This document shows, piece by piece, positions 1 through 64,000 of a stretch of 64,000 nucleotides of DNA (within the stretch, counting starts at the first letter, position 1; each line of letters begins with the position of its first letter). The translations under genes were made by a program, and so were the position numbers. The notes below the pieces were generated by a model that made no database searches, was not told where the DNA came from, and saw nothing but the letters and a program-made list of their open reading frames with translations. Origin of the DNA: a virus (Duplodnaviria; Heunggongvirae; Uroviricota; Caudoviricetes); IMG/VR virus record IMGVR_UViG_2684623189_000005; one strand, given 5' to 3'.

Positions 1-177
1 AACCCAGTTGACCATAACGTTCTGTTGCACGGGTTAAAGCGTTCTGACGTTCCTGCAGGCGGCGTGAGGTATCGCTCAGGGAATCAAGCGCACGGCGGGT
101 ACCGCTCATTGCAGAACGGAATGTGCTGCCAATCATCCCGCCGATAACAACGCCGACTGAAAACTGTCCCGACATAG
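1..177 (-). CDS. tail tape measure protein, N-terminal fragment (gene runs past window start)
   Basis: Minus-strand ATG at 175-177 preceded by GGAGG; translation MSGQFSVGVVIGGMIGSTFRSAMSG... is typical of tape-measure N-termini; lies just after the chaperone genes. Confidence 0.55.
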
Positions 178-250
178 TGGTTAACCTCCGGGGAAGGTGA
201 AAAGACGTGAGGGGATAACGCAGAACAGCCGCTACTGGCGGCTGTCTGTA

Positions 251-508
251 CTATGATTTGTCGCCGTACTCGCTTTTGATTTGCTCTTCAGCCTGCTCCA
301 GCCACATCTCCAGATCGTCAGTATCGAGGGCATCAATCTCCCCCGGCTGAAACCGGAACCATCTCGCCAGCAGCCCCTGCGCCTGCGTCAGCGCCCTGGT
401 TGCTCTCACCCATCCCCGTGATGAGCTGAAATCGTTTCTGTAACTGCAGGTAATCAGCCAGATCCATATTGTCGAGATCTTCCGGGAGAAGACCAGTACT
501 GCGGGCAA
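251..508 (-). other. -1 frame extension ORF of the tail assembly chaperone (putative programmed frameshift product, analogue of P2 E+E')
   Basis: ORF in another frame overlapping the 3' half of chaperone gene 333-668 with no start context of its own; expected architecture between tube and tape measure. Slippery heptamer not found. Confidence 0.4.
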
Positions 509-668
509 TCAGCGGTTCGTCCCAGTCTGCCGGGTTTTTGCTGATTTTGCGCACCTGCTTCAGGTCTTTTACCGTCAGGCGTTTCAGTTCAACCAGCTCA
601 ATTCTGGTGCCTGCAGCAGTGGTGAAGGGATAAGACAATTTAAAAGTATCGGATGGGGTCTGTGACAT
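333..668 (-). CDS. tail assembly chaperone (P2 gpE / Mu gp41-like)
   Basis: 111-aa ORF between tail tube and tape measure; overlapping alternative-frame ORF downstream is typical of frameshifted chaperones. Confidence 0.5.
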   Translation of the reverse strand: MSQTPSDTFKLSYPFTTAAGTRIELVELKRLTVKDLKQVRKISKNPADWDEPLIARSTGLLPEDLDNMDLADYLQLQKRFQLITGMGESNQGADAGAGAAGEMVPVSAGGD

Positions 669-765
669 GATTGTGCTCCTGTGTAAGTTCAGGGCAGTAT
701 GTCGGGAGAAGCGCGTGACGGATATTAAAGGAGATTAAGAAGAAGGGGCCGGAGCCCCTGTGATG

Positions 766-1047
766 TCAGCAAGTGCGAAACCCCTTGCAGTTACGCAGGA
801 AAGCGATGAGAAGCGTCTTTCCCTCAGATTTGCCGATGCCGGAGAACCAGTGGTCGGGAGGCTCCCATGCTTCAATCAAATCCGCCAGTTTGCGGGCCTT
901 TGAACGTGTGCAGTCAATCGGGTCATTGGTTTTACGGGTATTAAAAAGGGTTTCCACCCCCGGAATATCAAGGAGGGTAAACCACGTACCATTTGACATG
1001 CCCAGTGCCGCACATCGTCCTCCTTTATCCGTCAGTTCAACACTCAC
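766..1047 (-). CDS. hypothetical small protein (GTG start, uncertain)
   Basis: 93-aa ORF filling the 380-bp gap between tube and chaperone; starts with GTG right after the tube stop; no recognised homology. Confidence 0.25.
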   Translation of the reverse strand: MSVELTDKGGRCAALGMSNGTWFTLLDIPGVETLFNTRKTNDPIDCTRSKARKLADLIEAWEPPDHWFSGIGKSEGKTLLIAFLRNCKGFRTC

Positions 1048-1049
1048 CG

Positions 1050-1571
1050 TCAGCCCCCGATATTGATACGGTAGTCAGTCAGTTGATCAACACCGCCGAC
1101 CCGGAAGATGTTGGCCAGATAGTCCAGTTGCAGCAGCTCTTCACCATCCAGTACCTGTCTGATATACGTGCAGGTGAAGCTACTGGAGAACTCGGCGTTC
1201 TCGTGCTGTTTGAACGTCCCCAGCGGGTTCTTCTTGAACATAATCGTCAGGAAGGTGACCAGCGGGATTTCGTCAATCAGCCCCTGCGAGCTGTAGCGCT
1301 GGACGCTGGAACGACACTGCAGTGCCAGCGACCTGTACGGGTTCGCGGCAGACAGCATCGCATCGCGGTAAAAGCTGTTCCATTTGATTTCGCCTTCCAG
1401 CTTGTCAAAACCAGCCGGGAGTTCCACCTTACCCACCATCCCCAGCGCCTTGTGTTCCTGCATAATCATGGAGACATCGGGGAGTTTGACTTCCTCAGCC
1501 CGTCCCAGCAGGTTAGTACCATCCAGATAGATGTTGGCATTCGTGATGCGGTTTATCTCAATCTTTGACAT
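1050..1571 (-). CDS. phage major tail tube protein (contractile tail, P2 FII / Mu M-like)
   Basis: 173 aa immediately downstream of sheath gene; N-terminus MSKIEINRITNANIYLDGTNLLG... resembles tube proteins. Confidence 0.75.
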   Translation of the reverse strand: MSKIEINRITNANIYLDGTNLLGRAEEVKLPDVSMIMQEHKALGMVGKVELPAGFDKLEGEIKWNSFYRDAMLSAANPYRSLALQCRSSVQRYSSQGLIDEIPLVTFLTIMFKKNPLGTFKQHENAEFSSSFTCTYIRQVLDGEELLQLDYLANIFRVGGVDQLTDYRINIGG

Positions 1572-2998
1572 CAGTTGCCCCCTTTCAGGGTTAACAGGTA
1601 TTCCGAGGTGATCTCAGTCTCAAACGTCAGTCGCTCCAGCGGCGGTGGTGGCGTATATTTGTAGCTCAGCAACAGGTGCCCGGCGGCCAGCTCCGTCTCC
1701 GGATTGCGGGCCGGATCAAACCAGCAACGGAAGCCCAGTACCGCACCATCACCAGTCATTTTGCGACCGTAGGCGTTGACCGACTCCGTCAGTGCATCAA
1801 TCAGCGCCTGAGTAATCGGCATGTCGATGTACTGCTGGCTGAAATAACGAATGGACTCGTTGATCACATCACCGGTGCGGCGAACGTTCTCAAAGTTACG
1901 CATATGGGTGACCGTTGGCCATGCTGCCGTCCGGTTACCCCACAGACGAAGGCCGCTGCCGTAACTGCTGAATACCGTGGTGATCCCCTGTTCGTTAAGC
2001 AGGTTCACCTCACTCTGCGGGTCATCAATCATCGCGGACAGCTGGCGCTCCACGCCGGTGATCCCCAGAATCTCCTGATTGGAGGATGACCACCAGTAGC
2101 CCTTGTCCAGATCGACTCTGGCACGCAGACCTGCTGCACGCTGGCTGAGCGGCTCCAGACGCTCTGTGTTTGTCACCGGGTCATATACCTTCACATGCGG
2201 ATAGCACAGACGGACGCGGTCGGAGCTGGTATTGAAGTTGATGGTGCCTTCCGGGCCACGACCTGCCAGAGCCTGTGCAAAGGTGGTACCGACAGGCGCA
2301 TCAATGTAGGTTACCGCGCCCAGCTTCTCTGCCATGGCGATAAGCTCAACTGCGACACTCTTCTGGGTGCAGAACACCGGCGCAATCAGAATTTTGGCGA
2401 AATAGCCGTACAGGTTGAAGCTGTCGTTAAGCAGCTTCATGCCGGTTCGGTTTCCGGCGCTGTTCACCCCGCCGATGATGTCCGCCGCAGTCACCTTCGA
2501 CGGGTCCGCGTACTCATAGCTCACCTTCACGCTGCCACCGGCCTCAATAGCCTTGCCCAGGTTCGTGAGCACACCCGCCTGCGCATCAACACGGTAGTCC
2601 GTGTTCGCCGTGTGGGTGGTGCTGCCTTCACTGTTTTTCACCACCACATTAGCGACAACCGGATGCGCCAGTCTGGCCTGCCCTGTCGATTTGTCAAAGG
2701 TAACCACCTCATCCTCGATCGCCGTTTTATGTTTCGCCGGGTCGAGGACGTTAATGACCAGAACGGTGCCTGCACCATGGTCATAAATCGCATCCAGCGC
2801 CTGCGGAATGGTAAAGCCGGTGAACTGGCTGCCAAATGCCGCTGCGTCTTTCTCAGACAGGCACTGTACCAGCGTATTGACATCCCCCATCGGGGCGGTA
2901 CCAATCAGGCCAATAACGGCAGATTTCACCGTTTTAACCGGGCGGGCTCCGTTTTCCACCTCAATGGTTTCGGGACCATGCAGATAGTTAGCTGCCAT
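1571..2998 (-). CDS. phage tail sheath protein (P2 FI / Mu L-like)
   Basis: 475 aa, size and sequence character of myovirus sheath proteins; followed by tube gene. Confidence 0.8.
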   Translation of the reverse strand: MAANYLHGPETIEVENGARPVKTVKSAVIGLIGTAPMGDVNTLVQCLSEKDAAAFGSQFTGFTIPQALDAIYDHGAGTVLVINVLDPAKHKTAIEDEVVTFDKSTGQARLAHPVVANVVVKNSEGSTTHTANTDYRVDAQAGVLTNLGKAIEAGGSVKVSYEYADPSKVTAADIIGGVNSAGNRTGMKLLNDSFNLYGYFAKILIAPVFCTQKSVAVELIAMAEKLGAVTYIDAPVGTTFAQALAGRGPEGTINFNTSSDRVRLCYPHVKVYDPVTNTERLEPLSQRAAGLRARVDLDKGYWWSSSNQEILGITGVERQLSAMIDDPQSEVNLLNEQGITTVFSSYGSGLRLWGNRTAAWPTVTHMRNFENVRRTGDVINESIRYFSQQYIDMPITQALIDALTESVNAYGRKMTGDGAVLGFRCWFDPARNPETELAAGHLLLSYKYTPPPPLERLTFETEITSEYLLTLKGGN

Positions 2999-3242
2999 GG
3001 GCGTCCTCCGTTTTCACTTCGCTGTCACTGCTGCTTCTGCGCTTTGGTGACTGCACAGCCGGTGTGACGGCGGGTTTAGTATCTTCTGGTACCGGCGTCA
3101 GATGCTTCAGCGCCACCAGTACCTTCACGTAGTCATGCTCCTCCGGCAGGGAAACCGTCTTCCCCGGCCAGAGCAGGATTTCGGTTCCGTCCGACAGCGT
3201 GACGCCGCTGGCCGGGCCGGAATAGCGGTATTCTTTCATCAC
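2988..3242 (-). CDS. small Mu-like virion protein (DUF2635-like by recollection)
   Basis: 84-aa ORF in conserved position upstream of sheath; overlaps neighbours by a few bases. Confidence 0.45.
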   Translation of the reverse strand: MMKEYRYSGPASGVTLSDGTEILLWPGKTVSLPEEHDYVKVLVALKHLTPVPEDTKPAVTPAVQSPKRRSSSDSEVKTEDAHGS

Positions 3243-3703
3243 TCGCTTTCCTCATAGTTCACTTCGGTTAACAGCGGGCCGGACGGTAAATCGCTGTCTT
3301 CGATAAAGATGCTTTCAGTCGCGAAGTCGAGGGCGTATTGCCACAGCCCCCTGACTTCACCGATAAACACCTCGCGGGTCAGCCAGATACGGCAGCGGCA
3401 CCCGGGCGGGGTGTGGCCACCGAGAATGCGGCGGACAGCATCCAGGACATTAATCGCCCCTTTTTTACCGTTGAGCTGGCGGAAGACCACCGTGACGCAG
3501 AGCTGGATAGTCTGAGACTGGATCACCGCACCGGTATCATCCGGCCTGTCAAAGCGCGAACCGGCATAGCTCAGCAGCAACGCGCCAACCGGATGGTTCA
3601 GGCGATATTCAGCCGGTTTCTCCGGGAAGTACTCCACCTGCAGTTGCGGCAGCTTCTCGCGTAACCGGGCCAGCACCGCATCAAGGACGGGCAGAACGTT
3701 CAT
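3239..3703 (-). CDS. Mu-like prophage gp37-like protein
   Basis: 154 aa, operon position between gp36-like and sheath as in Mu-type phages; family assignment from memory. Confidence 0.5.
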   Translation of the reverse strand: MNVLPVLDAVLARLREKLPQLQVEYFPEKPAEYRLNHPVGALLLSYAGSRFDRPDDTGAVIQSQTIQLCVTVVFRQLNGKKGAINVLDAVRRILGGHTPPGCRCRIWLTREVFIGEVRGLWQYALDFATESIFIEDSDLPSGPLLTEVNYEESE

Positions 3704-4149
3704 CAGTATTTCTCCAGTAAACCGTCACGACCGCCGAAAGTGGCCGGGCGACTGCGTACACGAAACTCGCCAGGCTCAGGCACATCTTTCTGAGTGGACG
3801 GCAGCCCCAGCGTGAGCCTGTTATCACGTAACTCCCTGAGTTGCCGCAGCGCTTCTTTGTGGTCATCCTTCACCGTATCCGGGAGGTCACCTTCCGGGCG
3901 GCGGGCGTAGAGCCGGTAACGGACCAGCGTGATGGCAATGTCCCGCAGAACAGTCGGTATCTCTGCCAGTGGCAGGATATAGCGTCCGCGCAGATGGGCA
4001 TCAATCAGCTCGTCGGCATAGCGGATACAGCTGTCCACCACACGGGTATTCACTGTTGCAGGCGAGTCGAAGTCCATCTCTTCACTGGTGAGTTCGATAA
4101 GCGTCCGCTCCGGCACCTGCGCAAGCAAATCCTCCAGGGTGCAGTACAT
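3703..4149 (-). CDS. Mu-like prophage gp36-like protein (DUF1320-like)
   Basis: Internal ATG at 4147-4149 gives MYCTLEDLLAQVPERTLIELT..., typical N-terminus of this family; the longer track ORF has an implausible N-extension overlapping the upstream gene. Confidence 0.5.
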   Translation of the reverse strand: MYCTLEDLLAQVPERTLIELTSEEMDFDSPATVNTRVVDSCIRYADELIDAHLRGRYILPLAEIPTVLRDIAITLVRYRLYARRPEGDLPDTVKDDHKEALRQLRELRDNRLTLGLPSTQKDVPEPGEFRVRSRPATFGGRDGLLEKY

Positions 4150-4150
4150 G

Positions 4151-4489
4151 TCACACCCCGCGCAGGATACGAATGACGTCGCCTTCACCCCCGGCTTCAT
4201 CAAGTGCAATACCACAGGATTTACCGTCGCCGGACTGCGGCACGGCTCTGGCCTGAGCATCTGACTGAACAGCCACACCACGGCTGACAGCGGCCCCGGC
4301 CTCGACAGCAATAATGCCCAGAACGCTCACCGGCGTGCTGTCGCCGGTAACAGCATCCACTTCGGCAACCCCGAGCGCTGCGGCACCGGCTTTACAGGGG
4401 GTATTATCTGCCCCGACAAAACGCTGCTGTGCCAGTGCTGCCCCTGCCGTTACGGTTGTGATCAGAATGACCTGCTGAGTGGTTCCCAT
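4151..4489 (-). CDS. small Gly/Ala-rich head-associated protein (DUF2190-like)
   Basis: 112-aa ORF directly downstream of the major head gene, as in Mu-type head modules. Confidence 0.45.
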   Translation of the reverse strand: MGTTQQVILITTVTAGAALAQQRFVGADNTPCKAGAAALGVAEVDAVTGDSTPVSVLGIIAVEAGAAVSRGVAVQSDAQARAVPQSGDGKSCGIALDEAGGEGDVIRILRGV

Positions 4490-4498
4490 AACGCCTCC

Positions 4499-5452
4499 TT
4501 ATTTACTGATACCGGTAATGAGATACCCGGCATCGCCACCAACCACGGCGACTTTGTAGATATCGGTATAACGGCAGTACTTCACCTTGCCACCGGCTCC
4601 GTCGTATTTGTCGGCAACAGGCATCCCCTTACGACGCAGGGTGTAGCCGAAGGACGGCTCGTTCTCGTCCGCGCTGTCCGCCCCCGGCTGCGGTTTGCCG
4701 ACATAGTGCAGCATCAGATTGTCTCCCCAGATATCCGCCGGCACGCTGTTCTTATCCATTGCCGCTTTCATGGACGGCAGGGAGACTGGGGCACCGATGA
4801 CGATCTCTTCGATCTGAAAGAGGTCCTGCAGGATTTCTGTGGTGATGCGCTTGCGTTCGTTGGCTCCGATGGCGGCCTGAATCGCCGGGTGGAACTTCAG
4901 CAGCGCCATCACGCCGGCCCCCATGGTCATCAGGTTAGGACGCAGCCCCGTGGCCGTACGGACCGCTTCCATACCGGCTTCAATCACCCCGATGGGGTCC
5001 CCCTTACCACCGGCCCAGCGATCACTGGCTGTCAGTTTTTTGACGTGCCCGGTACGGTAGACCTTTTCATCCTGAGCCAGACGGGCAGCGATAAGTTCAC
5101 GGCGCAGGTTCACGCCATTCGTGGCGCGACGGATGGCCTTGCTCTCTTCGTTAAACATGGACTCCGCCTGCTCGCGATAGTCCACCGGCGCAGCCAGATC
5201 GTGTTCACCCAGCACCAGGTCCAGCGTGCCTGTTTTTTCACGGACCAGAACATTGCTGTCCGCCCCGACGGCACGCTCGGTGTCATATTCCACAAAGGCG
5301 GTTTTCCCGAAGGTCGGTACACGCACGCCTTCCTTGTCCGTCAGCACGACGGGGAAAATACGTTCGCCGATGAATGCGGCATTTTTATAGCCACGGGCGA
5401 TACTGGTCAGTACCGGATCAACGACACGTTTACCTTTTAAGTAATCAGACAT
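4499..5452 (-). CDS. major head subunit (Mu gpT-like)
   Basis: 317 aa, MSDYLKGKRVVDPVLTSIARGYKNAAFIGERIFPVV... resembles Mu-type major capsid proteins; follows protease/scaffold gene. Confidence 0.75.
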   Translation of the reverse strand: MSDYLKGKRVVDPVLTSIARGYKNAAFIGERIFPVVLTDKEGVRVPTFGKTAFVEYDTERAVGADSNVLVREKTGTLDLVLGEHDLAAPVDYREQAESMFNEESKAIRRATNGVNLRRELIAARLAQDEKVYRTGHVKKLTASDRWAGGKGDPIGVIEAGMEAVRTATGLRPNLMTMGAGVMALLKFHPAIQAAIGANERKRITTEILQDLFQIEEIVIGAPVSLPSMKAAMDKNSVPADIWGDNLMLHYVGKPQPGADSADENEPSFGYTLRRKGMPVADKYDGAGGKVKYCRYTDIYKVAVVGGDAGYLITGISK

Positions 5453-5466
5453 GCTCTCTCCTTAAA

Positions 5467-6582
5467 TTACAGGCAGCGTGCGACAGCAGCCTCATAGCTG
5501 ATGCCTTCTTTTTTGGACAGGGCCACTGCTTTCTGATGCAGGGCCAGACGCTCAGGATCGGCTTCCGCAAACTCTGCCACATCCACCTTCACCGTGTCGC
5601 CGACACGCTCTTTTGTGGCCTGTTCGGCGAAATTCATCACCGGCTCCCCGTCGGAGAGCAATGAACGAAAGGCGGTGGCCAGCGGTGTGCGGCTTTCCCC
5701 CTCAGCAAACTCCACCGGCTTGTCGCCACCGGCGACGGCATCCAGCAGGGCAACCACCACGGAGGAGGCGCGGGGAGCCAGACGGCCCTCTGCGACCAGT
5801 TTTTCTGCAAAGGCCACATTGTCCTTATGCAGTTGCTCCTGTCTGACCTGTGCATCACGCGCATCGCGATCAGCAGCCTGCTGCTTCAGGCGGCGGTTCT
5901 CCTCCTGAAGGGTTTCAATCTCTTCTTTTGTCATCGATGATTCCTCGTTACTTGCGGAAGACGGCCCCGGGCCTGTCTCACTGAATTGTGCACCTGCTGC
6001 ATCCTGCGACAGTGTGTCGCGGTACGCCTCTTCGCGCAGACTGTTGAGCTGCCATTCCGGCAGGACTTTTTCTGCCTCGTCCAGACTGAAGCGGGCGATC
6101 AGAAAATCGCGCAGCTTTCCCCACAGGGAGGCATTCGTGATGGCCTGCCAGTCGGCGAACTCCACCACACCTTCTTCCTGCTCACTGAAGGACACCTGTT
6201 TCAGCCCCTTGATGGAAGGTGGCTGTGCCCCGAGAAAGCCCACATGGCGAAGGTAGAGCACGCCGGGCTTCGGATTGGACGGTGAATCCGGGAGGTAGAA
6301 AGAGGCGGACACTTTTTTGAATCGTCCGTCGGTGACCATCTCAGCAAACTGCGGGTCCAGCTGGGCAGGCTCTGCCATCAGATCGACGCCGCTGAGCGAC
6401 AGGGCTTTCACCCAGCCCCACGCCGGGTCTTCCGTTCTGGGATGACCAATCACGAGTGGTGCTTCATGGACGGACGGGTCATAGGCTTTCACGCAGGCGG
6501 CAAGATCGTCTGGCGTGAACGGCAGTTTTTTGCCGTGCATATCGGTATGAGTACCGGCTTTAAAAATGTGAATGGCTGACAT
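5467..6582 (-). CDS. Mu gpI-like head protease/scaffold protein
   Basis: 371 aa with acidic, coiled-coil-like C-terminal half; N-terminus MSAIHIFKAGTHTDMHGKKL... matches Mu I-family recollection. Confidence 0.7.
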   Translation of the reverse strand: MSAIHIFKAGTHTDMHGKKLPFTPDDLAACVKAYDPSVHEAPLVIGHPRTEDPAWGWVKALSLSGVDLMAEPAQLDPQFAEMVTDGRFKKVSASFYLPDSPSNPKPGVLYLRHVGFLGAQPPSIKGLKQVSFSEQEEGVVEFADWQAITNASLWGKLRDFLIARFSLDEAEKVLPEWQLNSLREEAYRDTLSQDAAGAQFSETGPGPSSASNEESSMTKEEIETLQEENRRLKQQAADRDARDAQVRQEQLHKDNVAFAEKLVAEGRLAPRASSVVVALLDAVAGGDKPVEFAEGESRTPLATAFRSLLSDGEPVMNFAEQATKERVGDTVKVDVAEFAEADPERLALHQKAVALSKKEGISYEAAVARCL

Positions 6583-6705
6583 TTTGCTGTCCCGCGTTAT
6601 GTTGTCGGAGACAGTTTGTGAGAAATGCAGGCCCGGCGATTTTAATCTGCTTTAGAAAACATCAGGGGAGAAGGACAGGGAAAGCAATGCGGTGAACCGG
6701 AGGCG

Positions 6706-6750
6706 GTTATAAAACAGAGGCTGTAAAGCCTTTATAAAGGTAATACAGCC
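6706..6750 (-). terminator. palindromic hairpin plus T-tract between G and I genes (candidate terminator/attenuator next to a late promoter)
   Basis: Plus strand reads GGCTGTAAAGCCTTTATAAAGGTAATACAGCC (contains perfect palindrome CCTTTATAAAGG); on the minus strand it is followed by CTCTGTTTTATAA. Confidence 0.4.
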
Positions 6751-6796
6751 CCTCATTCTCTGGCAATGATAAATCACCCGCCTGAAGAGAGAAAAC

Positions 6797-7255
6797 TCAG
6801 CGACGGGCCGCTGATTCAAGATGGCGGACAATGGTATCGAGGATGGGGATTACCACTTCAGGCTGTAGTTCTCCATCCCCCGTCACCGGCAGGAACGGGC
6901 GGGCCGGAAGTTCAACAGACTCATTACGCCCCGTTTTACCCCCGAACTGGTGAATGGCACCGTAAACAACGTTGGTCCCCACAACAGCCTGCCGGTCGTC
7001 ATGGTCGGTTGATACTGACCCCATCAGACGCCCGGTATCCTGCAGTGTCTGCCCGTCACGTTCTTCCGCTGCCAGCGAGGGCATCCACCCCGGACGCCCC
7101 TCATCAAGAAAGTTAAACTGTGTTTCCGCCAGCAGGGTTCCGGCGATTTTGCGCATCGCGGGCTCCAGGTCTGTGGCAGCAAGATCCAGCGCACGGAGGC
7201 TCCGGCGCAGGGATTTATCGTTAATGGTGATACTGACCAGGTTATCGGAAGCCAT
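6797..7255 (-). CDS. phage virion morphogenesis protein (Mu gpG-like)
   Basis: 152 aa in the conserved slot between F and I. Confidence 0.6.
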   Translation of the reverse strand: MASDNLVSITINDKSLRRSLRALDLAATDLEPAMRKIAGTLLAETQFNFLDEGRPGWMPSLAAEERDGQTLQDTGRLMGSVSTDHDDRQAVVGTNVVYGAIHQFGGKTGRNESVELPARPFLPVTGDGELQPEVVIPILDTIVRHLESAARR

Positions 7256-7257
7256 TG

Positions 7258-8079
7258 TTATCCTCTCAGTTCCTGTTGTGCCAGTGGCTGAAGCGTACCC
7301 TGATAGCGGGCCAGGTCGGGACGGTATGCTGCCCCCGGTGCATAAGACCAGCCGACGTCGGTGGTCACCTTCGTGGTGCCGGTATTAAAGGTGGCCACGT
7401 TCCGCATTTCGCCGGTTTTCTCTGAGACCAGTTTCAGTTCCTGGCCCATGGCAGAGCCGGAGCTGATAACCTTCAGGCCACGGGCACGTACATCCGCCGC
7501 ACTCAGGGCAATCACACTACAGCGGCAGCGCCAGCCGTTCGGCGGGTAAAATGCCTGCCAGAACGGGTCATCCCAGCGCAGCACCAGACCATGCAGCGCC
7601 AGATGGCTCCTGCGGGTATGGCTGTCGTTGATGCCGGTATACATCCAGTACGGCCTGTCGTCGACGTTTTCCATCTGTTCCGCCCAACGACCGGCGCTGT
7701 AGAGTACGGACATATTGGTGCGAAAGATGGTATCGAGCCGCCACGGACTGCCCTGCTGAATGGTGACCGGCTCACCCGTTACCGGGTCAGTCGTGTCACG
7801 TGGTCCCCACCATCCCTTACGCTTCAGCACCGGCTCCAGCTCCTGCCGGAACCAGCGATCGGTTTTTCCTTCATCGACAGCCTGCTGCAGTGCCCCGCGA
7901 ATATCTTCCAGGATATCCAGGCGGGTCACTTTAGCAACGGTAAAGGCGCGGGCATGGGCCTCCTGCCACATTTCTTCCCAGTCCCAGGTAATCTGATACC
8001 CTTTGGACTTCAGGTAGTTGATTGCCCGCTTCGGGGGAAGCGTCATGCAGTACGCCAGTTCAGCCGTTGTCACGCTCAT
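7258..8079 (-). CDS. head morphogenesis protein (Mu gpF / SPP1 gp7-like)
   Basis: 273 aa immediately downstream of portal with a short overlap. Confidence 0.65.
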   Translation of the reverse strand: MSVTTAELAYCMTLPPKRAINYLKSKGYQITWDWEEMWQEAHARAFTVAKVTRLDILEDIRGALQQAVDEGKTDRWFRQELEPVLKRKGWWGPRDTTDPVTGEPVTIQQGSPWRLDTIFRTNMSVLYSAGRWAEQMENVDDRPYWMYTGINDSHTRRSHLALHGLVLRWDDPFWQAFYPPNGWRCRCSVIALSAADVRARGLKVISSGSAMGQELKLVSEKTGEMRNVATFNTGTTKVTTDVGWSYAPGAAYRPDLARYQGTLQPLAQQELRG

Positions 8080-9556
8080 GCAGACGCCCCCAGATATTTG
8101 TCACAAAGAGAATGCGGGCCAGCCGCTCCTGCAGATCGTCCGTGTTCATCTGAGGGTAGAGCTCCGCCAGTTCGCCCAGCAGCTCAGACGGGTTAACCCC
8201 ATTTTCGACCCGCCTGAACAGAGGTGCCAGGACGGGTTCCAGCGTGCCATTTAACGCGCCTCCGTTCATCAGAATGTCCAGCGCGTCGTCAAGCTGCTGC
8301 TGAGCCTGAATATCAGCATCAATCGCCTCGGCAAATGACAGCGGCAGCATGTTATTCTGGCGTTCCGACGGTGGTGTCTCGTCAATATCGCCGTCCTGCA
8401 GTTGGTACTCACGCTTGAAGTACTGCGGGGTCAGACGCAGACCCGCCCGGGTGAGTTTTTCGTCGCGGGTGGCACGGGTGTCATCAATGGCCTCCTGTTC
8501 CCACATGGCCCAGACCGGACACGGCACATCGCCGAAGTTCAGGGTGACCACCGTTCTGATGACCTGATTCACTGCCGCCTGAATGATGTCCGCATCCGCA
8601 TCGCGGATATCAGCCGTTACCTCCAGCCCGGCCTGTGCAGAGGCCTTGTTACTGTTCGCTTCCGTGGTCTGATTCTGACCGAGTAATGCAATGGAGATCT
8701 CACTGCGTGACAGTGTGATCAGCTCGCGAAATACCTCGCTGCTGTCTGCCTTGCCATCCGCTGCCCTGAGCTCAATACTGCTGTCATCGGGGATGGCGGC
8801 CACCGCGTCCTCCACCATCTGCTCCATGGAGTCCAGCAGTTTTTCAATCTCTGCATCATTTGCGCCCCTCGGGTGCTTACCGATCACCCACGGGGAGCCA
8901 AACTTTTCGGCAAAGCGGAGCCAGAATTTCATCCCGCCTTTCTTGAAGGCGACCGGCCAGAAGCACATGGACAGGTCCGGGAAACCGTAAGGATTGTCAT
9001 ACGAGGCATCCTGTGCCGGCACCACGAATTTTGACGGTGACAGCAGCTCACCCTCCACACCCGCATCACGCGCCCGGAAGCGCAGGCAGTTGTCCGTATC
9101 AAACTGAAACCACTCAGGCGGTTTGCCGACAATATCCGTCACCGCCCACGACCTGACCGAACGGCCCCACATGATTTCACAGGGCTGATACCCGTAGAGC
9201 ACGGCATCGCTCATTTCACCGATGATGCGGGACAGATCCAGATCGTCGAGCATGTCGCGGATGAAACGGAAGACCCGGGCAGAGGCGTGACCACGCTCCA
9301 GTCCACGCTCCAGCGATTTGAGCGCTGCTTTACGTCTGCGGATACAGCCCCCGACCAGCGGGTCGGTGCGCAGTTCGCGGTAGATACGGATATCCCGTCC
9401 CTGAGCCTTGAGAATGGGATCAGGATTGGGCAGATACATGCCCAGTCCGTAAAAGTCGATCGCGCGGCTGCGGGAGGCAATCTGCGCGGTCAGTGATTTC
9501 TGAGGCTCAGAAAAAGCAACAAATTCATCGGGTGAAACCCAGATACCCCTCGCCAT
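8060..9556 (-). CDS. portal protein (Mu gp29-like, DUF935)
   Basis: 498 aa directly downstream of the terminase large subunit. Confidence 0.7.
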   Translation of the reverse strand: MARGIWVSPDEFVAFSEPQKSLTAQIASRSRAIDFYGLGMYLPNPDPILKAQGRDIRIYRELRTDPLVGGCIRRRKAALKSLERGLERGHASARVFRFIRDMLDDLDLSRIIGEMSDAVLYGYQPCEIMWGRSVRSWAVTDIVGKPPEWFQFDTDNCLRFRARDAGVEGELLSPSKFVVPAQDASYDNPYGFPDLSMCFWPVAFKKGGMKFWLRFAEKFGSPWVIGKHPRGANDAEIEKLLDSMEQMVEDAVAAIPDDSSIELRAADGKADSSEVFRELITLSRSEISIALLGQNQTTEANSNKASAQAGLEVTADIRDADADIIQAAVNQVIRTVVTLNFGDVPCPVWAMWEQEAIDDTRATRDEKLTRAGLRLTPQYFKREYQLQDGDIDETPPSERQNNMLPLSFAEAIDADIQAQQQLDDALDILMNGGALNGTLEPVLAPLFRRVENGVNPSELLGELAELYPQMNTDDLQERLARILFVTNIWGRLHERDNG

Positions 9557-11151
9557 CAGAATCCCTCCAGCATACGGGCCGCCTGACGACGACGGCGTGA
9601 GCTTGCCTTCACCGGCCCTTTGTTAATTTCACGGCTGGCGAAATACGCCAGCGCCAGTGCGATGGCTGAATCCCCGTGGCGTTTACCACCGTCAGCCTTT
9701 GCTTTTGAGCGTTGCTCCGGTACGCGGGGGACACCGTTCACCACCTGAACGGCCCGCAGGTCATCCAGTGTGTCTTCATCCTTTGGTAAGTCCACCAGGT
9801 TACCGTCTTCCAGTGCAGCTTTGACCGGAGGCATATGCTCCCGGTACCAGCCTTCGGTTGGCATCACCTGCTGAACCCGGCTGGAGCCGTAGCGCTGCAT
9901 GGCGTATTCAGCCAGATAGGCACCATTACCACGGGCATCAAACGCTGCACCCAGCAGACCGGGCAGGCCATCCATCAGATACCAGGTGATTTGCTCCTGC
10001 TGTCTGAACGGCACGTTACGCAGCTCCAGTACGAATGGCACGCGTCGTACCAGGTTCTTCTCCTGCAGCAGGGGATAGTCCACCGACAAATCACCGCTAC
10101 GGCCAAAGTCGCGCCCCAGGAAAGAGCGGGCATCAGTGGGGAGTGCCTCCAGCAAGGGTTTCAGATACTCATCAAGCCAGTCCTGCGTCTCGCGGAAGCG
10201 AACCTCATCAGACAGCAGTTCATAACCTTCCTTGCAGGTCAGACGCAATACCGGCGTATCAGCGGACATGCGGGACTCTATCAGGGCACGGGACAGCCAG
10301 GCACCGCCACCGTTGGCCGGAATACAGTCAAGCTCTTCGGATGCGCCGGCACCGTAGAATTTGTACACCGATGCCATCCAGGCTTGCTCGGATGCCTCCG
10401 ACCATTCCTTCCCGGTGCGCAGACAGACGCGCCGGAACAGCCCCTCAGATACGGCTTCCCGGAAAGTGATGCGATGTATGCTGCCTCCCTGACGTCCGGC
10501 ACGGATATCCCCGATAAGCGTATTGAACGGATTGTCGTCACCGTCATGGGTGGAGATAACGCGTACCTTTCCCCCCCAGATAAGCATCGCCAGCGCCGCT
10601 TTCAGCAGTTCGTCCAGTTGCTCATGGAACGCCGCTTCGTCGATAACAATAATACCCTGACGGCCACGCAGGTTAGACGGGCGGCTGGAGAGCGCAACAA
10701 TACGAAAGCCGGAGTCAGGAAATTTGATGGTGTAAGTCTTGATGTGTTTGTCGTCGTCGTCCTCTTCCCAGAATCCTTCTTCAATTTCACTGGCCGCATA
10801 GTTGAATGCCCGTGCCCACATCGCACACGCCTGAATGTATTCGACGGTCATGTCCTGGTTATAAGCGATGTAATACACATTCATCCCGCCTGCTGGCGCA
10901 GAAGAGGCGGCGGTCAGTACGTTATCGGATGCCTCAGCCCATGTAATACCGGTACGACGGCTCTTTTCTATCACCTTAAGCGGAGAGGTGTCTGCCACCC
11001 AGCGCTGCTGGTAAGGCAACAGAACGGGAGGGGCATCCAGCGCCGAGGTATCAGGCAAAACGGGAGCAAGGTTATTCCTCCCGTCCATGGGACTCATCCC
11101 TTCGGGGCCGCCGCCAGCGGCGTTTAAAATCACTCCGGATGATTTTGTCAT
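9556..11151 (-). CDS. terminase large subunit (Mu gp28-like)
   Basis: 531 aa; start overlaps stop of the upstream small-subunit-like gene. Confidence 0.7.
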   Translation of the reverse strand: MTKSSGVILNAAGGGPEGMSPMDGRNNLAPVLPDTSALDAPPVLLPYQQRWVADTSPLKVIEKSRRTGITWAEASDNVLTAASSAPAGGMNVYYIAYNQDMTVEYIQACAMWARAFNYAASEIEEGFWEEDDDDKHIKTYTIKFPDSGFRIVALSSRPSNLRGRQGIIVIDEAAFHEQLDELLKAALAMLIWGGKVRVISTHDGDDNPFNTLIGDIRAGRQGGSIHRITFREAVSEGLFRRVCLRTGKEWSEASEQAWMASVYKFYGAGASEELDCIPANGGGAWLSRALIESRMSADTPVLRLTCKEGYELLSDEVRFRETQDWLDEYLKPLLEALPTDARSFLGRDFGRSGDLSVDYPLLQEKNLVRRVPFVLELRNVPFRQQEQITWYLMDGLPGLLGAAFDARGNGAYLAEYAMQRYGSSRVQQVMPTEGWYREHMPPVKAALEDGNLVDLPKDEDTLDDLRAVQVVNGVPRVPEQRSKAKADGGKRHGDSAIALALAYFASREINKGPVKASSRRRRQAARMLEGF

Positions 11152-11693
11152 GTGGCAATCCCCAGAATCTCGCGACGAAGCGCCTGTACTGCGTCGCTTG
11201 ACAGTCCCCCCTTACGGGCAATTTTCTCGGCGTTGCTGGCTGCCTGCTGCGCTCTGGCCCGTACTTCAGACTGGAACTTTTTGAGGTTGACGGACGCGCG
11301 GGACAGCGTAGCCACATTCTTCGCCACCTTCGACAGCAGGGCCACGCGTTCTTTAGGATCGACTTCGCCTTCTTCCGCCTCCTGCAACTGGACAATACTC
11401 TCGAACAGCTCGGTCTGAATAAGGGCTATCACAGCCTCCGAACGCGCATCCTGATCGTCTGCTGCGCCTTCGGTCAGCATGCGGGCCGCTTCTGTTGCCG
11501 CACGGATAGCACCATAGCGGCGCTCAATCTTCTGTCCATAGCGATGGATAGCGGATTTGCTGATGACGTACCCCCGCTCACGCAGCAGGGACTCCAGCTC
11601 GTTATACCCGCTGAAGCCGGATTCAGTCAGCGCCCGTTCAAGCCAGCGGCGCACGTCTTCCGGCAGCTTTTCTATTGTGCTGCGTCTGGCCAT
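11148..11693 (-). CDS. terminase small subunit-like protein (Mu gp27-like, DUF3486)
   Basis: 181 aa, basic N-terminus and coiled-coil C-terminus; immediately upstream of the large terminase. Confidence 0.55.
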   Translation of the reverse strand: MARRSTIEKLPEDVRRWLERALTESGFSGYNELESLLRERGYVISKSAIHRYGQKIERRYGAIRAATEAARMLTEGAADDQDARSEAVIALIQTELFESIVQLQEAEEGEVDPKERVALLSKVAKNVATLSRASVNLKKFQSEVRARAQQAASNAEKIARKGGLSSDAVQALRREILGIAT

Positions 11694-12004
11694 TATTCAC
11701 TCCAGTACTTTTCCGGGCGGGCAATACCCGGACCACATTCCACGGTGTATTCCACCAGGTCTACGCCGAGGCGGGTCAGGTCAGCAAACCAGTCGCCAGA
11801 AGGTTTTTTCTCCAGATCAACCATTTTACGGTCAGCCAGATAATCCAGTTCGCGGCGCAGTTCCAGCGGTGTGGTGTCCGGGTAGATGGCACGGGACACA
11901 TCCAGCAGCAGCGTCTCGCTGGCGGTGTAAGGGCGGGTCTTGTTCAGGGCAACCAGCAGACTCCAGCGCAGGGATTCGCGGCGTACCCGGGTAATATCGA
12001 CCAT
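11693..12004 (-). CDS. hypothetical phage protein (Mu gp26 position)
   Basis: 103-aa ORF translationally coupled to neighbours. Confidence 0.4.
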   Translation of the reverse strand: MVDITRVRRESLRWSLLVALNKTRPYTASETLLLDVSRAIYPDTTPLELRRELDYLADRKMVDLEKKPSGDWFADLTRLGVDLVEYTVECGPGIARPEKYWSE

Positions 12005-12330
12005 TATTGACCTCCGGTATTGCGGTACTGCTGTACCACTTCCAGTTTGTTATAAAGCGCGTCCAGTTTGGCCTCAATGACTGTCTGGCCACGGATATAA
12101 TCCTCTCGACGGACATAATTCAGCGGTAAATCCGCTTTAAATCGCATAAATTCTTTTTCCAGCTCGCCCCAGTTGGAGGCGGATTGTTGCAGGGCCTGTT
12201 CAAGGGAGGCGAATCGTGCCGCCTGGCGTTCTTCTGTTTTACTGAACAACCATTTGGCGAGCCCTCCCACAAACCCCATGAAGGTGAGCAGAAAACTCAC
12301 CACCGTCCAGAATTCAACCTGCAGTGTCAT
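12004..12330 (-). CDS. small membrane protein (Mu gp25 position)
   Basis: 108 aa with N-terminal TM segment FWTVVSFLLTFMGFVGGLAKWLF. Confidence 0.45.
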   Translation of the reverse strand: MTLQVEFWTVVSFLLTFMGFVGGLAKWLFSKTEERQAARFASLEQALQQSASNWGELEKEFMRFKADLPLNYVRREDYIRGQTVIEAKLDALYNKLEVVQQYRNTGGQ

Positions 12331-12977
12331 TTCTGTAATCCTTCCCGTTCATCCAGTAACGCGTTTATCTGGTTCCGCCAGCGACGACATTGTCCTGCGT
12401 TGTCGATGATGTTGGCGAGAACGTCACGCTGGGAGACACCCGAATCGCGTAACCGGGTGTCAGTGGTTTCAGGTTGCCCGGTCGCTGTGCCAGAGCGGGT
12501 GCCAGCGGCGGCAACTGAGTCTGAATGACCGGTGTCGACGGATGCGTTGTCATATCCGAGTGCGGCGTTGTACTGGCGCACGAAACCGCGAGTAAACACG
12601 CACTCAATGGGATGGCTCTTACCTTTTTCATCAATCCAGCGCTGTGTGACATCGTTAATTTGCCCCTGTAGTTGTTTATTCCGGCTCTCCAGTTGAGCAA
12701 TCTGCTCAAGATAACCGGCTTCAGCCCGCTGCCCGGCGGCCACCTGCTCCTGATACCGTCTGGCCCAGGCCCGCAGCGCAGCATTCTCAAGCGTTGCCTG
12801 CTCCGTTTTGTACGCGTCAAATGCTGACTGCAACTGACTGAGCGCGGTATCACCGTCACGCTTTGCAGAGTCATGACCACTTCTGTATCCCATGGCATAC
12901 AGGCCGACCAGAAAGGCATTGATAAGAATGGCCAGCAGAATGCCGCGCCACGGCAGCTTTTTAATCAGATGCCACAC
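12327..12977 (-). CDS. i-spanin (Rz-like inner-membrane spanin subunit)
   Basis: GTG at 12975-12977 preceded by GGGGAGG; N-terminal TM ILLAILINAFLVGLYAMGY then coiled-coil-like periplasmic domain; directly after the endolysin. Confidence 0.55.
   Translation of the reverse strand: MWHLIKKLPWRGILLAILINAFLVGLYAMGYRSGHDSAKRDGDTALSQLQSAFDAYKTEQATLENAALRAWARRYQEQVAAGQRAEAGYLEQIAQLESRNKQLQGQINDVTQRWIDEKGKSHPIECVFTRGFVRQYNAALGYDNASVDTGHSDSVAAAGTRSGTATGQPETTDTRLRDSGVSQRDVLANIIDNAGQCRRWRNQINALLDEREGLQK
12365..12631 (-). CDS. o-spanin (Rz1-like outer-membrane lipoprotein) embedded in the i-spanin gene in another frame
   Basis: ATG at 12629-12631; MKKVRAIPLSACLLAVSCAS... is a lipoprotein-type signal with Cys, followed by a Pro/Ser/Thr-rich sequence. 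Confidence 0.5.
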   Translation of the reverse strand: MKKVRAIPLSACLLAVSCASTTPHSDMTTHPSTPVIQTQLPPLAPALAQRPGNLKPLTPGYAIRVSPSVTFSPTSSTTQDNVVAGGTR

Positions 12978-13701
12978 AACTGCTGCCTCCCCATGTGAGA
13001 TATCGCGGTGCCAGTTCGCGCAGGATGCGCTGCGGATAATGGCGGTTCTCCCGCCAGCTGGCCGCATTGCGTCCGGCATTCACCGTGGCGACATGTCCGA
13101 ACCAGCGGGTGCTGTCCAGACCTTTCTGTGATGCAAGCCGCCTGTCCCGTTGTACCCAGCCCAGACCACCGTTATAGCCCGACAGTGTCATGGCCATACG
13201 CTCGCAGTCACTGGCGGCGCTGACACGCTGCCACAGCCAGCGGTCATAGCTGACCAGCGCCCGGATAGCCCATGCCGGATTAAACGGCTCACGACTGCTC
13301 TGCATCGGTATCAACTGGCTTATCCAGTCGGCAGTGGCAGGCATGAACTGCGCCAGTCCCTGAGCGCCAGCCGGCGAGATCGCATCAGGTCGCCAGCCGC
13401 TTTCCTGATGCAGTTGCGCGGCGAAATCGGCCACCGGCGCAGACAGTCCCCATTCAAGCCGGGCATTACGGATCACATCATCGCGATACTGCAGCGCAGC
13501 CTGCGGAGGTTGTGCTGCGCATGCCTGGCTGAAAAAGCCGCCACACCAGAGCAACATTGCGACAAAGAATACCCATGCCATATGAACCAGAAAGGTCCCG
13601 GCGCGGACTGACAGGCGTTCGGTTCTGATGAAGACCCGAAAGGCTTCGAAAGCCAGTTTCAGGGACATGCATACAATCCAGGTGATCTGCGGCCAGTTCA
13701 T
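12961..13701 (-). CDS. endolysin, lytic transglycosylase (SLT domain) with hydrophobic N-terminal signal/anchor
   Basis: Contains ...ESGWRPDAISPAGAQGLAQFMPATA..., an SLT-type catalytic region; N-terminus has hydrophobic stretches, so the start could be an internal Met. Confidence 0.7.
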   Translation of the reverse strand: MNWPQITWIVCMSLKLAFEAFRVFIRTERLSVRAGTFLVHMAWVFFVAMLLWCGGFFSQACAAQPPQAALQYRDDVIRNARLEWGLSAPVADFAAQLHQESGWRPDAISPAGAQGLAQFMPATADWISQLIPMQSSREPFNPAWAIRALVSYDRWLWQRVSAASDCERMAMTLSGYNGGLGWVQRDRRLASQKGLDSTRWFGHVATVNAGRNAASWRENRHYPQRILRELAPRYLTWGGSSCVASD

Positions 13702-13703
13702 GA

Positions 13704-14054
13704 TTAAAGCCCCATCGCAACAGCCAGGCAGACCGCTGCAACAATCAGTGCACGGCGGATTAACGCAGCAGAAAACACCAGGTGAAGGCCGGTCTGTACC
13801 GGGAAACGCCCTTCAGCCATCAGCCTGTCGTCATGTTTCAGGTACTGACCGGGACGGGCTTTGGGGAAGAGCGAACGGTCAAGCCAGTAACCCAGCACTG
13901 CTGCCAGCGTGATGAGTGCCAGCTTGTAGATCACAACAGGCAGCTGCTGTGGTGAGACCAGAGCGATGGTGCCCAGCAACAGCACTGAGGTCAGCAGCCA
14001 GCCGCTGAGGCGAGGTTTTTTAACAGGGGGAATGAATTTTTTCAGGTTTTTCAT
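13704..14054 (-). CDS. putative holin-like membrane protein (3 predicted TM segments)
   Basis: ATG at 14052-14054 preceded by GAGGAG; MKNLKKF... with three hydrophobic segments; first gene of the lysis cluster. Confidence 0.45.
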   Translation of the reverse strand: MKNLKKFIPPVKKPRLSGWLLTSVLLLGTIALVSPQQLPVVIYKLALITLAAVLGYWLDRSLFPKARPGQYLKHDDRLMAEGRFPVQTGLHLVFSAALIRRALIVAAVCLAVAMGL

Positions 14055-14184
14055 GTGTGTCTCCTCGTTTGGTGGAGACAGCATCACAAATACAGGGCGC
14101 AAAGGATTTTAAAGCGCGTTAAGAGAGCCGGGGATACGGGATGTGCAGGATAAACGATGAATTATTCACAGAGGAGAATACGAT

Positions 14185-14661
14185 ATGACGCACACACTGA
14201 ATCCGGTCATCACTGTCACTGTGTCCGGTCCTGTGGGCAGCGGTAAAAGTTACGTACTGGCGCGGATAGAAGAGATGGTGAAACAGGAACTCGGAAACAG
14301 CGTCATTGTCGATGCTGCTGACGTGGAGAATGAGCGCCGTATGAATGGCGAAGATCTGACGACCTGGCAGAAGCCACGGGGTGGCACAGTGATCAGGCTA
14401 GAGGAATACACGGGACAGGGCCTGTTGTCATACGGCGAGGAGCGTATCTGTCGGACGAATGAGCTGCTGGATGTTATATGCCCCACGGGCCGGCAACCCT
14501 GGATACTGCCCGATGCACTGCATGCCACCATTGCGGCACTGATGACAGTTTACGATCAGGAGCTGCTCATGAAGGAGTTACGTAAACTCACCGGTCAGCC
14601 AACAGAATGTTGTTCGTCTCCGAAGTACGGCAAACAGGAAAACGCCCCGGATAATCCTTAA
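14185..14661 (+). CDS. hypothetical P-loop protein (Walker A GPVGSGKS; possible small nucleotide kinase/NTPase)
   Basis: 158 aa, strong SD GAGGAG before ATG; Walker A motif near N-terminus; transcribed divergently from the late operon; no named family recognised. Confidence 0.5.
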   Translation: MTHTLNPVITVTVSGPVGSGKSYVLARIEEMVKQELGNSVIVDAADVENERRMNGEDLTTWQKPRGGTVIRLEEYTGQGLLSYGEERICRTNELLDVICPTGRQPWILPDALHATIAALMTVYDQELLMKELRKLTGQPTECCSSPKYGKQENAPDNP

Positions 14662-14680
14662 GATACCTCCTGAACAGAAA

Positions 14681-14696
14681 CAGCCCTGAAGGGCTG
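14681..14696. terminator. bidirectional stem-loop terminator between convergent genes
   Basis: CAGCCCTGAAGGGCTG hairpin lies between the stops at 14659-14661 (plus) and 14699-14701 (minus), with A/T runs on both sides. Confidence 0.5.
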
Positions 14697-14698
14697 CA

Positions 14699-15286
14699 CT
14701 AAAAAAAGAAGTGTATTATTGCCCAAACAGCTATAACGATGATTCCCAGCCCAAGAGCCGATTCTAACTTATCTTTGGCAGTCATTTTTACTGTTGTAGC
14801 GGGCGCAGGTAAGTCTTGCTGCTGTGGATTTTCTGTTAGTTGTTTACGAGAAGAAACATCGCCCCTATTAGTTTGCTTCATGTTGATTACAGATGCGTTA
14901 TGGGCATTATCAGCAGCAATTGACTGAAGTTTTACAAAAGTTTTTGAATCTGTTTTAGCCAGAAGTAACCTATTTCCCGTAAACATTGCCTTAAAAGTGA
15001 TAGTTTTTTTCGTCTTGTCCGCCGCACCAAGCAAACCTCCAATGACCAACCCTGCACCACCAAAGATTAATCCACCAAGCAAACCTGCGCCTGCCGCCTT
15101 ACCTATACGGCTTTCCTCTTCACTATCCGCAAGTTCAATCGATAAAAGCTCTTCTTTCAGATTTAATACAATATTTTCAGGAAAGCCTTGTTTTGGTTTT
15201 TTGGCAAACACGATGGTACCGAACCCCATGCTTGCCCACCCTTTAGGAAAACTTCCTGCGATAACCTGAATCCCTGCCATGTTCAT
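14699..15286 (-). CDS. glycine-zipper membrane protein of unknown function
   Basis: About 195 aa; central GAGLLGGLIFGGAGLVIGGLLGAA motif and C-terminal TM LGLGIIVIAVWAIIHFFF; start ambiguous among GTG 15289, ATG 15286 and ATG 15280. Confidence 0.5.
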   Translation of the reverse strand: MNMAGIQVIAGSFPKGWASMGFGTIVFAKKPKQGFPENIVLNLKEELLSIELADSEEESRIGKAAGAGLLGGLIFGGAGLVIGGLLGAADKTKKTITFKAMFTGNRLLLAKTDSKTFVKLQSIAADNAHNASVINMKQTNRGDVSSRKQLTENPQQQDLPAPATTVKMTAKDKLESALGLGIIVIAVWAIIHFFF

Positions 15287-15370
15287 CACCTTTTACATTA
15301 AAATTTCAGAACGCAGCATGATGCCGCCTTTGTCTTTTTTCTGATCCCATGGTAATTCAGCTGTTATTTT

Positions 15371-16357
15371 CTATTTAAGAATAAAACGGTATTTACTGTC
15401 AGGAGTGCTTTGCTGATCAAGTAGCAGTGAACGACATGGAGCAGTCAAAACCCGAGCATAACTACCATCAGGGCTTATGTTAATGTAACAAACCTTGCCC
15501 TTAACACTATAATTTTCGGGGACGGATGCCTTTGCTGATACAGTAAATTTAAGGGTATGCCAGCCCGTTTTTTGCTTGTAGCTTGAAACCGAATGGAAAT
15601 CATCTGAGTACTTATTTAACCCTAGAAACATGCTGCGCAGTGCGGGGATGGAATCTTCTATTATTTTATCGTTGGTTTTAATGTTAAAAACGCTGGTTTC
15701 AGTAGAAGCTACTGCTTTGGCATTTCCCCATTTACCAGCGAACACAATCATTCCCACGAAAAATATTGCTACAAGAACTAACACTCCCCCCAACACTACT
15801 ACATGAGGCTTCCGGCTTCTGGTTGGTACAGTTGCGACTGATTTTGCACCGCTTTCCGATGGAGGTGATAGAGTTTTACTCTCATCACGAATATTCAGCA
15901 GATCATCAAAATAACCAAACACAGCCTGCAACTGCTCTTTGTCTAGGCCTTTAAGATGGGTTGTACCGAAATGCTTCAGACAGTATCTGTCACGGTCAAG
16001 ACGATACCCAGGGTCAGTAAGCGCCATTATTTTGCTGACCAGAAGATTACAGTCCTTCATATTCTGGATCTGTTGTGCATATCTCTGAAGGATCTCAACC
16101 GCACCATGATAATCAGCCGCAGTCATTTCATTAACTGTTTTGGTATTAAGTTTCGTGTGGATCGTCATCCATAGCTCGCGCTTACTTTCCCCCAGATCAA
16201 CCAATTCATCCATCAATCTGTGTAAATCGCGTTTTTGCAGCAACGAAATTGGTTGCTGGGCCGAAGGAAGTATGTCAGCAGAATAGTTATGAATGGTAAC
16301 ATCACCGCTGACAACGTTACCCACATCCCCGTTAACTGTTTGCTTCTCTTTACTCAT
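15371..16357 (-). CDS. bitopic membrane protein of unknown function, translationally coupled to the repressor
   Basis: 328 aa; ATG overlaps the repressor stop (ATGA); single TM VVVLGGVLVLVAIFFVGMIVFAG separates a 170-aa N-domain from a 110-aa C-domain. Confidence 0.6.
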   Translation of the reverse strand: MSKEKQTVNGDVGNVVSGDVTIHNYSADILPSAQQPISLLQKRDLHRLMDELVDLGESKRELWMTIHTKLNTKTVNEMTAADYHGAVEILQRYAQQIQNMKDCNLLVSKIMALTDPGYRLDRDRYCLKHFGTTHLKGLDKEQLQAVFGYFDDLLNIRDESKTLSPPSESGAKSVATVPTRSRKPHVVVLGGVLVLVAIFFVGMIVFAGKWGNAKAVASTETSVFNIKTNDKIIEDSIPALRSMFLGLNKYSDDFHSVSSYKQKTGWHTLKFTVSAKASVPENYSVKGKVCYINISPDGSYARVLTAPCRSLLLDQQSTPDSKYRFILK

Positions 16358-16815
16358 CTTCTCTTGGTATTTTTGTTCATTATTCCACCTGTTCCTATGG
16401 TTACGTTACCTTTGATAACATTCCCCAGAACATCTCCATGAATAACCTGTTCCGCCCGTTCTCTGGAGGAGCCAGTAGTCAAGGCCGACAAAACTGAACC
16501 TTTGACCTGTAATGGTGCCTGCCGGTAGTGCTGCAGTAACTCCATTTCATCACGTGATAAAGTTATACCTGATGACTCCCCGGTAAGAATGAACTGTACA
16601 TTGGCCCCAATTCTTGCAAAGGCTGCAAGTAACTCACCTCCGGGAACAGCAACCCCTCGTTCATATTTCCCCCACATTTCTCTTGAAACGCCACAAAGGG
16701 CTGCTACTTCAGCCTGCTTGAGTGATAACCGCGAACGCTCAGCTTTGAACCGCGACGCGCAAAGAGAATCAAAATTCACATAAACCTCATTGACAATGAG
16801 AACAATAGTTCTCAT
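16354..16815 (-). CDS. phage repressor, XRE-family HTH
   Basis: 153 aa with HTH segment LKQAEVAALCGVSREMWGKYERG; divergent from the early operon; apparently leaderless ATG. Confidence 0.65.
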   Translation of the reverse strand: MRTIVLIVNEVYVNFDSLCASRFKAERSRLSLKQAEVAALCGVSREMWGKYERGVAVPGGELLAAFARIGANVQFILTGESSGITLSRDEMELLQHYRQAPLQVKGSVLSALTTGSSRERAEQVIHGDVLGNVIKGNVTIGTGGIMNKNTKRR

Positions 16816-16865
16816 AATCTATCACATATAAAACAAACATCATTGCATCAACAAAGGAGACAACA
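16816..16865. promoter_or_regulatory. divergent early promoter/operator region (repressor versus Ner-like gene)
   Basis: 50-bp AT-rich spacer between divergent starts; operator sites not defined. Confidence 0.4.
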
Positions 16866-17054
16866 ATGACTTCCGAACAAGTTAAAAATCTCTTCCGTCA
16901 GCGTGGTATCACGTTTACCCGCTGGGCCGAAGAACACGGCTACAGCCGCAATGAGGTCTATCGTGTTCTCAATGGACAGACCAAAGCTCGTTACGGCAAA
17001 GCCCATGAAATTGCCGTAAAACTGGGATTAAAACCCACGTCAAATGCGGCATAA
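16866..17054 (+). CDS. Ner/Cro-like small DNA-binding protein
   Basis: 62-aa first gene of the early operon opposite the repressor; HTH-like segment GYSRNEVYRVLNG. Confidence 0.5.
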   Translation: MTSEQVKNLFRQRGITFTRWAEEHGYSRNEVYRVLNGQTKARYGKAHEIAVKLGLKPTSNAA

Positions 17055-17106
17055 ATTTTCCACATATGCAACAGGTTATCACATATTGCAAAAATGGAAA
17101 TGTGAC

Positions 17107-17415
17107 ATGAGTAAAGTAAATATTTCCAGTTCTGGGACCCGCATCCTACGTGTACTCAAAGCTCTACGCGGTCATGCTCTGAACGGTGTTTCTAACGGTG
17201 AACTGGCATCAGCCCTGGGGGAGTCCCCAGCGAATATCAATCGAGCACTTAATACCCTTATTGAAGAGGGACTGGCCATGAAATTAGAGAACGGACGTTT
17301 CGCACCGGGAATCCAGTTACTACAGATCGCCATGGCTCACAGTCACGAGATGGCGCGTGCACAGGATCGTATTAACGAAATCAACCAACGAGTTATTTCA
17401 GGTAGTCGTTTGTAA
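17107..17415 (+). CDS. winged-helix DNA-binding protein (hypothetical)
   Basis: Internal ATG of track ORF 17044-17415; MSKVNISSSGTRILRVLKALRGHALNGVSNGELASALG... looks like a wHTH. Confidence 0.4.
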   Translation: MSKVNISSSGTRILRVLKALRGHALNGVSNGELASALGESPANINRALNTLIEEGLAMKLENGRFAPGIQLLQIAMAHSHEMARAQDRINEINQRVISGSRL

Positions 17416-17425
17416 GGAGTAATCA

Positions 17426-18340
17426 ATGGGACGCACCAAATCACCCGTTAACACTGAACTGAATGTTGAGGTTCCGCTGTCAGATAACATCAATGTCAAT
17501 TTGAACGCTATGACACAGCATCGCATGGAAATTATGCAGCAGTTTGGTGATGGACTGCCTTATGAACGTGATCGCATTGTTCACGAAGCACGTTTTTATA
17601 TGGCGCAGAGTGCTGAATCTATGCTGGAAGCGGGTAAGCGGCTGATCATCTTAAAAGAAAATGAGCCACACGGTGATTTTACAAACATTTTAGAAAATGA
17701 ACTCGGACTTGCACCACAAGTTGCTCGCCGCATGATGCAAGCCAGTATGAAGTTTTTGGGAGAAGGTGATGAGCCAACAAAACGCTCAACGTTGAGCGTT
17801 TTGGGGAAAGCCAAACTGTACGACCTGATGGTTCTGGATAATGAAGAACTTGATGAATTGGCCGACGGCGGCACAGTTGCCGGCCTGACGCTTGACGACG
17901 TTGATCGCATGTCAGTACGTGAATTGCGTCAGGCCCTGCGCGAAGCGCGCGAAACCAACGCAGCACAACAGCGCGTACTCGCTGACAAAAATGAAAAAAT
18001 AGACTCACTCTCCACCAGACTGGAGAAGAAATCCCGTATTCAGCCGCCTGAGCCTGATGAAGAGGTTAAGAAGCTGCGGGCGGAAGTGACAGCATTAGCG
18101 GTTGAGGCGGAATCTGCTATCGCCGTTCGACTGTCCAGCGCTTTTGAGACGCTGTGCGCATATTGTGCTGAAAACATGATTGATACCCCCAGAGACTTCA
18201 TGGCAGGCCTGGTCTGTCAACTGGAAAGCACAGCGCGTAGCCTGCGCTCCACATTTGACCTGCCGGATGAGCCAACAGGCAATGCCGCGCCTTCATGGCT
18301 GACTGAGCCGACGCCACAGATTAACGGGCTGGAGGCATAA
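17426..18340 (+). CDS. hypothetical early protein
   Basis: 304-aa ORF immediately upstream of the transposase; no family recognised. Confidence 0.45.
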   Translation: MGRTKSPVNTELNVEVPLSDNINVNLNAMTQHRMEIMQQFGDGLPYERDRIVHEARFYMAQSAESMLEAGKRLIILKENEPHGDFTNILENELGLAPQVARRMMQASMKFLGEGDEPTKRSTLSVLGKAKLYDLMVLDNEELDELADGGTVAGLTLDDVDRMSVRELRQALREARETNAAQQRVLADKNEKIDSLSTRLEKKSRIQPPEPDEEVKKLRAEVTALAVEAESAIAVRLSSAFETLCAYCAENMIDTPRDFMAGLVCQLESTARSLRSTFDLPDEPTGNAAPSWLTEPTPQINGLEA

Positions 18341-18343
18341 CCA

Positions 18344-20113
18344 ATGAATGCTGCCCTGACTGAACGACTGGTTTATGTCGCCCGCGCGGCACGTGACGCG
18401 GGGCATGGTAAACGCGGTGCAATATACGACGCTGCCTGTGCTGAACTTGGCATGTCCCGCGCCACTCTGCTGCGCAGGCTGAAGGAGGTCTCTGTGACTG
18501 ATAAACGCAAAAAACGCGCTGATGCCGGACGCAGCGCCCTGACCCGCGACGAAGCCGCGCTGATATCTGCCACACTGCGTGAGGCCACCCGCAAGAACGG
18601 TAAACGCCTCTATTCCATCGCAGATGCAGTGGAAACCCTGCGGGCTAACGGCTTTATCACCGCAGGCAGAACAGATGAAACCACCGGTGAGTTTTTCCCG
18701 TTGTCTGAAGATGCCATCAGCCGTGCTCTGCGTAACTATGGCCTGCACCCGGAACAACTGGATGCTCCTGCACCGCATACCGAAGTGGCCAGTCTGCACC
18801 CCAATCATGTCTGGCAGATTGACGCCTCACTCTGCACGCTTTACTACCTGAGCAATGGACATAAAGGGCTGCAGGTGATGGACAGCGCGAAGTTCTACAA
18901 GAACAAGCCCGCTAACCTTGCCCGTATCGCCAGTGACCGCGTGTGGAGTTACGAGATTACCGACCATGCCAGCGGCTGGATTTACGTTGAGTATGTGACG
19001 GGCGCGGAATCAGGTGAGAACCTGTGTTCTGTGCTTATCAACGCCATGCAGGAGCGTGGCGGCGCAGACGTGCTGCACGGCGTGCCAAAAATACTCTATC
19101 TCGACCCCGGCTCGGCAAACACCGCGGGTATGACGAAAAACATGTGCCGCTCACTGGGCATCGACCTGATAGCGCACAAGCCGCATAACGCCCGCGCCAC
19201 CGGACAGGTGGAAAAGGCGCGGGACATTATCGAACGCAAGCTGGAGCCGGGTCTGAAGTTCCGGCCGGTTCACAGTCTGGAAGAACTCAATGCGCTGGCC
19301 GCGAAATGGCGCAGCCACTTTAACGCCACGGCTGTTCACAGCCGCCACGGTAAAACCCGCACGGATATCTGGCTGAAGATTACTGCTGAGCAGCTGAAAA
19401 AAGCGCCTTCCGTTGAGGTATGTCGTGAACTGGCTGTGGCGGCACCAGAACTCCGCAAAGTCACGCCAAAACTTCGTGTCTCGTTCCGGGGCACTGAATT
19501 TGACGTATCAACGGTACCGGGCGTACTGGTCGGTGAAAAACTGATGATTACCCGTAACCCGTGGCGCAGCGATGTGGCACAGGTGGTTCTGACCGGTGAG
19601 GACGGCCACGAGACGTTCTTCCTGGTCGAAGAAGTCAGAAAGAACGAGTTTGGCTTTGCTGAAGGCGCGGCGGTATTTGGCGAAAGTTACAAAGCCCTGC
19701 CGGAAACCCCGGCGCAGATGGCGGCAAAAGAAACCGAAGCGCTGGTCACCGGTACAGACAACGCCGCAGATGCAGCTGCCGCACGCAAGGCGAAGGCGCT
19801 GCCGTTCGGCGGGCGGCTTGACCCATATAAACATATTGATGACGCCACACTTCCGGCCTATATGCCGAAGCGAGGTCAGGCCTCTGACGTACGCGGGCCG
19901 CGCACTGAACAACGTCCCATGACTCATGTGGAGGCCGCGAAAGCCCTGCGCGATAAGTTCAGCGCCGACGGCCTTACCTGGACGCCGGAACATTACCGCC
20001 AGTTAACGGCACAGTATCCGGACGGCGTACCGGAAGCCGCACTGGATGAAGTCATGGCCACGCTGACCACGCCGGCCCGCAGCAGCGTTATCAGCATTGT
20101 TAACGGCAACTGA
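18344..20113 (+). CDS. Mu-type DDE transposase (MuA-like, rve/integrase core)
   Basis: 589 aa; candidate DDE residues in WQIDAS, YLDPGSANTAGM and HNARATGQVEKA; followed by MuB-like ATPase. Confidence 0.8.
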   Translation: MNAALTERLVYVARAARDAGHGKRGAIYDAACAELGMSRATLLRRLKEVSVTDKRKKRADAGRSALTRDEAALISATLREATRKNGKRLYSIADAVETLRANGFITAGRTDETTGEFFPLSEDAISRALRNYGLHPEQLDAPAPHTEVASLHPNHVWQIDASLCTLYYLSNGHKGLQVMDSAKFYKNKPANLARIASDRVWSYEITDHASGWIYVEYVTGAESGENLCSVLINAMQERGGADVLHGVPKILYLDPGSANTAGMTKNMCRSLGIDLIAHKPHNARATGQVEKARDIIERKLEPGLKFRPVHSLEELNALAAKWRSHFNATAVHSRHGKTRTDIWLKITAEQLKKAPSVEVCRELAVAAPELRKVTPKLRVSFRGTEFDVSTVPGVLVGEKLMITRNPWRSDVAQVVLTGEDGHETFFLVEEVRKNEFGFAEGAAVFGESYKALPETPAQMAAKETEALVTGTDNAADAAAARKAKALPFGGRLDPYKHIDDATLPAYMPKRGQASDVRGPRTEQRPMTHVEAAKALRDKFSADGLTWTPEHYRQLTAQYPDGVPEAALDEVMATLTTPARSSVISIVNGN

Positions 20114-20123
20114 GGAGGGATAC

Positions 20124-21290
20124 ATGCTGGTACTGAAGCAGCAACTGAAAGAGGCCCGTATTCCACAGGCGGTGGTGGCGAGAGCTGTCGATGTTTCTGA
20201 GGCCACGCTGGCCCAGATTGTGAATCATAACGCGTGGCCCCGCACCAGCCCCGGAGAAGTGCGCCGGCGTCTTGCGTCCTGGCTGGAAAGTCAGGGGATT
20301 GATACAACGAAGAGTTTTGATGCTGTACAGGGCGCGGCCACGCCCCGTACAGCGGGTACCACAGATAAAACGAGCCTCAGTGAGGAAGAGAATATGTTAC
20401 TCAAAAAACAGGTGTTATTTCCAGCAACCAAAAAAGCGTTTGGTCTTTTCCGTGACCCGTTCGCCGACGAAGCCATGCAGGGTTCTGATGATGTGTTCAC
20501 CACTCCGGACATTCGCTACGTGCGTGAGGCGCTGTACCAGACAGCCCGTCATGGTGGGTTTATGGCCGTCATCGGTGAGTCCGGTGCGGGTAAATCCACG
20601 CTGCGCCGTGACCTGACTGAACGTATCAACCGCGAGAATGCGCCGGTGATTGTTATCGAGCCATACATCATCGCTATGGAAGACAACGATGTGAAAGGGA
20701 AAACCCTGAAGGCAGCAGCGATTGCCGAAGCCATTATCAGTACCATCGCACCACTGGAAAGCATCAGACGCAGTCAGGACGCCCGCTTTCGCCAGCTGCA
20801 TCGCGTCCTGAAAGACAGCAGCCAGGCGGGGTTCAGCCACGTTCTGGTGATTGAGGAGGCCCACAGTCTGCCCATTCCGACACTGAAACACCTCAAACGC
20901 TTTTTTGAGCTGGAGTCCGGTTTCAAAAAACTGCTGTCCATCGTGCTGATTGGCCAGCCGGAACTGGCGACAAAACTGTCTGAACGCAATATGGAAGTCC
21001 GTGAAGTCGTTCAGCGCTGTGAGGTGGTCGAACTTCTGCCTCTGGACAATAACCTTGAAGAGTTTCTGACGTTCAAACTGCAACGGGCCGGTAAACAACT
21101 GACGGACATTATGGACGCCAGCGCAGTGGATGCCATACGTGCCCGCCTGAGCAATCCGGGAAGTCATCGTAAAAATATGGTCAGCCTGCTGTATCCGCTG
21201 GCCGTCAGTAACCTGGTAATAGCCGCCATGAATCTGGCCGCTGAAATCGGGGTTCCACAGGTCAACGCTGACGTTGTCAAAGGGGTTTAA
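20124..21290 (+). CDS. MuB-like transposition ATPase (AAA+)
   Basis: ATG at 20124 preceded by GAGGAGGG; Walker A GESGAGKST; directly downstream of the transposase. Confidence 0.75.
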   Translation: MLVLKQQLKEARIPQAVVARAVDVSEATLAQIVNHNAWPRTSPGEVRRRLASWLESQGIDTTKSFDAVQGAATPRTAGTTDKTSLSEEENMLLKKQVLFPATKKAFGLFRDPFADEAMQGSDDVFTTPDIRYVREALYQTARHGGFMAVIGESGAGKSTLRRDLTERINRENAPVIVIEPYIIAMEDNDVKGKTLKAAAIAEAIISTIAPLESIRRSQDARFRQLHRVLKDSSQAGFSHVLVIEEAHSLPIPTLKHLKRFFELESGFKKLLSIVLIGQPELATKLSERNMEVREVVQRCEVVELLPLDNNLEEFLTFKLQRAGKQLTDIMDASAVDAIRARLSNPGSHRKNMVSLLYPLAVSNLVIAAMNLAAEIGVPQVNADVVKGV

Positions 21291-21292
21291 TA

Positions 21293-21562
21293 ATGAAATC
21301 CACCACAGGTATCAACCAGCAAATCAGCAAAGTGCAGTCAGCCATTATGGCGCTTAAGGCGACGAACACGGATGTACAAAGCATCACCATCAGGGGTAAC
21401 AAACCTGTCATCCGCGTTTCCCGGAGTGCGCATTGCATGCGCATGCTTGAGCAGGGAAAGGCCTGTTATCTGTATACCGGACATGACCACAGGGGATATT
21501 TCCGTCAGGGCGTTTTCGAACTGCACGGCTGTCGCGTCGTGTGGCCGGAATCTTTGTGGTAA
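21293..21562 (+). CDS. hypothetical early protein
   Basis: 89-aa ORF tightly packed after the MuB-like gene. Confidence 0.4.
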   Translation: MKSTTGINQQISKVQSAIMALKATNTDVQSITIRGNKPVIRVSRSAHCMRMLEQGKACYLYTGHDHRGYFRQGVFELHGCRVVWPESLW

Positions 21563-21589
21563 TCAGCACAACTGGAGAAATCATAAAAA

Positions 21590-22120
21590 ATGGCAAAAAG
21601 TACAAAAGGTGCAAAACGTATCAAGGCCGCAGCAGCACTCTGGGTGCCGGGGACACGTGAAGAGGTCATTGAGGGAATCAGACTACTCGGTGACGCACAA
21701 CGTGAACTGGTCAGGGCTGAAACAGAAATGAATGACGCCATTGGCGATATCACCGCACGTTATGCCCCGCTCACCGAGAGCCTGAAAAAACGCATGGCCG
21801 AACTGCAGTCCGGTATTCAGACATGGTGTGAGGCACACCGTGATGAACTGACCGGCAACGGGAAGGTGAAGTTCGCTAACCTCACCACCGGCGAGGTGCA
21901 GTGGCGAAACCGTCCGCCATCAGTCAGTATCCGTGGGGCGGATAATGTTATTGAATTACTGAGACGTCTGGGGCTTGAGCGCTTTATTCGTGTAAAAGAG
22001 GAAATAAATAAAGACGCTATCCTGAATGAAAAAGAGGCCGTGAAAAATATTCCCGGTATTTCCATTAAAAGCGACATTGAGGATTTTTCAATAATTCCTT
22101 TTGAGCAGGATGTGCAGTAA
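21590..22120 (+). CDS. gam: Mu Gam-like host-nuclease inhibitor (DNA-end binding)
   Basis: 176 aa, MAKSTKGAKRIKAAAALWVPGTREEV... matches Mu-type Gam recollection. Confidence 0.65.
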   Translation: MAKSTKGAKRIKAAAALWVPGTREEVIEGIRLLGDAQRELVRAETEMNDAIGDITARYAPLTESLKKRMAELQSGIQTWCEAHRDELTGNGKVKFANLTTGEVQWRNRPPSVSIRGADNVIELLRRLGLERFIRVKEEINKDAILNEKEAVKNIPGISIKSDIEDFSIIPFEQDVQ

Positions 22121-22217
22121 ACACACCACGTTAATTATTTAATAAAAACATTTTCTTTTTTATTCCGGCGTCAGCGCCGCGGGCTTCTGCACGCCGGAAA
22201 CAGAGGAGAATTAAATC

Positions 22218-22412
22218 ATGATATTTAAATGTATTCAGTGCGAGAGGGATATAACAGCCCTGCGTTTTCACAGCGCCATCGCCGTGATGTCCGGTAAATA
22301 CCACATCCCTGCGGTACGCGTCACCCTGGTCTGCCCGTACTGCAGCCAGCATTTTTCGGCAGACGTGCCCGTCATGGAATTCTCCCGCCCTGACAGGGAG
22401 GACTCGCAATGA
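22218..22412 (+). CDS. small Cys-rich (zinc-ribbon-like) protein
   Basis: 64 aa with CxxC...CPYC spacing. Confidence 0.4.
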   Translation: MIFKCIQCERDITALRFHSAIAVMSGKYHIPAVRVTLVCPYCSQHFSADVPVMEFSRPDREDSQ

Positions 22413-22681
22413 TTACCCCACAGGAAGCACGACAGCGCACCCGAACCCTTGTTGAACACTATGTCAACGAGTGTGAATGCCGCGACCTCACCGATGTGAA
22501 GCACGTCCTGACGGCGCTAATCAGCATGACCGCTCAGGCCATTGTGGCGACCAACGGAAAGGCGGCTGCCCTGCAGGTACTGGTGAACACACTCACCCAC
22601 ACGGCAGAGCATGAGGTGCCGTACCGGATGGAAACCACTGCAGAAGGCGGCCTGCACATCACCGTCAGCCGGAAGCACTGA
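22409..22681 (+). CDS. hypothetical early protein
   Basis: 90-aa ORF with stop/start overlap to neighbours. Confidence 0.4.
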   Translation: MITPQEARQRTRTLVEHYVNECECRDLTDVKHVLTALISMTAQAIVATNGKAAALQVLVNTLTHTAEHEVPYRMETTAEGGLHITVSRKH

Positions 22682-22690
22682 GGGCGCGGC

Positions 22691-22987
22691 ATGACACGGA
22701 ACACCATACTCACCCGCACCGCCCTCTACCGTCTGGCCCTGCAGCGTTTCGGGCCGGACGCACAGGCCCTGAAACTGACAGAAGAGGCCGCTGAACTGGC
22801 GGCCAGTGCTGCCCGCAATCTGAACGGACAGGGCAGCGAAAGTGACCTCGCGGCAGAGCTGGCAGACGTGGAAATCATGACAGAGCAATTGCGCCTTCAG
22901 GGGATGGACCGGCTGATTGACTTCCACAAACAGAAAAAACTGGAACGTCTGGCTGCACGACTGGGCGTGATTTACACGAACGAGTAA
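22691..22987 (+). CDS. MazG-like nucleotide pyrophosphohydrolase (small all-alpha NTP-PPase)
   Basis: 98 aa with paired acidic motifs EEAAELAA and ELADVEIMTEQL, typical of MazG-type domains. Confidence 0.55.
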   Translation: MTRNTILTRTALYRLALQRFGPDAQALKLTEEAAELAASAARNLNGQGSESDLAAELADVEIMTEQLRLQGMDRLIDFHKQKKLERLAARLGVIYTNE

Positions 22988-23001
22988 CCGGGAGGCATTC
23001 A

Positions 23002-23217
23002 ATGGCTGACATACTCAGGGAAATCACCGCATGGACACTGATTCTTACTGGCCTGGCGACATGCCTCAGTGCGGGGGCAGCCCTGGCTGCCCTGCTGATG
23101 CACATAACAACACAGTGGTTATGGGAAAAGCTTAAAGCAGCATACAGCCTGAAAGAGCTGTCCGACGCTGTCCGGGCATGGAAACGGCAGAAAAATACCG
23201 GAGATACAGAACAATGA
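23002..23217 (+). CDS. small membrane protein
   Basis: 71 aa with TM LILTGLATCLSAGAALAALLM. Confidence 0.4.
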   Translation: MADILREITAWTLILTGLATCLSAGAALAALLMHITTQWLWEKLKAAYSLKELSDAVRAWKRQKNTGDTEQ

Positions 23218-23897
23218 CAGACCAGAATAAACACATTGAGAAACTGAAAAAGTTGCTGGCGCTGGCCGCATCCGGCAACCCGCACGAGGCCGCTCTGGCA
23301 CTGCGCCGAGCCCGTAAACTGATGGATGTTCACGGCATCACACATTCCGACATTGCTATGAGTGATATTGATGAAACCATCAGTCATTACTGGCCGACAG
23401 GCAGTCTCCGTCCACCGCGCTACATGCTGGGCCTGATGAACATCATCCGCGAGGCATTTGGTGTTAACTCCATCATTCACCCCGGCACGCATCCGTCTGT
23501 GGGGTTCTACGGTAACCGGGAACGAGCGGCACTGGCTGCGTACACCTGGGAAGTGCTGGTCCGCCAACTGAAAAAGGCGCGTCAGCAGTATATCAGCGCA
23601 CAGAACAAAAGAATAAAAAACGCCACCCGTACCAGCCGTGGAAACCAGTTTGCTGAAGGCTGGGTACTGGCCGTTATCAGTGAAATACAGTCCTTTGCCC
23701 TGACCGATGATGAGCGTGAACTGATGCAACAGTGGCTGGAACATAAATACCCGCAAACGCAAACCACCAGGGCGCGTAAACCGGGAAGAAGCCGCAATGG
23801 CGACGCCTCGCGCTATGCGGGGTTTCGTGAAGGGCAGAACGTCAGACTGCACCGCCCGGTCAGTGGGCAGGAACAACAGAAACTGGAGGCCAGATGA
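23214..23897 (+). CDS. hypothetical protein (DUF2786-like N-terminus)
   Basis: ATG overlaps upstream stop (ATGA); MTDQNKHIEKLKKLLALAASGNPHEAALALRRARKLM.... Confidence 0.45.
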   Translation: MTDQNKHIEKLKKLLALAASGNPHEAALALRRARKLMDVHGITHSDIAMSDIDETISHYWPTGSLRPPRYMLGLMNIIREAFGVNSIIHPGTHPSVGFYGNRERAALAAYTWEVLVRQLKKARQQYISAQNKRIKNATRTSRGNQFAEGWVLAVISEIQSFALTDDERELMQQWLEHKYPQTQTTRARKPGRSRNGDASRYAGFREGQNVRLHRPVSGQEQQKLEAR

Positions 23898-24124
23898 TTA
23901 CGCTATCAGGTAACAGCCGGAAATTAAAAGCCTGCCGAATATCTGCCAGATACCTTTTTGCCCGCGCCTTTTTTAAGAACGTCAGGCCGGGGATCACAAT
24001 TGGTGTTATTGCCGGACGCGAACAGGTTGAAAAATACATGTCAGGTGCATGGTGGAATAACGACCCTGTCATTGCTGCCCGTAATATTCATATCAGTTGG
24101 GGGGATATTCAGAATGACGGCTGA
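23894..24124 (+). CDS. hypothetical small protein
   Basis: 76-aa ORF overlapping neighbours at both ends. Confidence 0.35.
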   Translation: MITLSGNSRKLKACRISARYLFARAFFKNVRPGITIGVIAGREQVEKYMSGAWWNNDPVIAARNIHISWGDIQNDG

Positions 24125-24329
24125 ATCTGTTGTATGTGCCCTGTTCTGGTATTGTTTTGCCGGTTGGTGTACTGCTGAACTGCACCGCCGTTCAGGGTTT
24201 TATTCACGTTACAGTGGTGCCGGCTACTGGATTAGCTGGTCGGTGATGTTCCTGTGCTGGCCTGTGGCGCTTCCTTTATATGTCGATTATATCGGTGGCG
24301 CAGGTAAAAGGAGCAACGATGATGACTAA
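24114..24329 (+). CDS. small membrane protein
   Basis: Internal ATG overlapping the upstream stop; MTAESVVCALFWYCFAGWCTAEL... is hydrophobic. Confidence 0.35.
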   Translation: MTAESVVCALFWYCFAGWCTAELHRRSGFYSRYSGAGYWISWSVMFLCWPVALPLYVDYIGGAGKRSNDDD

Positions 24330-24771
24330 ACAACGTCTTATCCAGCTCATTCATATTGCCCGTAATGAACTGGGTATGGATGAAGACACCTACCGCCAGA
24401 TGTTACAGGGGCTGACCGGTAAAGCCTCAACCAAAGGAATGGATACCACACAACTAAACTGCGTGCTGGAATCCATGAAAAGGAAAGGCTTTCGCGTTAA
24501 GCCTGCCGGAAAAGCCAGCTCCGGTTTACCGCTGGATAACCATCCGCAGTCCAGGAAAATCCGTGCGCTATGGCTTGAAATGGCTGCTGCCGGCATTGTT
24601 CGTGACCGTTCAGAAAATGCATTAGCGCGGTGGATCAAGCGGGAAACGGGCATCAGCGCCCTGCGCTGGCTCAATACTGAACAGGCAAGCAGTGTTATTG
24701 AGAAACTGAAGAAGTGGCAGCACAGAGCTGCGGGAGTAAAACATGAGCGACCTGAATCAGTTTCGAAGTAA
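24319..24771 (+). CDS. gemA: GemA-like protein (Mu gp16 family)
   Basis: About 150 aa immediately upstream of Mor, as in Mu; SD AAAGGAG before tandem ATGs. Confidence 0.55.
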   Translation: MMTKQRLIQLIHIARNELGMDEDTYRQMLQGLTGKASTKGMDTTQLNCVLESMKRKGFRVKPAGKASSGLPLDNHPQSRKIRALWLEMAAAGIVRDRSENALARWIKRETGISALRWLNTEQASSVIEKLKKWQHRAAGVKHERPESVSK

Positions 24772-25132
24772 AGGGCCGGAACTCCTGGTGGAACTGGCAC
24801 AGCATACCTCTGAGACCGTTCGCGAGATTATTGATATTGAGCCCGCAATTGCCGACCAGATTGGTCAGGCCGTCGCGAACCGCATGATGCAGGTCTGGGG
24901 CGGGCAAAACGTTTATTTCCCGATGGGCATGGTATGGAAGGTCAGTCAGCGCGACCGGGAAATCTTCAGGGAGTTTAACGGACGTAACCACCATGAACTG
25001 GCCCGCAAATTTGGTGTTTCGCTTCAGTGGGTCTACAGCGTGGTTAAGCGGGTAAGAAAAGAAGAACTGGATCGGATGCAGGGCAAGCTATTTGCTGATG
25101 AACCCGATGTAGATACGGAGAAAAAAGAGTAA
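24743..25132 (+). CDS. mor: Mor-family transcriptional activator (Mu middle operon regulator)
   Basis: 129 aa; C-terminal region FNGRNHHELARKFGVSLQWVYSVVKRVRK matches the Mor/C pattern. Confidence 0.7.
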   Translation: MSDLNQFRSKGPELLVELAQHTSETVREIIDIEPAIADQIGQAVANRMMQVWGGQNVYFPMGMVWKVSQRDREIFREFNGRNHHELARKFGVSLQWVYSVVKRVRKEELDRMQGKLFADEPDVDTEKKE

Positions 25133-25161
25133 TATCTGCAATCAGGCTGGAGCGAGTTCTG

Positions 25162-28495
<3,334 letters not shown>

Positions 28496-28555
28496 TCCTC
28501 ATGCTCCATAAACGATAAAACCGCCCGGAGGCGGTTTCACATAAAACATTTTGCA

Positions 28556-29227
28556 TCAGCGACCAATCACCACAACCTGACCACCATCCCCTTCGTCTGC
28601 CGTGCTGATCTCCTGAGAAACCACGCGTGACCCCACGCGCATTTCACCGTACAGAACCGGCAGAACATTGCCCTGGGCAACCATGTTATCCAGTGAGGAG
28701 AAATAGGTGTTCTGTTTGCCGTTATCCGTTGTCTGTGTACGGGGAGTTCTGGCTTTCGGTGCCAGCATCTGCGCCACACCACCGAGCACCATACTGGCAC
28801 CGAGAGAAAACAGGATGCCGGTCATACCACCGGCCCCAATGGCTGCCCCCCATGCTGCAAGGGTGGCTCCGGCGGTAAAGAATGATCCGGCAATGGCGGC
28901 AGCCCCCAGGACAATCTGGAATACGCCACCTGACTTGGCCCCGGCGACTCTGGGAACAATATGAATCACAGCGCCATCAGGCAGAGTCTCATGTAACTGC
29001 GCCGTTAACCCGGACGTGCTGACGTCCCGCCCGGCAATCCGTACCTGATACCAGCCGTCGCTCAGTTTCTGACGAAACACCGGGAGCTGTGTGGCCAGTG
29101 CGCGGATGGCTTCAGCCCCCGTTTTCACACGAAGGTCGATGCGGCGGCCAAATCGTTGTAAATCCCCGTAAAGGCAGATGCGCGCCATGCCCGGTGACGC
29201 CAGAGGGAGTGTGTGCGTCGCTGCCAT
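28556..29227 (-). CDS. I: tail assembly protein I
   Basis: 223 aa between K and J; matches lambda I recollection. Confidence 0.8.
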   Translation of the reverse strand: MAATHTLPLASPGMARICLYGDLQRFGRRIDLRVKTGAEAIRALATQLPVFRQKLSDGWYQVRIAGRDVSTSGLTAQLHETLPDGAVIHIVPRVAGAKSGGVFQIVLGAAAIAGSFFTAGATLAAWGAAIGAGGMTGILFSLGASMVLGGVAQMLAPKARTPRTQTTDNGKQNTYFSSLDNMVAQGNVLPVLYGEMRVGSRVVSQEISTADEGDGGQVVVIGR

Positions 29228-29868
29228 TTGTCGGTATACCTCTCTCGTTTACTCAGTTGTTCAGGAATATGGTGCAGCAGCTCGCCGTCACCACAGTAAA
29301 TAGCGGCATGATTCGGCACCGATGAACCAAAGCAGCACAGCAGCACATCGCCCGGCTGCGCCGCTGACAACGGCACCTGATACAGCCCTGTGGCCTCCAG
29401 ATTATCAAGATAGAGATTCTGGCCGTTACGCCACCAGTCATCCTCACGATGAAAGTCCGGCATCTCAATCCCCGCCAGATGGTAAGCGTCCCGGAACAGC
29501 GTGTAACAGTCCGTCACCCCGTGCTCAAAGCGCCGCCCGGTGAGATGCGGCACACAGCGGAACTTATGAATCGCCCCCCGGCAGACCAGCCACCACGGCA
29601 AATCACTCTGCACCTGCAGCCGCCGGTCGGCCTCACTCAGCCAGGGCAGACCACCGGGATGACTGTGGACCAGCGCCACAATCTCACCCTGCATCTCTGC
29701 CTGCAGCCAGTCCTCCGGAGCCATCCGGAAATACGCCTCCGGCTCACCGGAGATATTCACGCAGGGAAAATATCTTTCCCCCTCCGGCGCTCTCACCACG
29801 AAGCCGCACGACTCCGCTGGCGCACATCGCCGGGCATGCGCCAGAATCGCTGATTCTGTCTCTGTCAT
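29125..29868 (-). CDS. K: tail assembly protein K (JAB/NlpC-P60 type)
   Basis: 247 aa; MTETESAILAHARRCAPAESCGFVV... matches lambda K; 3' end overlaps I as in lambda. Confidence 0.85.
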   Translation of the reverse strand: MTETESAILAHARRCAPAESCGFVVRAPEGERYFPCVNISGEPEAYFRMAPEDWLQAEMQGEIVALVHSHPGGLPWLSEADRRLQVQSDLPWWLVCRGAIHKFRCVPHLTGRRFEHGVTDCYTLFRDAYHLAGIEMPDFHREDDWWRNGQNLYLDNLEATGLYQVPLSAAQPGDVLLCCFGSSVPNHAAIYCGDGELLHHIPEQLSKRERYTDKWQRRTHSLWRHRAWRASAFTGIYNDLAAASTFV

Positions 29869-29873
29869 GGGAT

Positions 29874-30572
29874 TTACTGCGAAAGTTTGTTAATGGAAAG
29901 GAAGCCGCCAAAGTTGCCGACGTTATTGCGAAACTTACAGCCGCTCAGGCATTTGCTGCATTTATCCTTCGTGATATCGGAAGTCGGCTGATCATATTCA
30001 TCCGCGACCGCCGGACCGTGATAACCGCACTCATCACCGCGATAGGTCCAGGTGCAGGTATTAGCCAGCATGATGCGCCCCGGAAAAACGGCACCATCCG
30101 TTTCCGTCGGTGTGGACAGTACAAAGGAGGCACTGACCGCACTCAGTTCGCTGCACTGCTCGATGCGCCAGCGGCTGATCACCTCCTGCTCCGGATCGGC
30201 GTCGCTGTTTCCGTTGACGAAGTTCACCGCATCCAGAAAACGGGCGTAAACCTTACGCCTGACCACCGTTCCGCCGACCAGACTCTGCAGATCTTCCACC
30301 ATCCCGGTGACCATACCGTACAGGTTAGAAACCGTCAGCGTGGGGCGCGTACTGGTGCCTTTGCCATTCAGTTCAAAACTACTCCCCTGAATGGGATACG
30401 GCTGATACTGTCGCCCCTGCCAGGTGACCGGCTCACCTTTTTCGTTCTGCTCATTACAGAAAAAATAACGTTCTCCACCGACCTCTGTCAGATCGATTTC
30501 CCAGAGCACCACGCTGGCCGACTGCTCCGCACGGGTGCATTCATTCAATGTTTCCTGCCGGATATCCTGCAT
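29874..30572 (-). CDS. L: minor tail protein L
   Basis: 232 aa; lambda L position and sequence character. Confidence 0.85.
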   Translation of the reverse strand: MQDIRQETLNECTRAEQSASVVLWEIDLTEVGGERYFFCNEQNEKGEPVTWQGRQYQPYPIQGSSFELNGKGTSTRPTLTVSNLYGMVTGMVEDLQSLVGGTVVRRKVYARFLDAVNFVNGNSDADPEQEVISRWRIEQCSELSAVSASFVLSTPTETDGAVFPGRIMLANTCTWTYRGDECGYHGPAVADEYDQPTSDITKDKCSKCLSGCKFRNNVGNFGGFLSINKLSQ

Positions 30573-30901
30573 CAGTTCACCACCTGTTCAAACTCTGCGC
30601 TGAACTCAACACGCAGCATACTGACCCGCGACGACCATTTTGCGCAGGTCACCTTTATCTGCCTGTAACCATAAGGCGGCGTCCACAGAAAGGCCTTCCA
30701 GCCCCCGTGCTCAGCCAGAAACGACTCCAGCGCCGTGGCCTCCTCACGGGAGACAGACAGCGTCACGCTGTACGTTTTCAGGTCAGCGTTCAGCCCGGCA
30801 GGCGCACGCTGGGAATAGCCATCACCAAAGCGCACCTCCCTGACGGAAGGAGCCGATGTCACATCCATCCCGGGTTTCACTTTCCAGCGGAAGGTTTTCA
30901 T
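30572..30901 (-). CDS. M: minor tail protein M
   Basis: 109 aa; lambda M position. Confidence 0.85.
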   Translation of the reverse strand: MKTFRWKVKPGMDVTSAPSVREVRFGDGYSQRAPAGLNADLKTYSVTLSVSREEATALESFLAEHGGWKAFLWTPPYGYRQIKVTCAKWSSRVSMLRVEFSAEFEQVVN

Positions 30902-33459
30902 CGTCCACCTCCGGAGAACAGACCACCATCGCGCATCTGTGCCTGGATTTCATCACGGGCACCCTTGCGGGCCATGTCATACACCGCCTTCATCATCTGT
31001 GGACCTGGCAGACCATTCGTACCGTCGTTCTGAATCACCACGTTGTTGTTCTGCTCAAACCTGATACCCTCTGAACGCCGCATTTGCGCCGGACTTCCGG
31101 TGCCACCGACATAACCGCCGGTGGCATAGCCGCGCATCAGCCGGTAGAGATTTCCCACGCCAATCCGGCTGGTTGCCTCCTTCGTGAAGACAAACTCACC
31201 ACGGTGAACAATCCCCGCTGGCTCATATTTGCCGCCGGTTCCCGTAAATCCTCCGGTTGCAAAATGGAGTTTCGCCGCAGCGGCCTGAATGGCTGTACCG
31301 CCTGACGCGGATGCGCCGCCACCAACAGCCCCGCCAATAGCGCTGCCGATACTCCCGACAATCCCCACCATTGCCTGCTTAAGCAGAATTTCTGTCATCA
31401 TGGACAGCACGGAACGGGTGAAGCTGCGCCAGTTCTGTTCACTGCCGGTCAGCATCGCCGCCATATTCTGCGCAATACCATCAAAGGTCTGCGTGGCAGC
31501 ACTTTTAACCTGCGACATACTGTCCGTGGCACTCTCTTCCCACTCACTCCAGCCGGACTTCAGGCCTGCCATCCAGTTCCCGCGAAGCAGGTCTTCAGCC
31601 GCCCAGGTCTTTTTCTGCTCTGACATGACGTTATTCAGCGCCAGAGGATTATCGCCATACTGTTCCTTCAGGCGCTGTTCCGTGGCTTCCCGTTCTGCCT
31701 GCCGGTCAGTCAGCCCCCGGCTTTTCGCATCAATAGCGGCCCGTTTTGCCCGTTGCTGCTGTGCGAATTTATCCGCCTGCTGCGCCAGCGCGTTCAGGCG
31801 CTCCTGATACGTAACCTTGTCGCCAAGTGCAGCCAGCTGGCGTTTGTACTCCAGCGTCTCATCTTTATGCGCCAGCAGGGATTTCTCCTGTGCAGACAGC
31901 TGGCGACGTTGCGCCGCCTCCTCCAGTACCGCGAACTGACTCTCCGCCTTCCACAAATCCCGGCGCTGCTGGCTGATTTTCTCATTTGCTCCGGCATGCT
32001 TCTCCAGCGTCCGGAGTTCAGCCTGAAGCGTCAGCAGGGCAGCATGAGCACTGTCTTCCTGACGATCGCCCGCAGACACCTTCACGCCGGACTGTTTCGG
32101 CTTTTTCAGCGTCGCTTCATAATCCTTTTTCGCCGCCGCCATCAGCGTGTTGTAATCTGCCTGCAGGATTTTCCCGTCTTTCAGTGCCTTGTTCAGTTCT
32201 TCCTGACGGGCGGTATATTTCTCCAGCGGTGTCTGCAGCCGTTCGTAAGCCTTCTGCGCCTCTTCGGTATATTTCAGCCGTGATGCTTCGGTATCGCTCT
32301 GCTGCTGCGCATTTTTGTCCTGTTGACTCTGCTGTTCAGCCTTCTTTCGGGCGGCTTCAAGCGCAAGACGGGCCTTTTCACGATCATCCCAGTAACGCGC
32401 CCGCGCTTCATCGTTAACAAAATAATCATCCTTGCGCAGATTCCAGATGTCGTCCGCTTTCTTAAACGCAGCCTCTGCCTTAATCAGCATCTCCTGAGCG
32501 GTATCAGGACGACCAATATCCAGCACCGCATCCCACATGGATTTGAATGCCCGTGCTGTCCTGTCTGCCCAGGTTTCCAGCGTGCCCATGTTCTCTTTCA
32601 GGCGTCGGGTCTGGTCATCAAACCCTTTCGTTGCGGCCTCGTTCGCCGCCTGCAATGCCCCGGATTCATCGCCGGAACGCTGCAACTGAGCAACATACGC
32701 AATCTGCTCCGCCGTTACGTTATGGAACTGGCGCGCCATCGCCGTCAGCCCCGACGTCGGGTCAGTGGTCAGCTTCCCGAAGGCTTCAGCGACCTTGTCC
32801 ACCTCCACGCCGGATGCAGAGGAGAAACGCGCCACACTCTGGCTGATGGATGCAATCTGAGCCTCACCGCTTACTCCCGCCTTAACCAGTGCGCTGAGTG
32901 ACTCGCTGGTCTGGTTAAACGTCAGCCCTGCCGCCTGCCCGGCTCTGGACAGGACCAGCATACGATCTGCCGTCAGACCCGACTGATTGCCGGAAAGGAC
33001 CAGCGTTTTGTTGAAATCGGACAGGGTTGAGTTACCCTGATACCAGGCATACGCCAGCGCACCGGTCGCCACCGCCAGCGAGGTGGCCCCGACCATCGGC
33101 AGGGTGATCGCACCGGCAAGCCCCCGGAACATGGGGATCATCCCGCCGAAGGAGTCCTTAACCTGACCACCCTGTTGCAGCAGGATCAGCCACGGGCTTT
33201 GCCCGCCTGCAAGCTGCGTGGCCACGTCGGTGAACTGTGCAGGCAGCATACGCATGGCGGCTTTATACTGCCCGACGGAAATCCCCGCTTTCTGTGCAGC
33301 CAGCGCCTGTCGGCTCAGCGACTGTTCAACGACTGCCGCTGTTTTTTTCGCATCACTTTCCGTACCGGAAAAATGACGCCTGACTCTGGCCATCTGCTCG
33401 TCAAATCTGGCCGCATCCAGACTTAAATCAACGACCAGATCGCCTACCGGTTCAGCCAT
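30898..33459 (-). CDS. H: tail tape measure protein H
   Basis: 853 aa, Ala/Gln-rich coiled coil with Gly-rich C-terminal region; lambda H position. Confidence 0.85.
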   Translation of the reverse strand: MAEPVGDLVVDLSLDAARFDEQMARVRRHFSGTESDAKKTAAVVEQSLSRQALAAQKAGISVGQYKAAMRMLPAQFTDVATQLAGGQSPWLILLQQGGQVKDSFGGMIPMFRGLAGAITLPMVGATSLAVATGALAYAWYQGNSTLSDFNKTLVLSGNQSGLTADRMLVLSRAGQAAGLTFNQTSESLSALVKAGVSGEAQIASISQSVARFSSASGVEVDKVAEAFGKLTTDPTSGLTAMARQFHNVTAEQIAYVAQLQRSGDESGALQAANEAATKGFDDQTRRLKENMGTLETWADRTARAFKSMWDAVLDIGRPDTAQEMLIKAEAAFKKADDIWNLRKDDYFVNDEARARYWDDREKARLALEAARKKAEQQSQQDKNAQQQSDTEASRLKYTEEAQKAYERLQTPLEKYTARQEELNKALKDGKILQADYNTLMAAAKKDYEATLKKPKQSGVKVSAGDRQEDSAHAALLTLQAELRTLEKHAGANEKISQQRRDLWKAESQFAVLEEAAQRRQLSAQEKSLLAHKDETLEYKRQLAALGDKVTYQERLNALAQQADKFAQQQRAKRAAIDAKSRGLTDRQAEREATEQRLKEQYGDNPLALNNVMSEQKKTWAAEDLLRGNWMAGLKSGWSEWEESATDSMSQVKSAATQTFDGIAQNMAAMLTGSEQNWRSFTRSVLSMMTEILLKQAMVGIVGSIGSAIGGAVGGGASASGGTAIQAAAAKLHFATGGFTGTGGKYEPAGIVHRGEFVFTKEATSRIGVGNLYRLMRGYATGGYVGGTGSPAQMRRSEGIRFEQNNNVVIQNDGTNGLPGPQMMKAVYDMARKGARDEIQAQMRDGGLFSGGGR

Positions 33460-33886
33460 ACCGGACTCCTCCTGCGATCCCTTCTGATACTGTCATCAGC
33501 ATTACGTCATCCTCCGTCATGCCCGCCATATCCGGGGAAGCGGGGATAACTTCATTTCCGTCCGGGTCAAAGCGGACGCCTCCGGTAAGCCCTGCCGCTT
33601 TCTGCATCAGCACATCATCTTCAGGCTCTTCGTCATCCTCACGCCGGTTCAGCAAACTGAAATCCAGCGGATGCATATCCGGATCGCTGAAAAACAGGCT
33701 GAGCACAGTGTACGTCAGCCCGGAAAAGTGCATATCCAGCAGAACATCATGAAAATAATGGGTACTGTAAAAGCGGTGCCAGTCGGCATACTCCGTGGAT
33801 GACATCCCGGCAAGCATGGCGCGCCAGTCAGGTCGCCCCATCTCTCGCGCCAGTTTCAGGGCAAAACTCAGCTCACCGTCGAACAC
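33452..33886 (-). CDS. T: distal ORF of the G-T frameshift fusion (tail assembly chaperone GT)
   Basis: ORF in -1 frame relative to G, overlapping the G 3' end and the slippery site. Confidence 0.7.
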   Translation of the reverse strand: MFDGELSFALKLAREMGRPDWRAMLAGMSSTEYADWHRFYSTHYFHDVLLDMHFSGLTYTVLSLFFSDPDMHPLDFSLLNRREDDEEPEDDVLMQKAAGLTGGVRFDPDGNEVIPASPDMAGMTEDDVMLMTVSEGIAGGVRYG

Positions 33887-34290
33887 TTTCCCGCAGAAAC
33901 AGGCTCTGCAGGCCCGGAGTCCTCTGCCTGGTCAGGGGCATCATTCACCACAAACCCATACATACCGGACAGCCGGTACACCACGTTTTCAGCATGAGAA
34001 ATTGCCTCCGCGGGCCAGGTGGTAAGCACTTCCTGCTCAATCTGTTTAACGGCTTCATTCATGGAAGGCTGCTTTGTCTTCTGCGGATGGTTATGCCACA
34101 GGGACATCGCCACCACAAAAGCACCGGTTCTGATGGCGTCTTCCACAGTAACCTGCCGGTTGCTGTCTGACTCCGCCTGTTCTGCCTGCTGTTTCATCAG
34201 GGCGAGATGCTCAATACGCTGCAGGGCTGACAGTTCAGAAAGCGTGACGGTCACGCCGTTATGTTCAAATGATTCGGTTTTCAGGAACAT
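33868..34290 (-). CDS. G: tail assembly chaperone G
   Basis: 140 aa; MFLKTESFEHNGVTVTLSELSALQRIEHLALMK... matches lambda G. Confidence 0.85.
   Translation of the reverse strand: MFLKTESFEHNGVTVTLSELSALQRIEHLALMKQQAEQAESDSNRQVTVEDAIRTGAFVVAMSLWHNHPQKTKQPSMNEAVKQIEQEVLTTWPAEAISHAENVVYRLSGMYGFVVNDAPDQAEDSGPAEPVSAGKCSTVS
33886..33892 (-). other. programmed -1 ribosomal frameshift slippery heptamer G GGA AAG (G to G-T)
   Basis: Minus-strand GGGAAAG lies 5 codons before the G stop (codons A-G-K-C-S-T-V-S-stop), as in lambda. Confidence 0.75.
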
Positions 34291-34305
34291 CGCTGACTCT
34301 CCGGA

Positions 34306-35046
34306 TTAACTGTCGGTGACAGTGATTTCTGCAACCGCAGCAAGTTCACCATTACCGGATACAACCGGAATGTTGACCTTGCCTGCAGCAACGCCGTTCA
34401 CGGTGATGGTCATACCACTGACCGACACGGTGGCTTTTGTTTTATCCGCTGACACCGCACGGAAGCTCTTGTCAGTTGCGCCCTCCGGCTGGAAGGCCAC
34501 GGTCAGCGTGGTGCTCTGCCCTTTCACCACCGAGGAGCTGGCAGGCGTCACGGTCATACCGGTTGCCGCCGTCACCGTACTGCGATCTTCTGCCATTGAC
34601 GGACGGCCCACATTGGTGACCTTCACCGTACGGGTGATCACTTCCTTCGCCGTCACCGCCTTACCGATACTGCTGACCCAGCCACGGAACACATCGACCG
34701 TGCCGTTCGGGAAGCGGATTTTATAGGCACGGGTATCACCTTCATTAAACCACGCCAGCAGCGCCTGCTGCCCCTGCTCTCCGGGCATCCACGCCAGCGT
34801 GAAGCTGGTATCTCCGGCGGATTTCTGCCCCTGCCCGGTCGCGGTCCAGTCCGCATCTTCATCATCGAGATAACTGTCGTCATAGGACTCAGCGGTCAGT
34901 TCGCCGGGCGTCAGGTCTTTAATTTTTGCCAGACGCGACCAGTCATTGTCTGAAAGCGGGTTTGCATAAGGGTCGCCGCTCCCGTTATAAACCCACAGTG
35001 TGGTCCCGGCCCCTTTCACCGGTGCCAGAGGATTTGGTGTTGGCAT
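34306..35046 (-). CDS. V: major tail protein V (with C-terminal Ig-like domain)
   Basis: Internal ATG gives [20 protein letters not shown]..., matching lambda V. Confidence 0.85.
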
Positions 35047-35053
35047 ATCGTCC

Positions 35054-35449
35054 TCACATTTCATAGGTAATGACATAAGTCAGATCGGCTGAACTCCACA
35101 GGCCCGCATCATCGTCGCGCCGGTAGTCATAGCCACTGGCCACCATACTGGTGATCAAATCTGACAGTGCCGGGATATCGCTCATCACCGGATAAATCCG
35201 GGACTCCATCCACGAATCCAGCTCTGAATCCGGCACCTGAGCAGGCAGGAAAACTTCAATATGCAGCTCCGCCTGCCAGGTATCGCTGTCCAGCTCTTCG
35301 CCCGTGTATTCAGCGCCGGTGAGATAAACGGCAATTGCCGGAAAATCTTCCTCATCAAAAACAGCAGGGCGACCATCAAAAAGCGTCGCCCCGGTGTCAT
35401 GCTTCTCCAGTGCATCCAGTACGGCTGCACGGAGTTCAGTATGTTTCAT
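35054..35449 (-). CDS. U: tail terminator protein U
   Basis: 131 aa; lambda U position and sequence character. Confidence 0.8.
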
Positions 35450-36024
35450 CGCTTTATTACCATTCTCAGTTGATGCTGCAGCGCATAGCCCAGCTCTTTC
35501 GGAAGACGCTCACGCCGTATCCGCTCAATATTCTGTTTAAACGCCGTGGTCAGCGGCACCGCCATCGGGATTTTCACCACATCAATGGGGTAACGGTTTT
35601 TCCCGGCCACACGCTGCATGACATGCCACCGGCCATTTTTCAGTTGCTGAATAAACGCGCCGGGAATACGACGGTTTCCCACCACAAGCACGCTGCCGCC
35701 ACCTTTCAGGGATGAACGCTGCCCCTTTTTACGACGCCTGCGTCGGGACAGGACAACCCGCGCGTTACCCAGCCTGATTACGGGCAAATCCCCCCGGTTA
35801 ACTTTGATTCTGGCCTGCGGATTTTTGACCGTGGCCCTTTTCAGCCTGGCCCTTTCCTTTACCAGTTTCCGGCGTACCTTTGTCTCACGGGCAACCAGTG
35901 ACGCCGACTGCGATATCGCGGATGAAGCAACGCGGTTAATGGCCATTGCGGCGGCACCAGGCACTGCCGTTTTGCTGATACGGCTGAGGTTTTCAACGGC
36001 CTGCTCAAGACCTTTTATGGCCAT
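35446..36024 (-). CDS. Z: tail completion protein Z
   Basis: Internal ATG gives MAIKGLEQAVENLSRISKTAVPGAAAMAINRV..., matching lambda Z. Confidence 0.8.
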   Translation of the reverse strand: MAIKGLEQAVENLSRISKTAVPGAAAMAINRVASSAISQSASLVARETKVRRKLVKERARLKRATVKNPQARIKVNRGDLPVIRLGNARVVLSRRRRRKKGQRSSLKGGGSVLVVGNRRIPGAFIQQLKNGRWHVMQRVAGKNRYPIDVVKIPMAVPLTTAFKQNIERIRRERLPKELGYALQHQLRMVIKR

Positions 36025-36035
36025 ACATCCCCCTT

Positions 36036-36389
36036 TCAGCGGCGACGGCTGGCGGCAGGTGGTTGCCCCCGGTTGAGCCAGAGATAACAACTCCCTCCGT
36101 CATCCGGAGAAACACGGTCCACCCAGAACATCTCGCCGTTAATGGTCAGCGTGTCACCACGCCGTACAGCACAAACCGTATCCGTAAGCACAAATAATGA
36201 CGGGTTACTTCCTTCAATACGGATCCCACTACTGGCAAAACCCAGCGACTCCGGATCGTCAAAAACGCCATGAACCTCGCCGCCACGCTGTGCACCGGAG
36301 GTGAACTGCGCACTGATGCCCATCACTTCAACAATCGTACTGTCCACCCCGGCAAGGGCGGCATCAAAGGCATTCTGAAAATCACGCAT
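36036..36389 (-). CDS. FII: head-tail joining protein FII
   Basis: Internal ATG gives MRDFQNAFDAALAGVDSTIVEVMG... ending ...WVDRVSPDDGGSCYLWLNRGQPPAASRRR, as in lambda FII. Confidence 0.85.
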   Translation of the reverse strand: MRDFQNAFDAALAGVDSTIVEVMGISAQFTSGAQRGGEVHGVFDDPESLGFASSGIRIEGSNPSLFVLTDTVCAVRRGDTLTINGEMFWVDRVSPDDGGSCYLWLNRGQPPAASRRR

Positions 36390-36756
36390 AAACAGCCATT
36401 CCACCATCAACGTGTGTTTTTGCATCTGAGGACATAATCAGAATCACCCGACCAACATCCGCAAGCTCAACGGATTCCCCCGTTTCACCATCAACGCCAC
36501 AGAGATGGAGGCAGGTCAGAACTCTGATGCGCGTTAACGCGCCGGATGTTTCCTCACGAACATCATGAGCCGCGGTTTCCCGCTCCCGGATATCCATATT
36601 CATAACCTGTACATCATCGCCGGATGACTGCATTTCCTCTTCCCATTCTGCCACCCGCTGCGCTATCTCTGCGGCACTCCCGGATATATCCGGCTCACGC
36701 CCCAGAATCAGGGCCAGTTCATCAAGCCGTTTCAGATTTTGCTCTTTCGTTGCCAT
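36382..36756 (-). CDS. FI: DNA packaging protein FI
   Basis: ATG at 36754-36756 preceded by AGGGGG; lambda FI position; sequence only moderately lambda-like. Confidence 0.65.
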   Translation of the reverse strand: MATKEQNLKRLDELALILGREPDISGSAAEIAQRVAEWEEEMQSSGDDVQVMNMDIRERETAAHDVREETSGALTRIRVLTCLHLCGVDGETGESVELADVGRVILIMSSDAKTHVDGGMAVYA

Positions 36757-36807
36757 ATCAGCCCCCTGTGAAAAAAGACACGGGGGCATTTCGCCCCCGC
36801 TCACGGA

Positions 36808-37836
36808 TTATTTCACCTGTACCACCACAAACTCATCCGGGTCCGGCAACACCATCAGCGGCGCGGACTGCGTCATGGTAAATTCACGGGCGGGATCCCC
36901 TACCGTCAGCCAGTGTTTCGGATAACGGGAAGAGGCCACCACACCTTCGGACAACGCCTGAGCATCCTGAATGGCACCGTAACAACGGATCCCATCTGCA
37001 GCAGTATTCCCCAGAACCAGCATGCCATCTGGAAGATAACGTTTTTCGATACCGTCTTCTGCTATATAAGACGTTTTCGCCACCACAATGGCCAGATCGC
37101 CGTAATACCCCTTGAAGGACACCACTGCGCCCAGATCTTTCACTGCCGTTTCGAGTTGAGAATTTGAACCGCGACGGGTATCCAGTTTTTCGCGGAACAG
37201 CTTAAAACCATTCAGAAGACGCCAGACGGTACCGTCCATAATGGCAATATTCACAAGACCGCTGGCCAGGTCGCAGTAGAGGTCAATATCATGTGTAGGA
37301 TCGAACGTGTCACGATCCTGTTTTGACCACTCCTTACCACTACCCTGAGTGATGTTATTCTTCGTCGACCTGCCAAAATCGACCTCAATTTTCTCGAACT
37401 GGTCTCCTTCCATGGTGTATTTGCCATACAACACAGCATTTACCGCCTGCATTTCTTCCACCTGGACAATCGCGTGCTCTTCCTGTTTGAGGTTATCGGT
37501 AATGATACGCAGACGGCGGTAAGCCGGATCATTCAGTTGAGATGGATCTTCACCAGGAAGGCGCTCAACCGCCTGCTGGTAATTAAATTCGTGTTTCGGC
37601 TTGACGTAGCCCGGACGCAACACGCGGGTTTCACCACCACGATGACGCAGCACTTTTCCTTCAACAACCGGGGAGACATAGGCCGCCACCGGCGTTTTTC
37701 CGGTAATTTTGTCCAGCATCACCTCTTCGGTATGGAAATTCACCGTACGGCGGAAAAACAGCTCCAGAAACAGCGCACGAAATTTAACTTTTTGTTCGGT
37801 ATAACCGAGTAACTGGCGGGTCGTAAACAATCCCAT
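36808..37836 (-). CDS. E: major capsid protein E
   Basis: 342 aa; closely matches lambda gpE (e.g. ...AIVQVEEMQAVNAVLYGKYTMEGDQFEKIEVDFGRSTKNNITQ...). Confidence 0.9.
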   Translation of the reverse strand: MGLFTTRQLLGYTEQKVKFRALFLELFFRRTVNFHTEEVMLDKITGKTPVAAYVSPVVEGKVLRHRGGETRVLRPGYVKPKHEFNYQQAVERLPGEDPSQLNDPAYRRLRIITDNLKQEEHAIVQVEEMQAVNAVLYGKYTMEGDQFEKIEVDFGRSTKNNITQGSGKEWSKQDRDTFDPTHDIDLYCDLASGLVNIAIMDGTVWRLLNGFKLFREKLDTRRGSNSQLETAVKDLGAVVSFKGYYGDLAIVVAKTSYIAEDGIEKRYLPDGMLVLGNTAADGIRCYGAIQDAQALSEGVVASSRYPKHWLTVGDPAREFTMTQSAPLMVLPDPDEFVVVQVK

Positions 37837-37893
37837 AAATCAGTTCCTTTCATTCAGAAATCAGTCAGGCCACCGCGGTGGCCTGATAACGTG

Positions 37894-38241
37894 TTACGGC
37901 AGCGCCGCGTGACTCAGGGCACTGCCAGCAAAGGCGTTGGCCTTTTTGTGTTCATCCACACTTTCAGGCCAGTGGATTGCCTCCGTCGCAAAGGTTCCCG
38001 ACTTGTAATACGTCAGCGCCGTCTCTGTGCCTTCAAGCGGCAGTACCAGTATGCCAACCGCACTACCGGCTTTCTGTCCGTCCCAGACCACCAGTTTCCC
38101 GGTGGCTTCATCCAGCATCAGGGGCGTCAGTGCCGGTGTTGGCGAGGAAATCCCGCTGCTGCCTGTGGCGGTATGAGCCGGATCATTACCGGCAAAAATA
38201 CGTACTTCCGCACGCTGTTCAGTGATGGTTTTCGTCACCAT
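37894..38241 (-). CDS. D: head decoration protein D
   Basis: 115 aa; ...NDPAHTATGSSGISSPTPALTPLMLDEATGKLVVWDG... matches lambda gpD. Confidence 0.85.
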   Translation of the reverse strand: MVTKTITEQRAEVRIFAGNDPAHTATGSSGISSPTPALTPLMLDEATGKLVVWDGQKAGSAVGILVLPLEGTETALTYYKSGTFATEAIHWPESVDEHKKANAFAGSALSHAALP

Positions 38242-38277
38242 ATTGTAAAAACCTCCTATTGATGGTCAGCACTGACT

Positions 38278-39783
38278 TCATGGCATGGCCATGAGCATTT
38301 TCACGTCCGCATCACCGTCTGCTGACGTCTGTGCCACGCCACCCTGTACCGCTGCCGGTGAATGGTTCGCCATGAAATGTTCAAACATGGCGGTTGTGGA
38401 TGCAGAGACCGGTTCTGCCTTACCTGATCCCGCAGCCAGCACAGCCCGGGCGCTCTCCACTGTCATTCCCGGGCAGGCAGCCAGCTGTTCAGCCTGCGCC
38501 TCAGCCCCTTTTGCCTCATCCAGTGCCATGATCTGATCACGGAGTGATGGTCCGGCATCCGCCTGCGGTGAAGCAGCCAGGATCGGGCGGGCTTTTTCCA
38601 CCGTCATCTCCGGCATCGCCGCCAGCGTTGCCGCCAGTTGTTCACGACCGTTCGCTTCTTCACACACCATAATGCGATCGGCTTCACTCTGCGTGGATGC
38701 CACCGGCTGCTGCGGTGCCGCCGCGGCCAGAATCGCCCGGGCCTGTTCAACGCTCATGCCCTGTTGTCCTGCCAGCATCGTGGCAAGCTGTTCACGTCCT
38801 TTCGCTTCCTGGCATGTCAGGATCCCCATCACTCGCTGGTTCTCCTGCGCGGCGGCTTCCGTTGCAGTTAATTGCGGCATAGTGCCTCCTCTGACATTAC
38901 TGTTCAGCGCCGTGGCCATCACACTGATGGCATCCGACGCATTGATTAATTCATCCGCCAGCCCGGCCTCAATGCCGGACTGACCTTCAAAAACGGCAGC
39001 CTCTGTTCCCGTGACGGCATCAACAGACAGACCGGTATACATCGCCACTTTTTCGGCAAACATCCGGCGCGCCGCATCAATCCGCTGCTGCATGTCCTGG
39101 CGAACCTCTGCCGGCAACGCTTCAAACTGATTGCCATCCACCTTGTGCGCCCCTGAGTAAATCAGCGTGATATCCACACCGGCCTGCGCCAGATGACCGG
39201 CATAGCTGACATGGCTCATCATCACGCCAATGGAGCCGATACGGGATGTCTGGGTAACCAGCCGTCGGGAGCAGGCCGACGCCAGCAGCATGGCTGCAGA
39301 ACAGGCCGTGTCATTGCACAGTGCCCAGACCGGCTTCTGCTGACGGAGGCGGTAAATCATGTCAGCGCAGTCAAACGCGCCGGCGGCCTGCCCGCCCGGA
39401 CTGTCAATGTCCAGCAGTACGCCCCGCACCTGGCTATCCGCCATTGCCTGCTGAAGACAGGCGACAATGCCGTCATAGCCTGTCATTCCGGAAAATGGCC
39501 GCATACCACCCAGCCGGTGCACCAGCGTGCCGGTCACCGGCAGTACAGCAATACCGTTCACCACCCGGTAAACACGGGCCGGTCGTTTACCTCCGGCCAT
39601 GTACTCGTCCGTTTCAGCCAGCATTCCGGGAGCATCAAACTGTACCTGCTGTTGTGGTACCGAAAGACTTGCTGCCCCCATCTCGCGCCCGAGCGCGCAA
39701 AAGAAAACCCGCGCATAGGCGGGCTCCAGAAGCAGCGGTTCATTGAATGCTGCGGCAATAATGTGTGAAAGATTACGTCTCAC
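38278..39783 (-). CDS. C: head protease/minor capsid protein C (S49 family), with in-frame scaffold Nu3 region at the C-terminus
   Basis: 501 aa; ...AFNEPLLLEPAYARVFFCAL... and ...RIMGILTCQEAKGREQLA... match lambda C/Nu3. Confidence 0.85.
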   Translation of the reverse strand: MRRNLSHIIAAAFNEPLLLEPAYARVFFCALGREMGAASLSVPQQQVQFDAPGMLAETDEYMAGGKRPARVYRVVNGIAVLPVTGTLVHRLGGMRPFSGMTGYDGIVACLQQAMADSQVRGVLLDIDSPGGQAAGAFDCADMIYRLRQQKPVWALCNDTACSAAMLLASACSRRLVTQTSRIGSIGVMMSHVSYAGHLAQAGVDITLIYSGAHKVDGNQFEALPAEVRQDMQQRIDAARRMFAEKVAMYTGLSVDAVTGTEAAVFEGQSGIEAGLADELINASDAISVMATALNSNVRGGTMPQLTATEAAAQENQRVMGILTCQEAKGREQLATMLAGQQGMSVEQARAILAAAAPQQPVASTQSEADRIMVCEEANGREQLAATLAAMPEMTVEKARPILAASPQADAGPSLRDQIMALDEAKGAEAQAEQLAACPGMTVESARAVLAAGSGKAEPVSASTTAMFEHFMANHSPAAVQGGVAQTSADGDADVKMLMAMP

Positions 39784-41365
39784 GTGGTGTTGTCTCCTCT
39801 TCCGGCCTACGACTCTCCGCTATCTGCTGCTGATACGCCTGCTCTATCCACACCGGACGTGAGAGTCCGGCTTTTTGCCGCTCTGCAGATTCCCTGACCT
39901 GCTGGCGGAAAATGTCCTGATAATCCTCGCCCATCAGCGCCAGCTCTTTCTCATACGTGCTCAGTCCGGCCTCAATGCGCATCACTGATTCCTGGACTTC
40001 CTTGAGCCCGTCAATGGCCATTCTTCCGGCACCAATCCACTCTGCCCGTGACCAGGCTGATCGCGCCTGATAAAAATCAAAACGTGCCCGTGGCGGACGA
40101 ATAATCCCCCGAAGAAGTGCCTCTTCCAGCCAGCAGGAAAACATCTGCGTGGCCAGCCGGGCCGCAATAAATTTTCGCCGCCCCATAAAATAGCGCCACG
40201 ACTCATTGGCGGAGGCGCGGGCACTTGAGTAACTGACCTTCGAGTAATCACGGGACAACTGTTCGTAGGAAACGCCAAGACCGGCGGCGATATACCGCAG
40301 CAGCGCCTGTTCAAGCGCAGAAAATCCATTGTCTGAATCCTGCGCAGTCTGTAGTTTCAGATCATCACCAGGGAAAAGGTGCGGAATTTTGACACCGCCC
40401 AGTGTCACGTTATTCGTGTCATACCAGCTGGAAAACTTCTCCAGAATATTAATAAGCGGATTATCCTTCTGCTCCTGTGGCGCGCCGGCGATATATTCAA
40501 AGGCCTTTTCGGTATCAAGTTCACTTTCAATCGTCGCTGCATACATCGCCTTCACTATGGCCGACTGAAGCTGTGTTGCCTGCAGGGAATCGAGCATCTT
40601 CAGCCGTTCCATGACGCTGTAAAACTGATTAGCCCCACGGGTCTGCCCGTCCTCCACCGGCTCGAAAATATGCAGCATGGCCGGACGCCCGGTGGGAAGT
40701 TCACGCGGGATCCGTTCCCATCGTCCACTACCAGAGAACGGAAAATCATCCTCACAGATATGGTACGCGACGGCACGGCCATATCGATCGACCTCCACAC
40801 CGGCCCGCAGAAAACGGTTCCCCATACCGTGTCCAGGCGTGTCCACCCGTTTCGGACTCACGGCTTTAAAACGCGTACGGAATAACTGCGTGGTTTCCGT
40901 ATCCCAGACCGGCTGCACAAAGATTTCGCCGTTAAACGCATGAACGCCCACACCTTCACGGATAAATTCCGTGAACGTGCGTTTTCCTTCCACGTCGATC
41001 TCGCCAAACATCCCTTCGGCGTATTCCGACCAGGCCGCCTCCACCTCATCGACAAAGCTTTTTGCTGCGGTCTCCCGCATCCCCAGCCAGCGCCAGTTCG
41101 GACGGTAGCTGATCAGAAACATATGCCCGACAATGTGATCCTTATGCAGAGCCACCGCATTAGCCGCTATTCCGTTATTGCGCACCAGATCATCTGCCCG
41201 GGCATTCCCCAGACGCAACGCGGGCAGCAGGGCCGCATCGGCACTCTGCGCCGGTGGCAACCACTCAGCCATTTGCCCGCCAAATCCTGCACCGCCCCCG
41301 TTGTAGCTGAGACTCTCACGAAGCGGAACGCCGTTCACATCAATCAGGACAGGCGTTCGTTTCAT
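39773..41365 (-). CDS. B: portal protein B
   Basis: Internal ATG gives MKRTPVLIDVNGVPLRESLSYNGGGAGFGGQ...; strong match to lambda gpB; start adjoins the W stop. Confidence 0.9.
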   Translation of the reverse strand: MKRTPVLIDVNGVPLRESLSYNGGGAGFGGQMAEWLPPAQSADAALLPALRLGNARADDLVRNNGIAANAVALHKDHIVGHMFLISYRPNWRWLGMRETAAKSFVDEVEAAWSEYAEGMFGEIDVEGKRTFTEFIREGVGVHAFNGEIFVQPVWDTETTQLFRTRFKAVSPKRVDTPGHGMGNRFLRAGVEVDRYGRAVAYHICEDDFPFSGSGRWERIPRELPTGRPAMLHIFEPVEDGQTRGANQFYSVMERLKMLDSLQATQLQSAIVKAMYAATIESELDTEKAFEYIAGAPQEQKDNPLINILEKFSSWYDTNNVTLGGVKIPHLFPGDDLKLQTAQDSDNGFSALEQALLRYIAAGLGVSYEQLSRDYSKVSYSSARASANESWRYFMGRRKFIAARLATQMFSCWLEEALLRGIIRPPRARFDFYQARSAWSRAEWIGAGRMAIDGLKEVQESVMRIEAGLSTYEKELALMGEDYQDIFRQQVRESAERQKAGLSRPVWIEQAYQQQIAESRRPEEETTPRET

Positions 41366-41568
41366 AACCTCACTCCCAGCGGACGACGGCGACACCGGGT
41401 TGTCCCCAGTACCGACTCCGCATCATTGATCGCCCGGTTAAGCTCATCCAGAGAAGCCGCCGTATATTCAATTCTGCGACCATCTTTCTGGACAGACACC
41501 ACCCGTTTACCGGTTAATAAATCAAGGCGCGCCTGACGCAGCGCCTGCAGTTCAGCGACTGTAACCAT
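41362..41568 (-). CDS. W: head-tail joining protein W
   Basis: 68 aa; ...DLLTGKRVVSVQKDGRRIEYTAASLDEL... matches lambda gpW. Confidence 0.85.
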   Translation of the reverse strand: MVTVAELQALRQARLDLLTGKRVVSVQKDGRRIEYTAASLDELNRAINDAESVLGTTRCRRRPLGVRL

Positions 41569-43480
41569 TCACTCCTCCGGACAGCTTCGCTGCCAGTTCT
41601 TTAAGGGTTGGCCGGGTCGTCTCTTCTTCCCGGGATTTTGCCAGTACAGCCAGATCAAGCTGCCAGCGTTGCACGGACACACGTAATGCCGCGTAGGCAT
41701 ACACCAGGCAGTCCAGCGCTTCGTTACGCCGCTTTTTGTTATCCCACAGCAGACGCATCTTTCCTTTTTCCCACTTCTCCACAAGCTCTTCCGCGACCAG
41801 TTGCTGCGCCTCTGTCTGCGAAAAAATCTCCGGATCATCAGGAAAACGGATAGCATACGACGTGGCTTCATCCACAGGCGTGGGATCGGCTTTCATACGG
41901 GCATAGAGAATTTCTTTTGCGGTGTCCGTCCCCACTTCACACAGATACACGCCCCGCTGATTGCGGGTTTTTGGCATGGTGATCACCGGCTTGCCATAGA
42001 CAGATGCGCCTTTTACCGGCAGCACCCGGAAAACACCGTGTTTTTTTGACCTCTGATAAACGATTTCGCCATCGATCCCCCCGATGTCCCAGCAGACACG
42101 GGAAATGGTCATTTCGGTTCCGTCTGCATGGCGGTATTTTTTGTTGATCGCCGCATCCACACGTAACAGCGTCTCTTCCTCATCGGGACGCCCCATAATG
42201 ATGATTTTATCCACCAGAAAGGCTTCCTCTCCCGGAGCCCATCCCCAGACATACATCTCAAAACGGTTTCGCTGCGAGTCAATGCCCGCCGTCAGATAAA
42301 CCACCCGGGCAGGCACCGCCGCCGTGTAACGCACAACCTTATCCATCAGCACCTGGTGATCGAGTTTTTCGCCCACAGCCTCTTCCCAGGTCTCGCCCAG
42401 CGTGGTGTTCACAAAGGTTTTCAGGCCGTTGGGATCTTTCAGTGCATCCAGCCAGTCATAGACAATCTGTACCCAGGTGGTGAACGGACTGTACGCCGTC
42501 CAGATATGGAAAGTGATGGAGCGCGGCGGCGGAATTTCATCACCCCGGGCGCTGAAAAACATCAGGCCGTCACGGGTCCACATGCCCGTGTTTTCACAGA
42601 TCCACCGCCCGTTACTCTGGTCAAGCTCAGACTGATGGATCACACAGCCATGATGCTCACAAAGGTAGAAAACACTTTCTGGCTTATTCTTCTCCCACTT
42701 AAGACCGAAAGGCGAGGCATCATCGCCAAATTTCAGATACTGCTCCTCCCCACAGTGCGGACAGGGCACATAAAAACGCATGAAGTGTGCCGACTCGTTA
42801 GCGGCTTTTTCGATCTGGCAGGAGCCTTTGATTTTAGGCGTCGAGCCGCGAATGGATTTTGGCCATACAGAGCCCTCAATACGTTTATCCCCCAGCAGGG
42901 TTGGCGAACCCTCTTTTTCAACATCCGGTTCGAACGAGGAAAGCTCGTCATAACAGACCACATCCACGGATTTTTCACGGTAGTTTTTTGCTGCCGCACC
43001 ACCCAGACACCAGAACCCCACACCGGAGGAAAAACGCTTCAGGGTGAGCGTATTATCGCGGTGTTTTCTTCCGAACCATGGAGCCAGCTCCAGCAATGCA
43101 GGAACATCCCTTATCGTTGGCTCAACATGAGATTTCATAAAATCTTCAGCAGCTGAGTCCGTGGGCTGAAAAAGAAGGCTGTTGCGTGATTTATGCTCAA
43201 TAAAATAAGCCTCCACTCCCAGCAACATCTTTGTATAACCAACACGGGCAGATTTAATCAGGTTAACCGTGCGAATCAGATCGTTGCCCATACAGTTCAT
43301 GATGCCAACCTGAAACGGCAGTGTTTCCCATCGCCCCGGGGTATAAGACGACTCTTTAGGAAGGTAATAATGTTTATTGGCCCACTGAACTGTCGTCAGT
43401 GGAACAGGAATAATGAGAGATAAAAGCCCTGTAGCTATCGCACCGGCTGCATTAGCTGCCTTCTGCGCGTCTGAAATCAT
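41552..43480 (-). CDS. A: terminase large subunit A
   Basis: ATG at 43478-43480 ([11 protein letters not shown]...); near-identity to lambda gpA across the body. Confidence 0.9.
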
Positions 43481-44000
43481 CGATCCACCCGCCCACGTTT
43501 TCACCGGCCTTAGCTGCAACATTGGAGGCTTTCGCGATTTCAGTTTTCACCACATCAAGGTGTGATGGTGAAATGTCCGGATATTTACGCTGTAATGTCA
43601 ACGGCACACGCACAAGTATCCCCGAAATCTCCTGTGCCACACGTTGCAGAATGAAGGTAAACAGTTCAGTTTCCAGCACTACTCCGTCTTCACGGGCATT
43701 TTTCAGTTCCTGCGCATCTGCCTGCGCTTTTGTGAGCCGGTAGCGTTCATAGTCAATGGTGCCGGGTTGTAAATCTGACTCCGCTGCCGCACGCAAATCG
43801 TCCAGTTCTTTGCGGAGCTTTTCGTTTTCGATATCAGTTTCCCTCTGCGCATACCACTGAATTGCCATGGCAGTATCAAATACAGATTCAATGCCCTTAC
43901 TACCTTTGGAGGCGCAAGGGAGTCCCTGAGACTGCCAGCGTTCAATCGTCCGCGGGTCCACGTTGAAAATTTCGGCAAGCCTCTTTTTATTAACCTTCAT
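43452..44000 (-). CDS. nu1: terminase small subunit Nu1
   Basis: 182 aa; [28 protein letters not shown]... matches lambda Nu1. Confidence 0.9.
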
Positions 44001-44200
44001 GAAAACAACCCATTATCAAATACAAGGCCCGACATGAAAACGCCAGAAAAAGGCATTTTCGGACACTTTCATGTCGGACCTTTACGGATGCAATATTAAA
44101 AAAAACAAAAAGTTATATTCGAGAAGTACCGACACGATTTTCCCTGAAAAATTTTCATAAATAGTGAAAAACCGCGAGGTCGCCGCCCCGTAACCTGTTG
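44001..44200 (-). promoter_or_regulatory. cos: cos site (cosB plus cosN); cosN 12-mer at about 44177-44188
   Basis: Minus strand reads TTACGGGGCGGCGACCTCGCGGTTTTTCACTATTTATGAAAATTTT..., containing the lambda cohesive-end sequence GGGCGGCGACCT about 180 bp upstream of Nu1. Confidence 0.8.
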
Positions 44201-44336
44201 GATCGACGGAAAGGACCCGAAAACGAGAATAATTATCACTTACAGCAAGAATCGAATCTGATCTATTATGGTGCTTGCTATTATGTGCCGGCACAAGTGC
44301 GTCGTTTACCGTCATTTCACACAGAGGCATCATCAA

Positions 44337-44588
44337 ATGAAAATCAGAAATATTCTCGCTATCTCCCTTGCGACATCATCCTTCAGTTGCCTGGCATTTA
44401 AATCCTCGCCCAATGTGCTACCAGGACCAACGAATCAACTAACTGCGGTAGAAAGTAAAATTATCGGACATTTTTATGCCCCACACAGTACATTACCCGG
44501 AACAACCATCACAGGGACATGTGACGCCTCCCCCGTCCCGGGATGCACCTGTCCGTTTTGTACTATGCTGCGTAGCCAAAACCGATAA
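44337..44588 (+). CDS. small secreted Cys-containing protein (hypothetical moron)
   Basis: MKIRNILAISLATSSFSCLA... looks like a signal peptide; region looks AT-rich by eye. Confidence 0.3.
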   Translation: MKIRNILAISLATSSFSCLAFKSSPNVLPGPTNQLTAVESKIIGHFYAPHSTLPGTTITGTCDASPVPGCTCPFCTMLRSQNR

Positions 44589-44649
44589 CATCCGCATTTA
44601 CCTGGTATTCCATGATGAGTTCACGCAGCGACTGATAGAGGAAGGAAAG

Positions 44650-44829
44650 ATGGTTAGTAAAAGCAAGGCGCATTGCCGCCGCATGCTGCAGGCATTGCAA
44701 CAGACGAGAGCAGGTATTTTTGACCAGTTGGAAAACTGCCAGCATACTTTGCCCGAGTATATCGCCATCTCATCGGAAACCAGTGCAACTCTTATTCATC
44801 GGGTTCCACCAGAGAAAAAGAAGAAATGA
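44650..44829 (+). CDS. hypothetical small protein
   Basis: Strong SD GAGGAAGGAAAG before ATG; 59 aa; no homology recognised. Confidence 0.3.
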   Translation: MVSKSKAHCRRMLQALQQTRAGIFDQLENCQHTLPEYIAISSETSATLIHRVPPEKKKK

Positions 44830-44951
44830 ACAGTGAGGCGTTGTGTGGCATACAACGCCTTCTTCCATCATTCCTCGTCAGCCATGACAAAAATATAACC
44901 GCTGGCTCTTTCATTTTTCTCCTGCTTCCAGCCCCTCTCTACCTGGAAGCA

Positions 44952-45278
44952 TCAAGGACGTGACGGCGTAAAGATAAATTGTCTCTTCACTCCCTGACAG
45001 GGGCGATTCTTTTCAAATCGCCATTTCGCCATGGCCTTCACCACTTCATCACGAAACAAATTATGAGGCTCTGAGCGGAGAAAAACGATCCGTGTCACAG
45101 TCCCATCAGCACCAATATCGAACTTAACCTCAACCAGCCCCTTGATATAATTTGCTGCAGCATATTCCGGATATCGTGGATACACCGTCACTAATTGCCG
45201 GGGCTCATCAGCTTTTTGCTGCGAGCATCCCACTGCCAGGACAGATAACAGAAAAAGTAGTAAAAGGCGTCTTTTCAT
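44952..45278 (-). CDS. lipoprotein with TonB C-terminal-like domain
   Basis: MKRRLLLLFLLSVLAVGCSQQ... lipoprotein-type signal; ...YPRYPEYAAANYIKGLVEVKFDIGADGTV... resembles a TonB C-terminal fold. Confidence 0.5.
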   Translation of the reverse strand: MKRRLLLLFLLSVLAVGCSQQKADEPRQLVTVYPRYPEYAAANYIKGLVEVKFDIGADGTVTRIVFLRSEPHNLFRDEVVKAMAKWRFEKNRPCQGVKRQFIFTPSRP

Positions 45279-45758
45279 TTTTATTCCTACGGGTCTTATT
45301 CTGACAATATATCCTGTGTTCCAGACTGCCACATCACCACATCCTGTGCCATTATCTGACTCACATTACATACATCGCATCGGGATACAGTAGTAGCACT
45401 TTCTGTAATACAGCTTCCTGTTTCTTCCACCATCGCACCGGGATAAACCCGCGAATCATTAACGCGGTAAAAACCCGGTGTGCATCGTTTTTAATTATTC
45501 CCGCACACTCACGCAGAAGGAATTCCCCGTCGGGCTACGGTCATGGTTAATGCGGGAATACGGCGACGATACAGCGCAGCTAAAAGGGTAATGGACGGAT
45601 AGACCGGTTTATTTCATTCCACAGGATTCTGAGTGTCCCCAACTTCCTCCAATAGTCTGAGCCCACCTGTGTAGTTTTAATTTTCATCAATCCATTTAAC
45701 TATCGTTTAATTGTTGTCACATAGGATTCTGCCGTTTTTAACAATGCAGGATAATAAG

Positions 45759-46052
45759 ATGAAAAAAATGTTGTTTTCTGCCGCTCTGGCAATGCTTATT
45801 ACAGGATGTGCTCAACAGACGTTTACTGTTGGAAACAAACCTACAGCAGTAACACCAAAGGAAACCATCACCCATCATTTCTTCGTTTCGGGAATTGGGC
45901 AGAAGAAAACTGTCGATGCAGCAAAAATTTGTGGTGGTGCAGAAAATGTTGTTAAAACAGAAACCCAGCAAACATTCGTAAATGGATTGCTCGGTTTTAT
46001 TACTTTAGGCATTTATACTCCGCTGGAAGCGCGTGTGTATTGCTCACAATAA
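45759..46052 (+). CDS. bor: Bor lipoprotein (serum-resistance, Iss-like)
   Basis: MKKMLFSAALAMLITGCAQQTFTV...EARVYCSQ matches lambda Bor; transcribed opposite to the late genes as in lambda. Confidence 0.85.
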   Translation: MKKMLFSAALAMLITGCAQQTFTVGNKPTAVTPKETITHHFFVSGIGQKKTVDAAKICGGAENVVKTETQQTFVNGLLGFITLGIYTPLEARVYCSQ

Positions 46053-46083
46053 TTGCATGAGTTGCCCATCGATATGGGCAGCT

Positions 46084-46545
46084 CTATCTGCACTGCTCAT
46101 TAATATACTTCTGGGTTCCTTCCAGTTGTTTTTGCATAGTGATCAGCCTCTCTCTGAGGGTGAAATAATCCCGTTCAGCGGTGTCTGCCAGTCGGGGGGA
46201 GGCTGCATTATCCACGCCGGAGGCGGTGGTGGCTTCACGCACTGACTGACAGACTGCTTTGATGTGCAACCGACGACGACCAGCGGCAACATCATCACGC
46301 AGAGCATCATTTTCAGCTTTCGCATCAGCTAACTCCTTCGTGTATTTTGCATCGAGCGCAGCAACATCACGCTGACGCATCTGTATGTCAGTAATTACCG
46401 CGTTCGCCAGCGTCAGTTCTCTGGCATTTTTGTCGCGCTGGGCTTTGTAGGTAATGGCGTTATCACGGTAATGATTAACAGCCCATGACAGGCAGACGAT
46501 GATGCAGATAACCAGAGCGGAGATAATCGCGGTTACTCTGTTCAT
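46084..46545 (-). CDS. Rz: i-spanin Rz
   Basis: [36 protein letters not shown]... matches lambda Rz. Confidence 0.85.
46143..46325 (-). CDS. Rz1: o-spanin Rz1 lipoprotein embedded in Rz in another frame
   Basis: [60 protein letters not shown] matches lambda Rz1. Confidence 0.85.
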
Positions 46546-47039
46546 TGCTGACCCCACAAACAGATTTCACGCTCAATCTCACGACGAGTCATGAGACCTT
46601 TCCATTGCTTACCGCCAGCATATGTCCAGCGACGTAGCTGATCACATGCGCCTTTGATATCGCCCTGGTTTATTTTGCGAAGAAGCGTCGATGTTCTGAA
46701 ATTGCCAGCACCCACGTTGTAAACGAATGAGTAAAGAGCGCCGCGCATTGTTTCCGGTATATCGACTTTGATGTACGGGTTAATTTGTCTGGCGACCGTG
46801 GCAAGGTCTTTATTCAGGAGGGCTTTGCATTCTGCTTTGGTATACGTTTTACCGAGCATGATGTCTTTTCCTGTATGCCCGTGACATACAGTCCATACAC
46901 CAACAATATCTTTGTATGGTATGTAGCTGACACCTTCCAGACCATCGTTACCACTTGGGCCAGTGATTAACACTGATGCTATAGCAATTGCTCCGCCACC
47001 AATAGCAGCAGCAACGGCTTTTCGTAATGATGGAGGCAT
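46542..47039 (-). CDS. R: SAR endolysin (T4-lysozyme family, phage 21 R-type)
   Basis: 165 aa; N-terminal weakly hydrophobic Gly/Ala-rich SAR segment [18 protein letters not shown], then a lysozyme domain. Confidence 0.85.
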
Positions 47040-47254
47040 TATTCACCTCTCGCAGCCTTGCGCTTATCTTCTTTAATCTTGAAATAAAGGTTTGTCAGGT
47101 ACGTCAGCAGGCCAAATACCAGGCTACCCAGCACACCTATTGCCGCCCACTGTGAGGGCGTGACTTTATCGAGCAACTGTAAAAACCAGTACCCGGCACT
47201 ACCTGCTGAGGTACCATAGGCGACACCCGTTGTTAACTTATCCATGGATTTCAT
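47039..47254 (-). CDS. S: class II holin / pinholin (phage 21 S-type) with MKSM dual-start motif
   Basis: 71 aa; ...[62 protein letters not shown] matches S21. Confidence 0.85.
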
Positions 47255-47842
47255 AACCCCACCTCGCAGACAAAGCGGGTGTAAATTAAGGGGATACTAC
47301 GTATCGCAATAAAGGCAGAAACGTAACAGATTCGGAGTCAGTGAATAACTCAGGTATTGGGTTATCAGCTAATATCGAGACTCAAAAAATGGAAAAACCC
47401 GCTCGACGGCGGGTTTAAGCTGTGTGACGAAGTAACCACTCTTAACAGCATAACCAATTTTTTACGTACGTAAACTACTAAATGATATTTGTGAGAATGC
47501 CACCGAGTGTTCAAAACACCACCACAAATGCATAAGAAAACTTCAACAAATAACCAGTTAATAATTTCCGATGTTATTTTTAGTTTGTTTAAATTAAGCT
47601 AAAGAATTATAGAGCACTTATAAATAAGTGCCATTAATATAAATTAGCTAATAGATTTATTTTTGTTCAGACAAGAGCCATGAATAGGATTAGATAGAAA
47701 AGGTTCAGATAAAAATAGAGATCTACTTCACAAATTAAATGAGAAACTAAAACTTACATCTTGAAATAATCACATTGATTAGATGAATATTTATCGCGCA
47801 GTGACATCATTTTTTAATAATAGTTCAAAAAAAGGGCGTACA

Positions 47843-48925
47843 ATGAAAAAATTAACAGTGGCAATTTCTGCTGTAGCTGCATCAGTACTGATGGCGATGT
47901 CTGCTCAGGCAGCTGAAATTTATAATAAAGACAGTAACAAGCTGGATCTATACGGGAAAGTTAATGCCAAGCACTACTTCTCCTCTAATGATGCAGATGA
48001 TGGTGATACTACTTATGCCCGTCTTGGCTTCAAAGGTGAAACCCAAATCAACGATCAACTGACTGGTTTCGGTCAGTGGGAATATGAATTCAAAGGCAAC
48101 CGTGCTGAATCTCAAGGTTCTTCCAAAGACAAAACCCGTCTTGCATTTGCAGGCCTGAAATTTGGTGATTACGGCTCAATCGATTACGGCCGTAACTACG
48201 GTGTAGCATACGACATCGGTGCGTGGACTGACGTTCTGCCAGAATTCGGTGGTGATACCTGGACCCAAACAGATGTGTTCATGACTGGTCGCACTACTGG
48301 TGTTGCAACTTATCGTAACAACGACTTCTTTGGTCTGGTCGATGGCCTGAACTTTGCTGCTCAGTATCAGGGTAAAAATGACCGCACTGACGTAACTGAA
48401 GCCAATGGTGATGGTTTCGGTTTCTCCACTACTTATGAGTATGAAGGATTCGGCGTGGGTGCAACCTATGCTAAATCAGATCGCACTGACGGTCAGGTCG
48501 CCTATGGTAAGAGCAAATTCAATGCCTCCGGCAAAAATGCGGAAGTATGGGCTGCAGGCCTGAAATATGATGCGAACAATATCTATCTGGCTACCACATA
48601 TTCTGAAACTCAGAATATGACCGTTTTTGGTAATAACCATATTGCAAACAAAGCACAAAACTTTGAAGCAGTAGCACAATATCAGTTTGACTTCGGTCTG
48701 CGTCCATCTGTTGCTTACCTTCAGTCAAAAGGTAAAGACCTTGGTGTTCATGGTGACCGAGACTTAGTCAAGTATGTCGATGTCGGTGCTACTTACTACT
48801 TTAATAAAAACATGTCCACTTTTGTTGATTACAAAATCAACTTAATTGACGATAGTAAGTTTACCAAAACAGCTGGTATTGATACCGACGACATCGTCGC
48901 TGTAGGTCTGGTTTATCAGTTCTAA
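47843..48925 (+). CDS. nmpC: outer-membrane porin, OmpC/OmpF family (prophage-encoded NmpC/Lc-type)
   Basis: Signal peptide [23 protein letters not shown] then [17 protein letters not shown]...; ends ...AVGLVYQF, typical of general porins. Confidence 0.85.
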
Positions 48926-48935
48926 TCTGACTTAC

Positions 48936-48974
48936 GAAAAAGATATGTTGCGGGAGGCTTTGCCTCCGCAACAT
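48936..48974 (-). terminator. hairpin plus T-tract on minus strand, about 140 nt downstream of the Q gene end (candidate tR' of the late leader)
   Basis: Minus strand: ATGTTGCGGAGGCAAAGCCTCCCGCAACAT followed by ATCTTTTTCG. Confidence 0.4.
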
Positions 48975-49062
48975 ATAAGTGGAGCCCTCAAGCCACTTCC
49001 TTTAGAAGCACTACCTTGCTTCTTACTATATAAACCTTCTGTTATATATTACCCTTTATTTT

Positions 49063-49088
49063 GGGGGCGTTTCCACGCCCCATTTTTA
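49063..49088 (+). terminator. rho-independent terminator downstream of the porin gene
   Basis: GGGGCG-TTTCCA-CGCCCC hairpin followed by ATTTTTAAT on the plus strand. Confidence 0.5.
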
Positions 49089-49113
49089 ATAACTTTTAGT
49101 AAACAATTGCATA

Positions 49114-49497
49114 TCAATTAGAATTATTAGCAACGATATCCATATCTAACCGGATATCTAATGCCATTAACATCCCTTCAATTATGCCCTCAGCCTTCTG
49201 TAACCTTTTCCCGATATAACCATCCGAGCAGCAATGCTTACTTGCCAGTGACATGAATGTCATACCACATACATAATAATCTACTAATAAATCGTGTAAA
49301 TCGCTGTTGTTCTTTTTCAGACGGGCCATGCACCCGCAAATGATCATCGCGTCATCGTCACAACATTGCGGGCGAGATTTTACTTTTGAAGGAATTAATC
49401 CCTTAAAGCCGGCGGCAATGGACGACCAGGTCACATCTTCATGATTATTAGCCGCCCACGCACCCCAACGCTCAAGAACCATCTGAATATCACGCAT
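49114..49497 (-). CDS. quuD: late antiterminator Q (phage 82 / DLP12 QuuD type)
   Basis: [34 protein letters not shown]... matches E. coli QuuD. Confidence 0.85.
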
Positions 49498-49719
49498 CAA
49501 CTTACTCCACAAAAATCAGACCAGAACGCCAATTACAAGCAAAAATCAACAAAACAGTATTAGTTGATTGTTATCTCTGACTTCATACTCCTGTTCCTGT
49601 CAGGGTTTTGGCGTAATTCTTCAGTATTCGGTAATCGGTCAAAACAGAACCGAGGAAACGATATAAGCGCAGACGCCCCCAGCGGTGGCGAAGAAGTTCT
49701 GCCATATTAAACTCAAACA

Positions 49720-50082
49720 TCATTCATTCCCCATTTCGGTGATGGTCAGTTCCAGCCTCCCACCTTTGGTAACAGGCATCTTCACAACGCGGTAATCAAC
49801 GACCTGAGCATCATCCAGCCAGAAACCTGCTTTAGTGAGTGCGTCAAAAGCGGCTTTTTGCAGATTATCCAGGTCACGGCGACGGCGATCCGGCATGTGG
49901 CACTCAATGCGGATTTTCACAGGCATAGCCAGGCCGATATCCAGCATTGCGTTTTTAATGATTCGGGCGACGTTATCGCGGTATGCCTGCCCCTCTGCGC
50001 TGACGTGCGTGCGCCCGCGATTATGGCGGTAATAGCGATTATTGCTCGGAGGCCAGGGTAATGTGATGCTGTAGGTATTCAC
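49720..50082 (-). CDS. rusA: Holliday junction resolvase RusA
   Basis: 120 aa, GTG start; [36 protein letters not shown]... matches RusA. Confidence 0.9.
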
Positions 50083-50190
50083 GCCTTAATAACCCCCTCT
50101 TTCAGCCACATAACCTGTGTTCTCGCCATACCTTCCAGCGCGCATTCTTTTGCATATGCAGCATCGACTTGCTTGGCATGCCCTTTACCG
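50082..50190 (-). pseudogene. ybcO: C-terminal remnant of ybcO-like gene (N-terminal part missing)
   Basis: Minus-strand translation ...[36 protein letters not shown] stop matches the YbcO C-terminus; upstream frame is not open. Confidence 0.55.
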
Positions 50191-50288
50191 GCAATCTTCT
50201 GTATGCGCTAAACCTAGATAGAATCCACTCTGTGCACATTGAAGCCCGCTCTATGCTTTCTTTCAGGTATTGAAGGGATTGAGATGGG

Positions 50289-50630
50289 CTAAGCATTATT
50301 GGCCTCCTGCATCAGGAGAAAGACAATCATGGCGGCGCGGAGAGGTCTGGTATCAAATATTGGGCTTACGCCTTTTGCATCCACACACCATTCAGTTAAC
50401 TGGTCTAAGATAGAAATCCTGTATTTCTCAATAATCGGCCATGAAGCGCTCGGATCATTGCAGTAGTCAGGCAAATGATTTAATGGCTCAAAAGTTGTAT
50501 CAGCATTTCCGTAATACCATTTGTTGGTGTTATTCCCTGATGTTTCCGGTTTACTTGCCCAAAGGCCTTTAAAAATTATGTCTCCTACCATTCTGTTAAT
50601 TTCAAAATCACTTAACTGTGAATAATCCAT
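50289..50630 (-). CDS. hypothetical nin-region protein
   Basis: [32 protein letters not shown]...; occupies the slot between ninE and the ybcO remnant; family not recognised. Confidence 0.5.
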
Positions 50631-50632
50631 TG

Positions 50633-50809
50633 TCATTTCCTCGCACGATATCTTAGCCACCGGATATCCCACAGGTGGGCTGTGTAATTGAAGGTTTTTA
50701 CGTCAGATTCTTTTGGGATTAGCTTGCGTTTATTTCTGGAGCGTTTCGTTGGAAGGTATTTGCAGTTTTCGCAGATTATGTCGGTGATGCTTCGTCGCTG
50801 TCGTCTCAT
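50633..50809 (-). CDS. ninE: NinE
   Basis: [58 protein letters not shown] matches lambda NinE. Confidence 0.8.
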
Positions 50810-51333
50810 GCAGCCCTCCTGACGCCCTGCCCGATCGCCATCAATGCCGCTTTGGATACGGTAGTAAACATCCGTCGAGGACTGATGAACGGTCGCCAAA
50901 TCAGCAGCATGGAGCCTTTGCTGTTTCCCTTCTTCTCCAGCCCTGTCGATGGTTCGATAAAATTAATCCGTCCATCAGTGATAATACGAACTTCGTCAAC
51001 ACTCTCCAGAGCCTTGCTGAACCATCCGACAGACATATCCTCTGGCACAAGCATCACTACCGTCTGTCGCTGTTGTATACACTGCTCAGCGGCTTTTTCC
51101 ACCCACGGCCTGATATTGCTGTACGGTGGGTTATTCCAGATTGCACCGTGGCTTACCCACTCAGAATTGAGCGCGTCGTCGTCCTCAGTTAGCCAGTGAG
51201 CGCACAGAGCATTTTTGTCGCTCGCTGCCGAATCCAGCCAGAATCCAAACTCAATATCCAGTGCATCAAAAAGCCAAAGCGGCGTTTGCCAGCAGTCCTT
51301 GTCGTGTGCTGGCGTATTTGATTTGATAGTCAT
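50806..51333 (-). CDS. phage DNA N6-adenine methyltransferase (Dam-like)
   Basis: [26 protein letters not shown]... and NPPY motif ([10 protein letters not shown]). Confidence 0.7.
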
Positions 51334-51770
51334 GCAGCCCGATCTCCCCATCGCGCTTTCCATTCGAGAGCCAGTCGCGCTTCGTCTGACCACTTAACGC
51401 CACGCTCTGTACCGAATGCCTGTATAAGCTCTAATAGCTCCGCAAATTCGCTTACACGCATCCTGCTGGTTGACTGGCCTATTACCACAAAGCCATTCCC
51501 GGCAAGGTTAGGAACAACATCCTGCTGCTTTAATGCTGCGGTAAACACACACTTCCAGCTTTCTGCATCCAGCCAGCGACCATGCCATTCAACCTGACGA
51601 GAGACGTCACCTAAGCAGGCCCATAGCTTCCTGTTTTGGTCTAAGCTGCGGTTGCGTTCCTGAATGGTTACTACGATTGGTTTGGTTGGGTCTGGAAGGA
51701 TTTGCTGTACTGCGTGAATAGCGTTTTGCTGATGTGCCGGAGATCGAATTTCAAAGGTTAGTTTTTTCAT
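51330..51770 (-). CDS. ninB: recombination protein NinB (Orf)
   Basis: MKKLTFEIRSPAHQQNAIHAVQQILPDPTKPIVVTIQERNRSLDQN... matches lambda NinB. Confidence 0.85.
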   Translation of the reverse strand: MKKLTFEIRSPAHQQNAIHAVQQILPDPTKPIVVTIQERNRSLDQNRKLWACLGDVSRQVEWHGRWLDAESWKCVFTAALKQQDVVPNLAGNGFVVIGQSTSRMRVSEFAELLELIQAFGTERGVKWSDEARLALEWKARWGDRAA

Positions 51771-51843
51771 GACTTCCCTCTCCCCCAAATAAAAAGGCCT
51801 GCGATTACCTGCAGGCCTGTTATTAGCTCAGTGATGTAGATGG

Positions 51844-52134
51844 TCATCTTTTAACTCCATATACCGCCAATATCCGTTTCATCGTGGCACTCTGGCGACA
51901 CTCCTTAAAAATCAGGTTCGTGCTCATCTTTCCTTCCCGTTCTTCCTTGGTAGCAAACCGGTAATACACCGTTCGCCAGACCTTACCTTCGATAACCAGA
52001 AGACCTGCCCGTGCCATTTTAGCCGCGGCCTGATTTATGCTGGTTACTGTTGCGCCTGTTAGCGCGGCAACGTCCGGCGCACAGAAGCTATTATGCGTCC
52101 CCAGGTAATGAATAATTGCCTCTTTGCCCGTCAT
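51844..52134 (-). CDS. ren: Ren protein
   Basis: MTGKEAIIHYLGTHNSFCAPDVAALTGATVTSINQAAAKM... matches lambda Ren. Confidence 0.85.
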   Translation of the reverse strand: MTGKEAIIHYLGTHNSFCAPDVAALTGATVTSINQAAAKMARAGLLVIEGKVWRTVYYRFATKEEREGKMSTNLIFKECRQSATMKRILAVYGVKR

Positions 52135-52832
52135 ACACTTGCTCCTTTCAGTCCTAACTTAGCTTTAATTTCTGCGATCTTCGCCAGCGCCTGAACACGA
52201 TTTAGAGGTCTGCCGCCCATGACAGGAAGTTGTTTTACTGGTTCAGGTATCGTCTCACCACGGTTAATTCGCGCTGTCATACAGGTCAGTTCATCGGCAG
52301 CCTTGCGTCGTAATTCCGCGTCAGTCAGCGCATTGGCCCGCATGTTCTGGTACAGGTTGGTAACCAGCCAGTAGTGCGCGTTCGATTTCCACGGATAAGA
52401 CTCTGCATCCGGATACAGGCCTCGCTTCCGGCAATACTCGTAAACCATATCAACCAGCTCGCTGACGTTTGGCAGTCCGGCGATAACGGATGCTTCTTCC
52501 CGGCACCATGCAACAAACTGCCCGGGTGATGGCAGAAATGGTCGATTCTGCCGACGGGCTACGCGCATTCCTGCGTTAACCTGTTCCATTGTGGTGATCC
52601 CGTTTTCCCGGAAAGCCAGAACCCACTGGCGGCGGATTTCGTTCAGTTCGTTCTGGTCACGGTTAGCCAGACTCGCCGGGAAAGTTGCCAGTAACTGGCT
52701 GAACACACCGTTGATGATCTGCGCTACCTGCTGTACCTGCGGCTTTTCGTCGTACTGTTCCGGCATGTTGTTGGCGATCCGACGCATCTGCTCACGGTCA
52801 AAATTAACCATCTGTGCGGCGATGTTTTTCAT
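52131..52832 (-). CDS. P: replication protein P (DnaB loader)
   Basis: 233 aa; MKNIAAQMVNFDREQMRRIANNMPEQYDEKPQV... matches lambda P. Confidence 0.9.
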   Translation of the reverse strand: MKNIAAQMVNFDREQMRRIANNMPEQYDEKPQVQQVAQIINGVFSQLLATFPASLANRDQNELNEIRRQWVLAFRENGITTMEQVNAGMRVARRQNRPFLPSPGQFVAWCREEASVIAGLPNVSELVDMVYEYCRKRGLYPDAESYPWKSNAHYWLVTNLYQNMRANALTDAELRRKAADELTCMTARINRGETIPEPVKQLPVMGGRPLNRVQALAKIAEIKAKLGLKGASV

Positions 52833-53728
52833 AAATCCACCCCGTAAATCCAGTCAGTGTTTGTCAGGTCGAGTTTTGGTTTGCAGGCTGTCACACCTGC
52901 CTGTTGCTTGTTACGGTTGATTTCGAGCTGGGTCCACTTGTCGCGGAGTTTGGCCGGGCTCAGCACGTTACCGGACCAGAAGTTGTCCTGGCATGCCCAG
53001 CGGAACAGTACACACATGTCGCGATGGTTACGTCCGTCACGTTCACGCATCAGGCGGATATCGTTAGCCCACCCTGCAAAATTCGGTTTTCTGGCTGATG
53101 GCGCGATGGTCTTCACCATGTCAAACATCCATTCTGCGGCGGTCAGGTCTTCTGCTGTCCCCCACTTGCTGCCGCTCTGAATTGCAGCATCCGGTTTCAC
53201 CACAGAAAGGTCGTTTTCTGGCTGGTCAGAGGATTCGCCAGAATTCTCTGACGAATAATCTTTTCTTTTTTCTTTTGTAATAGTGTCTTTTGTGTCCCCC
53301 TGTTTTGAGGGATAGCAATCCCCCAATTTGAGGGATGTTTTATCCCTCGTTTTAGGGGATTTTCCCTCGTTTTGAGGGATACACCATTCTGAGATGTTTT
53401 TATTTGGTCCAAACATGCCGCCTTGCTGCTTGATAATATTCATTCTGACGAGTTCTAACTTGGCTTCATTGCACCGTTTGACGGGTAACTTTGTAATCTC
53501 GCTAAGTTGAGAATCGGTGATTCTGTCCATTGGTTTATTCCATCCATAGGTTTTACGCAGAATGGCAAGCAGCACTTTAAACTGTCGCTTGGTCAGATCT
53601 GCGCCTGAATAAGCCTCAAGCAGCATATTTGATAGTCTGGCGTAACCATCATCGAGATCTGCCACATTACGCTCCTGTTTGGCAAAGTTACCTCTGCAGA
53701 AGTTGAGTATTTTTGCTGTATTTGTCAT
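52829..53728 (-). CDS. O: replication initiator protein O
   Basis: 299 aa; MTNTAKILNFCRGNFAKQERNVADLDDGYARLSNML... matches lambda O. Confidence 0.9.
   Translation of the reverse strand: MTNTAKILNFCRGNFAKQERNVADLDDGYARLSNMLLEAYSGADLTKRQFKVLLAILRKTYGWNKPMDRITDSQLSEITKLPVKRCNEAKLELVRMNIIKQQGGMFGPNKNISEWCIPQNEGKSPKTRDKTSLKLGDCYPSKQGDTKDTITKEKRKDYSSENSGESSDQPENDLSVVKPDAAIQSGSKWGTAEDLTAAEWMFDMVKTIAPSARKPNFAGWANDIRLMRERDGRNHRDMCVLFRWACQDNFWSGNVLSPAKLRDKWTQLEINRNKQQAGVTACKPKLDLTNTDWIYGVDL
53230..53380. repeat. ori: ori-lambda: four ~18-bp iterons (TCCCTC-N6-GAGGGA type) plus adjacent AT-rich region, inside the O gene
   Basis: Plus strand shows CCCTGTTTTGAGGGAT, CCCCCAATTTGAGGGAT, ATCCCTCGTTTTAGGGGAT and TCCCTCGTTTTGAGGGAT, with an A/T-rich tract just below. 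Confidence 0.8.
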
Positions 53729-53737
53729 AATGACTCC

Positions 53738-53815
53738 TGTGGATTGATCCAGTAATGACCTCAGAATTCCATCTGGATTTGTTCAGAACGCTCGGTTGCC
53801 GCCGGGCGTTTTTTA
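53738..53815 (+). ncRNA. oop: oop antisense RNA (overlaps cII 3' end)
   Basis: ...GATCCAGTAATGACCTCAGAATTCCATCTGGATTTGTTCAGAACGCTCGGTTGCCGCCGGGCGTTTTTT matches lambda oop, including its terminator. Confidence 0.6.
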
Positions 53816-54057
53816 TTGGTGAGTCCATCAAGCGCATACTTAAAAGCCCTGCTAATCGGACTGATGTCTGATGCCATTCCGAAAGCACACAAGACCGAAG
53901 CAATAAATCTCCAGTCCGTTCTGCTTATCTTCGATTCATGACAGCCAATCATCTTTGCCAGACCGCGCTGGGTAATAGCTGACAGATTGATAAGTAAATC
54001 TGTTTCTGCGCGATCAACGTCACGCTGTGATAGTTTGCTGTAACTTGTTCTTTCCAT
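53761..54057 (-). CDS. cII: cII-like transcriptional activator (chimeric: non-lambda N-terminus, lambda C-terminus)
   Basis: 98 aa; C-terminal ...LTNKKRPAATERSEQIQMEF matches lambda cII while residues 1-75 do not. Confidence 0.75.
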   Translation of the reverse strand: MERTSYSKLSQRDVDRAETDLLINLSAITQRGLAKMIGCHESKISRTDWRFIASVLCAFGMASDISPISRAFKYALDGLTNKKRPAATERSEQIQMEF

Positions 54058-54142
54058 TTCTTAAGATTTCCAATAGTGAATAGTTAGTTGAAAGGTATGC
54101 GTGGAAACGCATATGGCCTTAGTTGGTCAGATATCTTGGAAC

Positions 54143-54188
54143 TCGCTTTTCAGCGACGTAGGACGAATGTCCGTTGTTACAAAGAGCG
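54143..54188 (-). promoter_or_regulatory. nutR: nutR candidate (boxA CGCTCTTTG, boxB hairpin with GAAAA loop)
   Basis: Minus strand between cro and cII: CGCTCTTTG then TCGCTGAAAAGCGA; boxB nearly matches the nutL hairpin. Confidence 0.5.
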
Positions 54189-54198
54189 GATCCGCTTA

Positions 54199-54414
54199 TT
54201 AAGCGGCTTTGTGTTCCGGCGGGAACACGTCATCAAGACTGACTTTTGCGCCTAACTTGTTTAGGCACGCAACAAGAGCACGGCATGTTTTAAGGTCTGG
54301 GAAGCGACGACCAGATTCCCAATGTCCGATAGCTCCCTGTGTGCATCCAACTGCCTTAGCAAGTGTTGTTTGAGAGATATTCAGTGACTCTCGATATTTT
54401 CGTAGGTTGCTCAT
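54199..54414 (-). CDS. cro: Cro-like repressor (HTH)
   Basis: ATG at 54412-54414 preceded by GGAGGG; 71 aa MSNLRKYRESLNISQTTLAKAVGCTQGAIGHWESGRRFP...; divergent from cI. Confidence 0.75.
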   Translation of the reverse strand: MSNLRKYRESLNISQTTLAKAVGCTQGAIGHWESGRRFPDLKTCRALVACLNKLGAKVSLDDVFPPEHKAA

Positions 54415-54531
54415 ATGCCCTCCATAGTAAACACGAATAAAAAAATACAATATGTACTTTGCGAATACAAGTAAAAATACACATTGTGCATGGATGGTTC
54501 CAGTACAGAGCGTAATAATAAGGACATGAAA
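54415..54531. promoter_or_regulatory. OR region with divergent pR/pRM (operators not resolved)
   Basis: AT-rich spacer between divergent cro and cI starts containing TACA...TGTA inverted repeats (e.g. TACAATATGTA). Confidence 0.5.
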
Positions 54532-55185
54532 ATGAAATGGTATGAACTGGCTAGATCCAGAATGAAAGAGCTCGGCATAACTCAAGAGAAGTTAGCCGAA
54601 GAGCTAGGTATGACGCAGGGTGGGATTGGACACTGGTTGCGCGGATCTCGTCATCCATCTCTTAGTGATATTGGTGTGGTGTTTAAATACCTTGGTATTG
54701 ATAACATATCATTCAACCACGACGGGACATTTTCACCTGTTGGCGAATACTCATCGGCCCCAGTTAAAAAACAATATGAGTACCCTGTTTTTTCTCATGT
54801 TCAGGCTGGGATGTTCTCTCCAGAACTCAGAACCTTTACCAAAGGCGATGCGGAGAGATTGGTAAGCACAACCAAAAAAGCCAGTGACTCTGCATTCTGG
54901 CTTGAGGTTGAAGGTAACTCAATGACCGCACCAACAGGTTCCAAACCCAGCTTTCCTGACGGGATGTTAATTCTGGTTGACCCTGAGCAAGCTGTTGAGC
55001 CCGGCGATTTCTGCATAGCCAGACTTGGTGGTGATGAATTTACCTTCAAGAAACTGATCAGGGATAGCGGTCAGGTGTTTCTACAGCCACTAAACCCACA
55101 ATACCCAATGATCCCATGCAATGAGAGTTGTTCCGTTGTGGGGAAAGTTATCGCCAGCCAATGGCCTGAAGAGACGTTTGGGTGA
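54532..55185 (+). CDS. cI: CI-type prophage repressor (N-terminal HTH, C-terminal S24 LexA-like peptidase domain)
   Basis: ATG at 54532 (alternative 54526); [26 protein letters not shown]; C-terminal ...[27 protein letters not shown]... fits S24 Ser/Lys peptidases. Confidence 0.8.
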
Positions 55186-55224
55186 TGAAACCACTTTTAT
55201 CTACAATTTACAGGGCGGTAAACA

Positions 55225-55782
55225 TTGGCAAAAATAGATGATTATCAGCCAAGCCAAGTAGAAGTTGATAAAGTACTTTATTGTAAAAAAATAGTTAACT
55301 TTTCTGGCGTTAAATGGAAACAGAAACCAAGTCGCTCTGATATGTGGCTACAAGCCCATATCATCCCCTTGGATGAGGATTGTATACCTATACAAGGGCT
55401 AAAGTTTGAACTGAAATGGAAACCAGATCAGGATTCAGAACCTGATGACCCGATTTCTTACCCTAAAATAAATATTATTGCTTTCTATCATAACAAGAGG
55501 GTTTTCGCGGTAGATACCTATCACTTTGACAAACACACGAATAGTTACAAGGTCGATCATCCGAAGTACCAAGATATCATTTACGGTGCTCACTACCATG
55601 TATACTATGAAGAAGCTGGATACTATAGTGATAGAATAGCGTTTCCAATCGAAGATGACATAAACCCAGATGACCTGGTAGGGTATTGGAATTACTTCTG
55701 TAAACATCTGAACATAACTTACTCTGGGAGAATACCTTTACCGCTTGAAGATGAGTCGGGGCAAATGGGGTTTGGAATATGA
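55225..55782 (+). CDS. unknown protein A of the cI-adjacent cassette (rexA position)
   Basis: 185-aa ORF starting 40 bp after the cI stop on the same strand; track start is TTG (first ATG at 55342); Tyr/His/Asp-rich, no motif recognised; AT-rich by eye. Confidence 0.55.
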   Translation: MAKIDDYQPSQVEVDKVLYCKKIVNFSGVKWKQKPSRSDMWLQAHIIPLDEDCIPIQGLKFELKWKPDQDSEPDDPISYPKINIIAFYHNKRVFAVDTYHFDKHTNSYKVDHPKYQDIIYGAHYHVYYEEAGYYSDRIAFPIEDDINPDDLVGYWNYFCKHLNITYSGRIPLPLEDESGQMGFGI

Positions 55783-56531
55783 TGTGCTCAACAGTGATCT
55801 CACAACTAGGTTTCGAATGCCATCCAATAGGCAAGACCTTGAGAATTATCAGTCCATTCACTTACTGTGATGATGGAGAGCATGTCGGTGCCTTTATCCG
55901 TGAAGTCAATGGTAGGTATTTAGTTAGTGACAGATGCGATGCCTTAATGAATATGGAGGCAAGAGGGATCTCGCTTACCAAAAAACGACTTGATGAGATA
56001 CGACAATTACTGCTTAAAGAAGGCGCAGAACTCAATGCTCGAGGAGAAATCATTGCTTGGGCAACAGAAAAGGATGTCGGTGCGATTACATCGAACATAA
56101 TTAGAGCTGGTATACTCGCATCAACTTTGTCGTTAGACTGGTATCAGCCAGTTCAAGCTGAAAAGTTTGAAAGTATGGTTATTGATTATCTATATCACAC
56201 AGAGCTTAGAGACGCACTTTCTCTTCGTGAAAACGTATATGGCTTGAGTGGACATCAAATTACCGTCCCTGTAACAATAAAAACCGACATACCTAAATAC
56301 GTTTTTACATCAAGCGTGAAACACGGAGGAAGCTGGAATAGTGCTTACTCATTGCTTGGGAAACTAATTGATCTTAAAGCTTCAAGTGAGGAGTATAACA
56401 ACAGATTTGTTGTTATAGACAGCGAAGCAATTGGTGATCAAATGCAACAACTCTCCTTACTCTTCCATGAATCAAGCCAAGTTCTACCATTCTCCAAAAG
56501 AGAGACTTGGGTTAAGAGACTTGCAGCATAA
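55779..56531 (+). CDS. unknown protein B of the cI-adjacent cassette (rexB position)
   Basis: 250-aa ORF; ATG overlaps the stop of protein A (ATGA); no TM segments or motifs recognised; followed by a terminator. Confidence 0.6.
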   Translation: MMCSTVISQLGFECHPIGKTLRIISPFTYCDDGEHVGAFIREVNGRYLVSDRCDALMNMEARGISLTKKRLDEIRQLLLKEGAELNARGEIIAWATEKDVGAITSNIIRAGILASTLSLDWYQPVQAEKFESMVIDYLYHTELRDALSLRENVYGLSGHQITVPVTIKTDIPKYVFTSSVKHGGSWNSAYSLLGKLIDLKASSEEYNNRFVVIDSEAIGDQMQQLSLLFHESSQVLPFSKRETWVKRLAA

Positions 56532-56535
56532 TACA

Positions 56536-56563
56536 ACCCGGCCTCAGCGCCGGGTTTTCTTTG
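56536..56563 (+). terminator. rho-independent terminator ending the cI-cassette transcript
   Basis: ACCCGGC-CTCAGC-GCCGGGT hairpin followed by TTTTCTTTG, 5 nt after the stop. Confidence 0.6.
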
Positions 56564-56689
56564 CCTCACGTTCGCCCACCTAAAAACACATAACCAATTA
56601 TATTTATTGAAAAATAAATAGATGCAACCCACTAAACCACGCAATTCTGATCTCTCCTTACATCGCCGAGGCAATACATCCACGCTAAA

Positions 56690-56800
56690 AAACAACACTA
56701 TTAAATACAAAGCGTTATAAAAAACCACGCCAACTTACAACAAATTGTATTGATCTTGTAAAGTACATATCGTACTATTTAACCGTCAGCAGGACGCTGG
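56690..56800 (+). promoter_or_regulatory. OL/pL region (approximate)
   Basis: AT-rich segment upstream of nutL with TACAA/TTGTA-type inverted repeats (TACAACAAATTGTA; AGTACATATCGTACT) resembling those in OR. Confidence 0.4.
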
Positions 56801-56824
56801 AAGCCAAATGGAACAGACTGGCAG

Positions 56825-56869
56825 GCTCTTTAAACAACGTCGACTCTCGACTACGTGGCTGAAAAGCCA
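56825..56869 (+). promoter_or_regulatory. nutL: nutL candidate (boxA GCTCTTTAA, boxB TGGCTGAAAAGCCA)
   Basis: boxA-like GCTCTTTAA then a GAAAA-loop hairpin about 100 nt upstream of N. Confidence 0.55.
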
Positions 56870-56967
56870 GATCACCCAACCACATAAGCTGTGGGATGCA
56901 ATGCCGAAGCAACCGTCTCAGGAGGAGCTTCGAGATTGCATCGCCAAAGTTTATTCGGGAGGAATCC

Positions 56968-57240
56968 ATGTCCAGAAAAACAGAATTTAAAGGCACCGCA
57001 GCTTCTCGCCGTAGAGCTCGTCGCGCAAATCTGCAAAGTCAGGAGGCGATCAGCTCCGACAAGCTACACAGGCCAACCCCTTCACGAGTGGTCTTGCAAT
57101 GCAAGCTCAAACCAGCAATGAGAGCAGAAGTGATAACTCTGACAACGTTGACCAGAAAATATGAAGGTTCAACTTGTCTTCCGAACGTAGCTCTTTACGC
57201 GGCAGGCTACCGGAAATCAAAACAACTGACGGCGAGATGA
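56968..57240 (+). CDS. N: N-type antitermination protein (arginine-rich motif)
   Basis: SD GGGAGGA before ATG; 90 aa; N-terminal ARM TAASRRRARRANLQ; position between pL/nutL and sieB. Confidence 0.7.
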   Translation: MSRKTEFKGTAASRRRARRANLQSQEAISSDKLHRPTPSRVVLQCKLKPAMRAEVITLTTLTRKYEGSTCLPNVALYAAGYRKSKQLTAR

Positions 57241-57256
57241 TAAATTCATTTGCTAA

Positions 57257-57838
57257 TTACTTGTTTTTGCCATGCTTATCCTGAGCGATAAGTTCATCCA
57301 TAAGGCTGTCTGCCTTCCCGGCAAACCTAATGTAGCACTCATGTCTATAGCTTTCAGGGATAACGAAACGGTCGGTATCAGGATATCCAACAGCAGGAGG
57401 CCTTCGAACGAGGAGTCCTTTTTTGAGCAATGAAATTGATTCATGAGCGCCCTTTTCCGTTTGTAGCTGGTTATTAGCGGCTACAGCGAATGCCAAATAC
57501 GCTCTTTCTCCAAGAGTTAACGAATCAAACAAATCTTGCACATATTTTTCTTCTTTAGATTTGCGCTTCTGAGCAGCGAATACCTCAATTCTTTCAGTCA
57601 CAGCGTGATAAGCGGAATTAACAACGCCGTTAAGCACATAGCTAACGCAAAACAACAGGATGTAATACATCCAGTAATGAGGAAGGATTTCTGGATTATG
57701 CAGGTTTATCCATTCTTTTACGCTTACCGGCATAACAATAATCAATATGATCAGGATGATTAGCATATGAATCAACTGTTTAAGTGTCATTCCTTGCAGG
57801 AAAAAATGCATTAGTTCCTGCCACCATGAGTTGTTCAT
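57257..57838 (-). CDS. sieB: superinfection exclusion protein B
   Basis: 193 aa, MNNSWWQELMHFFLQGMTLKQLIHMLIILIILIIVMPVSVKEW...; lambda sieB position. Confidence 0.8.
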   Translation of the reverse strand: MNNSWWQELMHFFLQGMTLKQLIHMLIILIILIIVMPVSVKEWINLHNPEILPHYWMYYILLFCVSYVLNGVVNSAYHAVTERIEVFAAQKRKSKEEKYVQDLFDSLTLGERAYLAFAVAANNQLQTEKGAHESISLLKKGLLVRRPPAVGYPDTDRFVIPESYRHECYIRFAGKADSLMDELIAQDKHGKNK

Positions 57839-58051
57839 CGGCGTTTCTCTTTTGCTCTCTGTAGGGGTGAATAGAGTTTATCCGATTTCTCGTTGTAGGG
57901 GTACACGAGAACCACCGAGCCTGATGTGGTTAAAAGACAGGCACAATCTTTACTACCGCAATCCACTCTTTAAGGTGATATATGGAAGAAGAATTTGAAG
58001 AGTTCGAAGAGCATCCTCAAGATGTGATGGAACAATACCAGGACTATCCGT

Positions 58052-58252
58052 ATGACTACGACTATTGATACAAATCAATGGTGTGGACAATTCAAACGAT
58101 GCAATGGATGCAAGCTGCAATCGGAATGCATGGTTAAGCCTGAAGAAATGTTTCCTGTAATGGAAGATGGGAAATATGTCGATAAATGGGCAATACGAAC
58201 GACGGCAATGATTGCCAGAGAACTTGGTAAACAGAACAACAAAGCTGCCTGA
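58052..58252 (+). CDS. ral: restriction alleviation protein Ral
   Basis: 66 aa; MTTTIDTNQWCGQFKRCNGCKLQSECMVKPEEMFPV... matches lambda Ral. Confidence 0.8.
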   Translation: MTTTIDTNQWCGQFKRCNGCKLQSECMVKPEEMFPVMEDGKYVDKWAIRTTAMIARELGKQNNKAA

Positions 58253-58434
58253 TAGTGGCCTTTATTTTTGGCATAAATAACAGAATAAACACTGCACTGT
58301 GTATTCATTCCAACGAGTGAATACACGGAGCAATGTCGCTCGTAACTAAACAGGAGCCGACTTGTTCTGATTATTGGAAATCTTCTTTGCCCTCCAGTGT
58401 GAGGGCGATTTTTTATCTATGAGGATATGAATAG

Positions 58435-58803
58435 ATGTCAAACATCAAAAAATACATCATTGATTACGACTGGAAAGCATCAATAGAAATTGAAATTGAC
58501 CATGACGTAATGACAGAGGAAAAACTTCACCAGATTAATAATTTCTGGTCAGACTCTGAATACCGACTCAATAAACACGGCTCTGTATTAAATGCTGTAT
58601 TAATCATGCTGGCGCAACATGCTCTGCTTATAGCAATTTCAAGCGACTTAAATGCATATGGTGTTGTGTGTGAGTTCGACTGGAATGATGGAAATGGTCA
58701 GGAAGGATGGCCTCCAATGGATGGTAGTGAAGGAATAAGAATTACCGATATCGATACATCAGGAATATTTGATTCAGATGATATGACTATCAAGGCCGCC
58801 TGA
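58435..58803 (+). CDS. ea10: Ea10 protein
   Basis: 122 aa in the lambda ea10 position between ral and cIII. Confidence 0.7.
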   Translation: MSNIKKYIIDYDWKASIEIEIDHDVMTEEKLHQINNFWSDSEYRLNKHGSVLNAVLIMLAQHALLIAISSDLNAYGVVCEFDWNDGNGQEGWPPMDGSEGIRITDIDTSGIFDSDDMTIKAA

Positions 58804-58875
58804 GCGCGGCGTTACCGCATACCAATTACGCTTCACTCGAGGCGTTTTTCGTTATGTATAAATAAGGAGCACACC

Positions 58876-59040
58876 ATGCAATATGCCATTGCAGGGTGGC
58901 CTGTTGCTGGCTGCCCTTCCGAATCTTTACTTGAACGAATCACCCGTAAATTACGTGACGGATGGAAACGCCTTATCGACATACTTAATCAGCCAGGAGT
59001 CCCAAAAAATGGATCAAACAATTATGGCTATCCAGACTAA
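58876..59040 (+). CDS. cIII: CIII (FtsH inhibitor)
   Basis: SD AAGGAG; [54 protein letters not shown] matches lambda cIII. Confidence 0.85.
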   Translation: MQYAIAGWPVAGCPSESLLERITRKLRDGWKRLIDILNQPGVPKNGSNNYGYPD

Positions 59041-59152
59041 ATTCACTATCGCCACTTTTATTGGCGATGAAAAGATGTTTCGTGAGGCCGTCGACGCTTA
59101 TAAAAAATGGATATTAATACTGAAACTGAGATCAAGCAAAAGCATTCACTAA
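59009..59152 (+). CDS. kil: Kil (FtsZ inhibitor)
   Basis: [47 protein letters not shown] matches lambda Kil; overlaps the cIII 3' end by 32 nt as in lambda. Confidence 0.8.
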
Positions 59153-59227
59153 CCCCCTTTCCTGTTTTCCTAATCAGCCTGGCATTTCGCGGGCGATATT
59201 TTCACAGCCATTTTCAGGAGTTCAGCC

Positions 59228-59524
59228 ATGAACGCTTATTACATTCAGGATCGTCTTGAGGCTCAGAGCTGGGCGCGTCACTACCAGCAGATCGCCCGTG
59301 AAGAGAAAGAGGCAGAACTGGCAGACGACATGGAAAAAGGCCTGCCCCAGCACCTGTTTGAATCGCTATGCATCGATCATTTACAACGCCACGGGGCCAG
59401 CAAAAAAGCCATTACCCGTGCGTTTGATGACGATGTTGAGTTTCAGGAGCGCATGGCAGAACACATCCGGTACATAGTTGAAACCATTGCTCACCATCAG
59501 GCTGATATTGATTCAGAGGTATAA
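59228..59524 (+). CDS. gam: Gam (RecBCD inhibitor)
   Basis: 98 aa; [40 protein letters not shown]... matches lambda Gam. Confidence 0.9.
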
Positions 59525-59529
59525 AACGG

Positions 59530-60315
59530 ATGAGTACAGCACTCGCAACGCTGGCAGGGAAGCTGGCTGAACGTGTCGGCATGGATTCTGTCGACCCACA
59601 GGAACTGATCACCACTCTTCGCCAGACGGCATTTAAAGGTGATGCCAGCGATGCGCAGTTCATCGCATTGTTGATCGTCGCCAACCAGTACGGCCTTAAT
59701 CCGTGGACGAAAGAAATTTACGCCTTCCCTGATAAGCAGAACGGCATTGTTCCGGTGGTGGGCGTTGATGGCTGGTCCCGCATCATCAATGAAAACCAGC
59801 AGTTTGATGGTATGGACTTTGAGCAGGACAATGAATCATGTACATGCCGGATTTACCGCAAAGACCGCAATCATCCGATCTGCGTTACCGAGTGGATGGA
59901 TGAATGCCGCCGCGAACCATTCAAAACCCGCGAAGGCAGAGAAATCACGGGGCCGTGGCAGTCGCATCCCAAACGGATGTTACGGCATAAAGCCATGATT
60001 CAGTGTGCCCGTCTGGCCTTCGGATTTGCTGGTATCTATGACAAGGATGAAGCCGAGCGCATTGTCGAAAATACCGCATACACTGCAGAACGTCAGCCGG
60101 AACGCGACATCACTCCGGTTAACGATGAAACCATGCAGGAGATTAACACTCTGCTGATTGCCCTGGACAAAACATGGGATGACGACTTATTGCCGCTCTG
60201 TTCCCAGATATTTCGCCGCGACATTCGCGCATCGTCAGAACTGACACAGGCCGAAGCAGTGAAAGCTCTTGGATTCCTGAAACAGAAAGCCACTGAGCAG
60301 AAGGTGGCAGCATGA
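59530..60315 (+). CDS. bet: Bet single-strand annealing protein (RecT family)
   Basis: 261 aa; [66 protein letters not shown]... matches lambda Beta. Confidence 0.9.
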
Positions 60316-60992
60316 CACCGGACATTATCCTGCAGCGTACCGGGATCGACGTGAGAGCTGTCGAACAGGGGGATGATGCATGGCACAAATTACGGCTCGG
60401 CGTCATCACCGCTTCAGAAGTTCACAACGTGATAGCAAAGCCCCGCTCAGGAAAGAAGTGGCCTGACATGAAAATGTCCTACTTCCACACCCTGCTGGCT
60501 GAGGTTTGCACCGGTGTGGCTCCGGAAGTTAATGCTAAGGCGCTGGCGTGGGGAAAACAGTACGAGAACGACGCCAGAACCCTGTTTGAATTCACTTCCG
60601 GCGTGAATGTTACTGAATCCCCGATCATCTATCGCGACGAAAGTATGCGCACCGCCTGCTCTCCCGATGGTTTATGCAGTGACGGCAATGGCCTTGAGCT
60701 GAAATGCCCGTTTACCTCCCGGGATTTCATGAAGTTCCGGCTCGGTGGTTTCGAGGCCATAAAGTCGGCTTACATGGCCCAGGTGCAGTACAGCATGTGG
60801 GTGACACGAAAAGATGCCTGGTACTTTGCCAACTATGACCCACGAATGAAGCGTGAAGGCCTGCATTATGTCGTGGTTGAGCGGGATGAAAAGTACATGG
60901 CGAGTTTTGACGAGATGGTGCCGGAGTTCATCGAAAAAATGGACGAAGCACTGGCTGAAATTGGTTTTGTATTTGGAGAGCAATGGCGATGA
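60312..60992 (+). CDS. exo: lambda exonuclease (Exo)
   Basis: 226 aa; [43 protein letters not shown]... matches lambda Exo. Confidence 0.9.
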
Positions 60993-61171
60993 CCCATCCT
61001 CACGATAATATCCGGGTAGGCGCGATCACTTTCGTCTACTCCGTTACAAAGCGAGGCTGGGTATTTCACGGTCTTTCTGTTATCCGAAATCCGCTGAAAG
61101 CCCAGCGGCTGGCTGAGGAGATAAATAATAAACGGGGGGCGGTATGCACAAAGCATCTCCTGTTGAGTTAA
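60983..61171 (+). CDS. hypothetical small protein (lambda orf61-type position)
   Basis: 62-aa ORF coupled to the exo stop. Confidence 0.4.
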
Positions 61172-61335
61172 GAACGAGTATTGATTTGGCACATAGCCTT
61201 GCTCAAATTGGAGTCAGGTTTGTGCCAATACCAGCAGAAACAGACGAAGAATTTCATACGTTAGCCACATCCCTTTCACAAAAGCTGGAAATGATGGTGG
61301 CGAAAGCAGAAGCAGATGAGAGAGACCAGGTATGA
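61144..61335 (+). CDS. hypothetical small protein (lambda orf63-type position)
   Basis: 63-aa ORF. Confidence 0.4.
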   Translation: MHKASPVELRTSIDLAHSLAQIGVRFVPIPAETDEEFHTLATSLSQKLEMMVAKAEADERDQV

Positions 61336-61415
61336 CAACCACTGAATGCATTTTTCTGGCAGCGGGCTTCATATTCTGTGTGCTTATGCTTGCCGACATG
61401 GGGCTTGTTCAGTGA
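61332..61415 (+). CDS. candidate 27-aa hydrophobic peptide
   Basis: ATG overlaps upstream stop (ATGA); MTTTECIFLAAGFIFCVLMLADMGLVQ; very short, uncertain. Confidence 0.25.
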   Translation: MTTTECIFLAAGFIFCVLMLADMGLVQ

Positions 61416-61528
61416 CACCTCAGCAAGAAAACGCCCTTCGCAGCATTGCCCGTCAGGCTAATTCTGAAATCAAAAAAGTCAGACAGCAGTTTCCAAAAAC
61501 GTCAATGACATTTGCCGTAGCGTACTGA
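61412..61528 (+). CDS. hypothetical small protein (lambda orf60a-type?), GTG start
   Basis: GTG overlaps the preceding stop (GTGA); VTPQQENALRSIARQANSEIKKVRQQFPKTSMTFAVAY. Confidence 0.3.
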   Translation: MTPQQENALRSIARQANSEIKKVRQQFPKTSMTFAVAY

Positions 61529-61721
61529 AGAAGCACCGCGAAACGGTAACGCTGAAGGGATTCACACCGACTCATTTAAGCCTGGCAATCGGCATGTTAA
61601 ACGGCGTCTTTAAGGAACGATGAACATGAAAAGCAAAATTATCAGGGAGCTACAGGCTCCTTTTTTATTGTTCGCATTCACCCTCAAGCGTATTAACCAA
61701 CAGTTCAGGGATTAATGAAAG

Positions 61722-61943
61722 ATGGCAGACATCATTGATTCAGCATCAGAAATAGAAGAATTACAGCGCAACACAGCAATAAAAATGCGCCGCCTGAACT
61801 ACCTGGCTGTATCTGCCACTCATTGTTGTGAGTGTGGCGATCCGATAGATGAACGAAGACGCCTGGCCGTTCAGGGTTGTCGGACTTGCGCCAGTTGCCA
61901 GCAAGATCTGGAGCTTATCCGCAAACAAAGGGGGATTAAGTGA
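61722..61943 (+). CDS. TraR/DksA-family C4 zinc-finger protein
   Basis: 73 aa with CCECGDPIDERRRLAVQGCRTCASC four-Cys motif. Confidence 0.7.
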   Translation: MADIIDSASEIEELQRNTAIKMRRLNYLAVSATHCCECGDPIDERRRLAVQGCRTCASCQQDLELIRKQRGIK

Positions 61944-62269
61944 TGGCTAACCTGCAACTTGCTGTTAAAAGTGAATACTTCGATGCCATGATTCGCGGAG
62001 AGAAAACGGAAGAGTATCGCTTGTGTAATGACTACTGGAATAAGCGAATTATGTTCCGGGAATATGACCGCCTGATTATCACAAAGGGATATCCGAAGCG
62101 CGACGATTCCAGTCGCAGAATTGATGTTCCGTATGACGGATATGAAGTGAAGACAATCACACATCCGCACTTTGGCGATAAACCGGTAAAGGTGTTCGCT
62201 ATAAAGGTGAATATCAGCACTGAATATCAATCCGCACAACACAAGGTCAAGAATGTTCAGAGTGATTGA
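61940..62269 (+). CDS. conserved phage protein (possibly ASCH/PUA-like fold)
   Basis: 109-aa ORF coupled to neighbours; fold assignment is a guess. Confidence 0.45.
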   Translation: MMANLQLAVKSEYFDAMIRGEKTEEYRLCNDYWNKRIMFREYDRLIITKGYPKRDDSSRRIDVPYDGYEVKTITHPHFGDKPVKVFAIKVNISTEYQSAQHKVKNVQSD

Positions 62270-62492
62270 CCCTAACACCTGGTACGTCGACCACCACGGC
62301 ACTCCCTGCAAAATCCTGCGTTCTACCCACAACAAAGTTCACTACATCCGAAAAGGCAGAACATGTATCGCCAGCATGTTCCGCTTTAATCATGACTTTG
62401 AACCTGTGAATAAAGCTGATGCAGATCGGATAGCAGAAGAGATCGAAACGGCAGAACACATTAAGAAGTTACGTGACATGCGCAGGAAATAG
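62253..62492 (+). CDS. hypothetical protein (DUF4222-like, common near int in enterobacterial prophages)
   Basis: 79-aa ORF upstream of xis. Confidence 0.45.
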   Translation: MFRVIDPNTWYVDHHGTPCKILRSTHNKVHYIRKGRTCIASMFRFNHDFEPVNKADADRIAEEIETAEHIKKLRDMRRK

Positions 62493-62631
62493 AAAAATTG
62501 ATAAATTCAATACTGCATTTCTCAGCATTAAATTTATCTCTATGACCAGTCAAGAGATGTACCTGCCATGAGCTTAATATCATGTCAGATATATCGGTCA
62601 CAAACTCCCTCAGCAGCTAAGAGGAGGACAA

Positions 62632-62868
62632 ATGTCTCGACTAATCACTTTACAGGACTGGGCTAAAGAAGAATTTGGGGACTTAGCACCAAGTGAGCGA
62701 GTTCTGAAAAAATACGCGCAAGGGAAAATGATGGCCCCACCCGCTATAAAAGTTGGTCGCTACTGGATGATTGACCGAAATTCCCGTTTTGTAGGAACGC
62801 TTGCAGAACCGCAACTCCCAATAAACGCAAACCCAAAACTCCAAAGGATAATCGCTGATGGCTGCTAG
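62632..62868 (+). CDS. xis: excisionase
   Basis: 78-aa basic protein immediately upstream of and overlapping int; SD AGGAGG before ATG. Confidence 0.6.
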   Translation: MSRLITLQDWAKEEFGDLAPSERVLKKYAQGKMMAPPAIKVGRYWMIDRNSRFVGTLAEPQLPINANPKLQRIIADGC

Positions 62869-64000
62869 ACCCCGATCTCACAAAATCTCTATACCCAATT
62901 TATATTGCAAATTAGATAAGCGAACCGGAAAGGTATATTGGCAATACAAACATCCACTATCCGGTCGTTTTCATAGCTTAGGAACTGATGAGAATGAAGC
63001 AAAACAAGTTGCTACTGAAGCAAATACCATTATTGCTGAACAACGTACCAGACAAATATTAAGCGTCAATGAGCGTCTGGAAAGAATGAAAGGCAGGCGC
63101 TCAGACATTACGGTGACAGAATGGCTTGATAAATATATTTCTATCCAAGAGGACAGGCTGCAACATAATGAACTAAGACCCAACTCCTATCGGCAAAAAG
63201 GCAAACCCATTCGTCTTTTCCGTGAGCATTGTGGAATGCAACACCTCAAGGATATTACCGCACTTGATATTGCCGAAATAATTGATGCTGTAAAGGCTGA
63301 AGGTCATAACAGGATGGCGCAAGTCGTGAGAATGGTGTTGATCGACGTCTTCAAAGAAGCACAACACGCAGGACATGTTCCGCCAGGATTTAACCCAGCG
63401 CAGGCAACAAAACAACCGCGAAATCGAGTAAACCGCCAAAGATTGTCACTGCCCGAATGGCAGGCAATATTTGACAGCGTAAGCAGACGGCAGCCCTATT
63501 TAAAATGCGGCATGCTACTTGCTCTTGTTACTGGACAACGTTTAGGCGATATCTGCAATTTGAAATTCTCTGATATATGGGACGACATGTTGCACATTAC
63601 TCAGGAAAAAACCGGTTCAAAACTTGCTATTCCGCTTAACCTGAAATGCGATGCTCTGAATATTACCCTTCGTGAAGTTATATCTCAGTGCAGGGATGCT
63701 GTTGTTAGTAAATATCTGGTCCATTACCGTCACACTACCTCTCAAGCAAACAGAGGAGACCAGGTTTCTGCGAATACTCTGACAACGGCTTTTAAAAAGG
63801 CCCGGGAAAAATGTGGCATAAAATGGGAGCAAGGAACTGCGCCCACATTTCATGAGCAGCGATCTCTGTCAGAACGGTTATATCGGGAACAGGGTCTGGA
63901 TACGCAAAAGTTGTTAGGCCATAAATCCAGAAAAATGACCGACCGATACAATGATGATCGTGGTAAAGACTGGATTATCGTAGATATCAAAACAGCATAG
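62858..64000 (+). CDS. int: lambda-type tyrosine integrase
   Basis: 380 aa; C-terminal ...TFHEQRSLSERLYREQGLDTQKLLGHKSRKMTDRYNDDRGKDWIIVDIK parallels lambda Int catalytic region; stop coincides with window end. Confidence 0.9.
   Translation: MAARPRSHKISIPNLYCKLDKRTGKVYWQYKHPLSGRFHSLGTDENEAKQVATEANTIIAEQRTRQILSVNERLERMKGRRSDITVTEWLDKYISIQEDRLQHNELRPNSYRQKGKPIRLFREHCGMQHLKDITALDIAEIIDAVKAEGHNRMAQVVRMVLIDVFKEAQHAGHVPPGFNPAQATKQPRNRVNRQRLSLPEWQAIFDSVSRRQPYLKCGMLLALVTGQRLGDICNLKFSDIWDDMLHITQEKTGSKLAIPLNLKCDALNITLREVISQCRDAVVSKYLVHYRHTTSQANRGDQVSANTLTTAFKKAREKCGIKWEQGTAPTFHEQRSLSERLYREQGLDTQKLLGHKSRKMTDRYNDDRGKDWIIVDIKTA

What the first reader, a model, noticed from the sequence alone, without database searches (positions are those of the whole stretch)
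14185..14661. Orphan P-loop protein at the boundary of the Mu-like late operon
A 158-aa ORF with a near-N-terminal Walker A motif (GPVGSGKS) and a strong SD is transcribed divergently from the late lysis/structural operon and convergently with the repressor-linked membrane genes, sharing their hairpin terminator. Small P-loop proteins of this size could be nucleotide kinases or NTPases. Its placement next to the candidate membrane module raises the possibility of a three-component system, but it could equally be an independent phage gene.
Basis: partly seen in the sequence, partly recalled or inferred. Interest (0 to 1): 0.5.

Follow-up and report, generated by a model that had tools for sequence, protein, structure and literature searches.

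The report
Truncated phage mini-P-loop accessory gene
The ORF is a real gene of a BcepMu-like E. coli prophage: a shortened copy of an uncharacterised, phage-only protein family whose only widely conserved part is a 75-residue "mini" phosphate-binding (Walker A) module, and it is not tied to the two neighbouring membrane genes.

Summary
Observation confirmed. ORF 14185-14661 (+), 158 aa, has Walker A GPVGSGKS and a strong SD. It diverges from the holin/late operon and converges on the membrane genes.

The three-component idea is refuted. The gene is in 569 of 5426 complete E. coli genomes. The two membrane genes occur in only 96, as one near-clonal block. The 328-aa membrane gene plus repressor also occur without the P-loop gene.

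The gene's conserved partner is the holin. It sits about 130 bp upstream and divergent in every BcepMu-like prophage examined, including 32-57% identical homologues. It is usually followed by a Dam methylase module.

The window copy lacks the last ~85-residue module of the 242/247-aa form. The mosaic junction lies in a Pro-rich linker at the stop codon, where GC falls from 56% to about 42%.

No kinase, ABC, KAP or defence family is matched. RefSeq's "ABC transporter ATPase" rests on the Walker A region only. It belongs to PHROG 3787, function unknown.

Only residues 1-75 are conserved widely: beta1, Walker A, alpha1, beta2, beta3, invariant Glu. This module also exists as stand-alone 70-90-aa phage proteins, and as a separate gene at the same locus in one prophage.

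The biochemical function remains inferred. The likeliest is an oligomeric phosphate/nucleotide-binding accessory protein with swappable helical adaptor modules.

The parts
14170..14176 (+). Shine-Dalgarno AGAGGAG, 8 nt before the ATG
   Evidence: Sequence read directly. Conserved in E. coli alleles and as GGAGGA in 53-57% identical homologues.
14185..14661 (+). 158-aa ORF. Truncated allele of PHROG 3787. RefSeq WP_000149906.1, named 'ABC transporter ATPase'.
   Evidence: (E 2.1e-107, profile positions 1-157 of 242). dN/dS 0.25-0.57.
14185..14412 (+). N-terminal mini-P-loop module (residues 1-76): beta1, Walker A, alpha1, beta2, ER loop, W..P, beta3, Glu74. The only part conserved across the wider family.
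   Evidence: The exhaustive profile search matches positions 1-75 only in distant relatives. Alignments A3/A4. Stand-alone 70-90-aa homologues end at the invariant Glu.
14227..14250 (+). Walker A motif GPVGSGKS (residues 15-22)
   Evidence: G20 and K21 invariant, G15 and S22 >=90% conserved in 45 sequences. All weak Pfam, NCBIfam and PDB hits anchor here.
14404..14406 (+). Codon of Glu74. Near-invariant acidic residue at the end of the hydrophobic strand TVIRLEE, a candidate Walker B-like residue.
   Evidence: Invariant in A3, >=90% in A4. The Walker B reading is an inference from the position of Walker B at the tip of beta3 (PMC7758060).
14431..14592 (+). Helical module B (residues ~83-136; RICRTNELL...PWILPDALHATIAALMTVYDQELLMKELRKL). 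Recurs at the C-terminus of distant family members and in a separate gene in L046.
   Evidence: AF2 helices 83-98, 110-122 and 125-136. Visible in P0034, P0036, P0057 and P0064. L046 second ORF.
14641..14661 (+). Mosaic junction in the Pro-rich linker. Homology to the 242/247-aa alleles decays here and ends at the stop codon. The last ~85-residue module C is missing.
   Evidence: PhiKM megablast match ends at window 14649. DNA alignment. Protein alignment. GC drops from 0.56 to ~0.40-0.44 at 14650.
14680..14697 (-). GC-rich hairpin. Intrinsic terminator of the convergent membrane-gene transcript, with no U-tract for the plus-strand gene. Belongs to the incoming module.
   Evidence: minus strand -19.8 kcal/mol, z -3.8; plus strand -12.6 kcal/mol, z -2.3.
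14055..14184 (.). 130-bp divergent control region shared with the holin. Contains the conserved dyad TTAAAGCGCGTTAA (14109-14122) and a hairpin over the holin SD (14058-14080). No consensus sigma-70 promoter was found for the P-loop gene.
   Evidence: Alignment of 7 loci. Promoter scan. Fold.

Best explanation
SHOWN. The ORF is a genuine accessory gene of a BcepMu-like (Bcepmuvirus-type, transposable) E. coli prophage. It belongs to the uncharacterised phage family PHROG 3787.

Its fixed place is the first gene divergent from the holin/late operon. It sits at the edge of the variable cargo and immunity region that separates the late and early operons.

The window carries a derived, C-terminally truncated allele. 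A recombination that swapped in a low-GC block cut the gene in the linker after its second module. That block holds the terminator, a 196-aa membrane protein, a 328-aa membrane protein and a 153-aa HTH repressor. The last ~85-residue module was removed.

The protein is modular. A 75-residue N-terminal module (beta1, Walker A, alpha1, beta2, short helix/loop, beta3, invariant Glu) is followed by interchangeable small helical modules. In other phages the N-module is a free-standing 70-90-aa protein. In one BcepMu-like prophage it is a separate gene whose stop overlaps the start of the gene encoding the remaining modules.

INFERRED. The N-module is a minimal phosphate/nucleotide-binding unit. The Walker A Lys/Ser and Glu74 would hold a Mg-nucleotide or another phospho-ligand. 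Because it has only three of the five or more beta-alpha elements of a normal P-loop domain, it probably works as an oligomer or together with its helical modules. Those modules would act as adaptors that bind a phage or host partner.

It is a dispensable host-interaction or regulatory gene. It is neither a nucleotide-metabolism enzyme nor a transporter ATPase, and it acts independently of the membrane genes.

The confidence of 0.55 is for the whole statement. The shown part (identity, truncation, modularity, independence) is about 0.9. The inferred phosphate/nucleotide-binding mechanism is about 0.35.
For: Identity and context:
- 100% DNA identity to prophages of E. coli CE10 and IAI39. PhiKM, classified as Bcepmuvirus, carries the 242-aa form.
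- PHROG 3787 match at E 2.1e-107.

Synteny with the holin:
- Seen in every BcepMu-like locus examined: 22 IMG/VR contigs, ST131-type prophages, a 53%-identical 255-aa homologue, Citrobacter braakii at 57%, and an 88-aa stand-alone form at 32%.

Independence from the membrane genes:
-.

Truncation and junction:
-.
- Other truncation points give 128-, 141- and 182-aa forms.

Coding status:
- dN/dS 0.25-0.57.

N-module as the conserved, autonomous unit:
- An exhaustive profile search of 1.84 billion representatives finds 62 clusters. Distant ones match positions 1-75 only.
- Stand-alone proteins end at the invariant Glu.
- The split gene pair in L046 has its second ORF equal to residues 96-261 of P0057, E 2e-38.
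- The best BFVD match is an 82-aa viral protein, TM 0.70, prob 1.0.

Phosphate-binding reading:
- G20 and K21 are invariant. G15, S22, E50 and E74 are >=90% conserved.
- Sub-threshold hits from 24 of 45 members go to many P-loop families through this region.
- PDB profile hits cover the strand, P-loop and helix of ABC NBDs, cytidylate kinase, the designed 'phosphate-loop protein' 6c2u, and the designed ATPase 9jix over positions 8-73.

Phage accessory context of the stand-alone forms:
-.
Against: - No biochemical or genetic data exist for any member (no paper found).
- A three-strand module is below the accepted minimum of five beta-loop-alpha elements for a P-loop domain (PMC7758060). Nucleotide binding may therefore not occur, or may need partners.
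- Some relatives have GKN instead of GK[ST].
- Frequent truncations and fairly high dN/dS are also compatible with a gene drifting towards loss in prophages.
- No promoter was identified, so timing of expression is unknown.
Confidence: 0.55

Rival explanations
1. Three-component system. The P-loop protein is the cytoplasmic NTPase partner of the two membrane proteins (for example an exclusion or abortive-infection module) and is co-regulated with them through the shared terminator.
For: Adjacency and convergent arrangement in the window. In E. coli complete genomes every copy of the 196-aa gene lies next to the 158-aa allele, 96 of 96.
Against: - Those 96 copies are one >=99% identical block, so they count as a single evolutionary event.
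- About 470 genomes have the P-loop gene with other neighbours.
- The 328-aa gene plus repressor occur with no P-loop gene (L005) or with an unrelated partner (L042).
- The genes are on opposite strands.
- The junction and GC break show that the membrane block was pasted onto the 3' end of a pre-existing gene.
- There is no PADLOC hit.
Confidence: 0.04
2. Conventional small P-loop enzyme: a nucleotide/nucleoside kinase, polynucleotide kinase or ABC-type ATPase subunit, as the RefSeq names 'ABC transporter ATPase' and 'KAP family NTPase' imply.
For: Canonical Walker A. Size is similar to small kinases. There are weak hits to ABC_tran, cytidylate, uridine and guanylate kinases, KAP and Zeta toxin.
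Against: - Every hit is below the curated cut-off and covers only residues ~4-55.
- There is no ABC signature, Q-loop or H-loop, and no LID or NMP-binding region in the sequence.
- Residues 77-158 are predicted all-helical, and they are replaced or absent in relatives.
- Stand-alone members are only 70-75 aa.
- The family is restricted to phages and prophages in accessory positions.
Confidence: 0.08
3. Decaying remnant. The 158-aa allele is a non-functional leftover of the 242/247-aa gene, kept only because it lies next to the essential late promoter.
For: - Loss of the C-terminal module and several independent truncations, including a 182-aa form with the core of the N-module deleted.
- Many short fragments in databases.
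- Relaxed dN/dS of 0.5-0.95 in some close pairs, based on very few substitutions.
Against: - The ORF is intact in >=107 complete genomes at >=99% identity. A recombinant 158-aa allele (SCU-101) and a 17%-diverged 158-aa allele (P0008) are also intact.
- The cut falls precisely in an inter-module linker and leaves the N-module and module B whole.
- 141-aa forms with the same two modules exist, and stand-alone N-modules are common. Module C is therefore evidently optional.
- dN/dS of the N-module is 0.15-0.33 in the more diverged pairs.
Confidence: 0.15
4. Anti-defence or signal-sequestering protein. The mini-P-loop binds a nucleotide-derived immune signal or a host defence protein. The variable helical modules track different targets.
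For: - The gene is phage-only, small and dispensable, with rapidly shuffled modules.
- In 2 of 9 independent contexts examined the gene lies within about 0.3-4.5 kb of Acb2/Tad1-hairpin genes. One of these contexts also holds a (weak) Sequestin-domain gene.
- In BcepMu-like prophages it heads a block that usually includes a Dam methylase, a classic anti-restriction function.
Against: The association is weak and not tested statistically. Other contexts, between HNH and terminase or next to a ligase, show no such neighbours. There is no similarity to known sponges. No experimental data exist.
Confidence: 0.15

Closest known systems
PHROG 3787 (phage protein family, function unknown), e.g. the 242-aa hypothetical protein XRL29432.1 of Escherichia phage PhiKM
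   Same: Full-length HMM match at E 2.1e-107. 92% identity to PhiKM over residues 1-157. Same position divergent from the holin.
   Different: The window allele stops at profile position 157 of 242 and lacks the C-terminal module. The downstream neighbours are membrane genes rather than Dam.
P-loop NTPases of the kinase-GTPase/SIMIBI type (e.g. YGR205w 1odf, Cfd1 6g2g, GPN-loop GTPase 5hci, ParA/FlhG, thymidylate and cytidylate kinases)
   Different: Only three beta elements are conserved, against a minimum of five (PMC7758060). There is no LID, substrate or switch region. No family HMM reaches its threshold. Stand-alone members are 70-75 aa.
ABC transporter nucleotide-binding domains (the source of the RefSeq product name)
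   Same: Walker A plus the following helix and the 'G-x-V-x-ID' strand resemble residues 8-46.
   Different: PF00005 scores 13.6 bits against a cut-off of 25. There is no Q-loop, LSGGQ signature, Walker B/D-loop or H-loop. The length is 158 aa rather than about 200-250. No permease partner is present.
Laboratory-made minimal P-loop proteins (phosphate-loop prototypes, PDB 6c2u; de novo ATPase PL2x4_2, PDB 9jix)
   Same: Comparable size and beta-(P-loop)-alpha-beta organisation. 9jix is the only PDB entry hit by the whole-family profile, over positions 8-73. The prototypes bind phospho-ligands as oligomers (PMC10119929; bioRxiv 10.1101/2020.07.30.228619, as listed).
   Different: Those are artificial constructs. 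E-values of 0.001-0.03 are not significant homology. No binding data exist for the phage family.
Variable cargo ('moron') regions of temperate phages, such as the cargo hotspots of P2-like phages (from general knowledge, not tested here)
   Same: The gene sits at the edge of a slot whose content differs between otherwise near-identical prophages: Dam, DUF2441, membrane proteins, unrelated hypotheticals.
   Different: The P-loop gene itself is not variable cargo. It is the conserved gene that flanks the slot, and only its 3' end is eroded by exchanges.

Membership tests
PHROG 3787 | Significant match to the family HMM | tested here: met
   E 2.1e-107, 359 bits, residues 1-157 on profile positions 1-157 of 242. 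Distant and stand-alone relatives hit the same PHROG through positions ~1-75.
ABC transporter ATPase (PF00005) | Score above the Pfam gathering threshold | tested here: not met
   13.6 bits against a cut-off of 25, residues 4-49 only. NCBIfam ABC equivalogs score 11-15 bits against cut-offs of 266-875.
ABC transporter ATPase (PF00005) | ABC signature (LSGGQ), Q-loop and H-loop after Walker A | tested here: not met
   No SGG or LSGGQ-like motif in the 158-aa sequence read directly. Residues 77-158 are predicted helical and are replaceable.
Canonical P-loop NTPase domain | Walker A GxxxxGK[ST] between beta1 and alpha1 | tested here: met
   GPVGSGKS at residues 15-22. G20 and K21 are invariant in 45 sequences.
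Canonical P-loop NTPase domain | Walker B Asp/Glu at the tip of a hydrophobic strand (beta3 or beta4) | tested here: inconclusive
   Glu74 at the end of TVIRLEE is invariant or near-invariant. Its spatial position next to the P-loop is not shown, because no confident fold is available.
Canonical P-loop NTPase domain | Three-layer alpha/beta sandwich with at least five beta-loop-alpha elements (PMC7758060) | tested here: not met
Small nucleotide kinases (thymidylate, cytidylate, guanylate and uridine kinase, AAA_18, Zeta toxin) | Family HMM above threshold, with LID and NMP/substrate region | tested here: not met
   Best scores: guanylate kinase 12.9 bits against 263, uridine kinase 12.5 against 180, Zeta toxin 12.6 against 22.3. 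All are confined to residues ~7-58.
KAP family NTPase (RefSeq name of some fragments) | PF07693 above threshold. KAP NTPases carry transmembrane helices inserted in the P-loop domain (general knowledge). | tested here: not met
   14.6 bits against a cut-off of 20, residues 4-43 only. No hydrophobic insert is visible in the sequence.
Known anti-phage defence systems (PADLOC-DB) | Significant match to a defence-protein model | tested here: not met
   Best E is 0.007 (SngB, 13 bits), in the Walker A region. Neither membrane protein has a significant hit.
Three-gene module with the 196-aa and 328-aa membrane proteins | Co-occurrence of the three genes across independent lineages | tested here: not met
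   569 genomes carry the P-loop gene and 96 carry the trio, all as one near-identical block. The 328-aa gene plus repressor occur without the P-loop gene or with unrelated partners.

The most novel reading that the evidence does not exclude
Phages carry a natural, autonomous 'mini P-loop': a 70-75-residue beta-(Walker A)-alpha-beta-beta-Glu module. This is well below the five-element minimum of P-loop NTPases. It would fold and bind phospho-ligands as an oligomer. It is deployed alone, split, or fused to swappable helical adaptor modules. This would make it a living counterpart of the laboratory 'P-loop prototypes', possibly used to bind nucleotide signals or to switch a partner protein during infection.
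Probability: 0.2. Interest if true: 0.7.

Novelty: new variant of a known kind. Interest (0 to 1): 0.35.

Why it matters
For this locus, the result removes a tempting but wrong 'three-gene system'. It also corrects a misleading product name ('ABC transporter ATPase') that RefSeq attaches to the alleles sampled here; the gene family is present in 569 complete E. coli genomes.

More generally, it defines a small phage-restricted family: 62 clusters among 1.84 billion representatives, with no Pfam model. Its conserved core is a Walker-A module of only ~75 residues that also exists as a free-standing protein. If that module really binds nucleotides, it would be a natural test case for how little of the P-loop fold is needed for function. 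It would also be a new building block of phage accessory proteins.

The gene also marks a recombination hotspot. The cargo and immunity slot of BcepMu-like prophages begins inside its 3' end. This is useful for annotating cargo in these widespread E. coli prophages, including those of ST131.

Tried and rejected
- Pfam, NCBIfam, PADLOC and PHROGs scans of the protein, its long form and 45 relatives gave only PHROG 3787 and sub-threshold Walker-A hits.
- AF2 of the 247-aa form with a shallow alignment was unusable, pLDDT 45.
- AF2 of the window protein with 45 diverse sequences gave pLDDT 70.9 but no paired strands.
- PDB sequence-profile searches gave only Walker-A-level hits.
- tblastn against 50,697 phage records found only PhiKM for the P-loop protein and nothing for either membrane protein.
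- The genome-contig scan was swamped by the generic SGPxGSGKS pattern and yielded one locus. The diverse alignment was too variable for pattern scans.
- The literature search by accession and PHROG id found nothing. The ST131 'tailocin' paper concerns a different, P2-like region.
- No sigma-70 consensus promoter was found for the gene. I considered a bidirectional Mor-dependent promoter but have no evidence for it.
- I considered that the antisense 93-aa ORF (14250-14531) might be the real gene. I rejected this because conservation, the SD and the synonymous-substitution pattern all follow the plus-strand frame.
Full report
**1. What is in the sequence**

The ORF is real and lies exactly where reported: 14185-14661 (+), 158 aa. 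GPVGSGKS occupies residues 15-22, and AGAGGAG sits 8 nt before the ATG.

To its left, on the minus strand, runs a lysis/late operon. It comprises the holin (PF13272, E 1.6e-41; start at 14054, as in RefSeq), an SLT transglycosylase, two further lysis-region proteins, and then the terminase, portal and later genes.

To its right, also on the minus strand, lie three genes that converge on the ORF:
- a 196-aa membrane protein (14699-15289);
- a 328-aa membrane protein (15371-16357);
- a 153-aa HTH repressor (16354-16815).

Beyond them a Ner-like gene starts the early operon on the plus strand, which includes the transposase, an ExeA-family protein at the MuB position, Gam and Mor.

A GC-rich hairpin at 14680-14697 lies between the two convergent stop codons. 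Only the minus-strand RNA has a U-rich tail after it. It is therefore the membrane genes' terminator, not a symmetric bidirectional one.

**2. Where the window comes from**

The 3.3-kb region is 100% identical to prophages in E. coli CE10, IAI39 and many other strains. Escherichia phage PhiKM, classified in Bcepmuvirus, shares the left part.

The layout is that of BcepMu-like transposable phages. The late genes run outward on one side, the early genes run outward on the other, and immunity plus cargo sit in the middle. The position of the ORF is thus the normal internal boundary of this phage type, not a prophage end.

**3. Family assignment**

The only significant match is PHROG 3787, function unknown. 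The match has E 2.1e-107 and covers profile positions 1-157 of 242.

Pfam, NCBIfam and PADLOC give only sub-threshold hits. These go to many unrelated P-loop families: AAA_30, AAA_22, KAP, CobW, T2SSE, ABC_tran, Zeta toxin, and guanylate and uridine kinases. All are confined to residues ~4-58. Scanning 45 family members individually gives the same scatter.

RefSeq's product names ('ABC transporter ATPase', and 'KAP family NTPase' for fragments) therefore rest on the Walker A strand-loop-helix alone. The ABC signature, Q-loop and H-loop are absent.

**4. The window allele is truncated**

PhiKM and most E. coli prophages encode a 242- or 247-aa protein.

Nucleotide homology to the window runs from upstream of the holin to about 14649-14660. 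It decays within the last six codons: KQE|NAPDNP* in the window against KQE|HIPVN...QPPRFF... in the long form. The cut lies in a Pro-rich linker.

GC content falls from 0.56 inside the gene to 0.40-0.44 from 14650 through the membrane genes.

A low-GC block was therefore recombined onto the 3' end of a pre-existing gene. The block holds the terminator, the 196-aa gene, the 328-aa gene and the 153-aa repressor. It removed the last ~85-residue module.

Other alleles are cut elsewhere:
- 128 aa in strain A24;
- 141 aa in L040;
- 182 aa, with an internal deletion of residues 52-124.

SCU-101 carries a recombinant 158-aa allele. The 3' part of this gene is the left border of a recombination hotspot.

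**5. Test of the three-component idea**

In 5426 complete E. coli genomes the P-loop gene is present in 569. The two membrane genes together are present in 96. Those 96 are the same genomes that carry the whole 3.3-kb block at >=99% identity. That amounts to one event, clonally and horizontally spread.

The dominant arrangement is holin <- | P-loop(242/247) -> hyp134 <- hyp71 -> Dam -> HTH118 <- | Ner ->. It is found in ST131 and in 14 of the 22 IMG/VR loci (15 counting a contig, L033, that ends within the hyp134 gene).

In strain 503025 the 328-aa gene and its repressor are present with no P-loop gene. A DUF2441 gene and an unrelated 203-aa gene take its place. In strain A24 the neighbour of the 328-aa gene is a different, unrelated 182-aa protein.

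Three conclusions follow:
- The repressor and the 328-aa gene travel together. Their reading frames overlap by 4 nt.
- The next slot is variable cargo.
- The P-loop gene belongs to the other side, the holin side.

**6. What the gene is linked to**

In every BcepMu-like locus that has the gene, it starts about 130 bp from the holin start and is divergent from it. This holds for three diverged relatives:
- a 255-aa homologue, 53% identical in the N-module, followed directly by Dam (L014/L015);
- a 291-aa homologue in Citrobacter braakii, 57% identical (L018);
- an 88-aa stand-alone homologue, 32% identical (L046).

The spacer contains two strongly conserved elements that serve the holin side:
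- a near-palindrome, TTAAAGCGCGTTAA (14109-14122);
- an inverted repeat that pairs the holin SD.

No consensus sigma-70 promoter for the P-loop gene was found. When it is expressed is unknown.

**7. Architecture of the family**

An exhaustive profile search of 1.84 billion cluster representatives finds only 62 clusters. Beyond the close E. coli group, similarity is confined to positions 1-75.

The conserved pattern is a hydrophobic strand, G-x-x-G-x-G-K-[ST], an amphipathic helix ending in G, a second strand, L-x-x-E-R, W-x-x-P, and a third strand ending in an invariant Glu. G20 and K21 are invariant. G15, S22, I28, G37, E50 and E74 are at least 90% conserved.

This module has two kinds of occurrence:
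- It heads proteins of 150-360 aa with different C-terminal parts.
- It is the whole protein in 70-90-aa phage proteins, several of which end exactly at the invariant Glu.

In L046 the module is a separate 88-aa gene whose stop overlaps the start of a 161-aa gene. That second gene equals residues 96-261 of the fused homologue P0057 (E 2e-38).

The window protein consists of the N-module plus 'module B', the helical stretch ...PWILPDALHATIAALMTVYDQELLMKELRKL. Module B recurs at the C-terminus of distant members.

The middle modules of relatives match other small PHROGs of unknown function.

The stand-alone forms lie in phage accessory regions:
- between an HNH endonuclease and the small terminase in Acinetobacter and other prophages;
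- in a nin-like region two genes from an Acb2/Tad1-hairpin gene;
- next to an NAD-dependent ligase in large phage contigs, one of which also holds Acb2/Tad1 and Sequestin genes.

**8. Fold**

AF2 with a shallow alignment failed, pLDDT 45. With 45 diverse sequences it reached a mean pLDDT of 70.9, about 80 over residues 11-60, but the strands were not paired.

Structure searches gave little:
- Foldseek found nothing in the PDB.
- The best BFVD hit is an 82-aa viral family member, TM 0.70.
- Sequence profiles hit only the strand, P-loop and helix of ABC NBDs and kinases. They also hit two designed minimal P-loop proteins, 6c2u and 9jix, the latter over positions 8-73.

A canonical P-loop domain needs at least five beta-loop-alpha elements, with the Walker B acid at the tip of beta3 or beta4 (PMC7758060). 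This family conserves three strands, and the stand-alone members have room for no more.

The defining fold feature is therefore not met as a monomer. The motif pattern (Walker A, plus Glu at the end of the third strand) is what a minimal phosphate/Mg site would need.

**9. Selection**

Nei-Gojobori dN/dS against nine other alleles is 0.25-0.57 overall. It is 0.15-0.33 for the N-module in the more diverged pairs.

The frame is under purifying but relaxed selection. This is typical of accessory phage genes and is evidence against a non-coding artefact.

**10. Most likely function and rivals**

Shown: this is a conserved but dispensable accessory gene of BcepMu-like prophages, modular in build and independent of the membrane genes. 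It is a truncated allele that retains two intact modules.

Inferred (moderate to low confidence): the N-module binds a phosphate-bearing ligand, most simply an NTP-Mg, through K21, S22 and E74. It probably does so as an oligomer or together with its helical modules, which act as adaptors to a partner.

Rivals:
- a true three-gene system (about 0.04, refuted by distribution);
- a conventional kinase or ABC ATPase (about 0.08, failed family and architecture tests);
- a decaying remnant (about 0.15);
- an anti-defence or signal-binding role (about 0.15; this is a specific version of the main idea, supported only by weak neighbourhood hints).

**11. Novelty and score**

The gene is already in databases (RefSeq, PHROGs) but without function and under a misleading name. 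No paper mentions it.

As a locus finding it is ordinary: an uncharacterised phage accessory gene, with the proposed system refuted.

The family-level observation is a modestly interesting, untested variant of a very well-known kind. It consists of a phage-restricted Walker-A module of about 75 residues that is free-standing, splittable and fused to shuffled helical modules. Interest is 0.35.

Noticed in passing
window 14058-14080 (minus-strand mRNA of the holin): The inverted repeat TGTCTCC-N9-GGAGACA is invariant in seven BcepMu-like loci, including ones only 65-70% identical in the holin protein. On the holin transcript it pairs the Shine-Dalgarno sequence (-14.2 kcal/mol, z -2.1). This may be translational control of holin synthesis.
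   Followed up: partly
window 14109-14122: The near-palindrome TTAAAGCGCGTTAA is conserved in all aligned loci, upstream of the holin. It is a candidate binding site for the Mor/C-type late activator of the lysis/late promoter. No sigma-70 promoter was detected for either divergent gene.
   Followed up: partly
window 15371-16815 (minus strand): The 328-aa membrane protein overlaps the HTH repressor by 4 nt and always travels with it (L005, L042). Its N-terminal 130 residues weakly resemble the tail-anchored flagellar regulator Flk (NF007987, E 2.9e-12, far below cut-off). Its N-terminus (GDVGNVVSGDVTIHN) repeats a motif found at the repressor's C-terminus (GDVLGNVIKGNVTIG). This could be a repressor-linked membrane partner.
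   Followed up: partly
window 14662-15370 and the equivalent slot in L005, L042, L003, L013: The slot between the P-loop gene and the immunity genes is a cargo hotspot. Its content is the 196-aa membrane protein here, DUF2441 plus a 203-aa protein in strain 503025, an unrelated 182-aa protein in A24, hyp134/hyp71/Dam in ST131-type prophages, and other genes in Klebsiella phage KP12. None matched a PADLOC model where tested.
   Followed up: partly
L046:5001-5749 (metagenomic BcepMu-like prophage): The family is split into an 88-aa N-module gene and an overlapping 161-aa gene that equals the C-terminal two-thirds of fused homologues (E 2e-38). This is a natural domain-fission example.
   Followed up: yes
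L010:1180-1596 and L012:6663-6893 (phage contigs with stand-alone homologues): Acb2/Tad1-hairpin genes lie within about 0.3-4.5 kb of the stand-alone mini-P-loop genes; L010 additionally carries a (weak) Sequestin-domain gene at its 1-265 end, some 5.7 kb away. The association was not tested statistically.
   Followed up: no
L001 (E. coli CE10 copy of the same prophage): RefSeq marks several structural genes of the CE10 copy as pseudogenes with internal stops (gp25-like baseplate protein, DUF3486 small terminase). An IS3 element interrupts the early region. The window's small-terminase ORF (11148-11693) is intact, so copies of this prophage differ in integrity.
   Followed up: no

Follow-up and report, generated by a model that had tools for sequence, protein, structure and literature searches.

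The interval between cI and N is a mosaic hotspot that has been documented to hold two abortive-infection systems, rexAB and bstA (Owen et al. 2021, PMC8585504). In the Salmonella prophage BTP1, bstA lies directly 3' of the prophage repressor, whose promoter it is presumed to share, and the same arrangement is found in DS-34, a unit composed of CI and a downstream hypothetical gene that was validated as a defence system by DefensePredictor (Science 2026, PMC13092281). A further system to consider is PDC-M24, a computational candidate defined by its embedding in BREX, DISARM or type I RM loci, for which the gene order is given in the supplement as FAM_00129>>FAM_00065 (Payne et al., bioRxiv 10.1101/2024.01.29.577857).

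Here we analysed a 64,000-nucleotide stretch of phage DNA (hereafter the window) in which the place of rexAB is taken by two other genes, A and B. We consider it probable, though by no means certain, that these encode a lysogen-expressed, two-protein anti-phage system, as predicted from their position, their conservation as a pair and their relationship to candidates from published screens.

The cI-Timm slot and its cargo

A first-pass annotation had described two co-oriented ORFs of 185 and 250 aa after cI, overlapping at an ATGA and closed by a stem-loop terminator, with pL, nutL and N to follow. Every element of this layout was recovered where it had been placed:

54490-55185, + strand: cI repressor, LexA/S24 family (ORF; alignment to the end of lambda cI)
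55186-55224, + strand: spacer of 39 nt from cI to gene A, holding the left recombination junction (sequence)
55225-55782, + strand: gene A, 185 aa, TTG start, WP_001062368.1 (ORF)
55779-56531, + strand: gene B, 250 aa, WP_000968518.1 (ORF)
56535-56564, + strand: intrinsic terminator, hairpin AACCCGGCCTCAGCGCCGGGTT plus T-run at 56535-56556 (terminator scan; alignment to lambda)
56750-56778, + strand: pL-like promoter, TTGATC-17-TACTAT (alignment to lambda and by eye)
56825-56833, + strand: nutL-like boxA (alignment with lambda nutL, by eye)
56856-56869, + strand: nutL-like boxB (alignment with lambda nutL, by eye)
56968-57240, + strand: antiterminator N, flanking context (annotated N in PhiR57_1; arginine-rich ORF)

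The 3' end of this cI is almost identical to that of lambda cI by alignment, and the same gene is annotated as cI in phage PhiR57_1 and, in E. coli Nissle 1917, as coding for a protein of the LexA family (WP_001302016.1). Lambda DNA homology ends 2 nt past the cI stop (~55189) and restarts at the terminator, which forms the right recombination junction and is a homologue of the lambda terminator annotated 'Timm' in phages mEp332 and HK244; these breakpoints indicate an exact swap of rexA-rexB for the cassette, and bear out its earlier placement in the rexAB slot. The pL-like promoter missed the 9/12 threshold of the promoter scan, its assignment being by homology and by eye. Together with nutL, it opens the lytic transcription unit that comes next, so that the cassette lies outside the N operon. 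On the other side, the terminator scan reported no terminator-like site between cI and gene A, and we infer that A and B share a transcript with cI. The spacer carries a Shine-Dalgarno-like GGGCGG approximately 8 nt 5' of the TTG, and B is translationally coupled to A through the ATGA, in which the TGA stop of A overlaps the ATG of B. An Rfam scan of positions 53500-58000 returned no RNA family.

The AT-richness that had been judged by eye holds on calculation: GC content is 0.396 in the cassette against a mean of 0.523 for the window, the lowest among all 1345-bp intervals of the 64 kb, with GC3 values of 0.36 for A and 0.34 for B. Its GC, the lowest in the window, points to a foreign origin of the cassette.

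The slot between cI and Timm is a cassette-exchange hotspot. At least six unrelated cassettes were found between the same flanks: among phages, lambda carries rexAB, mEp332 a 345-aa ORF, HK244 ORFs of 144 and 206 aa, E212 an NYN-domain ORF and Stx2 II another ORF. E. coli genomes with the same immunity-region flanks hold an SDH-family Clp-fold protease or unnamed hypothetical proteins in the slot, and a P63C-domain protein or rexAB is found where the shared sequence is limited to the 3' end of cI and Timm. The positional argument of the first-pass annotation is sound, and the interval is independently documented as a mosaic hotspot that carries abortive-infection systems.

How close, then, is the cassette to its lambda counterpart? 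The two share the same slot, from the cI stop to Timm, on the same strand and between the same flanking sequences, and each consists of two genes that presumably share a transcript with cI in the lysogen. The proteins, however, differ. Neither A nor B was matched at E<=1 by the PADLOC models for RexA and RexB, which score lambda RexA at 9e-110 and RexB at 9e-61, in agreement with the earlier view that neither protein resembles RexA or RexB. Moreover, lambda RexB is described as a membrane ion channel (PMC8585504), whereas A and B are both soluble and devoid of a transmembrane segment, and the folds are different as well, B combining a chaperone-like with a nuclease-fold domain and A being a beta-rich protein without a structural match. 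BstA and DS-34 are alike in lying directly downstream of a prophage repressor, but each is a single gene; a PADLOC search with A and B produced no BstA match, although the release used may lack a BstA model.

The A and B proteins

Both A and B are genuine genes rather than chance ORFs, as indicated by their matches to phrog_2017 (A, 6e-67) and phrog_1960 (B, 1.6e-106) and by homologues across Enterobacterales and beyond. The start of A had been considered uncertain, with a TTG at 55225 and the first ATG only at 55342. That ATG is indeed the first, but the homologues show TTG 55225 to be the true start: all 17 of the full-length homologues are 183-187 aa long and open with MAK.DDY, invariant positions fall within the first 39 residues, and the codon at the position of the TTG is GTG in six homologous loci and ATG in one.

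Against Pfam DUF6978 (PF22398), A scores 22 bits (E=2e-4) over no more than residues 104-164, short of the gathering cut-off of 29.6, and 16 of 18 A homologues gave similar sub-threshold matches; being below threshold, this points to a remote relationship and not to membership. Its conserved residues are R92, D97, H104, N106 and H123-x-H125, among them a cluster of one Arg and three His, and its C-terminal tail, PLPLEDESGQ.G, is conserved yet disordered. A structure search returned no match to its fold among solved structures. Two other candidates were set aside: a similarity to designed Kelch-like repeat proteins in the PDB (E=4e-6) is an artefact of their repeats, no single stretch being significant, and membership of the HIT family was rejected, as the third His is absent.

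In B, residues ~1-120 form a DUF1828 domain, for which the fold search indicated a YbjN/type-III-secretion-chaperone-like fold; the Pfam match (PF08861) reaches 33.5 bits over residues 26-110, above the gathering cut-off of 22, and is found in 31 of 31 close B homologues. Residues ~129-250 were assigned a restriction-endonuclease fold, DUF1829-like and of the PDDEXK clan, by fold search and by published HHpred. The latter, in the DefensePredictor supplement (PMC13092281), gives DUF1829 at 98.8% probability over residues 155-241 of the identical protein; by hmmscan, DUF1829 (PF08862) gave no match for B, and 12 of the 62 members of the broader family match it weakly (best 6e-4). In the family alignment, the canonical D...(D/E)xK triad on strands beta2/beta3 is not visible in the subfamily of B, which has Pro164 and Phe176 where Asp164 occurs in 22% of distant members and Gln, Asp or Glu at 176 in most of the family. 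The residues actually conserved in the subfamily are S157, H159, K195, D198 and D/E214. Considering the lack of a recognisable triad, the predicted nuclease-fold domain may, judging by its sequence, bind rather than cleave; an unconventional active site is also possible.

Neither protein has a signal peptide, and hydropathy revealed no transmembrane segment in either (maximum Kyte-Doolittle 19-residue means of 0.45 for A and 1.19 for B), as had been noted for transmembrane segments at first reading. All PDB chains, searched with A, B and their family profiles, gave no meaningful match, and NCBIfam contained nothing for A or B. The first-pass annotation could name no family for either protein, which needs revising for B, a DUF1828 protein with DUF1829 by HHpred, and only partly for A, whose relationship to DUF6978 is remote and below threshold. 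Its remark that catalytic motifs were lacking likewise stands for the canonical D...(D/E)xK triad, and has to be qualified by the conserved Arg and three His of A and by the nuclease-fold domain of B.

This domain composition invites comparison with effectors such as Can2 and Card1, which couple a sensor to PD-(D/E)xK, the latter being the commonest domain among the validated systems of DefensePredictor (PMC13092281). The N-terminal domain of B, however, is chaperone/YbjN-like, and neither CARF nor DUF3037; no cyclic-nucleotide synthase lies near A-B; and the canonical catalytic triad is not visible in B. DS-6B of HipAD also contains DUF1829, but its partner is a HipA-like kinase, whereas that of B is a DUF6978-like protein.

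The pair as a unit, and its earlier predictions

The cassette is carried by E. coli Nissle 1917 and by ~4% of complete E. coli genomes, and is 100% identical in Nissle 1917, the quality-control strain ATCC 25922, the E. coli type strain and many ExPEC/APEC isolates. It is also present in inducible phages that have been sequenced and deposited, namely ev017, ev207, PhiR57_1 and PhiR63_2, the last two of which presumably stem from Brenes & Laub 2025. A and B lie next to each other or overlap in 8 of 8 genome loci and in 8 of 8 distant family members examined, the genes upstream of distant B homologues being A homologues. Their pairwise divergences are tightly correlated (r=0.97), and the pair co-diverges down to ~20% identity. 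Usually the pair lies directly downstream of a prophage repressor, and these repressors are only 34-57% identical, or unrelated; in metagenomic phages it adjoins cro/repressor genes. Beyond the metagenomic phages, it is found in phages of Xenorhabdus, Thorsellia and Providencia. One distant pair, L022, sits in a non-phage chromosomal context beside an EF-G homologue and a TonB-domain gene. Another observation is that one distant locus adjoins a BrnT-like toxin gene.

The pair or its distant relatives are already present in computational catalogues of candidate defence genes. B matches the PADLOC model PDC-M24B over residues 2-249 (PDLC04540, E=4.7e-10; PDLC04539 at 1.5e-7), whilst the match of A to PDC-M24A is weak and partial (PDLC04536, E=4.8e-4, residues 104-163 only). 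A distant A homologue, however, matches PDLC04533 over nearly its full length (5.7e-6), and distant A-B pairs match the same PDC-M24 models. The likeness extends to gene order, with the A-type gene directly upstream of the B-type on the same strand, and probably to both protein families; the remoteness of the matches makes A-B a diverged branch, and one located in a prophage immunity region as opposed to the RM/BREX loci of PDC-M24.

The exact proteins, WP_001062368.1 and WP_000968518.1, are both listed as 'predicted novel defense gene' by DefensePredictor, which enters them as one transcription unit at log-odds of 4.9 and 5.6; its scores span 4.9-5.4 for A and 5.6-6.3 for B, all higher than its strict cut-off of 4 (PMC13092281). 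Neither accession is present among the cloned and tested units of its Table S6. Overall, 45% of its cloned predictions were validated, and about half of the comparably scored candidates gave no protection in its assay (PMC13092281). Since the features used by DefensePredictor include neighbouring genes and GC, and PDC-M24 is itself a candidate only, these two predictions are not fully independent of the positional and GC arguments made above. Literature searches on PDC-M24 and PhiR57 returned nothing, and those on DUF1828 and DUF6978 only unrelated, incidental mentions; the Nissle 'pr' repressor paper (PMC5987069), based on a cloned 410-bp amplicon, says nothing on A-B, and the NC-SV svsR sRNA paper (PMC12803456) deals with an icd-integrated prophage and with the cI 3' end rather than the A-B cassette. 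The earlier proposal of an unrecognised exclusion or anti-phage candidate therefore gains from position and from both predictions, but is only partly 'unrecognised'; that two published screens already flag the cassette or its distant relatives as a candidate limits its value as a discovery.

Probable defence and its alternatives

Defence is the best available reading of A-B, and one that two published computational screens also reach. From the evidence above we infer an anti-phage function, and it seems to us reasonably likely that the cassette is a horizontally exchanged, prophage-encoded module of the exclusion or abortive-infection type that stands in place of rexAB. As for how it could work, we propose a model, not a finding. 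A and B would be transcribed together with cI from pRM/pRE in the lysogen, the conserved weak TTG/GTG start of A presumably keeping its translation low. The two proteins would form a complex, in which the likeliest contact is the extended tail of A docked in the N-terminal domain of B, as chaperone-like folds typically bind extended peptides. A component of a superinfecting phage would then disturb this complex, releasing an effector activity that blocks phage development or kills the cell, and which would most likely act on nucleic acid, via the nuclease-fold domain of B and/or the His site of A. A more specific version, possible in our analysis but rather doubtful, is that A-B is an abortive-infection/exclusion system with a novel mechanism: A would act as an enzyme or bind metal, with a fold absent from the PDB and a conserved site of Arg and three His, its conserved disordered tail would lie in the DUF1828 domain of B, and a phage protein would compete for this groove, thereby releasing the activity of either the non-canonical nuclease fold of B or the His site of A. 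Toxin-antitoxin-chaperone systems offer a model for such competition.

Could A-B instead serve the lysogeny switch of its own phage, by tuning how stable the repressor is, how the phage is induced or how it chooses between lysis and lysogeny? Lambda RexA and RexB are also reported to help the transition to lytic growth, which provides a precedent. Another is 434 Hex, outlined in PMC3564112 as a pRM-transcribed protein that acts on repressor cleavage. Moreover, in almost all of the phage contexts examined the pair directly follows a CI-type repressor, even where the repressor itself is unrelated, and constant repressor linkage is equally expected of a function in lysogeny control. Yet a role bound to a single repressor should not travel between unrelated ones, and the many unrelated, interchangeable cassettes found within the same immunity region imply that the content of the slot is dispensable for the switch. 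Considering also the non-phage context of L022 and the PDC-M24 relatives embedded in BREX/RM loci, we regard a switch accessory as unlikely.

It is likewise worth asking whether A-B could be a toxin-antitoxin-like addiction module that stabilises the prophage or the cassette, any defence against phage being incidental. The tightly coupled operon of two overlapping frames, conserved as a unit and including a nuclease-fold protein, would suit this role, as would the neighbouring BrnT-like toxin gene at one distant locus and the example of the validated HipAD/DS-6, where DUF1829 occurs in the presumed antitoxin-like partner of a toxin kinase, the sole protein with this domain to have been studied by experiment. 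We nevertheless judge it unlikely, as A and B each exceed the size usual for type II pairs, neither contains a DNA-binding antitoxin domain, and Pfam, NCBIfam and PADLOC gave no toxin or antitoxin family match; in addition, many toxin-antitoxin systems are abortive-infection defences, so that this explanation overlaps heavily with the main one. Very unlikely, in our view, is a lysogenic-conversion moron for host fitness or virulence, unrelated to phage and useful to its B2/ExPEC and commensal carriers. Low GC, a terminator of its own and putative expression from a lysogenic promoter are typical of morons, and most of the E. coli carriers listed come from humans, dogs or birds; named strains of extraintestinal and avian pathogenic E. 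coli figure among them, as does Nissle 1917, with the cassette at essentially 100% identity. Against this stand the absence of a signal peptide or transmembrane segment, the lack of similarity to any virulence or metabolic family in Pfam or NCBIfam, and the presence of the pair in phages of very different hosts, a breadth which favours a phage-centred over a niche-centred function.

If the anti-phage reading of A-B is right and the cassette is protective, a mechanistically uncharacterised system would be added to the classic rexAB locus, and DUF6978-like, DUF1828 and DUF1829 proteins would acquire a function, their first should the novel-mechanism version hold. Under that version, the cassette might also explain some of the resistance to phage that has been reported for the lambdoid prophage of Nissle 1917. 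Its presence in Nissle 1917, ATCC 25922, the type strain and ExPEC/APEC isolates means that it could affect phage therapy, phage typing and strain engineering. More broadly, if A-B is protective, the cI-Timm slot would resemble the defence hotspots of P2 and P4, with conserved flanks between which defence cargo is swapped.

The exchanged slot between cI and Timm

Downstream of cI, and separated from it by a 39-nt spacer, lie two genes that we call A and B, and whose tight coupling is evident from an ATGA in which the TGA stop of gene A shares bases with the ATG of gene B. A terminator scan of the cI-to-A interval found none, and A-B would be transcribed from pRM/pRE.

Features of the immunity region and cassette (window positions)
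51844-52134, minus strand, ren homologue downstream of P, annotated in PhiR57_1
54199-54414, minus strand, cro
54490-55185, plus strand, cI
55225-55782, plus strand, gene A, 185 aa
55779-56531, plus strand, gene B, 250 aa
56535-56564, GC-rich hairpin and T-run past gene B
56750-56778, pL-like promoter
56825-56869, nutL-like boxA and boxB
56968-57240, N
57257-57838, minus strand, sieB (superinfection exclusion B), directly past N

This layout bears out in full the first-pass annotation, which had described two overlapping ORFs, a hairpin terminator and then pL, nutL and N, and had placed the cassette in the rexAB slot. Indeed, in an alignment with lambda the final ~70 nt of cI are almost identical, likeness ends 2 nt past the stop codon, and it restarts at the terminator hairpin AACCCGGCCTCAGCGCCGGGTT, running for ~120 nt before diverging at the operators. 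The same hairpin is annotated as Timm, the lambda terminator past rexAB, in phages mEp332 and HK244, and the cassette thus replaces rexAB exactly. Two impressions gained by eye also held: GC is 0.396 vs 0.523 for the whole window, the minimum among all 1345-bp stretches in the 64 kb, which we read as a probable mark of foreign origin, and hydropathy revealed no hydrophobic segment of membrane-spanning length in protein A or protein B.

The interval between the cI stop and Timm carries different cargo in different phages: rexA-rexB in lambda, one ORF of 345 aa in mEp332, ORFs of 144 aa and 206 aa in HK244, an NYN-domain ORF of 285 aa with a weak HEC-09 match in E212, and another unrelated ORF in Stx2 phage II. 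In complete E. coli genomes, prophages whose cro-cI and N flanks are the same (~96% identical) have the slot filled by an SDH-family Clp-fold protease or by hypothetical proteins without a name, and those with only the cI 3' end and Timm in common hold a P63C-domain protein or rexAB. This exchange agrees with the literature: according to Owen et al. 2021 (PMC8585504, citing Degnan et al. 2007), the cI-N interval is a hotspot of mosaic diversity, home to the abortive-infection systems rexAB and bstA, and adjoins one of the prophage's most active promoters.

Two more exclusion-type genes, sieB and the ren homologue, lie either side of the immunity region and, with the cassette they flank, bring the candidate anti-phage functions to at least three in 6 kb of prophage. 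Separately, the cI 3' end (55100-55189) is near-identical to that of lambda, with different operators; a co293-like sRNA, svsR, is reported to come from the cI 3' end of the NC-SV lambdoid prophage and to lower phage adsorption (2026 paper, PMC12803456).

Two proteins inherited as one unit

Phages ev017, ev207, PhiR57_1 and PhiR63_2 carry the 1435-bp cassette at 100% identity, and an Stx1a phage carries it at 99.4%; the PhiR phages presumably come from Brenes & Laub 2025. It is carried by 239 of 5426 complete E. coli genomes, including Nissle 1917 (with proteins WP_001062368.1 for A and WP_000968518.1 for B), ATCC 25922, the type strain ATCC 11775, NU14 and APEC O18, and the entire cro-to-N region is the same in 236 of the 239. 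In Nissle 1917, a frameshifted IS3-family ISEc52 lies about 100 bp past sieB (4249-4435 of locus L028), which fits the reported defective state of this prophage (PMC5987069).

Beyond E. coli, gene A sits directly 5' of gene B, overlapping it, in eight genomes (Izhakiella, Yersinia, two Providencia, Xenorhabdus, Pantoea, Thorsellia and one probable contaminant contig). In four of these eight loci the gene ahead of the pair is a cI homologue with no more than 34-57% identity, and in Xenorhabdus and Thorsellia it is a repressor of CI type that escaped a search with this cI. Among eight much more distant B relatives that we looked up (E 1e-47 to 1e-7 against the family profile), all have an upstream gene of 94-177 aa overlapping or abutting B, and HMM comparison identifies its product as an A homologue. 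Two of the eight loci are plainly immunity regions of phages, with the order cro-like gene, small repressor, A, B, and another is apparently chromosomal, with a TonB-domain gene and an EF-G homologue as neighbours. Over 12 loci, the identities of A and of B in pairwise comparison correlate at r=0.97, the pairs being phylogenetically non-independent.

The contaminant (L009, NZ_JBHSON010000334.1, 518 bp), from an Actinomadura rugatobispora assembly, spans the A/B junction, shares 82% identity with E. coli protein B over its B portion, and is almost certainly enterobacterial. On the metagenomic phage contig L014, one distant pair is followed within a few kb by a diversity-generating retroelement (2789-5038; Lcl_C-type target gene, bAvd, reverse transcriptase). 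At the very distant, apparently chromosomal locus, the end of B is overlapped by a small additional gene, Lys/Ser-rich and 62 aa long (L022 6163-6351, L023 1340-1528); as a three-gene variant, FAM_00129>>FAM_00065>>FAM_00027, is also present in the PDC supplement, the family may include branches with three components.

The start of gene A, previously in doubt, is settled by comparison: all 17 full-length homologues are 183-187 aa with an N-terminus MAK.DDY, and many residues ahead of the first internal ATG are invariant, which makes TTG at 55225 the correct start on homology grounds. The equivalent codon is GTG in six other loci/genera and ATG in Thorsellia only (L002-L008); gene A has thus conserved a weak start codon, which suggests that selection keeps A expression low or the A:B ratio fixed.

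Neither protein is as nameless as the first-pass annotation had it. Protein A matches DUF6978 below threshold (E=2e-4), as do 16 of 18 homologues, and its model is mainly beta-strand (pLDDT 82, pTM 0.80). A signature R-[IV]-[YF]-x-[LVM]-[DHNQ], then H-x-N, then H-x-H (here R92, D97, H104, N106, H123 and H125) is kept to ~20% identity, including in the A homologues of the distant loci, and lies on adjacent predicted strands, an arrangement that hints at a site for metal binding or catalysis without demonstrating one. The final ~15 residues (PLPLEDESGQ.G) are strongly conserved and predicted to be disordered, as would be typical of a partner-docking peptide.

Protein B matches DUF1828 above the Pfam threshold at residues 26-110, and its AlphaFold2 model (31 homologues) has two domains at pLDDT 80. 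DUF1829 was found weakly by hmmscan in 12 of 62 distant relatives, and the HHpred results in the DefensePredictor supplement place residues 155-241 of the identical protein in DUF1829, clan PDDEXK, at 98.8%; on the predicted fold both concur. A full HMMER scan of 1.84 billion representative proteins gave 228 clusters of relatives, and almost every full-length match has this two-domain architecture and a length of ~250 aa. In a comparison of 117 family members, the most conserved residues are D51 (100%), P26, D32, G33, G63 and G89 in the N-domain, and G155, S157, G158, H159, K195, D198 and D/E214 in the C-domain. The same comparison gives no evident D...(D/E)xK triad of the classical kind: at position 164, 22% of the family (distant members) have Asp and this protein has Pro, and at position 176 most have Gln, Asp or Glu and this protein has Phe. 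We therefore call it a nuclease-fold domain, with cleavage putative.

Earlier predictions and the role of the pair

Both proteins have been flagged before. PADLOC PDC-M24 matches A partially (PDC-M24A, E=5e-4) and B over its full length (PDC-M24B, E=5e-10). It is one of 145 'phage defence candidates', computational proposals (Payne et al., bioRxiv 10.1101/2024.01.29.577857), in this case based on the cassette FAM_00129>>FAM_00065 (count 153, supplementary table) nested within loci of BREX, DISARM or type I RM systems. DefensePredictor (Science 2026, PMC13092281) lists WP_001062368.1 (log-odds 4.90-5.42), WP_000968518.1 (5.64) and its variant WP_000968517.1 (6.26) as 'Predicted novel defense gene', above a strict cut-off of 4 and with A and B in a single transcription unit of an ECOR strain. 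Of 94 cloned predictions, 45% gave protection from one or more of the 24 phages in the assay; neither accession is in Table S6 (cloned units), so A-B stands there as a prediction only. Among the systems validated in that study is DS-34, a 'CI + downstream hypothetical' unit, and the study also tied DUF1829 to defence through DS-6B, partner of a HipA-like kinase. Our literature search found no mention of PDC-M24 by name, and solely incidental mentions of DUF1828 and DUF6978 in unrelated papers. Given the documented slot variability, the PADLOC candidate family and the presence of the exact proteins on a published list, the anti-phage interpretation is less novel than first claimed.

A lysogen-expressed, two-protein anti-phage module is the best-supported reading and, in our view, probably the right one; the earlier proposal to this effect is reasonable, and unproven. 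That A-B instead serves as an accessory to the lysogenic switch seems rather unlikely, as the slot contents are interchangeable, distant relatives lie inside RM/BREX loci, and one locus is non-phage. We likewise think an addiction module unlikely, although this idea overlaps with defence, and a host-fitness moron is more improbable still, considering how wide a range of hosts the phages with the pair have.

If the pair is indeed an anti-phage module, A and B would form a complex in which the tail of A fills a peptide-binding groove in the chaperone-like domain of B; a phage product would upset this arrangement, and a nucleic-acid-directed activity would be set free. Such a scheme would resemble the working logic of toxin-antitoxin-chaperone systems and of sensor-nuclease fusions such as Can2, a likeness rather than membership. 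As the canonical triad is missing in B, the effector could equally be A.

The novelty that is left is all mechanistic. The alternative cI-Timm cassettes (phages L024-L027; E. coli genome matches H117-H136) are mostly uncharacterised, and provide a ready list of further defence candidates. The candidate system studied here is also of practical relevance, as several reference and probiotic strains of E. coli that are among the most widely used carry it.
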